In this document: one piece after another, positions 1 through 64,000 of the stretch
Layout of the letters: each line of letters starts with the position of its first letter
How positions within the stretch are numbered: the stretch's first letter is position 1
Assembly (NCBI GenBank): GCA_963718235.1
Contig: CAVQYR010000001.1
Span: forward strand, 640,001-704,000
Direction of reading: 5' to 3'
Length of the DNA: 64,000 nucleotides
Source of the DNA: an uncultured Actinomycetota bacterium
GTDB lineage: Bacteria; Actinomycetota; Actinomycetes; JAHEKZ01
Position numbers and translations under genes: made by a program
Notes under the pieces: model-generated
Database searches by the model: none
Told to the model about the DNA's origin: nothing
Seen by the model: the letters and a program-made list of their open reading frames with translations, nothing else

Positions 1-59
1 GTGCGGCGCCCGTGCTGGCGCGCGGACTGCCACTCACCGCCGATGAACAGGTCCGGCAC
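1..59 (-). CDS. Aldehyde dehydrogenase, N-terminal fragment (runs off window edge)
   Basis: GTG at 59 preceded by a GAGGT RBS; translates MPDLFIGGEWQSARQHGRR, the typical ALDH N-terminus (LFIxGEW). Not in the ORF track. Confidence 0.7.
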   Translation of the reverse strand, partial: MPDLFIGGEWQSARQHGRR

Positions 60-86
60 GCTTACCTCGACTCGTGGTGCAATAGT

Positions 87-103
87 GTTGCGAATGGCGC
101 AAC
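87..103. promoter_or_regulatory. Putative IclR operator
   Basis: Palindrome GTTGCG-AATGG-CGCAAC between the ALDH promoter and start; extra half-site CGCAAC at 117-122; matching copy at 998-1014. Confidence 0.7.
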
Positions 104-122
104 GCCATGTGCTGTACGCAAC

Positions 123-151
123 ACAATGCTGAGGGCGGCCAAGCGCGTCAA
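123..151 (-). promoter_or_regulatory. Housekeeping-sigma promoter of the ALDH gene
   Basis: Minus strand TTGACG (151-146), 17-bp spacer, CATTGT (128-123). Confidence 0.55.
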
Positions 152-214
152 GGGTTGTGGCCGCACTGTGATCCACCCGTTGATCCAGCGGGGTTGCGAC
201 CCTCCCTCACCTGC

Positions 215-1006
215 TCAGCGGTTGGCCCATCCCATCCGGGCGGACACCTGGGCCCCAGCGGCCCGCACCGCGTCGATCACGGTGCCAGTCCCCTCGACGG
301 CGAGCCGGAAGCTGGGCCCCGAGACGCTCACCGACGCGATGATGTCGCCGTGCAGCGAGCGCACCGGTGCCGCGACGGCGGTGAGCCCGACCTCGAGCTC
401 GTCGACGGCGACGGCGAACCCGTCGCGGCGCGTCTCGTCCAGCGCGGCGATGAGCTCGGCCGGGGTCGACAGGGTGGCCGGGGTGTACTGCCGAAGGTCC
501 GAGCCGATCAGCCGTCGCACCTGGTCATCGGTCAGCCCGCCCAGCAGGACTCGTCCGTTCGCCGTAGCGTGGGCGGGGACCCGTTGGCCGATCCAGTTGT
601 GCAGCTGCACCGCGGTGGGTCCGGCCACCTGGTCGAGGTAGAGCACAGCGCCGTCGCTGAGCACCGCCAAGTTGACCGTCTCCCCGGTCCGAGCAGCCAG
701 GTCGCGGCAGATCGTCCGGGCCTCGGAGACGACGTCGAGCCGGGCGATCATGGCTCCGGCCAGTCGCAGGATGCCCGAGCCGAGGCGGTACTTGCCCCGC
801 TCGCCGTTCTGCTCGACGAGGTCACGAACCTCCAGTGCTGTGACCAGCCGGAAGGCGGTGGACTTGTGAACCCCCAGGAAGGTGGCGATCTCGGTCACCC
901 CCACCTCACCGGTGGAGGCGAGCAGCTCCAGGATCCGCCCGGCCCGGTCGACCGACTGCACGGTTGCGCTCGCAGCCTCCGCGGGGCCACCGCCGGTGTT
1001 GCTCAT
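215..1006 (-). CDS. IclR family transcriptional regulator
   Basis: VQSVDRA..GVTEIA..LGVHKSTAFRL HTH plus IclR effector domain (HATANGRVLL, DELEVGLTAVAAPV); start placed at ATG 1006, 6 nt after a TACCGT -10 box. Confidence 0.93.
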   Translation of the reverse strand: MSNTGGGPAEAASATVQSVDRAGRILELLASTGEVGVTEIATFLGVHKSTAFRLVTALEVRDLVEQNGERGKYRLGSGILRLAGAMIARLDVVSEARTICRDLAARTGETVNLAVLSDGAVLYLDQVAGPTAVQLHNWIGQRVPAHATANGRVLLGGLTDDQVRRLIGSDLRQYTPATLSTPAELIAALDETRRDGFAVAVDELEVGLTAVAAPVRSLHGDIIASVSVSGPSFRLAVEGTGTVIDAVRAAGAQVSARMGWANR

Positions 1007-1014
1007 GCCGCAAC
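998..1014. promoter_or_regulatory. Putative IclR autoregulatory operator overlapping its own start codon
   Basis: GTTGC-TCATGCC-GCAAC, same length and arms as the 87-103 palindrome. Confidence 0.65.
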
Positions 1015-1054
1015 GGTAGGGCACCAGGCGCACCCGGGGGTGGCTCGTCGGCGG

Positions 1055-1819
1055 TCAGCAGCCGAGGTCGACCCAGTGCGGCCGTGGGCCGACCCGCAGT
1101 CCGTGGGTCCTGGCCCGCACCTCGAGCCGGCTGCGGTACCCCTGCATGGTGCGGTGGGAGAAGTCGGTGTGCGTCATGCAGCGCCAGGACCGGTACCGCT
1201 CGTGGCGGAAGGGGCTCAGGAGGCTCTCCCCGTGCCCGATCACGTTCTTCACCGGGATGTCGAACCTCGCCATGAGCCAGACGGTCAGCCTCAGCGACGC
1301 GCGGCGCTGTAGGCGATTGCCCATCACCTGGCGGTCGCTGGTCCCGACGTGCTCGATGCCGACGGCGGTCTGGTTGAGGCCGATCGTATGGCGGCAGCGC
1401 AGTCCGAGGGGGACCGTGCGATAGATGGTCCCGTCGTCGTCGACGATGAAGTGCGTGCAGACCCCGGGGAACTCGTCGAGATTCTTGGTGTTGTTGGCCA
1501 TCGTCCACCAGGCGCTAAGCATCGTGGGCCCGTCGGTGTAGTGCTCGACGATCACCCTCGGATGGCGCAACCGGTGCTCCCGCTCGCCGTAGTGGCGCTT
1601 GGAGTAGCGAGCCATCTGCCGCATCCGGCGCTGCCCGAACGGAATCAGCTTGTCGACCAGGTGGGGTCGCAGTGCCGCAGACGACGTGGTCCTGCTGGCG
1701 GCGCCGGGCTCCGTACCGGCTGGTTGGCGTGCAGGCGTGGGTGCTGCCGTGGCCGAGGTCGTGAGCATCAGGACGGCCGTCAGCAGGGCCAGACCGGCCA
1801 CTGCCGACCGTGGCCTCAC
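1055..1819 (-). CDS. Secreted N-acetylmuramoyl-L-alanine amidase (Amidase_2/PGRP-like)
   Basis: Signal peptide; IVEHYT, THFIVD, HTIGLN..GIEH, VIGH and THTD Zn-amidase motifs. Confidence 0.8.
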   Translation of the reverse strand: MRPRSAVAGLALLTAVLMLTTSATAAPTPARQPAGTEPGAASRTTSSAALRPHLVDKLIPFGQRRMRQMARYSKRHYGEREHRLRHPRVIVEHYTDGPTMLSAWWTMANNTKNLDEFPGVCTHFIVDDDGTIYRTVPLGLRCRHTIGLNQTAVGIEHVGTSDRQVMGNRLQRRASLRLTVWLMARFDIPVKNVIGHGESLLSPFRHERYRSWRCMTHTDFSHRTMQGYRSRLEVRARTHGLRVGPRPHWVDLGC

Positions 1820-3069
1820 GCGGTTCCCTCGAGCGCGTCGCGCATGGCGACGAACTTCTGCTGGGTCTCGGCCAGCTCGTTCCCGGGTACCGAGCCCTCC
1901 ACGATCCCCGCGCCGGCGTACAGCCGCAGCAGCGGGCCGCTCACCGCAGCGCAGCGCAGGGCGATGCCGAAGGCCCCGTCACCGTGGGCGTCGACCCAGC
2001 CCACCGGGCCGGCGTAACGGCCGCGGTCCATACCCTCGAGCTCGGCGATGAGCGCGCGGGCCGCGCCGGTCGGGGTCCCGCACACCGCGGCCGTGGGGTG
2101 CAGGGCCGCCGCGAGGTCGAGGGCCGTCTCGCCGTTGTTGAGGCGCCCGGTCACATCGGTCTGCAGGTGCGAGACGTTGGCGAGTCGCACGATCTCTGGG
2201 GTGCGCGGAACCACCAGGTCGGAGCAGAACGGGCCCAGGGCATCGGCGACCGACCGGACCGAGAGCGAGTGCTCCGAGCGGTCCTTAGTCGAGCCCAGGA
2301 GCTCAGCCGCGTGCTGGGCGTCGGTGACCGGGTCCGCCCCACGTCCGATCGTGCCGGCGAGCACCCGGGAGACGACGTGGTCGTCGGTGCGCCGCATGAG
2401 CAGCTCCGGGGTCGAACCGACCAGGCCGTCCACGGCGAAGGTCCAGCAGTGGGGGTAGCTGCGGGCCAGCGGCTCGAGCAGTGCGCGGACGTCGACGTCG
2501 TGCTGGGCCACGGCGACCAGGTCACGGGCCAGCACGACCTTGTCCAGCCGGCCCTGCCGGATGAGCGAGACCGCCCGGGCCACGGCCGCCTCGTAGCCGG
2601 CGGCACCGACCTGCCCGTCGGACCAGGCGACCTCCCCGATCGGTTCGGGGGAGTCGACCGACGGTGCGGTGGATGCGCCGTCGACGGCGGTGACCCAGGC
2701 GGCGCCGTCGCGCCGACCGACCACGACGGAGGGGACGACGACCACCGAGGCGGTGGGACCCTCGGCGAAGGTGAACGAGGCGAACGCCACGGGACCGCTG
2801 CCGGGGACCCCGACGACGTCATCGACCTGCATGTGCGCGACCTGCTCGGCCCACCAACGGGCTGCGGTGGCGAACCGGTCGGGCCCGCTGACCTCGAGTC
2901 GCGCGCTCTCGCCCCAGGCGACCAGGCCGTCGCCGTTGCGCAACCAGGCGAGTCCGCCCGCGACGGGCAGGCGCGCGAGCAGGTCGCCGGGGTCGTCGAC
3001 CGGCACCGAGCGGACCCGAAGCGGGACTCGCTGCGGCGTGAGGGCCGGGCGACGGACAGTGGTGCTCAC
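1816..3069 (-). CDS. menF: Isochorismate synthase
   Basis: Chorismate-binding motifs KVVLAR, GSTPELL, LAGT, LHPTAAVCG, RGRYAGPVGW, LRCA, AGAGIV; start GTG 3069; lies near menG and menJ. Confidence 0.85.
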   Translation of the reverse strand: MSTTVRRPALTPQRVPLRVRSVPVDDPGDLLARLPVAGGLAWLRNGDGLVAWGESARLEVSGPDRFATAARWWAEQVAHMQVDDVVGVPGSGPVAFASFTFAEGPTASVVVVPSVVVGRRDGAAWVTAVDGASTAPSVDSPEPIGEVAWSDGQVGAAGYEAAVARAVSLIRQGRLDKVVLARDLVAVAQHDVDVRALLEPLARSYPHCWTFAVDGLVGSTPELLMRRTDDHVVSRVLAGTIGRGADPVTDAQHAAELLGSTKDRSEHSLSVRSVADALGPFCSDLVVPRTPEIVRLANVSHLQTDVTGRLNNGETALDLAAALHPTAAVCGTPTGAARALIAELEGMDRGRYAGPVGWVDAHGDGAFGIALRCAAVSGPLLRLYAGAGIVEGSVPGNELAETQQKFVAMRDALEGTA

Positions 3070-3130
3070 GATGCTCCAGCGTAGGACCGCCTGGCCGCTG
3101 TCGCGCGTCCGGGCGAGCGGGTTTGGTGGC

Positions 3131-4423
3131 TCAGGTGGCCGGGAACAGGCCGAGCCGAGCGTGGTACTCCTTGGCGAGCCGGGTGGTGTCCGAGCCGATG
3201 TACAGCCCGCGGGACGTGGCCACCAGCTCCTGCGCCCCGACCCCACGAGCCCGGCCCGGGTTCCAGGCGAGGGCGCTGCCGTCGATCGGGCTGACCGCCC
3301 CCACCCCCTCGCGAGGCACCGCGTTGGGCCCGGCGCAGTTGCTGCAGTACGGGTTGTTCAGCCACCGCTGGTGGCCACCCACGTAGACGGCTGCGGGAGT
3401 CACTGCCACCGACCACAAGGTGTCGCCGCCGGTGTAGTTGACCCACGTCGGCTGGGCGCTGGTGGACGTCGGGGTCAGCTCCCACCGTGAGACCGTGTCG
3501 CACAGACCGGCGCTCGACGGGGATGCGTAGCCGCCCCGGGCGGACAAAGCGAACCAGTCGTTGGTCGGCGCGATCTCGACGTCGGTGAAGAAGAAGGACA
3601 CTGACGCACCGCACGCGTACGACGTGCGGGGGCTCTGCCAGGGGGTCAGCGTGTTGCTCTGCAGGTCGATGATCGCGACCTGGTTGCGGCTCACCCCGGC
3701 GACGGTCAGGAAGTTGCCGAGGACGATCAGGTACCGGCCGTCAGTCGTCGCATCCATCTCCCACACGAACGAGTTGGGCTGGACGGCGGGCTTGCGAGAT
3801 CCAGCGACGGGCAGGTCGAAGCCAGTGGCCACCGCGCCGGTCACGGCGTTCACCGAGGCCAGGCCCTGACGGGACACCCCGCCGATGCTGGTGAACTCGC
3901 CACCCACGAGCAGGCGGTTGCCTCTCAGGAGGACCTTGTTGACCGTGCTGTTCGTGACGGCGGAGAACGCACGGATCCGCGAACCGTCGGCCAGGCTCAG
4001 CTTGACGAGCCCCCGCTGGGCCTTTCCGTTGACGGTCCGGAAGGCGCCGCCGACGATCACCGCACCCGGCTCGGGTGCGGCGACGACCGTCTCGACCCTG
4101 CCGTCGAGCACGGGGGCGAACGCGCCGAGGACCCGTCCGGTCGAGGCGTCGTAGGCGATCAGGTTGGACCGATTGATGGTCGCCGTGTTGGCCGCGTTGC
4201 GCACCTGGGTGAAGGAGCCGCCGACCACCACGGTGCCGCCGACCTCCGCGATCGCGCGCACGGTGCCGTCGAGCACGTGGGGGGTGTTGTCGACCGGGTT
4301 GGCCGAGACCACCTTGGGGAGCGGAGCGCTCACGGCGGTCGCCGGGGCAGCGACGGACCCGAGGACGAGCGCGGTCGGCAGGGCCAGGACCCCGGCGAGG
4401 AGCCATCTCCTGGACTGGACCAT
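3131..4423 (-). CDS. Secreted protein, probable beta-propeller
   Basis: N-terminal signal peptide; recurring VVVGGSF / IVGGAF / LVGGEF / VLGNF / YVGGH blade-like motifs; paired Cys. Confidence 0.7.
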
Positions 4424-4544
4424 GTATGTCCCCGTTCCGGTGCGTCGAGCGGTCGGTCGAAGGCTACTGGCTCCCGCGGTCAGATCCTCCGGAGCGCGCC
4501 GAGGGGTGGATGGGGCGCGGTATGCGGTCGGTCACACTGGGTCG

Positions 4545-5237
4545 GTGTCCACCGCCGATCTGATGAAGCACCCCGCCGACGTCGCCGCCATGTTCGACCA
4601 GGTCGCGGACCGCTACGACCTGGCCAACGACGTGCTGTCGCTGGGTCAGGACCGGCGCTGGCGCCGGATGGTCGTCCAGGCAGTGGACCCTCGCCCGGGG
4701 CAGCGAATCCTCGACCTTGCCGCGGGCACGGGTACGTCGAGCGAGCCGTTCGCCCGGGCCGGCGCCGAGGTCGTGCCCTGCGACTTCTCGCTGGGGATGC
4801 TGCAGGTCGGGAAGCGACGCAACCCGAAGCGAGCGTTCACGGCAGGTGACGGGATGAGGCTCCCGTTCGCTGACCATGCGTTCGACGCGGTCACGATCTC
4901 GTTCGGGTTACGCAACATCCACGACCCGCACGCGGGGCTCGGCGAGATGCTGCGCGTCACGCGCCCCGGCGGTCGGCTGGTCGTGTGCGAGTTCAGCCAT
5001 CCCACCTCGGCGCCGTTTCGCACGCTGTACCTCGAGTACCTCATGAAGGCGCTCCCGCGGATGGCCCAGGCCGTCTCCAGCAACCCGGTGGCGTACGTGT
5101 ACCTGGCCGAGTCGATCCGGGCCTGGCCCGACCAGGCCCAGCTGGCGCACTGGCTGGGCCGGGCCGGTTGGCAGCACGTCGCCTGGCGGGACGTGTCGGG
5201 GGGGATCGTCACGCTGCACCGGGGGACCAAGCCCTAG
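4545..5237 (+). CDS. menG: Demethylmenaquinone methyltransferase (UbiE/MenG)
   Basis: [25 protein letters not shown] motif, ISFGLRN, YLAESI; start GTG 4545 after a CACACT -10 box. Confidence 0.93.
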
Positions 5238-5304
5238 GCAGACGCTGAGTGCCTCGGCAGTGCCGGTCTGCGGGCCTCGACTGCGCGTCCTACACTGCAA
5301 CTGC

Positions 5305-5322
5305 TCGTGAAGGCTTTCACAA
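5305..5322. promoter_or_regulatory. Rex operator (ROP)
   Basis: TCGTGAA-GGCT-TTCACAA, one mismatch to the Rex consensus TTGTGAA-N4-TTCACAA, just downstream of a TACACT -10 box (5291-5296). Confidence 0.8.
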
Positions 5323-5343
5323 GCGCGCCCCCTGCGAGGACCC

Positions 5344-6651
5344 GTGACTGCGACTGCCCGCCCGGCCGACCGCCGCGACGACGCCGACGTGATCGTCGTC
5401 GGTGCCGGGCCCGCCGGCTCGACGACGGCCCACCACCTGGCCCGGTCGGGCCTGGACGTCCTGCTCCTGGAGAAGACCGCGTTCCCCCGGGAGAAGGTCT
5501 GCGGTGACGGACTCACCCCCCGCGCGGTCAAGGAGCTGCTAGCGATCGGTGTCGAGCCGAGCGCCGAGAGCGGCTGGGTCCGCAACCACGGCCTGCGGAT
5601 CATCGGGGGTGGCATGCGCCTGGAGCTGCCGTGGCCGGAGCTCTCGTCGTTTCCGGACTACGGGCTCGTCCGCACCAGGACCGACTTCGACGAGATCGTC
5701 GCCCGGCAGGCCCAGAAGGCCGGAGCCCGGCTCCACGAACGGACCACGGTCACCGGGCCCGTCCTCGACGCCCAAGGGTCGATCGTCGGGGTGACCGCGC
5801 GAACCACCGAGCCGGACGGTGCCCGCGGACCCGCCACCGAGTTCCGGGCTCCACTGGTGGTCGCTGCGGACGGCAACTCCACCCGGCTGTCCCTGGCGAT
5901 GGGACTGCGCAAGCGCGACGACCGGCCCATGGGGGTGGCCGTGCGCACGTACTACACGAGCCCGCGCACCGACGACGACTGGCTGGAGTCCTGGCTGGAG
6001 CTGTGGCAGGAGCACGAGGGCGGCGCCCGCAGCCTGCTGCCCGGCTACGGCTGGATCTTCGGTGTCGGGGACGGCACCGTCAACGTCGGACTCGGAATCC
6101 TCAACTCCAGCTCGGCCTTCGGCCGAGTCGACTACCGCAACCTGCTCACGAGCTGGGTCGAGAGCACGCCGGAGGAGTGGGGCCTGCGGGAGGCCAACCG
6201 CACCCAGCCGGTCCGCGGCGCCGCGCTGCCGATGGGCTTCAACCGGACCCCTCACTACACGCGAGGTCTCCTGCTGGTCGGCGACGCCGGGGGGATGGTC
6301 AACCCGTTCAACGGGGAGGGCATCGCGTACGCCATGGAGTCGGGGCGGATGGCGGCCGACGTCATCGTCCAGGCTGCGGGCCGGGAGACCGCGTCCTCCC
6401 GTGAGCGAGCCCTGGAGGCCTACCCGCAGGCCCTCAAGGACGCGTACGGCGGCTACTACACGCTGGGGCGGGTCTTCGTGAAGCTGATCGGCCACCCCTC
6501 GGTGATGAAGGTGGCCACCCGCCACGGGCTCCCGCACCCGACGCTGATGCGGTTCACCCTGAAGCTGCTCGCCAACCTGACCGACCCCCGAGACGGCGAC
6601 GCCATGGACCGGGTCATCAACGCCCTGACGAAGGTGGCCCCCGCCGCGTGA
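5344..6651 (+). CDS. menJ: Geranylgeranyl reductase family protein, menaquinone reductase
   Basis: GAGPAG FAD motif, FPREKVCGDGLT, GYGWIF, GDAGGMVNPFNGEGI; sits between menG and nuoA. Confidence 0.85.
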   Translation: MTATARPADRRDDADVIVVGAGPAGSTTAHHLARSGLDVLLLEKTAFPREKVCGDGLTPRAVKELLAIGVEPSAESGWVRNHGLRIIGGGMRLELPWPELSSFPDYGLVRTRTDFDEIVARQAQKAGARLHERTTVTGPVLDAQGSIVGVTARTTEPDGARGPATEFRAPLVVAADGNSTRLSLAMGLRKRDDRPMGVAVRTYYTSPRTDDDWLESWLELWQEHEGGARSLLPGYGWIFGVGDGTVNVGLGILNSSSAFGRVDYRNLLTSWVESTPEEWGLREANRTQPVRGAALPMGFNRTPHYTRGLLLVGDAGGMVNPFNGEGIAYAMESGRMAADVIVQAAGRETASSRERALEAYPQALKDAYGGYYTLGRVFVKLIGHPSVMKVATRHGLPHPTLMRFTLKLLANLTDPRDGDAMDRVINALTKVAPAA

Positions 6652-6733
6652 CCGGGAGCCACGTCCCTAGGATGGGCGCCGGTCCGGAGCCGGTCGCCGG
6701 GCGTCACGACTTTCGGGAAAGGGGCCGTGCACG

Positions 6734-7093
6734 ATGAACGCTGCGGTGCCGATCCTCTTCCTCGGGGCACTGGCCCTGGGGTTCGCGGTCTTCTCCATCA
6801 TCGCCGGCGCAGTGTCGGGTCCGAAGCGGTACAACCGGGTCAAGCTCGACTCCTACGAGTGCGGCATCGAGCCCACGCCGCAACCGGTCGGTGGCGGTCG
6901 GTTCCCGGTCAAGTACTTCCTGATCGCGATGCTGTTCATCCTGTTCGACATCGAGATCGTCTTCCTCTACCCGTGGGCGGTCGCCTTCGACCAGCTCGGG
7001 CTGTTCGGCCTGGTGGAGATGGTGCTGTTCATCACGACGCTCGCCATCGCCTACGTGTACGTGTGGCGCCGCGGCGGGCTCGAGTGGGACTGA
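6734..7093 (+). CDS. nuoA: NADH-quinone oxidoreductase subunit A
   Basis: [19 protein letters not shown]. Confidence 0.96.
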
Positions 7094-7121
7094 TGCCGGT
7101 GAGCAGAGAGGGGACCGCCTG

Positions 7122-7676
7122 ATGGGCCTGGAGGAGAAGCTCCCCAGCGGAGTGCTGCTGACCTCGGTCGAGCTGTTCGCCGGCTGGGCGCGCAAGAGCT
7201 CGCTGTGGCCGGCGACGTTCGGTCTCGCCTGCTGCGCGATCGAGATGATGGCGACCGGCGCGGGTCGCTACGACCTGGCCCGCTTCGGCATGGAGGTGTT
7301 CCGGGCGTCGCCGCGCCAGGCTGACCTGATGATCGTGGCCGGTCGGGTGAGCCAGAAGATGGCACCGGTCCTGCGTCAGATCTACGACCAGATGGCCGAA
7401 CCCAAGTGGGTCATCTCGATGGGTGCCTGCGCCTCGAGCGGCGGCATGTTCAACAACTACGCGATCGTGCAGGGTGTCGACCACGTCGTCCCCGTCGACA
7501 TCTACCTGCCCGGATGCCCACCCCGGCCCGAGATGCTGCTCGATGCGATCCTGAAGCTGCACGACGAGATCCAGCACACCAAGCTCGGCGCCCACCGCAA
7601 GCGCGAGCTCGACGAGCTCGAGGCATCGGCGCTGACGGCGGTCCCGACGAGCGCGATGAAGGGGCTGCTGGCGTGA
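7122..7676 (+). CDS. nuoB: NADH-quinone oxidoreductase subunit B
   Basis: [22 protein letters not shown]. Confidence 0.96.
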
Positions 7677-8380
7677 CCGACCCGCACGACGACCCCGCGC
7701 TTCCGGCCGTGCCGGAGGACGCCCCGATCACCTTGGACGTGGTCGAGGTGCGGCACGGCATGTTCGGGGCGGGCGACGCTGGTGACACCAGTGGCTACGG
7801 GGGCCTGGTCGCCCCGGTCCTGGCCGCTCCGCCGGCATCCCGGCCGTACGGAGGGTGGTTCGACGAGGTCGCCGACGCCCTGGTCGCTGCCCTGCCGGGC
7901 TACGACGAGGCCGTCGAGAAGGTCGTCGTGGCCCACGACGAGCTGACATTCTTCGTCGCCCGCGAGCACCTCGTCGAGTTCGCCCAGCACCTGCGTGACG
8001 ACCCCGCACTGCGGTTCGAGATGTGTCTGGGGGTCAGCGGAGTCCACTGGCCGCACGAGTCCGGCCGTGAGCTGCACGCGGTGTACCCGTTCCTGTCGAT
8101 CACGCACAACCGACGGGTCCGGGTCACTGTGACGTGCCCTGACGCCGACCCGCACATCCCCTCGATCTACTCGGTGTACCCGGCCAACGACTGGCACGAG
8201 CGTGAGACCTACGACTTCTTCGGCATCATCTTCGACGGGCACCCGTCGCTGACCAGGATCGAGATGCCCGACGACTGGCCCGGGCACCCGCAGCGCAAGG
8301 ACTACCCGCTGGGTGGCATCCCGGTCGAGTACAAGGGTGCCGAGATCCCACCGCCGGACGAGCGGAGGCAGTACTTCTGA
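7673..8380 (+). CDS. nuoC: NADH-quinone oxidoreductase subunit C
   Basis: [22 protein letters not shown]; GTG start overlaps the nuoB stop. Confidence 0.94.
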
Positions 8381-9741
8381 TGACCACGACCGACCAGCAC
8401 CCCTATGACGACCCCGACGTCTCCGCGCCGTCACGGGAGACCACCGAGGGCCGCATCTACACCGTGACCGGCGGCGACTGGGACACGTTCGCGGCAGAGG
8501 CGGCCGAGTCGGGTGAGGGCACGCTCGTCGTCAACATGGGGCCGCAGCACCCCTCGACCCACGGTGTGCTCCGGCTGATCCTCGAGCTCGACGGCGAGAC
8601 CGTGCGCGAGACGCGCTGCGGCATCGGCTACCTGCACACCGGGATCGAGAAGAACCTGGAGTTCCGCACCTGGACGCAGGGCGTCACCTTCGTGACCCGG
8701 ATGGACTACCTGTCGCCGTTCTACAACGAGACCGCCTACAGCATGGCCGTGGAGAAGCTGCTGGGGATCACCGACGACGTCCCTCGCCGGGCCAACCTGC
8801 TGCGGATCCTGCTCATGGAGCTCAACCGGATCTCCTCGCACCTGGTGTGCATCGCGACCGGCGGCATGGAGATCGGCGCCCTCACCGTGATGACGATCGG
8901 CTTCCGGGAGCGCGAGCTGGTGCTCGACCTGTTCGAGCTGATCACCGGACTCCGGCTCAACCACGCCTACGTGCGCCCTGGAGGCGTCGCCCAGGACCTC
9001 CCGGACGGTGCGTACGAGGACATCCGCGACTTCTACGTGCTCATGTCCGAGCGGATCAAGGACTACATCGACCTGTGCAACGAGAACCCGATCTTCAAGG
9101 GGCGGTTGCAGGACGTCGGGTACCTCGACCTGGCCGGGTGCATGGCCCTGGGCATGACCGGGCCGGTGCTCCGCTCCACGGGGCTGCCCTGGGACCTCCG
9201 CCGCACCCAGCCGTACCTCGGCTACGACGAGCTCGAGTTCGACGTCCCCACGTGGGACACCTGCGACGCCTACGGGCGCTTCCGGATCCGGCTGGAGGAG
9301 ATGGTCGAGTCCCTGCGCATCATCAAGCAGGTGGCCATCGCGCTCGAGGACGAGGGGCCGGGGCCGGTCATGGTCGGCGACCCCAAGATCGCGTGGCCGG
9401 CGCAGCTGTCCCTCGGCCCCGACGGGCTGGGCAACTCCCGCGCGCACATCGAGCACATCATGACCCAGTCGATGGAGGCGCTCATCCATCACTTCAAGCT
9501 CGTCACCGAGGGCTTCCGGGTGCCGGCCGGGCAGGTCTACGCGGCGATCGAGTCACCGCGGGGCGAGCTCGGTGCGCAGGTCACCAGCGACGGCGGCACA
9601 CGCCCCTACCGGATGCACATGCGCGACCCCTCGTTCAACAACCTGCAGGCCACGGCGGCCATGTGCGACGGCAGCCAGATCGCCGACGTGATCGTGGCCG
9701 TGGCATCGATCGACCCGGTCATGGGCGGTGTCGACCGATGA
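8380..9741 (+). CDS. nuoD: NADH-quinone oxidoreductase subunit D
   Basis: [35 protein letters not shown]. Confidence 0.96.
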
Positions 9742-9772
9742 GGCCGACCACCAGGGGAAGGTGAACTCAGCA

Positions 9773-10426
9773 ATGGCGATCAGCGACCCCGTGCGTGGGC
9801 AGATGCGCGAGATCCGCGCGCGGTACCCGCGCAATCGCTCGGCCGTGATGCCGTGCCTGCACCTCGCTCAGTCGGTCGAGGGGTACATCAGCCCCGAGGC
9901 GATCGGCGTCGTCGCCGAGGAGCTCGACCTGACCCAGGCCGAGGTCACCGCGGTCGCCACCTTCTACACGATGTACCTGCGGGGTCAGGGCGGGGAGTAC
10001 CGGATCGGCGTCTGCATCAACTCCCTGTGCGCGATCCTGGGTGGTGACGACATCTGGGAGTCACTGGTCGACTACGTCGGAGTGGGCAACTTCGAGACGA
10101 CGCCCGACGGCAAGATCTCGCTGGAGCGGATCGAGTGCCAGGCGGCATGCACCCACGCTCCGGTGATGACGGTCAACTGGGAGTTCCTGGACAACCAGAC
10201 GCCCGAGAGCGCCCGCGAGCTCGTCGAGACCATCCGAAGCGGCGGCCCGGTGGCCAGCACCCGTGGGCCACGGGAGGTCGCGTCGTTCGCAACGGTCGGC
10301 GAGGCCCTCGCCGGCGTCGATGACCGGCTGGCCGACTCCGACGTCGGGCTGGACGACCTCACCCTGGTCGGGCTGCGGGTCGCACGTGAGCGCGGACACT
10401 CCGCACCACCGGTCGGGGAGGACTGA
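9773..10426 (+). CDS. nuoE: NADH-quinone oxidoreductase subunit E
   Basis: VATFYTMY, CINSLC and CQAAC 2Fe-2S ligands; start uncertain (9761 or 9773). Confidence 0.92.
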   Translation: MAISDPVRGQMREIRARYPRNRSAVMPCLHLAQSVEGYISPEAIGVVAEELDLTQAEVTAVATFYTMYLRGQGGEYRIGVCINSLCAILGGDDIWESLVDYVGVGNFETTPDGKISLERIECQAACTHAPVMTVNWEFLDNQTPESARELVETIRSGGPVASTRGPREVASFATVGEALAGVDDRLADSDVGLDDLTLVGLRVARERGHSAPPVGED

Positions 10427-10429
10427 GCC

Positions 10430-11731
10430 ATGACCCTCACCCCCGTCCTCACCGAGCACTGGGACGACCCTGCGCTGCACACCCTCGAGGGCTACCGCCG
10501 ACACGGCGGGTACGAGTCGTTGCCCGTCGCCTTCGCCATGGACCAGGACGACGTCATCGCCCGGGTGAAGGACTCGGGGCTGCGCGGTCGAGGCGGCGCT
10601 GGCTTCCCCACGGGGCTCAAGTGGAGCTTCGTCCCGCAGGGCGACGGCAAGCCGCACTACCTGGTGGTCAACGCCGACGAGTCCGAGCCGGGAGCCTGCA
10701 AGGACGTCCCGTTGATGATGGTCGACCCGCACGCGCTGGTCGAGGGAGTCATCGTCACCTCCTACGCGATCCGGGCCAACCAGGCCTTCATCTACGTCCG
10801 TGGTGAGGTCCCGTTCGTGATCAGGCGGGTCCGTCGGGCGGTCCAGGAGGCCTACGACGCCGGCTACCTCGGACGTGACATCCAGGGGACGGGTTTCGAC
10901 CTCGACGTCGTCGTCCACGCCGGCGCCGGTGCGTACATCTGCGGGGAGGAGACGGCGCTGCTGGACTCCCTCGAGGGGTTCCGTGGGCAGCCCAGGCTCA
11001 AGCCCCCCTTCCCGGCGGTCGCCGGTCTCTACGCGGCCCCGACGGTGATCAACAACGTCGAGACGATCATGAACGTCCCGTACATCCTCAACCGTGGGGT
11101 CGAGTGGTTCCGGTCGTTCGGCACCGAGAAGTCCCCGGGGTTCAAGGTGTTCGCGATGTCGGGGCACGTGTCGAGGCCCGGGATCTACGAGGCGCCGCTC
11201 GGGACGCCCTTTGCCGAGCTCCTCGACTACGCAGGCGGCATGCGTGACGGGCACGAGCTCAAGTTCTGGCTGCCCGGCGGCTCCAGCGTCCCGCTGCTGA
11301 CCGCAGAGCACGCTGACACCCCGATGACCTACGAGGACATCGCCGCGGTCGGGTCGATGCTCGGCACGGGTACGCCGATGGTCTTCGACGAGACCACCAG
11401 CGTGGTCCGCGCGGTGGCACGATGGATCGAGTTCTACAAGCACGAGTCCTGCGGCAAGTGCACCCCGTGCCGCGAAGGCACCTACTGGCTGGTCGACCTC
11501 TTACGCAAGTTCGACGAGGGCCGAGCCGCTGCCGACGACCTGCAGAAGACCCTCGACGTCGGCGAACAGATCATGGGGCGTTCGTTCTGTGCGCTCGGTG
11601 ACGCCGCAGCGACTCCCTACCCGTCGGCGATGAAGTACTTCCGGGCCGAGTTCGAAGCCGGCACGCACACGCCCGTCCACGAGGACTTCCCACCAGCGGC
11701 CTCGACCGTCTTCACCGGAGTCAGCGTCTGA
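10430..11731 (+). CDS. nuoF: NADH-quinone oxidoreductase subunit F
   Basis: GRGGAGFPTG, NADESEPG, YICGEET, ESCGKCTPCREG. Confidence 0.96.
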   Translation: MTLTPVLTEHWDDPALHTLEGYRRHGGYESLPVAFAMDQDDVIARVKDSGLRGRGGAGFPTGLKWSFVPQGDGKPHYLVVNADESEPGACKDVPLMMVDPHALVEGVIVTSYAIRANQAFIYVRGEVPFVIRRVRRAVQEAYDAGYLGRDIQGTGFDLDVVVHAGAGAYICGEETALLDSLEGFRGQPRLKPPFPAVAGLYAAPTVINNVETIMNVPYILNRGVEWFRSFGTEKSPGFKVFAMSGHVSRPGIYEAPLGTPFAELLDYAGGMRDGHELKFWLPGGSSVPLLTAEHADTPMTYEDIAAVGSMLGTGTPMVFDETTSVVRAVARWIEFYKHESCGKCTPCREGTYWLVDLLRKFDEGRAAADDLQKTLDVGEQIMGRSFCALGDAAATPYPSAMKYFRAEFEAGTHTPVHEDFPPAASTVFTGVSV

Positions 11732-14142
11732 TGACCGTCACGACCCCCGTCACCACAGGCGTCGCACCCGTCGACCCAGTCGACACCGTCACGCTGACCG
11801 TCGACGGCATCGAGATCGCCGTGCCCAAGGGCACGCTCATCATCCGTGCGGCCGAGCAGGTGGGCGTGGCCGTGCCGCGGTTCTGCGACCACCCCCTGCT
11901 CGAACCGGTGGCCGCCTGCCGCATGTGCCTCATCGAGGTCGAGGGCCAGCCCAAGCCCCAGCCGGCCTGTGCGGTCACCTGTTCGGACGGCATGGTGGTG
12001 CGCACCCAGCTCACCTCGCCCGTCGCCGACGAGGCTCAGCGCGGGGTGATGGAGTTCCTCCTCATCAACCACCCGCTCGACTGCCCGGTCTGTGACAAGG
12101 GTGGCGAGTGCCCCCTGCAGAACCAGGCGATGACCGAGGGCAACGCCGAGACCCGGTTCGACGGCGCGAAGCGACTGTTCCCCAAACCGATCAACGTGTC
12201 GGCCCAGGTGCTGCTCGACCGGGAGCGCTGCGTGTCGTGCGCCCGTTGCACTCGGTTCTCCGAGCAGATCGCCGGAGACCCGTTCATCGAGCTGCTCGAG
12301 CGTGGGGCGAACCAGCAGGTGGGGATCGCACAGGACGTGCCGTTCAACTCCTACTACTCGGGCAACACGATCCAGATCTGCCCGGTCGGTGCACTGACCA
12401 GTGCGCTGTACCGCTTCCGGGCCCGCCCCTTCGACCTGGTCTCGACCCAGACCACCTGCGAGCACTGCGCCTCAGGGTGTCAGCTGCGCACCGACGTGCG
12501 ACGTGGCTCGATCATGCGCAGGCTCGCCTCCAGCGACCCGACGGTCAACGAGGACTGGAACTGCGACAAGGGACGCTTCGCGTTCCGTTACGTCGAGTCC
12601 GACGACCGGATCACCCATCCGATGGTCCGCGACGGTGAGGAGGGGGCGTTGCGGGTCGCGTCCTGGCCGGAGGCACTCGACGCCGCCGCCCGCGGACTGC
12701 GGGCCGCCGGCCCCCGTACCGGGGTGATGGCCGGTGGGCGCCTGACGGTGGAGGACGCCTACGCCTACGCCAAGTTCGCCAGGGTCGTGCTGAAGAACAA
12801 CAACGTCGACTTCCGGGCCCGTGCGGGGTCCGAGGAGGAGGCAGCCTTCCTGGGGTCTACGGTCGCCGGTACCCGGATGTCGACGACGTACGCGGACCTC
12901 GAGGCCGCCCCGACCGTGCTGCTCGTGGCCTTCGAGCCAGAGGACGAGTCACCGATCGTGCAGCTGCGGCTGCGCAAGGCGGCCCGTCGCGGGTCGACGA
13001 AGGTGTTCAGCGTGGGCGCTGTGGCCACGCGCGGTCTGGCCAAGCTCGACGGCGAGCTCGTAACGACCGTGCCCGGTGAGGAGCCCCGGGCGCTCGACAC
13101 ACTGGCCGACGAGGGCAGCACCGTCGGCCAGGCACTGCGCAAGCGGGGGGCCGTCATCGTCGTGGGTGAGCGCGCGGCCGGGCTGCCGGGAACCCTGAGC
13201 GCCGTCCTTCGGCTGGCGCAGGCGACCGGCGCGAGCGTGGCGTGGGTCCCCCGTAGGGCCGGAGAGCGTGGCGCGGTCGAGAGCGGACTGCTGCCGGGGC
13301 TGCTGCCCGGTGGTCGCCCGGTGTCCGACGCTGCGGCTCGGGTCGATGCGGCGGCCGTGTGGGGTGTGGACTCCGTGCCCGACGAGCCGGGTCTCGACCT
13401 TCCGACGATGGTGGCCGACTGTGCATCAGGTGCGCTCTCCGCCGTCGTCGTCGCCGGGCTCGACCTCGACGACCTGCCCGACTCCGACGCAGCGGTCGCC
13501 GCCCTGGACACCGTCGACTTCGTGGTGGCGCTGGACACCCACCGGCACGATGTCACCGAGCGCGCCGACGTCGTGCTCCCGGTGGCGGCTGCGCCCGAGA
13601 AGGCGGGCTCCTACCTGAACTGGGAGGGGCGGGACCGACCGTTCGGGCAGGCGGTTCGGCATGCGGCCGTCCTGTCCGATGCCCGGGTCCTCAGCTGGCT
13701 GGCCGCCGAGCTCGATGTCGACCTCGGGCTGGACACCCTCGACCGGACCCGCGCCGAGCTCGCGCAGTTCGACGCGTGGGGTGGCACGAGGGTGGCCGCA
13801 CCGGAGGTCGCTCCTGCCGACCCGGCGCAGCCGTCCGGGCGTGAGCTCGTGCTCGCCGGCTGGCGCGCACTCATCGACCCGTCGGTCATGCAGGACGGCG
13901 AGCCGTACCTGGCAGCCACCGCACGGCCCCTGGTCGCGCGGGTGGCCCCGCGAACCGCGGCTGACCTCGGGCTCGCCGACGGCGACGACGTCACCGTCTC
14001 CGGAGCGTCCGGTGCGGTCCGCCGCAGGATCGAGGTCGTGCCCATGGCTGCGGGAGTCGTCGCGCTGACCGAGCACGTCCACCGAGAGCTGGGTGTGGCT
14101 CCCGGTGCGGTCGTCACCGTGAGCGGCGGAGGTGCCGCATGA
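11731..14142 (+). CDS. nuoG: NADH-quinone oxidoreductase subunit G
   Basis: [38 protein letters not shown] Fe-S motifs. Confidence 0.96.
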
Positions 14143-15488
14143 GCACCCTGATGACCCTTCTGGCTGACCAGCAGGACGAGCTCACCACGGCAGCCGCGCT
14201 CGCGGACACCCCGTGGTGGTTGTCGCTGCTCAAGGCGGTCTTCATCTTCGTCTTCCTGGTGCTGTCCACGTTGATCATGATCTGGGCCGAACGTCGCGTC
14301 GTCGCCCGCATGCAGCAGCGGGTCGGGCCCAACCGAGTCGGACCGTTCGGGCTGCTCCAGGGCCTGGCCGACGGCATCAAGCTGGCGCTCAAGGAGGACA
14401 TCACCCCGACTGCCTCGGACCGTGCGGTCTTCATCCTCGCGCCGATCATCTCGGCCACCTTGTGCTTCCTGGCCTTCGCGGTGATTCCGTTCGGCCCGGT
14501 GGTCTCGGTGTTCGGTCACCTGACCCCCTTGCAGCTCAGCGACTTTCCGATCTCGGTCCTCTACGTGCTGGCGATCACCTCGATCGGGGTCTACGGCCTC
14601 GTCCTCGCTGGGTGGTCCAGCGGGTCGACGTACCCGCTGCTGGGTGGGCTGCGCTCGACGGCACAGGTGATCTCGTACGAGATCGCCATGGGTCTGTCCT
14701 TCGTCGCGGTCTTCCTGTTCGCCGGAACCATGTCCACCTCGGGCATCGTGGGGGCGCAGGAGCCGATCTGGTACGCCGTGATCTTGGCCCCTTCGTTCGT
14801 CATCTACGTGATCGCCATGGTCGGCGAGACCAACCGGGCCCCGTTCGACCTGCCTGAGGCGGAGGGTGAGCTGGTCGGCGGGTTCCACACCGAGTACAGC
14901 TCACTGAAGTTCGCACTGTTCTTCCTGGCCGAGTACATCAACATGTTCACGGTGGCCGCGCTGGCGACCACCTTGTTCCTGGGCGGCTGGCACGCACCGT
15001 GGCCGCTGAGCGCGATCGACGACGGCGTGCTGAACACCGGCTGGTGGCCGATGCTCTGGTTCGTCGGCAAGCTGTGGATCTTCATGTTCATGTTCATCTG
15101 GCTGCGCGGAACCCTCCCGAGGATGCGCTACGACCAGTTCATGCGGTTCGGCTGGAAGGTCCTGATCCCGATCTCGCTGCTGTGGATCGTCGCGGTCGCG
15201 ACGGTCCGGGCCGTCGCCACTGAGACCGACCTCGACCGCAACCGCCTGATCGCCTGGGCCGTGGTCGCCATCCTGATCCTGCTCGCGGGCACCTTCGTGT
15301 GGGACTTCGTCGCGGGCCGACGGGCGCCGGTCGAGGTCACGGAGGACGAACCCGAGACCTTCGACGCCTTCGCCGGTGGGTACCCTGTCCCGCCGTTGCC
15401 GGGTCAGCTCTCCGGCGAGGACCAGCCGGTCACCGCCGATGTCGGTCCCGGTCCCACGTCGTCCAGCGAGGAGGTCAGTGATGCCTAG
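14139..15488 (+). CDS. nuoH: NADH-quinone oxidoreductase subunit H
   Basis: [32 protein letters not shown]. Confidence 0.96.
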
Positions 15489-16023
15489 CTTCCTCGACCC
15501 CATCGCTGGGTTCGGCGTCACGTTCAAGACGATGCCGAAGAAGGTGACGACCGAGTTCTACCCGGAGGAGAAGAACCCCGGAAAGCCGCGGTTCCACGGT
15601 CGGCACGTGCTCAACCGCTACTCCGACGGGCTCGAGCGCTGCATCGGGTGCGAGCTGTGCGCCTGGGCGTGCCCGGCCGACGCGATCTACGTCGAGGGGG
15701 CGCCCAACACCGACGATGAGCGGTTCTCTCCGGGTGAGCGGTACGGCCGGGTGTACCAGATCAACTATCTGCGCTGCATCTTCTGCGGGTTGTGCCTGGA
15801 GGCGTGCCCGACCCGCGCGCTGACCATGAGTCGGGAGTACGAGCTGGCGGACACCAGCCGGTCGAGCCTCATCTTCGAGAAGCACGAGCTCCTCGCACCG
15901 CTCGGTGAGGGTGCCGAGGAGCCGCCGCATGCGATGGCCCCCGGCACGACCCAGGACAACTACTACGCGGGGGAGCTCGACAGCGACCCGGCGGCGCCGG
16001 AATCTGTGGGCGGTGCGCAGTGA
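15481..16023 (+). CDS. nuoI: NADH-quinone oxidoreductase subunit I
   Basis: [12 protein letters not shown] and [12 protein letters not shown]; ATG 15481. Confidence 0.95.
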
Positions 16024-16799
16024 CGACCCTGATGGCGGCCACCACAGTCTCCACCGGGGAGCAGGTGACGTTCTGGCTGCTGGCCCCGGTGATGGTGCTG
16101 GCCGCGCTGATGATCCTGCTCAGTCGCAAGGCCGTGCACAGTGCGTTGTGGATGGCGACGACCATGGTGCTGATGTCGGTCTTCTACGCGATGCAAGGCG
16201 GCATCTTCCTGGGCGTGGTGCAGGTGGTCGTCTACACCGGTGCCGTGATGATGCTGTTCCTGTTCGTGCTGATGCTTGTCGGTGTCGACGCTTCCGACTC
16301 GTTCGTGGAGACTCTGCGGGGCCAGCGCTGGGTCACCATGGTGCTCGCCCTCGGCTTCGGTGGGCTCCTGCTCTCGGGGATCGCCCGCGCGACGTTCCCT
16401 CCGGCGGTGGGAGTCACGGCGGCCGACGAGGCTGCCGGTGGACATGTCCGCGCGCTGGCCGAGATCATCTTCACGCAGTACGTCTTCGGCTTCGAGGTGA
16501 TCTCCGCCGTCTTGATCGTGGCTGCGGTGGGAGCGATGGCGCTCACCCACCGCACGACGCTGAAGGCGCGGCTGTCCCAACCGGCGCTGTCCCGGCTGCG
16601 GGTGACCAGCGGGCGGGTGACGACCTTGCCGAGCCCGGGGGTCTACGCCAGGCACAACGCGGTCGACACTCCGGCGCTGCTGCCGGACGGCTCCGCGGCC
16701 GAGGACTCCGTGCCCGAGCATCTGCGCCGCCGCGGTCTCGTGCGGCCCTCTGGGGATGTCGAGCTCCCGCGCGCGGTCGAGGAGGGGGGCGAGCCATGA
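16020..16799 (+). CDS. nuoJ: NADH-quinone oxidoreductase subunit J
   Basis: [19 protein letters not shown]; operon position. Confidence 0.94.
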
Positions 16800-17095
16800 C
16801 CCCCACCAACTACCTGTACCTCGCCGGGGTCCTGTTCGCGATCGGCGCGAGTGGGGTGCTGCTGCGTCGGAACTCGATCGTGGTCTTCATGTGCGTCGAG
16901 CTCATGCTGAACGCCTCGAACCTCGCGTTCGTCACGTTCGCCCGGATCAACGGCAACCTCGACGGCCAGGTCGTGGCCTTCTTCGTGATGGTCGTGGCAG
17001 CGGCCGAGGTCGTGGTCGGCCTGGCGATCATCGTGACGATCTTCCGTACCCGGCGCTCGGCCTCGGTCGACGACCCCAACCTGCTGAAGTTGTAG
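16796..17095 (+). CDS. nuoK: NADH-quinone oxidoreductase subunit K
   Basis: [19 protein letters not shown]; ATG 16796 overlaps the nuoJ stop. Confidence 0.95.
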
Positions 17096-17099
17096 GCCG

Positions 17100-19034
17100 A
17101 TGCTTGCTCATCTCGCTGACGAAACCGGCTCGCAGACGCTGCAGTCCGTGCAGGACGCGTCCGGTGTCTTCTCGCTGACCTGGCTGCTGGTGGCGCTTCC
17201 ACTGCTGGGCGCGGCGATCCTGCTCCTGGGTGGGCGCCGGACCGACCGATGGGGGCCCTGGCTCGCGGTGGCGACGGTCTGGGCCGGGTTTGCCATCGGC
17301 GCCGTCCAGTTCCTCTCCATGCTCGGACAGCCGTCCGACGAGCGCGCCTACGGTCAGGATCTGTACACGTGGACGGCGTCCGGGCTGTTCGACGTCAACG
17401 TCGGGTTCCTCGTCGACCAGCTGTCGATGGTGTTCATCCTGCTGATCACCTTCGTCGGCGGCCTGATCCACGTCTACTCGCTCGGCTACATGGGCCACGA
17501 CCCCGACCGACGCAGGTTCTTCGCCTACCTGAACCTGTTCGTCGCATCGATGCTGCTGCTGGTCACCGCCTCCAACTACGTGATGGTGTACGTCGGCTGG
17601 GAGGGCGTGGGTCTGGCGTCCTACCTCCTCATCGGCTTCTGGAACCAGAGGGCCGACTACGCCACCGCCGGCAACAAGGCGTTCATCATGAACCGGGTCG
17701 GCGACCTCGGGATGTCGGTCGCCATCATGGTGCTGTTCGCCACCTTCGGCACGACGGCGTTCTCCGGGGTGTTCGCGGCCGCACCCGAGGCGTCGTCCGG
17801 GACCCTGCTCGCCCTCGGCCTGCTGCTCCTGCTGGCGGCCGTCGGCAAGTCGGCCCAGGTGCCGCTCCAGGCCTGGTTGTTGGACGCCATGGCCGGCCCC
17901 ACCCCGGTGTCGGCGCTGATCCACGCGGCCACCATGGTGACGGCCGGTGTCTACCTGATCGTCCGCTCCGGACCCATCTTCAACCTGACCGACGGGGCCC
18001 GGCTGGCGGTCGCCGTCGTCGGGGTCGTCACCTTGCTGCTCGGTGCGTTCATCGGTACCGCCAAGGACGACATCAAGAAGGCCCTGGCCGGCTCGACCAT
18101 GAGCCAGATCGGCTACATGGTGCTGGCTGCCGGCCTCGGGCCGGCCGGCTACGCGTTCGCCATCTTCCACCTGCTCATGCACGGCTTCTTCAAGGCCAAC
18201 CTGTTCCTCGGGGCCGGCTCGGTCATGCACGCCATGGACGACGAGCTGGACATGCGCCGTTTCGGCGGGCTGCGATCCGTGATGCCCATCACCTTCGTCA
18301 CCTTCATGGCCGGCTACCTGGCCATCATCGGCATCCCCCCGTTCGACGGCTTCTTCTCCAAGGACAAGATCATCGAGGCGGCACTGGCCGACAACATCTG
18401 GCTGGGGCTCCTGGCTGCCGTCGGCGCCGGGATCACGGGGTACTACATGACCCGCGTGGTGCTGATGACCTGGTTCGGCGAGCGTCGCTGGGCGGAGTCG
18501 GTGCACCCGCACGAGTCGCCGGGCAGCATGACGGGTCCGCTGGTCGTGCTCGGCATCCTGTCCACCGTCGCGGGGCTCTTCCTGGCGATGGGCAACCGGT
18601 TCGTCGACTGGCTGGCTCCGGTCGTCGGCGAGCCGGTCGAGCACACCTTCGCCGTTCCCACCTGGGTCATCTCCGCGGGAGTCCTGGCCCTGGTCGGGAT
18701 CGGGGTCGGCTTGGCCTACCTCCAGTACGCCACCCGGTCGGTGCCGGTCACGGCCCCGGTCGGCACCCCGGTGACCGTGGCCGCACGCAACGACTTCTAC
18801 GAGGACGCGTTCAACGAGGCCGTCGTGATGCGCCCGGGGCAGTGGCTGACCAGGTTCCTCGTCTTCTTCGACAACAAGGTCGTCGACGGCCTCGTGAATG
18901 GGCTGGCTGCCGGCATCGGTGGCTCGTCGGGACGGCTGCGGCGTTGGCAGACCGGGTTCGTGCGCACGTATGCCTCGTCGATGTTCGCCGGTGCTCTCCT
19001 GATCGTGGGCGCCCTTGTCCTGGTGAGGCTGTGA
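17100..19034 (+). CDS. nuoL: NADH-quinone oxidoreductase subunit L
   Basis: [30 protein letters not shown]. Confidence 0.96.
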
Positions 19035-19035
19035 C

Positions 19036-20578
19036 GTGAGCGACTTTCCCTGGCTGACCGCCCTGGGCGTGGTGCCGTTCGTCGGTGCCGCGGTGGTGGC
19101 GGCCGTCCCGAAGGGACGCGAGCTCCTGGCCAAGCAGCTGGCGCTCGCGTTCTCCGTGGTCGCCCTGGTCATCGTGGTCGTGATGGCCCTGCAGTTCGAC
19201 GCCGACGCCAGCGAGCCCTTCCAGTTCGTCGAGAGCCACGTCTGGATCGAGCAGTTCGGCATCTCCTACGCGGTCGGCGTCGACGGCATCGCCCTGGTGC
19301 TCCTGGCCCTGCTGGCGGCGCTGGTGCCGGTGGTGATCCTGGCCGGCTGGCACGACGCCGACGACGGTCGACACAGGGTCCAGACGTTCTTCGCCTTGTT
19401 CCTCGCCCTCGAAGGAACGCGTCGTCTTCGTCTTCGCGGCGACGGACCTGTTCCTGTTCTACGTGGCCTTCGAGGTCATGCTCATCCCCGTCTACTTCCT
19501 GATCGGACTCTACGGAGGAGCGCAGCGCACCTACGCAGCCGTGAAGTTCCTCCTGTACAGCCTGTTCGGTGGGCTGATCCTGCTGGCCGGGCTGATCTCC
19601 TTGTACGTCGTGTCGGCCCGTGAGCTCGGTGACGGGACCTTCGACGTCACGACTCTCGCGGGTCTGTCGATCGACCCGAACACCCAGAAGTGGCTCTTCG
19701 CGGCGTTCTTCTTCGCCTTCGCAGTCAAGGCGCCGATGTTCCCCGTGCACACGTGGCTGCCCGACGCCACTGCCGCGGGAACCGCGGGAACGAACACCCT
19801 CGTCGTGGGCGTCCTCGACAAGGTGGGCACGTTCGCAATGATCCGGATCTGCCTTCCTCTGTTCCCCGATGCCTCGCAGTGGGCTGCGCCGGCAGTGGTC
19901 ACGCTCGCAGCCGTCAGCGTCGTCTACGCCGGGCTCGTCGCGATCGGCCAGACCGACATGAACCGCCTGGTCGCGTACGTGTCGGTGTCGCACTTCGGCG
20001 TCATCGTGCTCGGCATCTTCGCCTTCACGACGCTGGGGGGCTCCGGATCGACGTTCTACATGGTCGCCCACGGTCTGAGTGCCGCCGCGCTCTTCCTCAC
20101 CATCGGCTTCCTGGTCCGCCGCCGTGGGTCGGCCCAGGTAGGCGACTACGGCGGCGTCGCCCGGGTGGCCCCGATGCTCGCCGGGGTGCTGCTGGTCGCC
20201 GGGCTGTCCAGCCTGGCCATGCCGGGCCTGGCCGGCTTCGTCGGAGAGCTCACCTCGCTGGTGGGCTCCTACCCGCGCTGGCCGGTGGCGGCGGTGGTGG
20301 CGGTTGCCGGCATCGTCTTGTCCGCGATCTACATCCTGCAGATGTACAAGCGGGTGGCACAGGGACCGAGGTCCGACCAGGTCAAGGGCTTCAGCGACCT
20401 GCTCCCGCGCGAGGCCTGGGCGATCGCCCCGGTCCTGGCGCTGACCATCGCCGCAGGTGTGTTCCCGCAGCCGATCTTCGATGTCGTCAACCCCGCGGTC
20501 GACCGCGTGCTCGAGCAGGTGTCGGCCCCGGTGCTGGAGCCGTCCGTTCCGGCTGACCCGGAAGGAGTCCAGCCGTGA
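19036..20578 (+). pseudogene. nuoM: NADH-quinone oxidoreductase subunit M, frameshifted near 19414-19421 (real lesion or assembly error)
   Basis: The N-terminal frame reads ..FLALEGT; NuoM homology continues in another frame as VVFVFAATDLFLFYVAFEVMLIP..KAPMFPVHTWLPDA. Span is 1543 nt (3n+1). Confidence 0.85.
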
Positions 20579-22131
20579 TCCGGGCCGTCGGTGAGGCTTT
20601 CGAGACTCCGACCTTCGAGTACGGCCTCCTGGCGCCGATGCTGGTCGTGTTCGGGGCGGCTCTGGTCGGGGTCGTGGTCGAGGCGGTGGTCCCTCGTCAG
20701 CACCGCCGGTTCGTGCAGATGGTCGTCTCCCTGGGCGCACTGGTGCTGGCCTTCGTCCTGCTCATCACCGTGGCCCTGCCCGACGCGGGGTCGCTGGCCG
20801 CGCAAGGCAGCGTCGCGATGGACCAGGCGGGCGTGTTCCTCCAGGGCGCCGTCTTGGTCCTTGCTTTCGTGTCGTTCCTGCTCTTCGCCGAGCGGAGGGT
20901 CGACAGCGCTGGCGACTCGTTCACGCCGTCGGCGGCGACGATCCCCGGCAGCGAGGACGAGCGGGAGCTCACCGCGGCAGGTGTTCTGACCACTGAGGTC
21001 TGGCCTCTGGCGCTCTTCTCCGTCGGGGGCATGCTGCTCTTCCCAGTGGCCAACGACCTGCTCACCATGTTCATTGCGCTGGAGGTCATGTCCCTGCCGC
21101 TGTACGTCCTGGCCGGACTCGCCCGTCGTCGTCGCCTGCTGTCGCAGGAGGCCGCGCTGAAGTACTTCCTGCTGGGCGCGTTCTCGTCAGCGTTCTTCCT
21201 GTTCGGCTCGGCGATGCTGTTCGGCTTCTCGGGGTCGATCTCGATGGCCGGGATCAGTGAGGCGCTGGGGACGACGATCGGGCTGGACCCGGTGCTGCTC
21301 CTGGGTACAGCGATGATCGCCGTCGGTCTGCTCTTCAAGATCGGAGCGGTGCCGTTCCACTCGTGGGTTCCCGATGTGTACCAGGGCTCACCGACCCCGG
21401 TGACGGCGTTCATGGCAGCCGCGACGAAGGTCGCCGCGTTCGGTGCCCTGCTGCGGGTCTTCTACGTGGCGCTCGGCGACTACCGGTGGGACTGGCGCCC
21501 CATGATGTGGGCCGTGGCAGTGGCCACCATGCTCGTCGGCGTGGTCGTCGCGATCACCCAGACCGACATCAAGCGGATGCTCGCCTACTCCTCGATCGCC
21601 CAGGCGGGCTTCATCCTCACCGGTGTGATCGCCACGAGCTCGGCAGGGCTGTCGAGCACGCTGTTCTACCTCGTCGCGTACGGGTTCGCGACGATCGGTG
21701 CCTTTGCGATCGTGATGCTGGTCCGAGACGCCGGCGGTGAGGCCACCCACCTGTCCAAGTGGGCCGGACTCGGTCGCCGCTCGCCGGTCGTCGCGGGGGC
21801 GTTCGGGCTGTTCCTGCTGTCCTTCGCCGGGATACCGCTGACCAGCGGGTTCACCGCCAAGTTCGCGGTCTTCGAGGCGGCGGCCGCCGGGGGCGCCGTG
21901 CCCCTGGTGGTGATCGGTGTCGTGTCCAGTGCCATCGCAGCCTTCTTCTACCTGCGGGTCATCGTCTTGATGTTCTTCTCCGAGCCGGCCGACGACGGCC
22001 CGACCGTGGCCATTCCCAGTGCGTTCACGTCGCTGGCGCTGGCCGTCGCGGCGATCGTCACGGTGGCCCTGGGCGTGTTCCCCCAGCCGGTCCTGCAACT
22101 GGCGCAAGAGGCCGCCCAACTGGTGAGGTAG
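20575..22131 (+). CDS. nuoN: NADH-quinone oxidoreductase subunit N
   Basis: EAALKYF, FKIGAVPFHSWVPDVYQG, KRMLAYSS. Confidence 0.96.
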   Translation: MIRAVGEAFETPTFEYGLLAPMLVVFGAALVGVVVEAVVPRQHRRFVQMVVSLGALVLAFVLLITVALPDAGSLAAQGSVAMDQAGVFLQGAVLVLAFVSFLLFAERRVDSAGDSFTPSAATIPGSEDERELTAAGVLTTEVWPLALFSVGGMLLFPVANDLLTMFIALEVMSLPLYVLAGLARRRRLLSQEAALKYFLLGAFSSAFFLFGSAMLFGFSGSISMAGISEALGTTIGLDPVLLLGTAMIAVGLLFKIGAVPFHSWVPDVYQGSPTPVTAFMAAATKVAAFGALLRVFYVALGDYRWDWRPMMWAVAVATMLVGVVVAITQTDIKRMLAYSSIAQAGFILTGVIATSSAGLSSTLFYLVAYGFATIGAFAIVMLVRDAGGEATHLSKWAGLGRRSPVVAGAFGLFLLSFAGIPLTSGFTAKFAVFEAAAAGGAVPLVVIGVVSSAIAAFFYLRVIVLMFFSEPADDGPTVAIPSAFTSLALAVAAIVTVALGVFPQPVLQLAQEAAQLVR

Positions 22132-22135
22132 CGAG

Positions 22136-23134
22136 GTGACCCCGTCCAGCCCGTTCGGCCTCACGGTCTCCGACGACCGGCTCGCGGCCGATCTTCGGAT
22201 CGGGCTCGACTCGGTCGAGACGCTGCTGCGGGAGACCGTGAAGAGCGAGTACCCGTTCGTCACGGAGACCTCCCGGCACCTCGTCGACGCGGGGGGCAAG
22301 CGTTTCCGGCCGCTGCTGGTTCTCCTGGCCGCGCAGTATGGCGACGGCGCAGCGCCCGGCGTCGTGCCGTCCGCCGTCGTGGTCGAGCTCACCCACCTGG
22401 CCACGCTCTACCACGACGACGTCATGGACGAGGCGTCCATCCGCCGCGGTGCGCCTTCGGCGAACGCCCGGTGGGACAACACGGTGGCGATCCTCACCGG
22501 TGACTTCCTGTTCGCCAAGGCGTCGGAGCTGCTGGCCGATCTGGGACCAGCCGCTGTGCGGATCCAGGCGCGCACGTTCGAGCGGCTGTGCACCGGCCAG
22601 ATCAAGGAGACGGTCGGCCCCGGTGAGGGGGAGGACCCGGTCGACCACTACCTGTCGGTCGTGGCGGACAAGACCGGGTCCCTGATCGCCACGTCGGGCC
22701 GGTTCGGGGCGATGCTGGCCGGTGCCCCCGACGGCATCGTGGAGCTGCTCACCCGGTTCGGTGAGCGGATCGGGGTGGCGTTCCAGCTGTCCGACGACAT
22801 CCTCGACGTCGCGAGCGACAGCGGGGAGTCCGGCAAGACCCCCGGCACCGACCTGCGCGAGGGGGTCGACACCTTGCCCGTACTCCATCTGCGCCGGGCC
22901 GCCGACCCCGGCGACGCGGCGCTGCTCGCGCTGCTCGACAGCCCTCTCGAGGACGAGGACCGGCTCGGCGAGGCTGTCCGGCGGCTTCGGGGGCATGCGG
23001 CGATGGCCGCGGCCCGCGCGGACCTCCAGCGCTACGCCGACGAGGCGCGCGAGGTGCTCCCGGCGCTGCCCGGGGGCCCGGCCACCGACGCCCTGCACCA
23101 CCTCTGCGACCTGGTCGTGTCCCGAACCGCCTGA
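22136..23134 (+). CDS. hepT: Polyprenyl diphosphate synthase (menaquinone side chain)
   Basis: GGKRFRP, HDDVMD..RRG, GDFL, KTG and FQLSDDILD motifs. Confidence 0.88.
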   Translation: MTPSSPFGLTVSDDRLAADLRIGLDSVETLLRETVKSEYPFVTETSRHLVDAGGKRFRPLLVLLAAQYGDGAAPGVVPSAVVVELTHLATLYHDDVMDEASIRRGAPSANARWDNTVAILTGDFLFAKASELLADLGPAAVRIQARTFERLCTGQIKETVGPGEGEDPVDHYLSVVADKTGSLIATSGRFGAMLAGAPDGIVELLTRFGERIGVAFQLSDDILDVASDSGESGKTPGTDLREGVDTLPVLHLRRAADPGDAALLALLDSPLEDEDRLGEAVRRLRGHAAMAAARADLQRYADEAREVLPALPGGPATDALHHLCDLVVSRTA

Positions 23135-23146
23135 GCCGTCACCGGC

Positions 23147-24055
23147 TCACTCGGTGATGGGGCGCAGCGCCTCGGTCGCCGTCCTGCGGTGCGCCACCAG
23201 ACTCTCGACCGCGATCAGCACCAAGGCGCTCCACACGAGCACAAAGCCCAGCCACCGCGAGGCCGGCATCGGCTCGTCGTAGACGGCCACGCCGATCACG
23301 AACTGCATGACCGGGGCGACGTACTGCATGAGGCCGATCCAGGTCAGAGGCACCCGGGTGGCCGCGGCGCCGAAGAACAGCAGGGGAACCGCCGTCACGA
23401 CTCCCGTGGTCATGAGCAGCACCGCATGCCCGGGCCCTTCCTGGCCCAGTGTGCTCTCGCCGCGTGACTGCAGGAGGATCAGGAAGCCCAGGGCCGGAAG
23501 GAACAGCAGCCCGGTCTCGACCGTGAGGCTCTCGACCGACCCCATGTCGAGGGTCTTCTTGAGCAGGCCGTAGGTGCCGAACGAGAAGGCCAGCACCAGG
23601 GCGATCCAGGGCGGGTGTCCGTAGTCGACGGTGAGCACCAGCACTGCCGCGGCGCCCAGGGCCACAGCCACCCACTGCCAGGCCCGCAGGCGCTCGTGCA
23701 GGAGGACGACCCCGAAGAGGATCGACACCAGGGGGTTGATGAAGTACCCGAGAGACGTCTGCACGACCTGCTCGGAGTTGACGCCGTAGATGTAGGTGCC
23801 CCAGTTCACCGTGATCACGACCGCGGCCGCGGTCAGCAGCAGCATCTGGTGCCGGTTGCGCAGGACGCCGTTCAGCCAGGCCCAGTTGCGCGTGACGGCG
23901 AGGATGACGACGACCACGACGAGCGACCAGATGATCCGGTTGGCCAGGATCTCCAGGGGGCCGGCCGGCTCCAACAACGGCCAGTAGAGCGGGAACAGCC
24001 CCCAGAGCAGGTACGCGGCGAGCCCGAAGACCAGGCCCTTCCGACGCTGCGACAC
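23147..24055 (-). CDS. rarD: EamA/DMT transporter RarD
   Basis: AYLLWGLFPLYW, SLGYFINPL, GLMQY. Confidence 0.92.
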   Translation of the reverse strand: MSQRRKGLVFGLAAYLLWGLFPLYWPLLEPAGPLEILANRIIWSLVVVVVILAVTRNWAWLNGVLRNRHQMLLLTAAAVVITVNWGTYIYGVNSEQVVQTSLGYFINPLVSILFGVVLLHERLRAWQWVAVALGAAAVLVLTVDYGHPPWIALVLAFSFGTYGLLKKTLDMGSVESLTVETGLLFLPALGFLILLQSRGESTLGQEGPGHAVLLMTTGVVTAVPLLFFGAAATRVPLTWIGLMQYVAPVMQFVIGVAVYDEPMPASRWLGFVLVWSALVLIAVESLVAHRRTATEALRPITE

Positions 24056-24079
24056 CCGATGACCCTATTGCCGGTCGGG

Positions 24080-25207
24080 TTAGTCGACCGACCAGGTGTC
24101 CTTGCCGTGCAGAAGGGCCTGCAGCGCCTCGGTCCCGGCCGGTCCGTGCCCGCCTTGCGCCGCCTGCAGCTGCTCGTGCAGCAGGTCGTCGTAGGACGGC
24201 CGGTGCACGTCACGGAAGACCCCGATCGTGCTGCGGTCCAGCGACGTCGGGTCGGCCAGCCGGGACAACGCGAAGGCGATGTCGGGGTTGGCCGCGTGCA
24301 TGTCGTGGACGAGCAGCGCCTTGGTGCCGTACTCGGAGACCTCGACGACCTGCAGGGAGCCGTCGTCTCGCCGGGCGACGCCGTACCGGTCGTCGACCCC
24401 GAACCTGATCGGCTGTCCGTGCACCAGCCTGATCAGCGACTCGTCACGCGTCGCCGGCGAGGTCAGCAGGTCGAAGGCCCCGTCGTTGAAGATGTTGCAG
24501 TTCTGGTAGATCTCCACCAACGCGGTTCCCCGGTGGTGCGCAGCGGCCCGCAGCACGGCGGTGAGGTGTTTGCGGTCGGTGTCGATGCTGCGCGCCACGA
24601 ACGAGGCCTCGGCGCCGAGGGCCAGTGAGACCGGGTTGAACGGGACGTCGAGGGAGCCCAGGGGTGTGGACTTGGTGACCTTGCCCTGCTCGGAGGTCGG
24701 GGAGTACTGCCCTTTGGTCAACCCGTAGATCCGGTTGTTGAACAGCAGGATCTTCAGGTTGACGTTGCGCCGTAGCGCATGGATCAGATGGTTGCCGCCG
24801 ATGGACAGGGCGTCGCCGTCGCCGGTCACGACCCAGACCGACACGTCGGGTCGCGAAAGCGCCAGGCCTGTGGCGATGGCCGGCGCTCGGCCGTGGATCG
24901 AGTGCATGCCGTACGTGTCGACGTAGTACGGGAACCGTGAGGAGCAGCCGATCCCCGAGACGAACACGATGTTCTCCCGCCGCACCTCCAGCTCCGGCAG
25001 GAAGGACTGGACGGCGGCGAGGATCGCGTAGTCACCGCACCCGGGGCACCACCGCACCTCTTGGTCGGTCTTGAAGTCCTTGGTCTTGAGCGGCACCGGT
25101 GCACGGGGCAGGCCGGCGAGCGGGTCGAGCGCTGAGTCCTCGGCCGCGGCGGCGAAGGTGGACCCGAACGAGCCATGGTCGGTCGGGCGAGCGCCCTGGT
25201 CACTCAT
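24080..25207 (-). CDS. korB: 2-oxoacid:ferredoxin oxidoreductase beta subunit
   Basis: WCPGCGD, SGIGCS, HGRA, GDGD TPP motif, YGLTKGQYSPT. Confidence 0.93.
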   Translation of the reverse strand: MSDQGARPTDHGSFGSTFAAAAEDSALDPLAGLPRAPVPLKTKDFKTDQEVRWCPGCGDYAILAAVQSFLPELEVRRENIVFVSGIGCSSRFPYYVDTYGMHSIHGRAPAIATGLALSRPDVSVWVVTGDGDALSIGGNHLIHALRRNVNLKILLFNNRIYGLTKGQYSPTSEQGKVTKSTPLGSLDVPFNPVSLALGAEASFVARSIDTDRKHLTAVLRAAAHHRGTALVEIYQNCNIFNDGAFDLLTSPATRDESLIRLVHGQPIRFGVDDRYGVARRDDGSLQVVEVSEYGTKALLVHDMHAANPDIAFALSRLADPTSLDRSTIGVFRDVHRPSYDDLLHEQLQAAQGGHGPAGTEALQALLHGKDTWSVD

Positions 25208-27062
25208 GTCCGGCCACCTCCCTGATCACCTCGGCGAGCTCTCCCGCCTTGAACGGCAGACCGCGGACCTGGTTGTACTGGACGATGTCGACGAGGAACC
25301 GGCCACGCAGGAGCAGGGCGAGCTGGCCGAGGTTCATCTCCGGCAGGACCACGGTCGGGTAGGCGCGCAGCACGTCCTCGGTGTTGGGCGGGAGCGGGTT
25401 GAGGTACCGGAAGTGCGCCTGCGCGACGTCGAGCCCGGCGTCGCGACAGCGACGGACCGCTGCTCCGATCGGCCCGTACGTCGAGCCCCATCCGATGACG
25501 AGGATCTGCGCGCGGCCGCTCGGGTCGTCGACGTCCAGGACGGGGATCGTCCGGGCGATCCCATCGACCTTGGCCTGGCGGGTTCGGACCATGTGGTCGT
25601 GGTTGACCGGGTCGTAGGACACGTTGCCGGAGCCGTCCTCCTTCTCCAGGCCACCGATCCGGTGCTCCAGGCCCGGTGTACCCGGGATGGCCCACGGACG
25701 CGCGAGGGTCTCCGGGTCGCGCAGGTACGGCCAGAACCGAGGCGTCCCGTCGTCGTCGACGTGGTTGGGCTCGGTCGAGAAGACGACGCCGAGGTCGGGC
25801 AGGGACCCCACGTCCGGTACCTGCCAGGGCTCCGAGCCGTTGGCGAGGTAGCCGTCGCTGAGGACGATCACCGGCGTGCGGTAGGCGAGGGCGATCCGGG
25901 CGGCCTCCAGACCGATGCTGAAGCAGTCGCTGGGTGACCGTGGAGCCAGCACAGGCACCGGTGCCTCGCCGTTGCGGCCGAACATGGCCTGGAGCAGGTC
26001 GGACTGCTCGGTCTTGGTGGGCAGACCGGTCGACGGGCCACCACGCTGGATGTCGCACACGATGAGCGGCAGCTCCAGTGAGACGGCCAGTCCGACCGTC
26101 TCGGCCTTCAGGGCCAGCCCGGGCCCTGAGGTCGTGGTCACGCCGAGGTGACCCCCGAAAGCCGCCCCGAGGGCCGCACCGACACCGGCGATCTCGTCCT
26201 CGGCCTGGAACGTGCGCACACCGAACCGCTTGTGCTTGCTCAGCTCGTGCAGGATGTCCGAGGCCGGAGTGATCGGGTATGAGCCGAGGAACAAGGAGAG
26301 CCCCGACTTCACCGACGCCGCCAGCAGCCCGTAGGCCAGAGCCACATTGCCGCTGATGTTGCGGTAGGTGCCGGACGCCAGTGGGGCGGGCTTGATCTCG
26401 TAGGAGACGGAGAAGTCCTCGGTGGTCTCACCGAAGTTCCAGCCGGCCTTGAACGCAGTGACGTTGGCCGTCATGAGCAGCGGGTTGCTGGCGAACTTGT
26501 GCTCGAGGAAGGCCAGGGTGCCGTCGGTGGGTCGGTGGTACAGCCAGCTCAGCAGCCCGAGGGCGAACATGTTCTTCGCCCGCTCCGCGTCCTTGCGCGA
26601 GACGCCGAGCTCGGCCAGTGCCGTGACCGTCATGGACGTGAGGCCGATGGCGTGCACGCGGTACGCCTCGAGCGTGCCGTCCTCCAGGGGATTCGCGTCG
26701 TAGCCGACCCGCTTCAGGTTCCGGGCGGTGAACTCGTCGGTGTTGACGATGAGGTCCGACCCTCGTGGGAGGTCCTTCAGGTTGGCCCTCAGTGCCGCTG
26801 GGTTCATGGCGACGAGCACGTTGGGGGCGTCGCCCGGAGTCATGATGTCGTGGTCTGCGAAGTGCAGCTGGAACGCGGAGACACCGGGGAGCGTGCCTGC
26901 TGGCGCCCGGATCTCGGCCGGGAAGTCGGGCAGCGTCGCCAGGTCGTTTCCCAGGAGGGCGGTCTCGTGGGTGAAGCGGTCGCCGGTGAGCTGCATGCCG
27001 TCGCCGGAGTCGCCGGCGAACCTGATGATGACGCGGTCCAGCTGGACGACCTCTTTGGTCAC
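25200..27062 (-). CDS. korA: 2-oxoacid:ferredoxin oxidoreductase alpha subunit
   Basis: AGDSGDG, YPITPAS, QAEDEI, TSGPG, QRGGPSTG, EMNLGQ; start GTG 27062. Confidence 0.93.
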   Translation of the reverse strand: MTKEVVQLDRVIIRFAGDSGDGMQLTGDRFTHETALLGNDLATLPDFPAEIRAPAGTLPGVSAFQLHFADHDIMTPGDAPNVLVAMNPAALRANLKDLPRGSDLIVNTDEFTARNLKRVGYDANPLEDGTLEAYRVHAIGLTSMTVTALAELGVSRKDAERAKNMFALGLLSWLYHRPTDGTLAFLEHKFASNPLLMTANVTAFKAGWNFGETTEDFSVSYEIKPAPLASGTYRNISGNVALAYGLLAASVKSGLSLFLGSYPITPASDILHELSKHKRFGVRTFQAEDEIAGVGAALGAAFGGHLGVTTTSGPGLALKAETVGLAVSLELPLIVCDIQRGGPSTGLPTKTEQSDLLQAMFGRNGEAPVPVLAPRSPSDCFSIGLEAARIALAYRTPVIVLSDGYLANGSEPWQVPDVGSLPDLGVVFSTEPNHVDDDGTPRFWPYLRDPETLARPWAIPGTPGLEHRIGGLEKEDGSGNVSYDPVNHDHMVRTRQAKVDGIARTIPVLDVDDPSGRAQILVIGWGSTYGPIGAAVRRCRDAGLDVAQAHFRYLNPLPPNTEDVLRAYPTVVLPEMNLGQLALLLRGRFLVDIVQYNQVRGLPFKAGELAEVIREVAGHE

Positions 27063-27178
27063 CTGCCGATGGTATGCCGGACACACCGTCCGGGCGCGCC
27101 CGGACCACCCCGGGCGGCGGGGGTTGCTCACTACGATGGGCTCTTTGGCGGCCGGGGCGGGATCGGAGGGCGACGGTC

Positions 27179-27562
27179 ATGCTCGACGACTGGAGCGGGT
27201 ACTTCGCCGGCTACGCCGTGCTCGGCATCGTCCTCGCCGTCGGGGTGGCGTTCGTCGGCACCGCTTTGGTGGGTAACGCCCTGCTGCGTCCCTCGGCGCC
27301 CTCCTCGGGCAAGCTGGCGAGCTACGAGTGCGGCCTGGACCCGGTGGGTGACGGCTGGGCGCAGATCCACCTGCGCTACTACGTGTACGCCTACCTGTAC
27401 GTGATCTTCGCCGTCGACGCCGTGTACCTGTTCCCGTGGGCGACGGTCTTCGACGATCCCGGGTTCGGTGCGGTCACGCTGGTCGAGATGTTCGCCTTCC
27501 TGGGCTTCCTCGCGGTCGGCATCCTCTACGCGTGGCGCCGTGGCGTCCTGAGCTGGACGTGA
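27179..27562 (+). CDS. nuoA: Complex I-like subunit A (second copy)
   Basis: [19 protein letters not shown]. Confidence 0.92.
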
Positions 27563-27569
27563 ACCGGCC

Positions 27570-28115
27570 GTGGCCCCCGTCGACATCCCGTCACCCACGC
27601 TGGGTGCACTGAGTCGCGTCGCCCCTCAGCCCATCCGGCTCGTCCTCAACTGGGGTCGTCGTTACAGCCTGTGGGTGTTCAACTTCGGACTGGCATGCTG
27701 TGCGATCGAGTTCATCGCGACCTCGATGAGCCGCTACGACTTCATCCGGCTCGGGGTCATCCCCTTCGCCCCCGGGCCGCGCCAGGCGGACCTCATGATC
27801 GTCTCGGGCACCGTGACGGACAAGATGGCACCGGCCATCAAGCGCCTGTACGACCAGATGCCCGACCCGAAGTACGTCATCTCCTTCGGCGCCTGCTCCA
27901 ACTGCGGCGGTCCCTACTGGGACTCCTACAGCGTCACCAAGGGCGTCGACCAGATCATCCCGGTCGACGTGTACGTCCCGGGATGCCCGCCGCGTCCGGA
28001 GGCGTTGCTGCAGGGGATCCTGAAGCTGCAGCGGAAGATCGCCGACGAGAACCTGGCGACCCGATACCGTCCGTCGGCCGCGGCGCTCCAGCGACCCCTG
28101 GTACCGGCGCCGTGA
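27570..28115 (+). CDS. nuoB: Complex I-like subunit B (second copy)
   Basis: [20 protein letters not shown]. Confidence 0.94.
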
Positions 28116-28696
28116 GCTCCGGCTGGGTCGAGGAGGTCACCGACGCGTTCGCTGCGCTGGACGGAGTGGTCAGCGAGTCCTACGGCGACGTCGTGGTCGA
28201 CCTCCTCAGTGTGCACTGGGTCGACGGGGTCACGATCGCTCGCGACGGCTTGAGACTGTCGTTCTTCGACTGGTTGTCGGCCGTCGACGAGCTGGAGGGG
28301 CTCTTCACCGTGGTGGTCCACGTGTACGACCCGCACCGGCGGCATCGACTGCTGCTTCGCACGCGGGTCGGCGAGTCCGGCTCCGCGAGCGTGGACACCA
28401 TCACCGGTGTCTTCGCCGGAGCCTCGTGGCACGAGCGTGAGACCTGCGAGATGTTCGGTATCCACTTCGAGGGCCATCCGAACCTCGTGCCGCTCCTGCT
28501 CCCGGAGGGGTTCGAGGGGCACCCGTGGCGCAAGAGCTTCGTGCTGGCCTCACGGGCAGCCAAACCCTGGCCAGGGGCCAAGGAGCCGGGAGAGTCGGAG
28601 CACGCCGCCAGCCCCAGCCGTCGCAAGACGCTGCCGCCGGGTGTGCCCGACCCGGCCACCTGGGGTCCACGCCGCGACAGCCAGGAGTCGCCGTGA
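28112..28696 (+). CDS. nuoC: Complex I-like subunit C (second copy)
   Basis: [20 protein letters not shown]; GTGA overlap with nuoB2. Confidence 0.9.
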
Positions 28697-29643
28697 GCGA
28701 GCTCCTCGAGATCCTGATCCGGGTCGCGGTGGTCCTCGCTGCCTTCCTGACCCTTCCGCTGCTCGTCGGCCAGATGGAGCACAAGGCGATGGCGCACATG
28801 CAGTCGCGCCTCGGCCCCATGTACGCCGGTGCGTTCCACGGCTGGGCCCAGCTCGTCGCCGACGGCGTCAAGTTCGCCCAGAAGGAGCAGGTCGTGCCGA
28901 CGGCAGCGGATGCCAGGGTCTTCCGCCTGGCTCCGGCGATCGCGCTGCTGCCCTACTTCGTCGTCCTCGCCCTGATCCCGATCGCCCCCGACGTCGTCGG
29001 CCGGTCGCTGGACTCAGGCCTGTTCGTCGTGCTGGCGATCATGGCGGTCGGTGTCCTGGGCACGCTCATGGCCGGATGGGCCAGCGCCAACAAGTACGCG
29101 CTGCTCGGCGGGATGCGCCAGGCGGCGCAGCTGATGGCCTACGAGCTCCCCTTCGTCCTGGCCGCCGCCTCCGTGGCCACGGCCGCAGGGACGCTGTCGT
29201 TGACCGGGATCGTCGAGGCCTGGCAGCCGTCCTGGCTCCTGTGGCAGGGCGTCGGTGCGGTGGTGTTCTTCGTTGCCGGACTCGCCGAGCTCAACCGTCC
29301 GCCCTTCGACATGCCCGTGGCCGACTCCGAGGTCATCTTCGGCCCCTACACCGAGTACGGAGGTCTGCGGTTCGCGCTCTTCCTGCTCGCTGAGTACGCC
29401 GGGATCGTGGTCTTGTGCCTGCTCACGGCGGTCCTGTTCCTCGGCGGATGGCAGGGTCCGTTCGGGGACTCGCTGGTCTGGACCCTGGCCAAGGGTGCGG
29501 TTCTGGCCTTCGTCGTGATCTGGCTGAGGGTGAGCTTCCCGCGCCTGCGCGAGGACCAGCTCCAGCGGCTCGCCTGGCAGGGCCTGGTCCCGCTGGCGCT
29601 CGCCCAGCTCGCCGTCACCGGCGTCGTCAAGGTGGTCTGGTGA
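28693..29643 (+). CDS. nuoH: Complex I-like subunit H (second copy)
   Basis: [26 protein letters not shown]. Confidence 0.92.
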
Positions 29644-30182
29644 CGACGCCGGACCGCTCGCGACGCGCGCTGCCGGGCTCCGGCCTGGTCAAGGGCCTGG
29701 GTGTGACCCTGCGTTCGATGACCCGGCGTTCGGTCACCGAGCAGTACCCCGACGTGAAGCCGGAGCTTCCCCCGCGCTCGCGCGGGGTGATCGCGCTGCT
29801 CGAGGAGAGCTGCACCGTGTGCATGCTGTGCGCACGCGAGTGCCCCGACTGGTGCATCTACATCGACTCCCACAAGGAGGTCGTCCCCGCGACCGAGCCG
29901 GGCGCGCGAGACCGCACCCGCAACATGCTCGACCGGTTCGCGATCGACTTCTCGCTGTGCATGTACTGCGGCATCTGCATCGAGGTCTGCCCTTTCGATG
30001 CGCTGTTCTGGTCGCCGGAGTTCGAGTACGCCGAGCTGGACATCCGTGACCTGGTCCATGAGAAGGACCGGCTGCGCGAGTGGATGTGGACGGTTCCAGC
30101 TCCTCCTGCTGCTGACGTCACGGCGCAGGAGCCCAAAGAGGTGACCGCTGCGCGCAAGGCCGCAGAGGAGCCAGGTTCGTGA
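29640..30182 (+). CDS. nuoI: Complex I-like subunit I (second copy)
   Basis: [12 protein letters not shown] and [12 protein letters not shown]. Confidence 0.92.
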
Positions 30183-30706
30183 GCGCGCTGCTCTCGCCGA
30201 GCGCGCTCGAGCTGGTCTTCGCCCTCTTCGGGCTCGTGGCCGTTGCTGCGGCGGTGGTGGTGGTGACGACCCGTCACCTGGTTCATGCGGCGCTGTGGCT
30301 GGTGGTGTCGCTCGGGGCGGTGGCTGGGTGCTTCCTTCTCCTGAGCGCGGAGTTCGTGGCCTGGATGCAGGTGCTGGTCTACGTCGGAGCGGTCGTCGTG
30401 ATCGTGCTGTTCGGGTTCATGCTCACTCGAGCACCGATCGGGCCCAGCGACGACCTCACGACCGGAAACCGGTGGGCGGCCCTGCTGGTCGCCGGCGGTG
30501 CCACCGCGGCGCTGGTCGTGCTCCTCATCGACGGCTTCGCCGAGGTGGTGCTCGACCTGTCCGACCCGGTTCCGGCCGATGCTGCGGTGATCGGCAGCGC
30601 GCTGTTCCGCTGGTGGGTGCTGCCTTTCGAGGCGTTGTCGGTCCTGCTGCTGGCAGCCCTGATCGGCGCGATCGCGGTGTCCCGCCTGCGACGTCGGGAG
30701 GTGTGA
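30179..30706 (+). CDS. nuoJ: Complex I-like subunit J (second copy)
   Basis: [18 protein letters not shown]. Confidence 0.92.
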
Positions 30707-30707
30707 C

Positions 30708-31046
30708 GTGCACGCGCTGTACCCGCTGCTCGTCTCGGCCCTGCTGTTCGGCGTGGGGATCTACGGCGTACTGGCCAGGCGCAACGCGATCCTCGTGCTG
30801 ATGTCGGTGGAGATCATGCTCAATGCGGTGAACCTGGCCCTGGTCACCTTCGACGTCATGCTCGACGACCCCACTCATGCCGGGCAGTCGCTGAGTGTGT
30901 TCGTCATCACGATCGCGGCGGCCGAGATCGGGCTGGGTCTGGCCATCGTGCTGCTGGTGTTCCGGCTGCGTCGCACGATCGCGGTCGACGACCTGCACGA
31001 CCTGGGCGAGGGCCGCTCGGACGACCTGTCGAAGAGCCGCCCGTGA
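30708..31046 (+). CDS. nuoK: Complex I-like subunit K (second copy)
   Basis: [18 protein letters not shown]. Confidence 0.92.
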
Positions 31047-32902
31047 CCGGCCTCTGGCTCGTGGCCGGTCCGCTGGCTGCGGCCCTGGCCGGCCTCTGCC
31101 TCGGCGGCCTCGGGCGTCGTTGGGTCGCCGCGATCGCGGTGCTCGGGGCGACCGCCGCCCTGGTGGTCGGTGTCGCCCTTGCCGCCCAGCAGCCCTGGCA
31201 GGAGCCAGTGGTCGCCGACGGGCTGCGTGGCGCCTGGGTCGTGCTTCCGCTGGCCACGGTCGTCGACGGCCTCGCGGTGACGGTCGCCGTGATGGTCGCC
31301 GTCGTCGCGCTGCTCGTCCAGGTCTACTCCACGGCCTACCTGCGCGGTGAGCCCCGATACGCCACCTACGCCGCGTTCGTCTCGCTGTTCACCGCCGCGA
31401 TGCTGGCGGTCGTCGTCGCAGGAGACCTGTTGCTGCTGGTCATCGGCTGGGAGGTCATGGGGCTGTGCTCGTACGTGCTGATCGGTCAGAACTGGGAGGA
31501 CCCCGCGGCGCGGGCCGCGGCGGTCAAGGCCTTTCTCGTGACCAAGACGGGCGACGTGGGCTTCGTCGTCGGCGTCATCGTGCTCATCGCCTCGACCGGG
31601 ACCCTGCTGCTGGGTGACGCCGTCGCGGCTGCTTCCAACGTGACCAGCACCGCCACGGTGGTCACCTTGCTCCTGTTGATGGGCGTCGTGGGGAAGTCGG
31701 CCCAGTTCCCCCTTCATGCGTGGCTCCCCGATGCGATGGCGGGCCCGTCGCCGGTGAGTGCGCTGATCCACGCTGCGACGATGGTGGCGGCCGGGATCTA
31801 CGTCGTCGCGCGTACCTTCCCGATGTGGCAGGCGGCTCCCGTGACTCTGGCGGTCATGGCGGTGATCGCCTGCCTCACCATGCTGGGTGCAGCGTTGGCC
31901 GCCCTGGTCCAGACCGACCTGAAGCGCGTGCTCGCGTGGTCCACGGTGAGCCAGCTTGCGTACATGCTGGCGGCACTCGCCGTGGGCAGCGAGCAGGCGG
32001 CGGTGTTCCACCTCGTCTCCCACGCGTTCTTCAAGGCACTTCTGTTCCTGTGCGCCGGAGCGGTGATCCAGGCGGTCGGCTCGACGCTGATGTCGCAGAT
32101 GGGCGGACTGCGTCGGAGGCTGCCGGTGACGTCCGCCACGATGGCGGTGGCGCTGCTGTCCCTGGCCGGCGTTCCTGTCCTGTCGGGGTTCTTCTCCAAG
32201 GAGTCGGTGCTCGCCGCCGCCGAGCGAGCCGCGCAGGGCGACGCGGTCGTAGGGGCATGGGCGGGGTGGGCCGTGCTCGCAACCGCCCTCGTCACGATTG
32301 CCGTCACCGCCGCCTATGCCGCACGGGTCTGGCTTCTCGCGTTCGCCGGCCGGTACCGGGGTGACGGCCAACCGGGCGATGCCCCGGCCGCGATGCGCTG
32401 GCCGCTCGTCGTCCTGGCGGTCCCGGCGGCGGTCTTCGGGCTCACCGGCCTGGTGGCCTCGTGGTTCCCGACCTGGTCGTGGCCGACGGCGACCGCGGTG
32501 CTGGACCCTGAGGCGCTGCCCCCCACCCCGCTCACGACTGGTCTGTCGGTGCTGCTCGTCGCCGCCGGGGCCGCAGTCGTCGCTCGTCGTTGGCGCGAAG
32601 ACCGGACAGCCGACCCGACTCCCCTCGGCGGGGCGATCGCCGGATCGGCGAGGAGCGGATTCGGCTGGGACGCCGTGTACGAAGCCGTGGCCGTGCGCCC
32701 GTTCGCCGCTGTCACCCGGCTGACCTGCGCCGTCGACGACCGCCTGATCGGACGCACCGTCCGGCAGGTGGGCCAGGCAGCCAACCACCTCGGCACGGGG
32801 GTCCAGCGAGCACACCCCGGCTACGTGCAGAAGGGGCTCACTGCGGCACTGACCCTGACCGTGCTCGGTGTCGTCGTCGTCGCGGTGGCGGTGTCCACGT
32901 GA
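31043..32902 (+). CDS. nuoL: Complex I-like subunit L (second copy)
   Basis: [32 protein letters not shown]. Confidence 0.92.
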
Positions 32903-34419
32903 GCGGTTCGTGGTGGCTTCCCGTCCTCCTGGGGCTTCCCCTCGCCGGTTCGCTCGTGCTGCTCCTGGCCGGACGTCGGGCCGATCGCTGGGCCTTGGCC
33001 TTCGGGGTGGCTCTGACGGGGGTCGGCCTGTTGCTGTCCCTGCTGATGCTGGCCGGATTCGACTCCGAGGACAGCGACTCTGTGCAGTTCGAGTTCCTGG
33101 CCCCCTGGGTTCCGCAGCTGGACCTCAGTCTGCGGCTCGGTGTCGACGGCCTCTCGCTCCCGCTCGTCGTCCTGACCTCGCTGCTGTGCTTCCTGTGCGC
33201 GCTGTACTCGCTGCGCAACCTGCCCGAGCCGGGGCGCCCGGCTGCGTACGTCGGGCTGTTCCTGCTGCTGCAGGTCGGACTTCTCGGTGCCTTCGTCTCG
33301 CTCGACCTGCTGCTGTTCTTCGTGTTCTTCGAGGTCGTGCTCGTACCCATGTGGTTCCTCATCGACACCTGGGGCAGCGGCGAGAAGCGCAGCTCCGCGA
33401 ACGTGTTCATCCTGTACACGGTGCTCGGGTCGGTGGTCATGCTCCTGGGCTTCCTGCTGGTGTGGGCGAGTACCGGGACCACCGACATGGTCCTGCTCGC
33501 CGACCAGCGGGGCGAGCAGATGTCCGCCAGCGTGCAGCTGGCCGCGGCCCTGCTGATCGGGGTGGGGCTGGCCGTGAAGACCCCGGTCTGGCCCCTTCAC
33601 ACGTGGCTGCCCGACGCGCACACCGCGGCGCCGACCGCGGGCTCGGTGCTGCTCGCCGGCGTGATGCTGAAGATGGGCACGTACGGCCTCGTGCGCATCG
33701 TGCTGCCGCAGCTGCCGGAAGGGATCCGCATCGTGGCTCCGTACCTGGCTGCGCTCGGTGTGGTGGGCATCGTCTACGGCGCCTGGGCCAGCTATGCCCA
33801 GCACGACCTCAAGCGGCTGATCGCCTTCTCCTCGGTGGGACACATGGGCTTCGTCGTCCTGGGCATCGCGACGCTTACGGCTGTGGGCGTCAACGGCGCG
33901 ATGTTCGGCAACGTCGCCCACGGCCTGATCACCGGGCTGCTCTTCTTCGTCGCCGGGTCGGTCAAGCTCAGGTACGGCACCCTCGACCTGCGCACGATGC
34001 CCCGCTCGCTGTACGCGCGAGCGCCCCGGCTGGGGTTCGTGCTCGGGTTCGCGGCCGTGGCCAGCCTGGGTCTGCCCGGTCTGGCCGGGTTCTGGGGCGA
34101 GTTCCTGCCGATGCTCGGCGCGTTCCACCCGGGTGTGCCCGAGCGGGCCTTCTTCCGCGTCCTGCTCGTCGTGGCGGCAGCCGGCACCGTCTTCGCGGCT
34201 GCCTACTTCCTGCGCGTGCTGCGCCGGGTCGCGCAGGGCCCGGACACCGACGAGCGGGCAGGTGACGTGACGGGCGTCGAGGCGGCCAGCTGGCTGCCAC
34301 TGGTCGTTCTCGTCGTCCTGCTGGGTGTCCTGCCCAGCCTCCTGCTCGGACTGACCGGGCCGACCGTCGAGTCGATCCTGAGCGGGGTCGGCGAGGTCGT
34401 GACGGTGGGTGCCCCGTGA
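32899..34419 (+). CDS. nuoM: Complex I-like subunit M (second copy)
   Basis: FFEVVLVP, KTPVWPLHTWLPDAH, LKMGTYG; GTG 32899. Confidence 0.92.
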   Translation: MSGSWWLPVLLGLPLAGSLVLLLAGRRADRWALAFGVALTGVGLLLSLLMLAGFDSEDSDSVQFEFLAPWVPQLDLSLRLGVDGLSLPLVVLTSLLCFLCALYSLRNLPEPGRPAAYVGLFLLLQVGLLGAFVSLDLLLFFVFFEVVLVPMWFLIDTWGSGEKRSSANVFILYTVLGSVVMLLGFLLVWASTGTTDMVLLADQRGEQMSASVQLAAALLIGVGLAVKTPVWPLHTWLPDAHTAAPTAGSVLLAGVMLKMGTYGLVRIVLPQLPEGIRIVAPYLAALGVVGIVYGAWASYAQHDLKRLIAFSSVGHMGFVVLGIATLTAVGVNGAMFGNVAHGLITGLLFFVAGSVKLRYGTLDLRTMPRSLYARAPRLGFVLGFAAVASLGLPGLAGFWGEFLPMLGAFHPGVPERAFFRVLLVVAAAGTVFAAAYFLRVLRRVAQGPDTDERAGDVTGVEAASWLPLVVLVVLLGVLPSLLLGLTGPTVESILSGVGEVVTVGAP

Positions 34420-35876
34420 CCACCCAGTCGGTCGACTACGTCGTCCTGGCACCGGTCCTGGTCCTCGCGCTGGGCGCCCTCGTCGCGCTGGTCACCGACC
34501 TGTTCGGCCCTCCCGGCTCCTCACGTGCGGGGTGGGTCGCCGGGATCGTCGTCCTGGCCGCCGGGCTGACGCTGCCGCCGACCCTCGACGGGCGCACGCT
34601 GTGCAGCGCTGACGTCGGCTGCGCCTACGTCGTCGACTCGACGGCCTGGGCCTTCCAGCTCATCGTGGTCGCGTCGACCTTCGTCGTCGTCCTCCTGTCG
34701 GTGAGCACCGTCGCCGACGACCACCTGCCGGCCGGTGAGTACTACTTCCTGCTCCTGGGCTCGGCCGCGGCTGCCGTGGCGCTGCCCTCCACCCGTGACC
34801 TGGTCAGCCTGATCGTCGTCCTGGAGGTCGTGTCGCTGCCGACGTTCGCCCTCGTGGCACTGAGACGCGGGGACCGTCGGGCCGGTGAGGCCGCGCTGAA
34901 GCTGTTCCTGTACTCCGTGGTGTCGGTCGCGGTCGCGCTCTACGGGGTCGCGCTCGTCTACGGCAGCACCGGATCGGTGACCTTCGCCGGGATCGCGACC
35001 GCCGTGGCCGACCCGCAGGTGCGCACTCCCGTACTGGCCGCCGGGCTCGTCATGGTGCTCGCCGTCCTGCTGTTCAAGATCGCCGCGTTCCCGTTCAACG
35101 CGTGGGCACCGGACACCTACCAGGGGGCGCCCGTCCCCGTCGCGGCGTACCTGTCGGTCGTGTCCAAGCTGGCCGGCTTCGCCGGGCTCGTGCTGCTCGC
35201 GAGCACGTTCGTGGCCTGGCCCGCCGCCTGGGCCGGCGTGCTCGCCGTCTCGTCAGCAGTGACCATGGTCGGGGCGAACGTAGCGGCGCTGCGCCAGGTC
35301 CGAGCCGTTCGGCTGCTTGCCTGGTCCTCGGTGGCCCAGGCCGGGTACGTGCTCGTCCCCCTGGCCGCGCTGGTGGGGAACGGGCGTCCGCAGGTCGGTG
35401 TTCTGGCAACCATGGTGGCCTACCTGGCGGTCTACGCAGCCATGAACCTGGGCGCCTTCTCGGTCGTGGCCGTGGTGGCCCGCCGCCGTCCCGACCCGAC
35501 CCTGGCCGACTTCGACGGGCTCGCCCGGGAGAACCCGTGGCTCGGCGTGGCGCTGGCGGTCTTCCTGGCGGCGCTGGCGGGGCTGCCGCCGGGCCTGAGC
35601 GGACTGTTCGCCAAGGTCGGGGTGCTCGCCGTCCCGGCCGGGACGGGTGCCTGGTGGCTGGCGGGCGCGATGGGCGTCGCGACGGTGATCGGCCTGGCGT
35701 ACTACCTGCCGTGGGCGGCTCGGCTCTTCCGCCGGGGACCGGGTGGACACGTGCCAGAGGGGCCGCCCGGTGAGCAGGTGCCGGTCGGACTCGGTGCCGC
35801 CACCGCCGTGGCGCTCCTGGTGACCGCGGTGCTGTCGGTGGCACCGGCTCTGGCGTTCGGCTTGATCGACGGGTGA
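34416..35876 (+). CDS. nuoN: Complex I-like subunit N (second copy)
   Basis: EAALKLF, FKIAAFPFNAWAPDTYQG, RLLAWSS. Confidence 0.92.
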   Translation: MTTQSVDYVVLAPVLVLALGALVALVTDLFGPPGSSRAGWVAGIVVLAAGLTLPPTLDGRTLCSADVGCAYVVDSTAWAFQLIVVASTFVVVLLSVSTVADDHLPAGEYYFLLLGSAAAAVALPSTRDLVSLIVVLEVVSLPTFALVALRRGDRRAGEAALKLFLYSVVSVAVALYGVALVYGSTGSVTFAGIATAVADPQVRTPVLAAGLVMVLAVLLFKIAAFPFNAWAPDTYQGAPVPVAAYLSVVSKLAGFAGLVLLASTFVAWPAAWAGVLAVSSAVTMVGANVAALRQVRAVRLLAWSSVAQAGYVLVPLAALVGNGRPQVGVLATMVAYLAVYAAMNLGAFSVVAVVARRRPDPTLADFDGLARENPWLGVALAVFLAALAGLPPGLSGLFAKVGVLAVPAGTGAWWLAGAMGVATVIGLAYYLPWAARLFRRGPGGHVPEGPPGEQVPVGLGAATAVALLVTAVLSVAPALAFGLIDG

Positions 35877-35896
35877 CCTGGGCGGTAGCAAGGAGG

Positions 35897-35923
35897 GGAA
35901 CGATTCTGGTCCTGCTGGTCGTT
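35897..35923 (+). promoter_or_regulatory. Putative ECF-sigma (SigR/SigH/SigE-like) promoter of htpX
   Basis: GGAAC-N18-CGTT upstream of htpX. Confidence 0.45.
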
Positions 35924-35961
35924 CCACGGTCCGTGGACGTGAGCGGCGCGAAAGGGAAGTC

Positions 35962-36822
35962 GTGAGTCGGCACTACTACAACGGGTTCAAGACGGCGGCC
36001 CTGCTGGGGCTGCTCACCGCGGTGATCATGGTCGTGGGTGCCTGGTTCGGCGGCACCCAGGGCCTGGTCATCGCGTTCGTGATCGCGCTGGCCACCAACG
36101 CGTTCGCGTACTGGAACAGCGGCTCCATGGCGCTGCGGTCGATGCGCGCGCGGCCGGTCAGCGAGGCCGAGCAGCCGGTCATGTACCGCGTCGTCCGCGA
36201 GATCGCGACCCAGCAGCGTCAGCCGATGCCCACGCTCCACGTGTCTCCCACGATGGCGCCGAACGCGTTCGCGACCGGGCGCAACCCCCGCAACGCCGCG
36301 GTGTGCTGCACCGAGGGCATCCTGCAGCTGCTCGACGAGCGCGAGCTGCGAGGCGTGCTCGCCCACGAGCTCGCCCACGTGTACAACCGCGACATCCTGA
36401 TCGCCTCGGTGGCGGCCACCTTGGCCGGGATCATCGTGTTCGCCGCCAACCTGGCGTGGCTCATCCCGATGGGTGGCAACAACCGGGACGGCGGCAACGT
36501 CCTCGGTGCACTGCTGCTCATGCTGCTCGGACCGCTGGCGGCGGGCCTGATCCAGATGGCGATCAGCCGCTCCCGGGAGTACCAGGCTGACTTCTCCGGC
36601 GCGCAGATGACCGGCGACCCGCTCGCGCTGGCCAGCGCGCTGCGCAAGCTCGAGGTCGGGGTGGCCGCCGCGCCCCTGCGTCCGGAGCCGCAGCTGGAGA
36701 CGGCCAGCGCGCTGATGATCGCCAACCCGTTCCGACCCGGTGGGATGTCGAGCCTGTTCTCCACCCACCCCCCGACCAGTGACCGGGTCGCCCGGCTGGA
36801 GGAGATGGCGGGTCTGCGCTGA
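35962..36822 (+). CDS. htpX: Zinc metalloprotease HtpX
   Basis: PNAFATGR, HELAH, SRSREYQAD, FSTHPP. Confidence 0.95.
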   Translation: MSRHYYNGFKTAALLGLLTAVIMVVGAWFGGTQGLVIAFVIALATNAFAYWNSGSMALRSMRARPVSEAEQPVMYRVVREIATQQRQPMPTLHVSPTMAPNAFATGRNPRNAAVCCTEGILQLLDERELRGVLAHELAHVYNRDILIASVAATLAGIIVFAANLAWLIPMGGNNRDGGNVLGALLLMLLGPLAAGLIQMAISRSREYQADFSGAQMTGDPLALASALRKLEVGVAAAPLRPEPQLETASALMIANPFRPGGMSSLFSTHPPTSDRVARLEEMAGLR

Positions 36823-36835
36823 GCGGTCCGGCCGC

Positions 36836-37864
36836 CTAGCCGCGGTCGACCGGTCGGGCGGCTCCGGTCCGCTCCGCGGCCCAGCGCAGCGGCTCGGTCA
36901 ACCTCCACGACCGGCTGGCGTGCAGGGCCGCGAGCTCCGCCTCGAGCGCCCGGAGCCGGTCCTGCTGCTCCTCGCTGAGCCGGCGGCCCTCGACGGCCGC
37001 TCGGTGGACGACCTCGTAACGGCGGTTGCGCCCGCGCACGTCGTTGAGCCAGTCGAGGTCGATCGGCCGGTCGTCCGCCGTTGGCACCGCGCGCTCGTAC
37101 CCCAGGGTCGTGAAGTCGTCGTCGTACAGGGCGGTGATCGCCGCGAGGGCCGGGTCGGAGACGAGCTCCGGCAGGTAGGGGATGACGTTCTCGTTGATCC
37201 TGAGCGGGGCCGTGGGTGTGATGCCGTGGTCGCGCAGGTGGCCAGCGACCGTCTCCAGGCCCTCGGTCATCGCCTCCTGCCGCAGCTGCAGCATGGAACC
37301 GGCCGGTTCGCGCCCGAGCAGGAGGTGCTGCGGCCAGAGGTGCACGTCGAACGTCATCCAGTCCCCGACGTCTTCGACCTGGCGCTGCAAGGCCAGCACG
37401 AACTCCTCGAAGAGCTCGCGGATCTGTGCACTCGACTCGATCCGGTCCGGTGGGAGGGGGAAGTCCTCGGGCAGGCGCTCGTTGTAGTACGGCTCGAGCG
37501 TGAGGTACTTGCCGGCCCATGCCGAGAACATCCGGGTGACGGGGTGGCGTACCGGGAGAACGGAGAGCACGTCGTCGGAGGCCAACGCGTCGTGGCGCTC
37601 CGCCGCGCTCAGGGAGTCCCAGGTGAACCGCAGGTCGACCGAGGTGTCCCACACCGTCTGGGCGGGGGCCGACTCACCCCACAGGGACTCCGCCGTCCGC
37701 TTGGTGACGTCGATCCCGTGCGACTCCAGCAGCCACCACCTCAGGCTCGTCCCGGCCGCCTTGGGGTTGCCCGCGATGAACAGCCGGGACACGGGGAAGA
37801 ACATCGATGTGTGCAGCGAGTGACGCACGAAGCGGTCGAGACCGTCCTCCGGCACGTCGTTCAC
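36836..37864 (-). CDS. Sulfotransferase family protein (Sulfotransfer_2-like)
   Basis: PKAAGTS (5'-PSB) and VRHPVTRMFSAW (3'-PB) PAPS-binding motifs, HLWPQ, LYDDDFTTLGY; coiled-coil C-terminus. Confidence 0.78.
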   Translation of the reverse strand: MNDVPEDGLDRFVRHSLHTSMFFPVSRLFIAGNPKAAGTSLRWWLLESHGIDVTKRTAESLWGESAPAQTVWDTSVDLRFTWDSLSAAERHDALASDDVLSVLPVRHPVTRMFSAWAGKYLTLEPYYNERLPEDFPLPPDRIESSAQIRELFEEFVLALQRQVEDVGDWMTFDVHLWPQHLLLGREPAGSMLQLRQEAMTEGLETVAGHLRDHGITPTAPLRINENVIPYLPELVSDPALAAITALYDDDFTTLGYERAVPTADDRPIDLDWLNDVRGRNRRYEVVHRAAVEGRRLSEEQQDRLRALEAELAALHASRSWRLTEPLRWAAERTGAARPVDRG

Positions 37865-37882
37865 GGGTGCAGGCCGGACACG

Positions 37883-38374
37883 TCAGCGGTAGTTGACGAA
37901 CTGCAGGGCGACATCGAGGTCCTTGCTTTTGAGCAGTGCGATGACCTCCTGGAGGTCGTCACGGCTCTTGCTCGTGACCCGCAGCTCGTCACCCTGGATC
38001 TGGGCCTTGACCCCCTTGGGGCCCTCGTCGCGGATGATCTTGGCGACCTTCTTGGCGTTCTCGCTGGACATGCCGTTGGAGAAGGTGCCGGTGAGCCGGA
38101 CTTCCTTGCCCGAGGGCTTGGGGTCGCCGGTCTCCAGCGCCTTCAGCGACACGCCGCGCTTGACCAGCTTGCTCTGGAAGACGTCGAGCACGGCCTTGGC
38201 CCGGTCCTCGGAGTTGGCGGTGATCTCCACGCCCCACTCCCCGGACCACTCGATCGCGGCACCGGTGTTCTTGAAGTCGAACCGCTGAGAGATCTCCTTG
38301 GCGGCTTGGTTCAGCGCGTTGTCGACCTCTTGGCGGTCGACCTTGCTGACGACGTCGAACGATGAATCGGCCAT
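37883..38374 (-). CDS. yajQ: YajQ family nucleotide-binding protein
   Basis: [26 protein letters not shown]. Confidence 0.95.
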
Positions 38375-38430
38375 GCGAAACCTCCCGGATGTGCTGCGCT
38401 ATTCTGGCAGCCGCTTCCGCGAGGGGGCAT

Positions 38431-38512
38431 GGCAGGTTGCCCGAGTGGCCAATGGGAGCGGACTGTAAATCCGTCGGCTTAGCCTTCGTTGGTTCGAATC
38501 CAACACCTGCCA
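38431..38512 (+). tRNA. tRNA-Tyr(GTA)
   Basis: Cloverleaf with long variable arm, anticodon loop CT-GTA-AA, GGTTCGAATCC T arm. Confidence 0.95.
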
Positions 38513-38516
38513 CAGC

Positions 38517-38541
38517 GACGCCCGGCCTCCCGCCGGGCGTC
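38517..38541. terminator. GC hairpin between tRNA-Tyr and the convergent ORF
   Basis: GACGCCCGGC-CTCCC-GCCGGGCGTC, perfect 10-bp stem. Confidence 0.55.
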
Positions 38542-38881
38542 ACCGTTTCCGGGCCCGGAGGGCCACGGCGACGACTCCCGCCGCTGTGAGCGAGATGACG
38601 ACCCCGAGGGCTTGGGCCCGACCCGTGGGCTGAGCGCCGATCGAGCCGAAACCACCGGCGGCCATGGCCGACCCGAGGCTGCCGGCGCTCAAGGCCGAGG
38701 CGATCGAGCCGGCCGAGCCGATCGAGGCGACCGAGCCTGCGCTCCCGACGGACAGCACCGAACCGACCGAGCCGACGCTGGCGATGCTGAACACGCTGTT
38801 GGACGACGCGATGGAGGCGAACGAGTCCTGGGACCACAGGGACCAAGGGGAGGTGGTGCCTGGTGCGTGCTCGGCGCTCAT
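38540..38881 (-). CDS. Small hypothetical membrane protein with Ser-x-x repeats
   Basis: AAGGAG RBS before the ATG; 21 consecutive S-x-x triplets; C-terminal hydrophobic helix followed by RARKR. Confidence 0.7.
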   Translation of the reverse strand: MSAEHAPGTTSPWSLWSQDSFASIASSNSVFSIASVGSVGSVLSVGSAGSVASIGSAGSIASALSAGSLGSAMAAGGFGSIGAQPTGRAQALGVVISLTAAGVVAVALRARKR

Positions 38882-38988
38882 CGGTGGCTCCTTCGTCGGT
38901 CGACCGCGATTTCCGGCGGCTGGACCGCCTTGTGTACCCTAGGCGGGCTCGTCGTTGGTCTGTGGCCGCCCAGGCGGCCGTCGAGCGT

Positions 38989-39061
38989 GCCCCAATAGCT
39001 CAGTCGGCAGAGCGTCTCCATGGTAAGGAGAAGGTCTACGGTTCGATTCCGTATTGGGGCT
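38989..39061 (+). tRNA. tRNA-Thr(GGT)
   Basis: GCCCCAA/TTGGGGC acceptor stem, anticodon GGT, GGTTCGATTCC. Confidence 0.95.
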
Positions 39062-39108
39062 CTGGGGACCGCACTCTCGCCGTCGTGTGGTGATGGTCGG
39101 TCTCGGCG

Positions 39109-39182
39109 GGCGGGGTAGCTCAGTCTGGCAGAGCAAGCGGCTCATAATCGCTGTGTCGCCGGTTCAAATCCGGCCTCCGCTA
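39109..39182 (+). tRNA. tRNA-Met(CAT), elongator type
   Basis: Anticodon loop CT-CAT-AA, GGTTCAAATCC; conserved Thr-Met-rpmG order. Confidence 0.92.
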
Positions 39183-39273
39183 CGAGGACGGTTCGCGCAC
39201 GACCCGCGGTGCCACGTCGGCACCCGCGAAACATGGTCCGACCAGGCTAGATCCGACAAGGCTAGGAGTTCCG

Positions 39274-39441
39274 GTGGCTTCCAGGAGCGACGTTCGACCC
39301 AAGATCACGATGGCGTGTGCCGACTGCAAGCACCGCAACTACATCACCCGCAAGAACCGGCGCAACGACCCGGACCGGATCTCGCTGCAGAAGTTCTGCC
39401 CGAACTGCGGCAAGCACACCGAGCACCGCGAGACCCGCTGA
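39274..39441 (+). CDS. rpmG: 50S ribosomal protein L33 (Zn-ribbon form)
   Basis: [55 protein letters not shown]; too short for the ORF track. Confidence 0.96.
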
Positions 39442-39443
39442 GC

Positions 39444-40256
39444 GTGCGCCTCGCCGGCCGGACCGCCCTGGTCACCGGGGCCGGGCGCGGGATCGGTGCG
39501 GCCACGGCCCACCGGCTCGCCAGTGAGGGCGCCCGGGTCGTGGTCAACGACCTCGACGTCACGCTCGCCGGGGCGGTGGCCGACGAGATCCTCGCCGAAG
39601 GCGGCGCGGCGGTGGCCGCTCCGGCCGACCTCCTCGACGTCGACGCCGTCGACCACCTGGTCACCTCGCTGGTCGGGACCTGGGGCGTGCCCGACGTCGT
39701 GGTCAACAACGCAGGCACCACCCGCGACCGGATGTTCCACCGCATGGACGCCGAGACCTTCGCCTTCGGCGTCGACGCCAACCTGACCACGACGGTGAAT
39801 GTGACCCGGGCGACCGTGGCCGTGATGCGCGCCGCGGCCAAGGACGAGATCGCCCGGTCCGGCACGCCGGACTGTGTGCGCAAGATCGTCTTCACCTCTT
39901 CGGTCGCCGCGTTGACCGGCAACCCGGGCCAGGCCAACTACACCGCCGCCAAGGGGGCGCTCATCTCCTTGGCGAAGACCCTCGCCTCGGAGCTGGGTCC
40001 TTTCGGGATCACGGTCAACGTCGTGGCACCCGGCTTCGTCGAGACCAGACTGACCGCGGCCAACGACGACGGGAACGCCGAGCTGGGGATTCCCGGCTCG
40101 GTACGCGACTCCATCCGCGCGATGATCGCCCTGGGTCGGCTCGGGCAGCCGTCGGACATCGCCGCCGTCCATGCCTTCCTGGCATCCTCGGACTCCGACT
40201 TCATGTCCGGGGTCACCCTGCCGGTCACCGGCGGGCAGTTCGGAGGGATGGGATGA
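39444..40256 (+). CDS. SDR family oxidoreductase (FabG-like)
   Basis: TGAGRGIG, NNAG, YTAAK, VAPGFVET. Confidence 0.9.
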   Translation: MRLAGRTALVTGAGRGIGAATAHRLASEGARVVVNDLDVTLAGAVADEILAEGGAAVAAPADLLDVDAVDHLVTSLVGTWGVPDVVVNNAGTTRDRMFHRMDAETFAFGVDANLTTTVNVTRATVAVMRAAAKDEIARSGTPDCVRKIVFTSSVAALTGNPGQANYTAAKGALISLAKTLASELGPFGITVNVVAPGFVETRLTAANDDGNAELGIPGSVRDSIRAMIALGRLGQPSDIAAVHAFLASSDSDFMSGVTLPVTGGQFGGMG

Positions 40257-40257
40257 C

Positions 40258-40713
40258 GTGGGGCTGAACCTGGAGCTGCTGGGCAAGACCTACCCACCGA
40301 TGACCTATGAGGTCGGCCGAGAGAAGATCCGGGAGTTCGCCGAAGCCGTCGGCGACGACAACCCGGCCTATCGCGACGCCGACGCCGCGCGGGCTCTGGG
40401 CCACCCGGACGTCGTGGCCCCGCCCACCTTCGCCGTCGTCGCCACTCGCGGACCCCAGATCGCGGTCATCGAGGATCCGCAGCTCGGCCTGGACTTCACC
40501 CGGGTGGTGCACGGCGACCAGCGGTTCACCTTCCACCGCCCGATCGTGGCCGGTGACCGGCTGGTGGTCACCGCGGCGATCGACACCGCCCGGACGGTGG
40601 CGGGCAACGACATCCTGACGATCCGCAGCGACATCACCGACGACCAAGGGGCCGAGGTGGCCTCGGTGTGGGCCACCCTCGTGGCGCGCGCCCCCGAAGA
40701 GAAGGGCTCCTGA
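40258..40713 (+). CDS. hadA: MaoC-like dehydratase, HadA-type subunit
   Basis: YEVGREKIREFA, APPTF, VVHGDQRF; position downstream of rpmG. Confidence 0.8.
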   Translation: MGLNLELLGKTYPPMTYEVGREKIREFAEAVGDDNPAYRDADAARALGHPDVVAPPTFAVVATRGPQIAVIEDPQLGLDFTRVVHGDQRFTFHRPIVAGDRLVVTAAIDTARTVAGNDILTIRSDITDDQGAEVASVWATLVARAPEEKGS

Positions 40714-40714
40714 G

Positions 40715-41143
40715 ATGGCCGCCACCGTCTCCTTCGACGACGTCGAGGTCGGGACCCCGCTGCCGGAGCAGGTGTTCACCGTGCGCCGGCTCGACCTCGT
40801 CCGCTACGCCGGGGCGTCCGGTGACTTCAACGTCATCCACTGGAACGAGCGCGTGGCCAAGGAGGTGGGTCTTCCCGACGTCATCGCCCATGGCATGTTC
40901 ACCATGGCCGAGGCGATCCGGGTGGTCACCGACTGGGTCGGCGACCCGGGCGCGGTGGTCGGGTACCGCGTGCGCTTCACCCGGCCCGTTCCGGTGCCCG
41001 ACGACGACCGTGGGGCCACGTTGGTGGTGTCTGCGGCGGTCACCGAGAAGCTGCCCGATCGGAGGGTGGAGGTCGAGCTCAAGGCCCTGTGCGACGACCA
41101 GAAGGTGCTCGGCATGGCACGCGCCGTCGTTCAGCTCGGTTGA
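40715..41143 (+). CDS. hadB: MaoC-like dehydratase, HadB-type catalytic subunit
   Basis: YAGASGDFNVIHW hydratase-2 motif, IAHGM. Confidence 0.82.
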   Translation: MAATVSFDDVEVGTPLPEQVFTVRRLDLVRYAGASGDFNVIHWNERVAKEVGLPDVIAHGMFTMAEAIRVVTDWVGDPGAVVGYRVRFTRPVPVPDDDRGATLVVSAAVTEKLPDRRVEVELKALCDDQKVLGMARAVVQLG

Positions 41144-41190
41144 GCGATGCGCCTGCGGTGCCCGCCGTGCTGCGGGCATAGGTTGGGCGC

Positions 41191-42237
41191 GTGCAGGTCC
41201 GCCACGACGCCTCGTTCAGCGAGCTGACCACCCTGCGGGTGGGGGGAGCAGCGAAACGGCTGGTCGAGGTCGAGCGCACCCAGGAGGCGCTCGACGTGCT
41301 GGCCGACTGCGATGCGTCGGGTGAGCCACTCATCGTGCTCGGTGGTGGGTCGAACCTGCTCGTGTGTGACGAAGCCCCGGACCTCACCGTGCTCGCCGTG
41401 CGGACGCGCGGCATCGACCTGGCGGTCGACGACGACCAGGTGCTGGTGACGGTCGCCGCCGGCGAGCCGTGGGACGACCTCGTCGCGCAGTCGGTCGAGG
41501 CCGGCTGGTCCGGGGTCGAGGCGCTGGGGGGTATCCCCGGCCTGGTGGGGGCGACCCCGATCCAGAACGTGGGGGCCTACGGCCAAGAGGTCGCCGACAC
41601 CGTCGTCTCGGTGGACGTCGTCGACCGGGCGACTGGCGAGCGCGTGGCCCGGCCGGCAGCGCAGTGCTTCTTCGGGTACCGCACGAGCGCCTTCAAACGG
41701 GCGCCCGGAGAGTTCGTGGTGCTCGGGGTGACCTTTCGCCTCCGACGCTCCAGTCGCAGTGCCCCGGTCCGGTACGCCGAGCTCGCGGCGTCCCTGGGCG
41801 TCGCCGTGGGTGACTCGGCGCCCATGGAGCGCGTCCACGAGGCGGTGCTCGCCCTGCGCCGGCGCAAGGGCATGGTCCTCGAGGACGACGACCACGACAC
41901 CTGGAGCGCCGGGTCCTTCTTCACCAACCCGGTCGTCGACGCCGCCGTCGCCGCTGCCCTGCCGGCCGCAGCGCCGCAGTTCGACGCCGGGGAGGGGCAG
42001 GTCAAAGTCTCGGCGGCCTGGCTCATCGAGGAGTCCGGGTTCCCCCGTGGGTCCGGCGGCGACCTCACCGGCGGTCGGGCGGCGCTGTCCTCCAAGCACA
42101 CCCTCGCCGTCACCAACCGCGGGGGCGCGTCGACCGCGGACGTCCTGACCCTCGCGCGGGCCGTCCGGGCTGCGGTGAGTGAGCAGTTCGGCATCGAGCT
42201 GGAGCCCGAGCCGACGCTGGTCGGCTGCCACCTGTGA
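41191..42237 (+). CDS. murB: UDP-N-acetylenolpyruvoylglucosamine reductase
   Basis: GGGSN, IPGLVGATPIQNVGAYG, FGYRTS, SAGSFFTNP, LEPEP. Confidence 0.95.
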   Translation: MQVRHDASFSELTTLRVGGAAKRLVEVERTQEALDVLADCDASGEPLIVLGGGSNLLVCDEAPDLTVLAVRTRGIDLAVDDDQVLVTVAAGEPWDDLVAQSVEAGWSGVEALGGIPGLVGATPIQNVGAYGQEVADTVVSVDVVDRATGERVARPAAQCFFGYRTSAFKRAPGEFVVLGVTFRLRRSSRSAPVRYAELAASLGVAVGDSAPMERVHEAVLALRRRKGMVLEDDDHDTWSAGSFFTNPVVDAAVAAALPAAAPQFDAGEGQVKVSAAWLIEESGFPRGSGGDLTGGRAALSSKHTLAVTNRGGASTADVLTLARAVRAAVSEQFGIELEPEPTLVGCHL

Positions 42238-42686
42238 CCGGCGTTCCGCGTCGGGCGACCCCGGACGATGCCGCTGACGTGGCATGGGTGCTCATCGAGT
42301 CACGGCGGGCCAGCGCCGACGTGATCCCGCCGTCCGCCCACCCCGACTCCGAGGTCCGGGCCTGGGTGCGGGACCACCTGCTGCCCGAGGCAGAGGTGTG
42401 GCTCGTCGCCGACCCACTGCCCTGCGCCGTGCTGGCCCTGGGCGACGGGTGGATCGACCAGCTGTACGTGTCGCCGGGACGGACTGGACAGGGGTGGGGG
42501 TCGCTCCTCGTCGACCTCGCCAAGAGCCGGCACCCCGACGGACTGCAGCTGTGGACCTTCGAGAGCAACGTGGGCGCGCAGCGCTTCTACGAGGGCCACG
42601 GCTTCGCCGTCGCGGAACGGACCGACGGGTCAGGCAACGAGGAGCAGGCGCCTGACCTGCGCTACGTCTGGAGTCCCCGCTCCTAG
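42234..42686 (+). CDS. GNAT family acetyltransferase
   Basis: LYVSPGRTGQGWGS acetyl-CoA motif, NVGAQRFYEGHGF. Confidence 0.88.
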   Translation: MTGVPRRATPDDAADVAWVLIESRRASADVIPPSAHPDSEVRAWVRDHLLPEAEVWLVADPLPCAVLALGDGWIDQLYVSPGRTGQGWGSLLVDLAKSRHPDGLQLWTFESNVGAQRFYEGHGFAVAERTDGSGNEEQAPDLRYVWSPRS

Positions 42687-43729
42687 CCACTCGGCGGTGT
42701 GTCCAGCCACCGGTCGATGTCGCCGAGGATGCGCGACGCGACGTCGGCCGGGGCGAACGACCCGCGCACCGACATGCGGGCCAGCTCGGCGAGCTCGGCG
42801 TCACTGAACGCGTGGACGCTGCGCGCGATCTCGTACTGCGTGGCCAGCCGGGACCCGAACAGCAACGGGTCGTCGGCTCCCAGGGCGATGGGGACGCCAG
42901 CGTCGAACAGGGCGCGCACGGGCACGTCGTCGAGCGTCCGGTAGACCCCGAGTCCCACGTTGGAGGCCGGGCAGACCTCCAGGGTCACGCCCTGGTCGGC
43001 CAGGCGTCGGACCAGGGCCGGGTCCTCCACGCTGCGCACCCCGTGGCCGATTCGCGACGGCTGGAGCGTGTCCAGGGCGGACCGCACGCTGTCGGCGCCG
43101 AGCAGCTCACCGCCATGCGGGGTGCCGGGCAGGCCCGCGTCGCGGGCGATCCGGAACGCGCGGGCGAAGTCGCTCGCGTCGCCGCGCCGCTCGTCATTGG
43201 CCAGACCGAACCCGACCACCCCGCGTGCGACCTGGGTGGCCGCCAGCCGGGCCAGCGTGCGGGCGTCGAGTGGGTGCCTGGTCCGGTTGGCCCCGACGAT
43301 CACCCCGATCGGGACCCCCACCGAGCGGGAAGCACCGGTGGCGGCCTCCAGGATCAGCTCGAGGGTCGTGGTGAGCCCGTCGAAGCGGTGGGCGTAGCCG
43401 GACGGGTCGACCTGGATCTCCAGCCAACGGGAGCCGTCGGCCACCTCGTCCTGCGCGACCTCGTGCAGCAGCCGGTGCAGGTCCTCCGGGCGCTGCAGGA
43501 CCGAGCGGGCGGTGTCGTACAGCCGCTGGAAGCGGAACCAGCCCCGCTCGTCGGCCGCGGACAGGTGCGGGGGGTAGTGCTCCAACAGGGCGTCGGGCAG
43601 TCGGACGCCGTGCGCGTCGGCCAGCTCGATCATGGTCGTGTGCCGCATCGCGCCGGTGAAGTGCAGGTGCAGGTGGGCCTTGGGCAGGGCGCGCAGGTCG
43701 CGTCCTGACGTCGCCTCGCCGCTGCCCAT
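42683..43729 (-). CDS. add: Adenosine/adenine deaminase
   Basis: PKAHLHLH, HGGE, RIGHG, CPASN, ADDP. Confidence 0.9.
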   Translation of the reverse strand: MGSGEATSGRDLRALPKAHLHLHFTGAMRHTTMIELADAHGVRLPDALLEHYPPHLSAADERGWFRFQRLYDTARSVLQRPEDLHRLLHEVAQDEVADGSRWLEIQVDPSGYAHRFDGLTTTLELILEAATGASRSVGVPIGVIVGANRTRHPLDARTLARLAATQVARGVVGFGLANDERRGDASDFARAFRIARDAGLPGTPHGGELLGADSVRSALDTLQPSRIGHGVRSVEDPALVRRLADQGVTLEVCPASNVGLGVYRTLDDVPVRALFDAGVPIALGADDPLLFGSRLATQYEIARSVHAFSDAELAELARMSVRGSFAPADVASRILGDIDRWLDTPPSG

Positions 43730-43779
43730 GACGCCAGCGTGGCAGGTCGGGACCTTTGGCCGTCGCCGAGGGGGACTAC

Positions 43780-43795
43780 GTACCCTGGGGGGTAC
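43780..43795. promoter_or_regulatory. Putative CsoR/RcnR/CstR-family operator
   Basis: Palindrome GTACCC-TGGG-GGGTAC with a G-tract, in the -35 region of a TAGCCT -10 box (43809-43814). Confidence 0.55.
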
Positions 43796-43805
43796 CCGTC
43801 GACCG

Positions 43806-43868
43806 GCATAGCCTGCAAGACATGCAGAGCATGCAGGACCGGCAGGAGCAGCAGGAGCAGCAGGTGAG
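43806..43868 (+). repeat. Degenerate 9-bp tandem repeat (7 units)
   Basis: GCA at 43806, 43815, 43824, 43833, 43842, 43851 and 43860. Confidence 0.7.
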
Positions 43869-44463
43869 CCTGCTCACCGCCGAGCACGTGAGCCGGCTGC
43901 TGCACATCGACGCCTCGACGGTCTACCGGATGGCCGGCGACGGCCGGCTCCCGGCGGTCAAGGTCGGTCGTCAGTGGCGGTTCCCGGCGGACCGGATCGC
44001 CCGGCTGCTGGACCTGGGCCCGGGAGCACCGGACCTGGACTCCCGCCAGGCGCAGCCGGTGATCGACGTCGCCGCGGAGCTGCTCGGCGTGATGATGGTC
44101 GTCACGGACATGCAGGGCCGCCCGATCACCCAGGTCGCCAACCCCTGCCCGTGGTTCGCCGACCGAGGCTCCGACCCCGACGTGGTCCAACGCTGCGCGG
44201 AGGAGTGGCACGCGCTGGCCGACGACCTCGACTTCGACCCGCGCTTTCGGCCCGGCTCCCTCGGGTTCGAGTGCGCCCGCGCGTTCGTCCGCGAGGGAAG
44301 CCAGCTGGTCGGCATGGTCCTGGCCGGTGGGGTGGCGCCCGAGGAGTCCACCCGCGACGACCTGTACTCCCTGGACCCCACCCAACGACAGCACGTGCTG
44401 GTCACCTTGCCCAAGGTCGCAGCCACGCTCTCCCGCGTCGCACACGCTGCCCCAACCGCATGA
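43822..44463 (+). CDS. Excisionase-like HTH (HTH_17/BldC type) fused to a PocR-like sensor domain
   Basis: LLTAEHVSRLLHIDASTVYRMAGDGRLPAVKVGRQWRF followed by a PocR-like region (VVTDMQGRPIT..NPC..RC..FECARAFV..GMVLAGG). Start is either ATG 43822 (leaderless) or GTG 43864 (AGGAG RBS). Confidence 0.75.
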   Translation: MQSMQDRQEQQEQQVSLLTAEHVSRLLHIDASTVYRMAGDGRLPAVKVGRQWRFPADRIARLLDLGPGAPDLDSRQAQPVIDVAAELLGVMMVVTDMQGRPITQVANPCPWFADRGSDPDVVQRCAEEWHALADDLDFDPRFRPGSLGFECARAFVREGSQLVGMVLAGGVAPEESTRDDLYSLDPTQRQHVLVTLPKVAATLSRVAHAAPTA

Positions 44464-44480
44464 CAGCCCAAGGAGAAACG

Positions 44481-45737
44481 ATGAAGCGCCTGCTCATCCT
44501 CGGCGGCGGAACCGCCGGCACGATGGTGGCCAACAAGCTGCGGCACCGACTGGGCGCCGACGAGTGGAGCATCACCGTCGTCGACCAGGACGACGTCCAC
44601 CTCTACCAGCCCGGCTACCTGTTCATCCCGTTCGGGATCTACCAGCCCGACGAGGTGGTGAAGCCACGCCACCAGTTCATCCCCGACGGGGTCGACCTGG
44701 TCCTCGCCGAGATCGACCGGGTGCTGCCCGACGAGAACAAGGTGCTGCTGGTCGGCGGCCGTGAGCTCGGCTACGACCAGCTCGTCATCGCCTCGGGCAC
44801 CACGCCACGACCGGACCAGACCCCCGGCATGGACGGCGAGCTGTTCCGCGACAGCGTCCACGAGTTCTACACCTATGACGGAGCGACGGCCCTGGGCGAG
44901 AAGCTGAAGACCTGGGAGGGCGGCCGGCTCGTCGTGCACATCGTGGACATGCCGATCAAGTGCCCGGTCGCGCCGTTGGAGTTCACCTTCCTGGCCGACG
45001 CCTTCTTCCGTGAGAACGGCGTGCGGGACCAGGTGGAGATCACCTATGTGACCCCGCTTCCCGGGGCGTTCACCAAGCCCGTGGCGTCGAGGTACCTCGG
45101 GGGCATGCTCGACGAGCGCAAGATCGCCCTGGAGTCGGACTTCATGGTCGAGCGCGTCGACGAGGAGACCAAGATGCTCGTCAGCTACGACGAGCGTGAG
45201 GTCCCGTTCGACCTGCTCGTCACGATCCCGCTGAACATGGGGGCGGACTTCGTCGCCCGCTCCGGGATGGGCGACGAGCTCAACTACGTCCCCGTCGACA
45301 AGGGAACGCTGCTCTCGACCGCCCACGACAACGTGTGGGCCGTCGGTGACGCGTCCAACATCCCAGCGTCCAAGGCTGGGTCGGTGGCGCACTTCTCGGT
45401 CGAGATCTTCACCGAGAACTTCCTGCACCACGTGCAGGGCCATGCGATGACCGAGAAGTTCGACGGACATGCCAACTGCTTCGTCGAGTCCGGTGCCGGG
45501 AAGGCGATGCTCATCGACTTCAACTACGACACCGAGCCGCTGCCCGGCAAGTACCCCCTGCCCGGAGTCGGACCGTTCAGCCTGCTGAAGGAGACCGAGG
45601 TCAACCACTGGGGCAAGCTGATGTTCCGCTGGATCTACTGGAACGCGCTGCTCCCTGGCCGTGAGCTCCCCCTGCCCGCCCTGATGTCGATGGTCGGCAA
45701 AGAGACGACGAAGGAATCCGTGGAGGTGGCGTCATGA
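44481..45737 (+). CDS. sqr: Sulfide:quinone oxidoreductase family flavoprotein (type III-like)
   Basis: GGGTAG FAD motif, HLYQPG, KCPVAPLE and FDGHANCF catalytic Cys motifs, VGDA..SKAG; AAGGAG RBS. Confidence 0.85.
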   Translation: MKRLLILGGGTAGTMVANKLRHRLGADEWSITVVDQDDVHLYQPGYLFIPFGIYQPDEVVKPRHQFIPDGVDLVLAEIDRVLPDENKVLLVGGRELGYDQLVIASGTTPRPDQTPGMDGELFRDSVHEFYTYDGATALGEKLKTWEGGRLVVHIVDMPIKCPVAPLEFTFLADAFFRENGVRDQVEITYVTPLPGAFTKPVASRYLGGMLDERKIALESDFMVERVDEETKMLVSYDEREVPFDLLVTIPLNMGADFVARSGMGDELNYVPVDKGTLLSTAHDNVWAVGDASNIPASKAGSVAHFSVEIFTENFLHHVQGHAMTEKFDGHANCFVESGAGKAMLIDFNYDTEPLPGKYPLPGVGPFSLLKETEVNHWGKLMFRWIYWNALLPGRELPLPALMSMVGKETTKESVEVAS

Positions 45738-46276
45738 CCGAGACCCTCGAGCGTCCGAGCGTCAGCACCGACGAGCGGCTGGAGCAGATCAGCGCGCAGG
45801 TGGCCGAGCTGACCGGCGCCCTCCACAGGCAGCAGGCCGAGCGCGAGCAGCTCACCGAGCTGCTGGGCGAGGTCAACCTGCTGGCCCGGCCGGTCATGGA
45901 CGTCGCGATGACCCGGTTCGGCGAGTTCGACGAGAAGGGGTACTTCGCCTTCGCCAAGGAGTCCGCCGGCATCGTCGACCACGTGGTCACCTCGTTCTCC
46001 CCGGAGGACGTACGAGCCCTCGGGGACAACGTCGTCACGATCCTGCAGACCGTGCGTGAGATGACCCAGCCCGAGGTGATGAACCTGGTCCGCCGCACGG
46101 CCGAGACGGCGCAGGGGACCGACGAGGAGATCACCACGCCACCGTCGACCTTCGCCCTCCTTCGCCAGATGCGTGACCCCGAGGTGCGCCGCGGACTGGC
46201 TCGCGTCATGTCCATGCTGCAGACCGTGGGCGCCGACGTCCCCTCCTCGCACCCCACGACCACAGACCCTCACTGA
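45734..46276 (+). CDS. DUF1641-like helical protein
   Basis: C-terminal PSTFALLRQMRDPEVRRGL motif; ATGA coupling to sqr. Confidence 0.75.
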   Translation: MTETLERPSVSTDERLEQISAQVAELTGALHRQQAEREQLTELLGEVNLLARPVMDVAMTRFGEFDEKGYFAFAKESAGIVDHVVTSFSPEDVRALGDNVVTILQTVREMTQPEVMNLVRRTAETAQGTDEEITTPPSTFALLRQMRDPEVRRGLARVMSMLQTVGADVPSSHPTTTDPH

Positions 46277-46297
46277 CCTGACCCGAAAGGAAAGACC

Positions 46298-46612
46298 ATG
46301 CCTGTCACCAGCCTCAACGGCCGCGACGTCCACGTGGACGACGAGGGCTTCCTCACCGAGTACGACGAGTGGGACGACGACCTCGGCAAGGTGCTCGCCT
46401 CCAACATCGGCATCGACCTCACCGACGAGCACTGGAAGGTCATCCACTTCCTGCGCGACGACTACAAGACCCAGGGCGAGACGGCGACCATTCGCCGCGT
46501 CTCGACCGTCGGTGGCGTGCCCACCAAGCAGCTCTTCACGCTGTTCCCCAAGAAGCCGGCCAAGAAGATGGCCTATGTCGCCGGTCTGCCCAAGCCGCAC
46601 GGCTGCGTGTGA
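46298..46612 (+). CDS. tusE: TusE/DsrC/DsvC family sulfur-relay protein
   Basis: VDDEGFL, LTDEHW, LFP, AGLPKPHGCV C-terminus. Confidence 0.88.
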   Translation: MPVTSLNGRDVHVDDEGFLTEYDEWDDDLGKVLASNIGIDLTDEHWKVIHFLRDDYKTQGETATIRRVSTVGGVPTKQLFTLFPKKPAKKMAYVAGLPKPHGCV

Positions 46613-46635
46613 GCACCCGAGAGGAAGCGATCACC

Positions 46636-47175
46636 ATGACCAGCACCACCGAGACCGCACCGGCCGTCGTCCCCAACTTCGACGACGAGGACTCCGGCGG
46701 CCGCAAGCTCGCGATCATCTGCTCCAAGGGCAACCTCGACATGGCGTACCCAGGTCTGATCCTGGCCAATGCCGCGCTCGGTGAGGGGGTCGAGACTCAC
46801 CTGTTCTTCACCTTCTGGGGCTTCGACATGATCACCAAGTCGCACATGCACGACCTGAAGTTCAGTCCGGTCGGCAACACCGCGATGCACATGCCGGTGG
46901 GCGACGTCCGCGTGCCGCAGGCCCTGGCCCCGCTGCCGGGCATGCAGCCGATGGCCACCAAGATGATCAAGAAGTCGATCGCGGACCTCGGCGTCCCCGA
47001 GGTGCCGGAGTTCCTCGACCTGATCGTGGCGTCCGGCGGGCACCTGTGGGCCTGCCGCATGTCCGCGGACATGAACAAGGTGACCGAGGACGACCTCTAC
47101 GAGGGGGTCGAGGCGATCATCAACGCCTCCGACTTCATCGAGCTCACCGACGGTGCCCAGCTGCTGTTCATCTGA
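46636..47175 (+). CDS. DsrE/DsrF/DrsH-like (DsrE2/YrkE-type) sulfurtransferase
   Basis: KLAIICSKGNLDMAYP, LFFTFWG, ACRMSADM, LLFI C-terminus. Confidence 0.85.
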   Translation: MTSTTETAPAVVPNFDDEDSGGRKLAIICSKGNLDMAYPGLILANAALGEGVETHLFFTFWGFDMITKSHMHDLKFSPVGNTAMHMPVGDVRVPQALAPLPGMQPMATKMIKKSIADLGVPEVPEFLDLIVASGGHLWACRMSADMNKVTEDDLYEGVEAIINASDFIELTDGAQLLFI

Positions 47176-47205
47176 CGCCCGGCCTTCGGGTCCCCGCGGG
47201 TCGGG

Positions 47206-48413
47206 TCAGTCGACGGCCTCGCCGAGCAGGGTCGCCATCCGCGACACTCCCTCGACGAGGTCGTCGTCGCCGAGCGCGTAGGACATGCGCAGGTACCCCG
47301 GCGTGCCGAAGGCCTCGCCGGGTACGACGGCGACCTCGGCCTCCTCGAGCAGCAGGTCGGCCAGCTCCAGTGAGGAGGTCGGACGGCGACCGCGGATCTG
47401 CCGGCCCAGCACGCCCTTGACCGATGGGTACGCGTAGAACGCCCCTTGGGGCTCCGGTGCCACGACGCCGGGGATCTCGTTGAGCAGCTTGACGATGGTC
47501 AGGCGTCGACGGTCGAAGGCCGCACGCATCATCACGACGTCGTCCAGGGTCCCGGTGACCGCTGCCAGAGCTGCTGCCTGCGCCACGTTGCTCACGTTGG
47601 ACGTGGAGTGCGACTGCAGGTTCACCGCGCCCTTGACGACGTCCCTGGGCCCGATCATCCAGCCCACCCGCCAACCGGTCATGGCGTAGGTCTTGGCCAC
47701 CCCGTTGACCACGATGCACCGGTCGGCGAGCTCGGGGACCAGCGTCGGCATGGAGGAGAACCGGGCGTCTCCGTAGACCAGGTGCTCGTAGATCTCGTCG
47801 GTGAGCACCCACAGGCCGTGCTGGAACGCCCACTGACCGATCGCCGCCACCTGCTCGGGCGGGTAGACCGCCCCGGTGGGGTTGGACGGGGAGACGAACA
47901 GGACCAGCTTCGTGCGGGGGGTGCGGGCCGCCTCGAGCTGCTCGACGGTGGCCAGGTAGCCGGTCGTCTCGTCGGTGTCGACGTACACCGGGACCCCACC
48001 GAACAGCTGGACCGCCTCGGGGTAGGTGACCCAGTAGGGGGCCTGGATGATGACCTCGTCACCGGGGTCGATCACTGCGGCCATCGCGTTGAAGATGGCC
48101 TGCTTGCCCCCGTTGGTGACCAGAACCTGGTCGGCGGACACCTCTAGCCGGAGTCCCGTCGGGTCTTGGCCGCGATGCCCTCGCGCAGCGCTGCGATGCC
48201 GGCGGCGGGGGAGTAGCGGTGGGTCCAGGGCTCGTGGACCGCCTTGGCGGCGGCCTCGACGATCAGGGCCGGGGTCGGGAAGTCCGGCTCGCCGGCCCCG
48301 AACCCGATGACCGGGCGGCCCGCCGCCTTGAGGGCCTTGGCCTTGGCGTCGACGGCCAGGGTGGCCGACTCGGCGATTCCGGCGACGCGGGTCGAAAGCC
48401 GTGAGGAGGTCAT
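47206..48413 (-). pseudogene. aspC: Aspartate aminotransferase (class I/II PLP), frameshifted at about 48145
   Basis: The N-terminal frame GAGEPDF..KTRRDSG ends in TAG; the protein continues [39 protein letters not shown] in another frame. Span is 1208 nt (3n-1). Confidence 0.85.
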
Positions 48414-48612
48414 GAGGGACATCCTTCCACCCGAGTCCCGCCGGCCGCGCCCTCGGCGGGCGGTCCCCGTGGTTCGACTCGCGGTTCGACTCGGCGCTGG
48501 CCCACCGCGTACACTCCCCTCTCGGTGGCGTTCGCACCATGGTTCCGGCATGCCCTCGACCCGTCGCGGTCGGTGGCCAGCAGATGGCGAAGCCGGGACC
48601 GACCGTCACTGG

Positions 48613-48685
48613 AGGGCAGTAGCTCAATTGGCAGAGTCCCGGTCTCCAAAACCGGTGGTTGGGGGTTCGAGTCCCTCCTGCCCTG
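48613..48685 (+). tRNA. tRNA-Trp(CCA)
   Basis: AGGGCAG/CTGCCCT acceptor stem, CT-CCA-AA loop, upstream of secE. Confidence 0.95.
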
Positions 48686-48757
48686 CGGTGTGGCGCACAC
48701 TGAGCAGTAGGTCGAACGGCACGGCGAACGGCACGGTCAACGAGAGCGGGTGAGGCA

Positions 48758-49015
48758 GTGAGCGAGCAGCGGGGCAGCACGTCGACGCCGGAGCGCGGGC
48801 ACCCGTCTGACGCGTCCAGCCCGGGTTTCTTCGGTCGGATGGCGCGCTTCTTCCGTCAGGTCGCGGCGGAGATGCGCAAGGTCGTCTGGCCCACCCGTAG
48901 CCAGCTGATCACCTACACCGCCGTCGTGATCGTCTTCGTCTCGCTGTTCGCCCTGTTGGTGCTGGGGTTCGACCTCGGCATGGCCAAGCTCGTCAGCGCA
49001 GTGTTCGGCGGATAG
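48758..49015 (+). CDS. secE: Preprotein translocase SecE
   Basis: [10 protein letters not shown] plus a TM helix. Confidence 0.95.
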
Positions 49016-49092
49016 CCGCTTCGCCGTCTCCACCCGTTCCAGACCCGTTCCAGCCCGTTTCGTCCAGCAGCCATCGTCAGGAGAGACCCACC

Positions 49093-49785
49093 GTGTCGGA
49101 GTCCGAAGTCGACCAGACGGTCGACCCGCTCGACGTACCCGTCGACGCCCCTGTCGACGTGATCGTCGACGACGTCCCGGTCGAGGCGACCGAGGTCGAG
49201 CCGGACCCCCGTGAGGAGTTCCGGGACCACCTGAGCGTCCTGCCGGGCGACTGGTACGTCGTGCACTCCTACGCGGGCTACGAGAACCGGGTGAAGCAGA
49301 ACCTGGAGAACCGGCGTTCCTCGCTGAACATGGAGGACTTCGTCCACGACGTCCAGGTCCCCCAGGAGGACGTCGTCGAGATCAAGAACGGCCAGCGCAA
49401 GCAGATCAAGCGCAACAAGTTCCCCGGCTACGTGCTCGTGCGGATGGACCTCACCGACGAGTCGTGGTCGGTCGTGCGGCACACCCCCGGGGTCACCGGG
49501 TTCGTCGGCCACGCCCACCAGCCCACTCCGCTGACGATGGACGAGGTCCTGACGATCCTGTTCATCGAGCCCGAGCAGAGCAAGGCCGCCGCCGCAGCCG
49601 GGGAGATCAAGCTGGTCGACTTCGAGGTGGGCGAGTCGGTGACCGTCATCGACGGCGCCTTCGCGACGCTGCCCGCCACCATCAACGAGATCAACGCCGA
49701 CGCCCAGAAGCTGAAGGTGCTCGTCTCGATCTTCGGCCGCGAGACCCCGGTCGAGCTGTCGTTCGACCAGGTCCAGAAGCTCTAG
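49093..49785 (+). CDS. nusG: Transcription factor NusG
   Basis: [28 protein letters not shown]. Confidence 0.97.
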
Positions 49786-49821
49786 GCCTCGCCCACCCCA
49801 ACCCAAAGGACCCGAACCACC

Positions 49822-50256
49822 ATGCCTCCGAAGCAGAAGAAGGTCGCTGGCCTGATCAAGCTCCAGATCCAGGCCGGCCAGGCGAACCCCGCCCCGCCCG
49901 TCGGGCCGGCGCTGGGCCAGCACGGCGTGAACATCATGGAGTTCTGCAAGGCGTACAACGCGGCCACCGAGAACCAGCGCGGCAACGTCATCCCGGTCGA
50001 GATCACCGTGTACGAGGACCGCTCGTTCTCCTTCGTCACGAAGACCCCGCCGGCGGCGCGGCTGATCCTCAAGGCGGCCGGGCTCGACAAGGGCTCCGGC
50101 GTCCCGCACAAGGACAAGGTGGGCAGCCTGACTCGCGAGCAGGTCCGCGGCATCGCCGAGCAGAAGATGGAGGACCTCAACGCCAACGACCTCGACGCGG
50201 CCGAGAAGATCATCGCCGGTACCGCACGGTCGATGGGTGTCACCGTCAGCGACTGA
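49822..50256 (+). CDS. rplK: 50S ribosomal protein L11
   Basis: [19 protein letters not shown]. Confidence 0.98.
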
Positions 50257-50300
50257 GGAGCACCACCAGCACCACCCGCGACCACAGCACCACAGCACAC

Positions 50301-50334
50301 CGTGGGAGGGCCGAGCGCGGCCCGCCGTACCACG
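50301..50334 (+). promoter_or_regulatory. Putative L1-binding mRNA element upstream of rplA
   Basis: CGTGG-GAG-GGCC..GGCC-CGCCGTA-CCACG: two helices around an asymmetric internal loop, just before the rplA RBS. Confidence 0.55.
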
Positions 50335-50360
50335 ACTCCACCGCACACGAAGGAGCGGAC

Positions 50361-51080
50361 ATGCAGCGCAGCAAGGCCTACCGTCAGGCGGCCGAGAAGA
50401 TCGACGCCGACGCCCTGTACACCCCGTTCGAGGCCGTCACCCTGGCCAAGGACACCTCAGCCATGAAGGTGCCGGCCACCGTCGAGGTCGCCATGCGCCT
50501 GGGCGTCGACCCCCGCAAGGCCGACCAGATGGTCCGCGGCACGGTCAACCTCCCGCACGGCACCGGCAAGACCGCCCGGGTGCTGGTCTTCGCCACCGGC
50601 GAGAAGGCTGAGGAGGCGCGGGCGGCTGGTGCGGACTTCGTCGGGTCCGACGACATGATCGAGAAGGTGTCCGGCGGGTTCACCGACTTCGACGCCGCCG
50701 TGGCCACGCCCGACCTCATGGGCAAGGTCGGCCGCCTGGGCAAGGTGCTGGGCCCACGGGGGCTCATGCCCAACCCCAAGACCGGCACGGTGACGATGGA
50801 CGTCGCCAAGGCGGTCGAGGACATCAAGGGCGGCAAGATCGAGTTCCGGGTCGACCGGAACTCCAACCTGCACTTCGTGATCGGCAAGACGTCGTTCCAG
50901 ACCGAGCAGCTGGCCGAGAACTACGCAGCCGCCCTGGACGAGGTCCTGCGGCTCAAGCCTTCGTCGGCCAAGGGCCGCTACATCAAGAAGGTCACCGTGT
51001 CGACCACGATGGGCCCGGGGATCCCGGTCGACCCGAACCGGACCCGCAACGTCGCCGCCGACGACTCCCTCTCAAGTTGA
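50361..51080 (+). CDS. rplA: 50S ribosomal protein L1
   Basis: [31 protein letters not shown]; AAGGAG RBS. Confidence 0.97.
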
Positions 51081-51139
51081 TCTTGGACTTGATCTGACAG
51101 CTCGACCGGTTGGCGCCTCATCATCTGCATGATCAACTT
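51074..51139. repeat. Imperfect palindromic element overlapping the rplA stop
   Basis: Arms AAGTTGATCTTGGACTTGAT and ATCATCTGCATGATCAACTT (16/20 complementary, outer 9 perfect). Confidence 0.55.
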
Positions 51140-51181
51140 CGGGGGGCGGCGAGGCGGGCCCTGGGGTGGTTCGCGGTCGTT

Positions 51182-51211
51182 TTGACCTCCGGCGGCCTGG
51201 GCGCGTAGCCT
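51182..51211 (+). promoter_or_regulatory. rplJ promoter
   Basis: TTGACC-N18-TAGCCT. Confidence 0.65.
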
Positions 51212-51219
51212 CGGGCCCG

Positions 51220-51360
51220 CCGAAGACCGCCGGTCGCCGCGTCTCACGACGCGGTCGAAGGTCCCGCAGCAGCGGGCGGCCCGCGCAGGTGTGACGAGAC
51301 GGACGACAGTGGCCAGTGGCCCTGACGTGACGCCCCGAGCGCCGTGCGCCGGGGCGTTTG
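51220..51360 (+). ncRNA. L10 leader (rplJ autoregulatory RNA)
   Basis: CCGAAGACCGCCGGT ... CGCAGG motifs and a terminal hairpin CGCCCCG..CGGGGCG-TTT upstream of rplJ. Confidence 0.7.
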
Positions 51361-51480
51361 CCATGCCTGGGGTGCCTGGTCAGCCGCCGGACGTCGGGGA
51401 CGACCACTCACGAGCAGTCAGACCGCACGCACGAGACCGTCACACAAGGTAGTCAGACCAGCACCACGGAAGGGAACCTC

Positions 51481-52035
51481 ATGGCGCGGGACACCAAGGC
51501 AGGCGCCGTCACCGAGATCGCGGACCAGTTCCGGGCCTCCGGTGGCGCCGTGCTGACCGAGTACCGCGGGCTCACCGTCAAGCAGATGCAGGAGCTGCGT
51601 CGGGCTCTCGGTGGGAACGCGACCTACGCCGTGGTGAAGAACACGCTGACCAAGATCGCGGCCAAGGACGCCGGGATCGACGGCCTGGACGACCTGCTCG
51701 CCGGGCCGAGTGCCATCGCCTTCATCACCGGTGACCCGGTGGAGGCGGCGAAGGGACTGCGTGACTTCTCCAAGGTGAATCCGCTGCTCGTGATCAAGGG
51801 CGGTGTCCTCGACGGAAAGTCGGTGACCGCGGCTGAGATCAAGAAGCTGGCGGACCTCGAGTCGCGCGAGGTCCTCCTCGCCAAGCTCGCCGGAGCGATG
51901 AAGGCGTCCCTGTCCGGGGCCGCCTCGCTCTTCAACGCCCCACTCGCGCAGACCGCCCGTGCCCTGGGCGCCCTGCAGAGCAAGGCCGAGCAGGACCCAT
52001 CGGTCCTCGCTTCCAGCACGACCCCCGAGGGCTGA
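51481..52035 (+). CDS. rplJ: 50S ribosomal protein L10
   Basis: EYRGLTV, VVKNTL; ATG 51481 after GAAGGGA. Confidence 0.96.
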
Positions 52036-52092
52036 CCGGCCCGTTCAACCCAGCCGGCCCCCGGGGCCGACGACCCTAGGAAGGACGCCACC

Positions 52093-52491
52093 ATGGCGAA
52101 GCTCAGCACCGACGAGCTGCTCGACGCGTTCAAAGAGATGACGCTGCTCGAGCTCTCGGAGTTCGTGAAGCAGTTCGAGGAGACCTTCGACGTCACCGCT
52201 GCGGCCCCGGTGGCCGTGGCCGCAGCCCCGGCTGCCGGTGGCGCCGCGGCCGGTGGCGACGCCGGTGCCGCCGAGGAGCAGGACGAGTTCGACGTCATCC
52301 TCGAGGGTGCAGGCGACAAGAAGATCCAGGTCATCAAGGAGGTGCGCACCCTCACGAGCCTGGGCCTGAAGGAGGCCAAGGACCTCGTCGAGGGCACGCC
52401 CAAGGCGGTCCTGGAGAAGGTCACCAAGGAGGCCGCCGACAAGGCGAAGGAGGCCCTCGAGGCCGCCGGCGCCACGGTGAGCGTCAAGTAG
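52093..52491 (+). CDS. rplL: 50S ribosomal protein L7/L12
   Basis: [20 protein letters not shown]. Confidence 0.98.
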
Positions 52492-52506
52492 TCACGAGTC
52501 TGTCGC

Positions 52507-52551
52507 CGTCCGAAGGCGGCCCGGCCGTGCTGGCCGGGCCGCCTTCGGACG
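52507..52551 (+). terminator. Long hairpin after rplL
   Basis: Perfect 20-bp stem CGTCCGAAGGCGGCCCGGCC / GGCCGGGCCGCCTTCGGACG with a 5-nt loop. Confidence 0.75.
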
Positions 52552-52803
52552 TTCGGACCCGATCGGGTGACAGAACGCGCCCGGACCGGCTCAGGTGCTT
52601 GACCTGGCCGGTCCCAGCGGTCATCCTGCCCGGGTCCGGGTTCGGGCGGCCCCGCTGACTCAGCGGGCCGGCTGGACTCTTGCGGCGCTGTGTCGCTATG
52701 CTGTCGCTTTGCGCCGCCCCTGCCCCTCGCCCACCACGCTGCTGTGGTCCCTGAGCGTGGGACGTCCGGCTGCGCGCAGGATCCGAGCTCGGAAGGACGC
52801 CTC

Positions 52804-56307
<3,504 letters not shown>

Positions 56308-56364
56308 CGCCCCTCGCGCACCGGCCCCCTCCGACGACGAACCCCAAGAAGGACTGGTAACCCC

Positions 56365-60239
<3,875 letters not shown>

Positions 60240-60243
<4 letters not shown>

Positions 60244-60542
60244 GCACGCCCGCCTACGCACCGACGCCCGCCTCGCCGCCCCCGCCCACCGCGGATGCGG
60301 CGGCGTGGGCGTTGGCGGCGGCCATCGCCAGCTGGTTCCTGTGCCCGGTCGTGCTGGCGGTCGTGGCCCTGGTGCTCGCCCACTCGGCCGACCAGACGAT
60401 CGACGCCTCGGCCGGCAGCCTGGGCGGGCGGGGGCTGGTCACGGCGGCCCGGGTGGTCGCCTGGATCCACCTCGCCCTGGCCGCGCTGGCGGTGGCCCTG
60501 GGCCTGGCCGTGCTCGTCGGCGTCCTGCTCGGAGCGTCGTGA
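60240..60542 (+). CDS. Small two-TM membrane protein (DUF4190-like); start uncertain
   Basis: Pro-rich N-terminus followed by two hydrophobic helices with a GRGLVTAA linker. The frame is open from CTG 60240; the first canonical start is TTG 60312. Confidence 0.55.
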
Positions 60543-60562
60543 CCACGGTGGGGCGGACCGTT

Positions 60563-60592
60563 TTGACCGGCTCGAAGGCGGTCGGTTAGGCT
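60563..60592 (+). promoter_or_regulatory. rpsL (str operon) promoter
   Basis: TTGACC-N18-TAGGCT. Confidence 0.65.
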
Positions 60593-60791
60593 CTGCCCTC
60601 GGACCCGGCCGCTCACCGGTGGTTGGCACCGGGTTCCGCTCAGTCCCACTCAACGGGCCGTACGCCCATGGTCGGGGTCCTGCGATCCGGGCTGCGGCAC
60701 CTGTCCCACGCACATCGGGGCGTGACGTCCGCTCGGGCGTGACACGCCCGAGCGCGGGGGTCGGGACCACCAGCACCACCCGCTCCACGAC

Positions 60792-60824
60792 TGCTCGACG
60801 AATGCTCGACGAATGCTCGACGAA
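60792..60824 (+). repeat. 11-bp tandem repeat x3 in the rpsL leader
   Basis: TGCTCGACGAA three times, with a degenerate copy CGCTCCACGAC immediately before. Confidence 0.85.
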
Positions 60825-60854
60825 GTTGTCTCCCTTCAGCAGAAAGCGACAGCG

Positions 60855-61228
<374 letters not shown>

Positions 61229-61229
<1 letters not shown>

Positions 61230-61699
61230 TGCCGCGCAAGGGTCCGCCCGCCAAGCACCCGGTCGTCCCCGACCCGGTCTACAACAGCCCGCTGGTCACC
61301 TCGGTCATCAACAAGGTGCTCGTCGACGGCAAGCGCTCCACGGCGCAGAGCATCGTGTACGACGCCCTCGAGGGTTGCCGCGAGAAGAGCGGCTCCGACC
61401 CGGTCATCACGCTCAAGCGGGCCCTGGACAACGTCCGTCCCACGCTGGAGGTCAAGAGCCGTCGCGTCGGTGGGGCGACCTACCAGGTCCCGGTCGAGGT
61501 CAAGCCGGGCCGCAGCACGACGCTGGCGATCCGCTGGCTCATCGCCTACAGCCGGCAGCGTCGCGAGAAGACGATGACCGAGCGACTGATGAACGAGCTG
61601 CTCGACGCGAGCAACGGCCTCGGAGCGTCGGTCAAGCGCCGCGAGGACACCCACAAGATGGCCGAGTCCAACAAGGCTTTCGCGCACTACCGCTGGTAA
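61229..61699 (+). CDS. rpsG: 30S ribosomal protein S7
   Basis: [21 protein letters not shown]. Confidence 0.98.
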
Positions 61700-61754
61700 G
61701 CACGCCGACCGACCAGCCCACCACGACCCAACGACTGACGAGAGAACGGCCAAC

Positions 61755-63857
61755 GTGTCTACCGCCACCACGCTCGACCTCGGCATGGTCCGCAACATCG
61801 GGATCATGGCGCACATCGACGCGGGCAAGACCACGACCACCGAGCGGATCCTGTTCTACACCGGGATCAACTACAAGATCGGTGAGGTCCACGACGGCGC
61901 CGCAACGATGGACTGGATGCCCCAGGAGCAGGAGCGCGGCATCACCATCACGTCGGCCGCGACGACGTGCGTCTGGGACGACCACACGATCAACATCATC
62001 GACACCCCCGGTCACGTCGACTTCACCGTCGAGGTCGAGCGCTCACTGCGGGTGCTCGACGGTGCCGTGGCCGTGTTCGACGGCGTGGCTGGTGTCGAGC
62101 CGCAGTCGGAGACCGTCTGGCGCCAGGCCGACCGTTACAACGTGCCGAGGATCTGCTTCGTCAACAAGCTCGACCGCACGGGTGCGGAGTTCCACCGCAC
62201 CGTCGACATGATCGTGTCGCGCCTGAGTGCGATCCCGCTCCCGCTGCAGATCCCGATCGGCGCCGAGGCCGACTTCCGTGGCGTGGTCGACCTGATCGCC
62301 ATGAAGGCGCTGGTCTGGCCGGTCGAGGCGGCCAAGGGCGACATGTACGAGACCGTCGACATCCCGTCGACCCATGTCGAGGCCGCCCGCGACTGGCGTG
62401 ACCGCCTGCTCGAGACCATCTCGGAGAACGACGACGAGATGATGGAGCTGTACCTGGAGGGCGTCGAGCCGACCGAGGACCAGCTGGTCGCTGCGATCCG
62501 TCGCGCCACCATCGCCAGCAAGCTCACCCCGGTGCTGTGCGGCTCGGCCTTCAAGAACAAGGGCGTCCAGCCCATGCTCGACGCAGTCGTGCGCTACCTG
62601 CCCAGCCCGCTGGACGTCGAGGCGATCCAGGGCCATGCGGTTCACGACGAGTCCGTGGTCGTGGAGAGGCGGCCCAGCGAGAGCGAGCCCTTCTCGGCCC
62701 TGGCCTTCAAGATCATGAGCGACCCGCACCTGGGCAAGCTCACCTACATCCGGATCTACTCCGGCGTGCTGGAGTCGGGCAGCCAGGTGCTGAACAGCAC
62801 CAAGGACCGCAAGGAGCGGATCGGCAAGATCTACCAGATGCACGCCAACAAGCGAGAAGAGAAGCCGACCGCGACCGCGGGCCACATCGTCGCGGTGATG
62901 GGGCTCAAGGACACCACGACCGGCGACACGCTTTCCGACCCGGCGAAGCCGGTGATCCTGGAGTCGATGACCTTCCCCGCGCCGGTCATCTCGGTGGCCA
63001 TCGAGCCGAAGTCCAAGGCCGACCAGGAGCGCCTCAGCACGGCCATCCAGCGGCTGGCCGAGGAGGACCCGACCTTCCAGGTGCGAGGCGACGAGGAAAC
63101 CGGCCAGACCATCATCGGCGGCATGGGCGAGCTGCACCTCGAGGTGCTCGTCGACCGGATGAAGCGGGAGTTCCGGGTCGAGGCCAACGTCGGCCGCCCC
63201 CAGGTCGCCTACCGCGAGACCCTGACCAAGAAGGTCGTGAAGGTCGAGTACACGCACAAGAAGCAGACCGGTGGCTCTGGCCAGTACGGCCGGGTGATCA
63301 TCGACGTCGAACCGCTGGGCGAGGGTGCCGAGAGCGGGTACGAGTTCGTCAACTCCGTGACCGGTGGGCGCATCCCCCGCGAGTACATCCCCAGCGTCGA
63401 CTCCGGAGTGCAGGAGGCCATGGAGTACGGCGTGGTCGCCGGCTACCCGATGGTCGACATCAAGGTGACCCTGCAGGACGGCGCCTACCACGACGTCGAC
63501 TCCTCAGAGCTCGCCTTCAAGATCGCCGGCTCGATGGCCTTCAAGGAGGCCGCCAAGCGCGCCAACCCGGTGCTGCTCGAGCCGATCATGTCCGTCGAGG
63601 TCACCACCCCTGAGGACTTCATGGGTGACGTGATCGGCGACCTCAACTCCCGACGGGGCCACATCCAGTCGATGGACGAGCGGGCCGGTGCCCGGATCGT
63701 CACGGCGAAGGTGCCGCTGTCGGAGATGTTCGGTTACGTGGGTGACCTGCGCAGCAAGACCCAGGGTCGCGCCTCGTACTCGATGCAGTTCGACTCCTAC
63801 GCCCAGGTTCCCTCGAACGTGGCCACGGAGATCATCGCGAAGGCGCGGGGAGAGTAA
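61755..63857 (+). CDS. fusA: Elongation factor G
   Basis: [26 protein letters not shown]. Confidence 0.98.
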
Positions 63858-63923
63858 CCGCCCTGTGGCTTCTGGCCACGCCCGACCTGTCAGACGAAAT
63901 CCCTAAGTCCTAGGAGGACCACA

Positions 63924-64000
63924 GTGGCGAAGGCGAAGTTCGAGCGGACTAAGCCGCACGTCAACATCGGCACCATCGGTCACATCGACCACGGCAAGAC
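63924..64000 (+). CDS. tuf: Elongation factor Tu, 5' fragment
   Basis: AGGAGG RBS; [25 protein letters not shown]. Confidence 0.97.

Follow-up and report, generated by a model that had tools for sequence, protein, structure and literature searches.

A sulfide:quinone oxidoreductase operon of Actinomycetota with two small sulfur carriers, a DUF1641 protein and an HTH-PocR regulator

The cst-type heterotrophic route of sulfide oxidation, as in Staphylococcus aureus, comprises CstR, sulfide:quinone oxidoreductase (SQR), a persulfide dioxygenase-rhodanese and TauE. In Methylacidiphilum fumariolicum SolV, a type III SQR is encoded with TusA and DsrE2 in one operon (MFUM_v2_0219-21), which was linked to the oxidation of H2S to zero-valent sulfur and was up 1.7-fold with H2S (excerpts of PMC10205796). 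The DsrE4 group of Metallosphaera cuprina, with the prototype Mcup_1724, was described as "encoded downstream of SQR" (excerpt of PMC4175335), and a role in the detoxification of reactive sulfur was proposed for DsrE4 (PMC11094781). In Cupriavidus, SQR is found fused to Rhd442 (Xin et al., 2016, as cited in an excerpt of PMC11094781). The DUF1641 or helical membrane plugin (HMP) proteins serve as scaffolds of Huc, ForCE and Ndh and as carriers of quinone; most HMP genes adjoin SQR genes, and SQR was proposed as the ancestral HMP partner (excerpts of PMC13524794 and PMC13433803).

In our study, the window was a stretch of 64,000 nucleotides from an uncultured Actinomycetota bacterium. ORF calls and a Pfam profile search showed that the interval between add and a class I/II aminotransferase gene contained five tightly packed genes, all on the + strand, as originally predicted. 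The regulator and sqr genes were 17 nt apart, sqr and the DUF1641 gene overlapped by 4 nt, and the next two gaps measured 21 and 23 nt. The divergent add gene (A_deaminase, E 3e-100) was found 92 nt upstream of the regulator gene, and the convergent aminotransferase gene 30 nt downstream of the DsrE-like gene. The stretch from which add and the regulator gene diverge (43730–43821, no strand assigned) is presumed from its position to hold the promoter/operator, and no operator was identified in it. The single upstream promoter that had been proposed was not confirmed, as scans of the locus for sigma-70-like sites and terminators gave 0 sites and were uninformative because the genome has a GC content of about 70%. 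The five genes form a real operon, encoding a membrane-linked SQR, two small sulfur carriers, a helper that probably delivers quinone, and a regulator.

The sqr gene (44481–45737, + strand) was preceded by an AAGGAG ribosome-binding site and encodes a protein of 418 amino acids. The type III SQR model NF049943 matched residues 2–408 with 646.7 bits (cut-off 525), Pyr_redox_2 was found with E 6.2e-16 (Pfam), and an FAD-binding Rossmann motif was present at the N-terminus. The only cysteines, Cys161 and Cys333, were invariant in two homologue alignments and aligned with both cysteines of human SQOR, which we take to be its catalytic pair. The flavoprotein is thus an SQR, as had been claimed, and belongs to type III in its Cys form. 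Among solved SQRs the nearest was human SQOR (E 5.6e-40), a type II enzyme, followed by those of Acidianus, Acidithiobacillus and Aquifex (2e-12 to 5e-10). In two distant relatives, an in-frame TGA aligned exactly with Cys333 and is read as a putative selenocysteine codon. Type III SQRs reportedly couple the oxidation of H2S to the reduction of quinone (as cited in an excerpt of PMC10205796), and sulfide-dependent quinone reduction is the predicted function of this enzyme.

The DsrC/TusE-family carrier (46298–46612, + strand; 104 amino acids; PF04358, E 1.5e-33) is encoded by the sole gene of this family in the host genome and contained one cysteine, the penultimate Cys103. The name TusE given to it earlier was suitable at the level of the broad TusE/DsrC/DsvC family (TIGR03342, 85.8 bits, cut-off 53.5) but not at that of the equivalog, and among solved proteins the carrier was nearer to DsrC. 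Two closer identities were rejected, that of an E. coli-type TusE, by the equivalog NF008562 (70.9 bits, cut-off 191), and that of a DsrC substrate of DsrAB, by a tyrosine in place of the second cysteine, which DsrC has some 10 residues ahead of its penultimate one. Natural SQR-DsrC/TusE fusions were found in Mobiluncus. One of 562 amino acids (P0166) belongs to a 263-member cluster, and the RefSeq Mobiluncus proteins that represent it come from many contigs; another (P0125) has 581 amino acids; the carrier domain of the fusion showed 40% identity to the carrier studied here (E 5e-28) and retained the C-terminal cysteine. The fusions tie the DsrC-like carrier to sulfide turnover. The Cupriavidus SQR-Rhd442 proteins, in the excerpt in which they are cited, give a precedent for a covalent link between SQR and a sulfurtransferase by which its sulfane sulfur is accepted, whereas the fused domain there is of the rhodanese-type DUF442 and in Mobiluncus of the DsrC/TusE family.

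The DsrE-like carrier of the DrsE_2 family (46636–47175, + strand; 179 amino acids; PF13686, E 7e-31) scored 107.7 bits against the Pfam cut-off of 25 and 119.4 bits with the DsrE2 equivalog NF047629, below its cut-off of 210. Cys29 and Cys139 were conserved among the orthologues, and Cys139 aligned with a cysteine of the chains 2qs7 and 3mc3. The expected sulfur-bearing cysteines were thus retained in both carriers. By gene position the label DsrE4 would fit, as the gene lies downstream of sqr, the place by which that group is defined; the DsrE4 system itself is archaeal and linked with tusA.

The gene order recurred in the genomes of 20 relatives, and the trio of sqr, DsrC/TusE-like and DsrE-like genes was present in every relatives' locus that was not cut by a contig end. 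Of 80 further Actinomycetota loci, 78 also contained the trio and two stopped at a contig edge. An arrangement recurring in 20 genomes and 78 of 80 loci is therefore far beyond chance. The original prediction of a conserved gene set held for this core, which is common in Actinobacteria, but not for the other two genes: the DUF1641 gene was present in 29 of the 80 loci and missing in 49 of the 78 complete ones, and the regulator gene preceded sqr in 24 of the 80, of which 22 also had DUF1641. None of the partners occurred at eight SQR loci that are paralogous (about 30% identity). The operon was present in 32 of 401 sampled Actinomycetota genomes.

Our literature searches found no paper on the exact actinobacterial five-gene set, in agreement with the earlier statement that no such characterised system was known; to call it a distinct system was too strong, because close analogues are already published (excerpts of PMC10205796, PMC4175335 and PMC13433803). 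In the SolV operon, as here, the genes after that of a type III SQR encode a small sulfur carrier and a DsrE-family protein. The SolV carrier is TusA, whereas here it is a single-cysteine DsrC/TusE-family protein; the excerpts of the SolV paper mention no DUF1641 or HTH-PocR gene, and the organism belongs to another phylum. The small induction of the SolV operon and its use of TusA count against the explanation that we consider best.

The first gene (43822–44463, + strand) encodes a transcription regulator with an N-terminal HTH_17 domain of the MerR/excisionase type (E 2e-12) and a C-terminal PocR sensory domain (E 5.4e-7; Pfam). The longest ORF begins at 43756 and an earlier reading had placed the start at 43780, which was not kept, as the N-termini of the orthologues favour the ATG at 43822. 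Among 28 homologues, Cys126 was conserved in 27, Cys152 in 26 and Cys110 in 22.

The third gene (45734–46276, + strand), whose first 4 nt are shared with the end of sqr, encodes a cysteine-free DUF1641/HMP protein of 180 amino acids, the sole DUF1641 protein of the host genome. The PF07849 motif of 27 residues was found near the C-terminus, at 136–162 (33.7 bits, cut-off 21). In a profile search against the PDB, ForE1 was matched with E 8e-4, YjlC with 0.023 and Ncp with 0.052, the similarity being weak outside the Pfam motif. The AlphaFold2 model was all-helical, with five helices (mean pLDDT 76, pTM 0.30). The solved scaffolds HucM, ForE and YjlC/Ncp are tetrameric tubes with quinone in a hydrophobic lumen. 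Like Ndh-YjlC/Ncp, ForCE and Huc, the locus encodes, beside a quinone-reducing flavoenzyme, a small protein that is helical throughout and has its DUF1641 motif near the C-terminus. It differs from the solved HMPs in its weak sequence similarity to them, and from the HMP systems in that its SQR retains a C-terminal amphipathic segment and many sister operons contain no HMP. No structural or biochemical SQR-HMP complex is described in the excerpts of PMC13433803 and PMC13524794.

Elsewhere in the host genome, two persulfide dioxygenase/rhodanese fusions were found, one of them inside a cst-like operon. Contig 2 contained a CstR-like/Rhd/MBL-Rhd/Rhd/TauE operon, in which the nearest solved relatives of the MBL-rhodanese fusion were 3tp9, 3r2u and ETHE1. 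As in the cst type, a CsoR/CstR-family repressor, rhodaneses, an MBL-rhodanese fusion and TauE share one operon, but this operon lies on another contig and is without SQR, and in the SQR operon no persulfide dioxygenase or rhodanese is encoded and the protein carriers belong to other families. On contig 1, a Rhd-MBL fusion was located beside dsrE2-tusA-psr-like genes. MnmA, TusA and TauE were encoded, CCG (HdrB-type) domains were confined to one frame of 1060 amino acids, and the genome, 95% complete, yielded no dsrA. The lack of persulfide dioxygenase, rhodanese, DsrAB and sHdr partners noted earlier for the locus held there, and for dsrA in the genome, but the locus was less isolated than had been supposed; as persulfide dioxygenase and rhodanese are encoded elsewhere, the module may feed the ordinary heterotrophic route in trans. 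The menaquinone pool had been attributed to genes of the same window, which was not borne out for menD, located about 21.5 kb outside the 64-kb window.

Taken as a whole, we consider it reasonably probable that the operon serves a cytoplasmic oxidation of sulfide to menaquinone with a protein persulfide relay. The operon would form a sulfide-oxidising unit facing the cytoplasm, in which the type III SQR would oxidise H2S at Cys161/Cys333 and pass two electrons through FAD to menaquinone. For the sulfur, we infer that the sulfane sulfur on SQR would be transferred to Cys103, in the flexible arm at the C-terminus of the DsrC-like carrier, so that no free polysulfide would be released, and that the DsrE-like protein would accept it after, or in parallel with, this carrier. 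The carriers would then hand it to enzymes encoded elsewhere, namely TusA, the sulfite exporter TauE and the fusions of persulfide dioxygenase with rhodanese. Where DUF1641 is part of the operon, as it is here, SQR would dock by its C-terminal amphipathic segment on the cysteine-free DUF1641 protein, which would form a helical tube and pipe menaquinone between the membrane and SQR, as with HucM, ForE and YjlC/Ncp. The HTH-PocR protein would activate the operon, perhaps sensing sulfane sulfur at its conserved cysteines.

The DUF1641 protein is a putative quinone-conduit scaffold for SQR, and the SQR residues bear on this role. Three of the four SQR positions best separating DUF1641-linked from DUF1641-free enzymes fall in residues 373–395, a region matching that by which Ndh docks on YjlC. 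Glu373 was found in 40 of 43 linked SQRs vs 0 of 54 free ones, and Glu/Asp395 in 41 of 43 vs 0 of 54, the discriminating residues having been chosen post hoc. On an SQR tree built without the C-terminal columns, the DUF1641 state changed at least nine times. In four well-supported independent pairs, residues 373 and 395 shifted with DUF1641 (means of 3.9 and 4.0 of 4, respectively, over random pairings), and never in the opposite direction (sign test, p 0.125). The protein might instead be an assembly, stability or regulatory factor co-inherited with the regulator, the residue correlation reflecting shared descent. This would suit the occurrence of the two genes mostly together (both in 22 loci, the regulator in just 1 of 49 complete DUF1641-free loci), the restriction of the linked loci mostly to one clade, a core that works without DUF1641 in most genomes, and a fold similarity to solved HMPs that was not significant (Foldseek with the model of pTM 0.30; top match the YjlC model 9a63_A, E 0.51, probability 0.25). 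The repeated changes of state, the shift of 373/395 in all four pairs without reversal, and the quinone-conduit role of all three solved DUF1641 systems argue against it, and we regard it as unlikely. The amphipathic segment of SQR was kept in loci with and without DUF1641, and DUF1641 was absent in 49 of 78; SQR may therefore bind the membrane alone, and DUF1641 may be dispensable or have another role. The fusion search found no DUF1641 joined to a longer protein, which is weak evidence against the explanation that we prefer.

In E. coli, MnmA receives its sulfur from TusE and from TusBCD, which are homologues of DsrE. An ordinary monotopic membrane SQR could accordingly stand beside carriers that salvage sulfane sulfur for biosynthesis (tRNA thiolation via MnmA, thio-cofactors), as MnmA is present in the genome and the DsrC-like gene has no second family member there. 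The carrier, however, is closer to DsrC and falls short of the TusE equivalog (70.9 vs 191 bits), relatives of it are fused to SQR, persulfide dioxygenase, rhodanese and TauE disposal genes are present, and an operon found in 32 of 401 genomes is therefore not a housekeeping trait, so that we hold salvage to be quite unlikely.

Menaquinol lacks the reducing power for S0/HS-, and the reduction of polysulfide by it is thermodynamically unfavourable by textbook potentials, so that the polysulfide-reduction option raised in the original prediction was overstated. That the enzyme works in reverse or on another substrate, reducing protein-bound or free polysulfide or persulfide with menaquinol or NAD(P)H or oxidising a DsrC-like-borne persulfide in place of free sulfide, is very improbable: redox enzymes of Dsr systems do act on DsrC-family proteins (excerpt of PMC8477390) and a Psr-like molybdoenzyme is encoded with dsrE2-tusA elsewhere in the genome, but the SQR scored above the cut-off of the curated type III model, such SQRs are reported as H2S-to-quinone enzymes (as cited in an excerpt of PMC10205796), and the carrier is without the second cysteine needed for DsrC redox cycling.

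Sulfide oxidation to menaquinone with a protein relay is thus the reading that we prefer. Found here were the SQR-DsrC/TusE fusions, the SQR C-terminal residues that track DUF1641 and the TGA at Cys333. To our knowledge, Actinobacteria have no glutathione. It is possible, and we offer it only tentatively, that their SQR gives its sulfur to a protein, through a DsrC-like "swinging arm" reaching the active site (fused to the enzyme in Mobiluncus), and that in one lineage SQR would sit off the membrane on a DUF1641 tube, held by the acidic residues 373/395, forming a fourth class of quinone-piped respiratory complex with a cysteine-based PocR sensor of sulfane sulfur.

In this compact and widespread gene set, the sulfane-sulfur acceptor of SQR in organisms without glutathione becomes directly testable, and the fixed sqr/DsrC-like/DsrE order together with the natural fusions points to a protein acceptor. 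It also becomes testable whether SQRs, the proposed ancestral HMP partners, form quinone-piped complexes, for which operons that have or lack DUF1641, together with the tracking residues, are ready controls and mutants. The operon marks about 1 in 12 of the sampled Actinomycetota genomes (32/401) as likely sulfide oxidisers, which is of relevance to sulfur cycling in the communities of freshwater and sediment.

The five co-oriented and tightly spaced genes described in the original prediction were confirmed on the + strand at 43756–47175. The first gene encodes a regulator with HTH_17 and PocR domains (best start 43822, end 44463; Pfam E 2e-12 and 5.4e-7), followed by the SQR flavoprotein of 418 aa (44481–45737), which has an AAGGAG site 5' of its start. 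Pfam identified the remaining three as a DUF1641 protein of 180 aa (45734–46276), a DsrC/TusE-family protein of 104 aa (46298–46612) and a DrsE_2-family protein of 179 aa (46636–47175). In operon order, the first spacer is 17 nt, sqr and the DUF1641 gene overlap by 4 nt, and the last two spacers are 21 and 23 nt. The divergent add gene (A_deaminase, E 3e-100) was found 92 nt upstream of the operon and a convergent class I/II aminotransferase gene 30 nt downstream. Simple scans found no promoter or terminator site at the operon, and the inverted repeats upstream of it were weak. Among the 20 listed sequencing runs with matching words, none was of RNA; the best DNA run contained 0.54 of the words. 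The downstream aspC-like aminotransferase gene is split over two reading frames (48140–48175, - strand); its N-terminal piece stops at a TAG at about 48144–48146 and the Aminotran_1_2 match (profile 69–355) resumes in the other frame. The split looks like the result of a one-base indel, which would be either an assembly error or the sign of a pseudogene.

The flavoprotein is, by sequence, a type III SQR: it scored 646.7 bits against the cut-off of 525 for the NCBIfam family NF049943 (type III sulfide quinone reductase, selenoprotein subtype). The best solved match was human SQOR (E 5.6e-40), followed by FCSD and the SQRs of Acidianus, Acidithiobacillus and Aquifex (E 4e-14 to 5e-10). The protein has no cysteines other than Cys161 and Cys333; these pair in the alignment with the two of human SQOR and did not vary among the aligned relatives down to 45% identity. 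An even sample of Actinomycetota genomes was searched, and 32 of the 401 had a match exceeding the family cut-off; the broader count at E ≤ 1e-50 was 104, which takes in weaker SQR-like paralogues and the genome G121. Seven of the over-cut-off matches contained an in-frame TGA. In two distant relatives with 42–44% identity to the window SQR, L124 (G227:C1:30000-36500) and L125 (G118:C30:250000-256500), the TGA lies exactly at the position of Cys333, and these two are presumably selenoproteins. The TGA at this position marks Cys333 as redox-active, the window SQR being the cysteine form. Around L124 and L125, over about 2.3–3 kb, searches with HMMs of the actinobacterial orthologues revealed none of the partner genes (DsrC-like, DsrE-like, DUF1641 and regulator). 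Selenocysteine in close relatives was rejected, as the TGA of one locus (L024) is a normal stop and the other candidate (L034) is a frameshift; real in-frame TGAs occurred only in distant relatives. The sqr orthologue of this latter locus (L034/L039, G010:C1:173419-177655) is frameshifted near residue 289, and the DUF1641, DsrC-like and dsrE genes downstream of it look intact.

The DsrC-like carrier contains a single cysteine, the penultimate residue Cys103, and a tyrosine occupies the place of the second cysteine of DsrC. It matched the broad TusE/DsrC/DsvC family and fell outside the TusE equivalog, and among solved structures the DsrC proteins were closer to it (E about 1e-18) than the sole sulfurtransferase match (4e-7). 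Similarly, the DsrE-like protein matched PF13686 and fell outside the DsrE2 equivalog; its Cys29 and Cys139 were kept in all orthologues. SQRs with a C-terminal DsrC/TusE domain were found as two representatives of the library clustered at 50% identity. The first, P0166 (562 aa), stands for a cluster of 263 members that includes RefSeq proteins of Mobiluncus, on up to 58 contigs, and its carrier domain shares 40% identity with the window carrier (E 5e-28); the second, P0125 (581 aa), is a singleton. The natural fusions provide strong circumstantial evidence that the DsrC-like carrier would act directly on the SQR. A fusion of SQR with a rhodanese (Rhd442), cited in the available text of PMC11094781, is a published precedent. 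Clustered at 90% identity, the Mobiluncus fusion (P0166) is listed together with DsrE-like proteins of 176–190 aa (e.g., P0275) that do not align with it; this listing shows that Mobiluncus has a DsrE-like partner too. In another type III SQR relative, P0134 (568 aa, 45% identity), two CBS domains take the C-terminal place of the sulfur carrier.

An sqr orthologue at E ≤ 1e-150 was present in 21 of 41 genomes, which comprised that of the window and 40 relatives; the DsrC-like gene and dsrE were present 3' of sqr wherever the contig extends. The DUF1641 gene intervened in 15 of these loci; five lacked it and had the carrier gene directly after sqr. The regulator was found upstream in five of the orthologue loci. 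Eight loci of paralogous SQRs (about 30% identity) contained none of the partner genes. In a wider survey with one genome per species, relatives were sought with a 9-sequence alignment and the best 80 of 593 were kept, all of them from Actinomycetota (among others Nocardioides, Micromonospora, Kribbella, Nakamurella, Cellulosimicrobium, Terrabacter and Acidimicrobiia MAGs). With HMMs built from relatives, the trio of sqr, DsrC-like gene and dsrE was found in 78 of these best 80 loci, and the other two stop at a contig end about 70 nt or less from sqr. The DUF1641 gene was present in 29 of the same 80 loci and the regulator in 24, in 22 of them together with DUF1641; only one of the 49 complete loci free of DUF1641 had the regulator. 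No conserved neighbour was found outside the operon, the largest non-regulator clusters having 3–4 members, and a CsoR-like gene was present near three of the compared loci. The GC content of the operon (0.65–0.68 at 44500–47000) is slightly under that of the flanks (0.69–0.75) which, together with the differing neighbours between genomes, fits an operon moving as a unit.

The Pfam DUF1641 motif was found over the cut-off in the window protein, and a profile of 22 DUF1641 sequences matched the helical membrane plugins (HMPs) ForE1 (E 8e-4), YjlC (0.023) and Ncp (0.052). According to the available text of PMC13524794 and PMC13433803 (both 2026), DUF1641/HMP proteins form menaquinone-carrying tubes that scaffold Ndh and, as known from earlier work, the Huc hydrogenase and the formate dehydrogenase ForCE. 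The majority of HMP genes adjoin SQR genes and SQR is the probable ancestral partner (PMC13433803), so the adjacency seen in the window is already published as comparative genomics; the same text of the two papers describes no SQR-HMP complex by structure or biochemistry. The window protein has no cysteine, which places it outside the sulfur relay. Its AlphaFold2 monomer was all-helical (pLDDT 76, pTM 0.30), and a Foldseek search of this model against the PDB gave two matches, neither significant, the top one being the YjlC model (E 0.51). The complex prediction of SQR with DUF1641 scored 0.00 in both runs and gave no answer, neither for nor against. A search for longer proteins (fusions of at least 441 aa) containing this DUF1641 gave none at E 1e-5 or better, which is weak evidence. 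The SQR-linked DUF1641 proteins occur in a long form of about 231–251 aa and a short form of about 180 aa, that of the window. In the short form, a stretch of about 58 helical residues following the N-terminal helix is missing. Two loci (L028 and L047) showed internal deletions in the central region of DUF1641.

We compared 43 DUF1641-linked with 54 DUF1641-free SQRs, leaving out two loci (L045 and L092) cut by contig ends. Four of the 418 SQR positions reached a Jaccard score of at least 0.7, and three of them lie within 373–395, in the C-terminal amphipathic segment. Glu373 was present in 40/43 linked and 0/54 free SQRs, Met381 in 34/43 and 1/54, and Glu/Asp395 in 41/43 and 0/54, respectively. 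On an IQ-TREE 'quick' tree of SQR columns 1–355 only, the DUF1641 state changed at least nine times. Four well-supported independent pairs showed nearly all differences in the same direction and none in the opposite one (sign test p 0.125); a sign test with four pairs cannot reach significance, and the sites were picked post hoc. The 373–395 region corresponds to the docking region of Ndh on YjlC in the available text of PMC13433803. The residue pattern is compatible with a docking of SQR on DUF1641 but is no proof of it.

The genome (3.17 Mb, 2 contigs, 95% complete) contained one DUF1641, one DsrC-family and one TusA gene, two DrsE_2 genes, nine rhodanese matches and MnmA. No dsrA was found in this 95% complete genome, and of the sHdr-type partners, the CCG domains occurred genome-wide solely in a single 1060-aa frame. 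Contig 2 contained a cst-like row (G000:C2:152000-168000, about 6245–9534) of a CsoR/CstR-family repressor, the only such gene of the genome, a rhodanese, an MBL-rhodanese fusion, a second rhodanese and TauE. The best solved relatives of the fusion (505 aa) were 3tp9 (1.2e-57), 3r2u (1.1e-39) and ETHE1 (3.4e-16). Contig 1 contained a module on one strand (G000:C1:46000-58000) with dsrE2 (DrsE_2), tusA, a 4Fe-4S (Fer4)/NrfD fusion and a 962-aa molybdopterin oxidoreductase of polysulfide/thiosulfate-reductase-like type, beside which a rhodanese-MBL fusion is encoded divergently. Near this module, inspection by eye alone also suggested a SulP-like transporter and an ArsR-like regulator. The partners listed as missing in the original prediction (PDO, rhodanese, DsrAB and sHdr) are indeed not in the operon, but partners of the first two kinds are present in trans, as PDO-like MBL-rhodanese fusions on contigs 1 and 2 and as rhodaneses on contig 2.

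Three cysteines of the operon's regulator were largely kept across 28 homologues (Cys126 in 27, Cys152 in 26 and Cys110 in 22), and the regulator might sense sulfane sulfur at them. The titles and abstract openings of the literature searched contained no link of the PocR domain (PF10114) to sulfide.

Among known systems, the available text of PMC10205796 describes in Methylacidiphilum SolV an operon of type III SQR, TusA and DsrE2 that is up 1.7-fold with H2S. The available text of PMC4175335 defines a DsrE4 group by its being 'encoded downstream of SQR', and that of PMC11094781 proposes for this group a role in detoxifying reactive sulfur species. The window-type operon has a single-Cys DsrC-like carrier where SolV has TusA, and the fused SQR-carrier forms and the HTH-PocR regulator set it apart from the known systems. 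No publication was found in the literature searched on a DsrC-like carrier replacing TusA, on the fused forms or on an HTH-PocR regulator with SQR. The observation of the module stood, and its interpretation as a distinct sulfide/persulfide system was supported in part. The operon probably serves to oxidise sulfide in the cytoplasm, with menaquinone as electron acceptor and proteins relaying the persulfide, and in this organism a quinone-conduit scaffold would assist.
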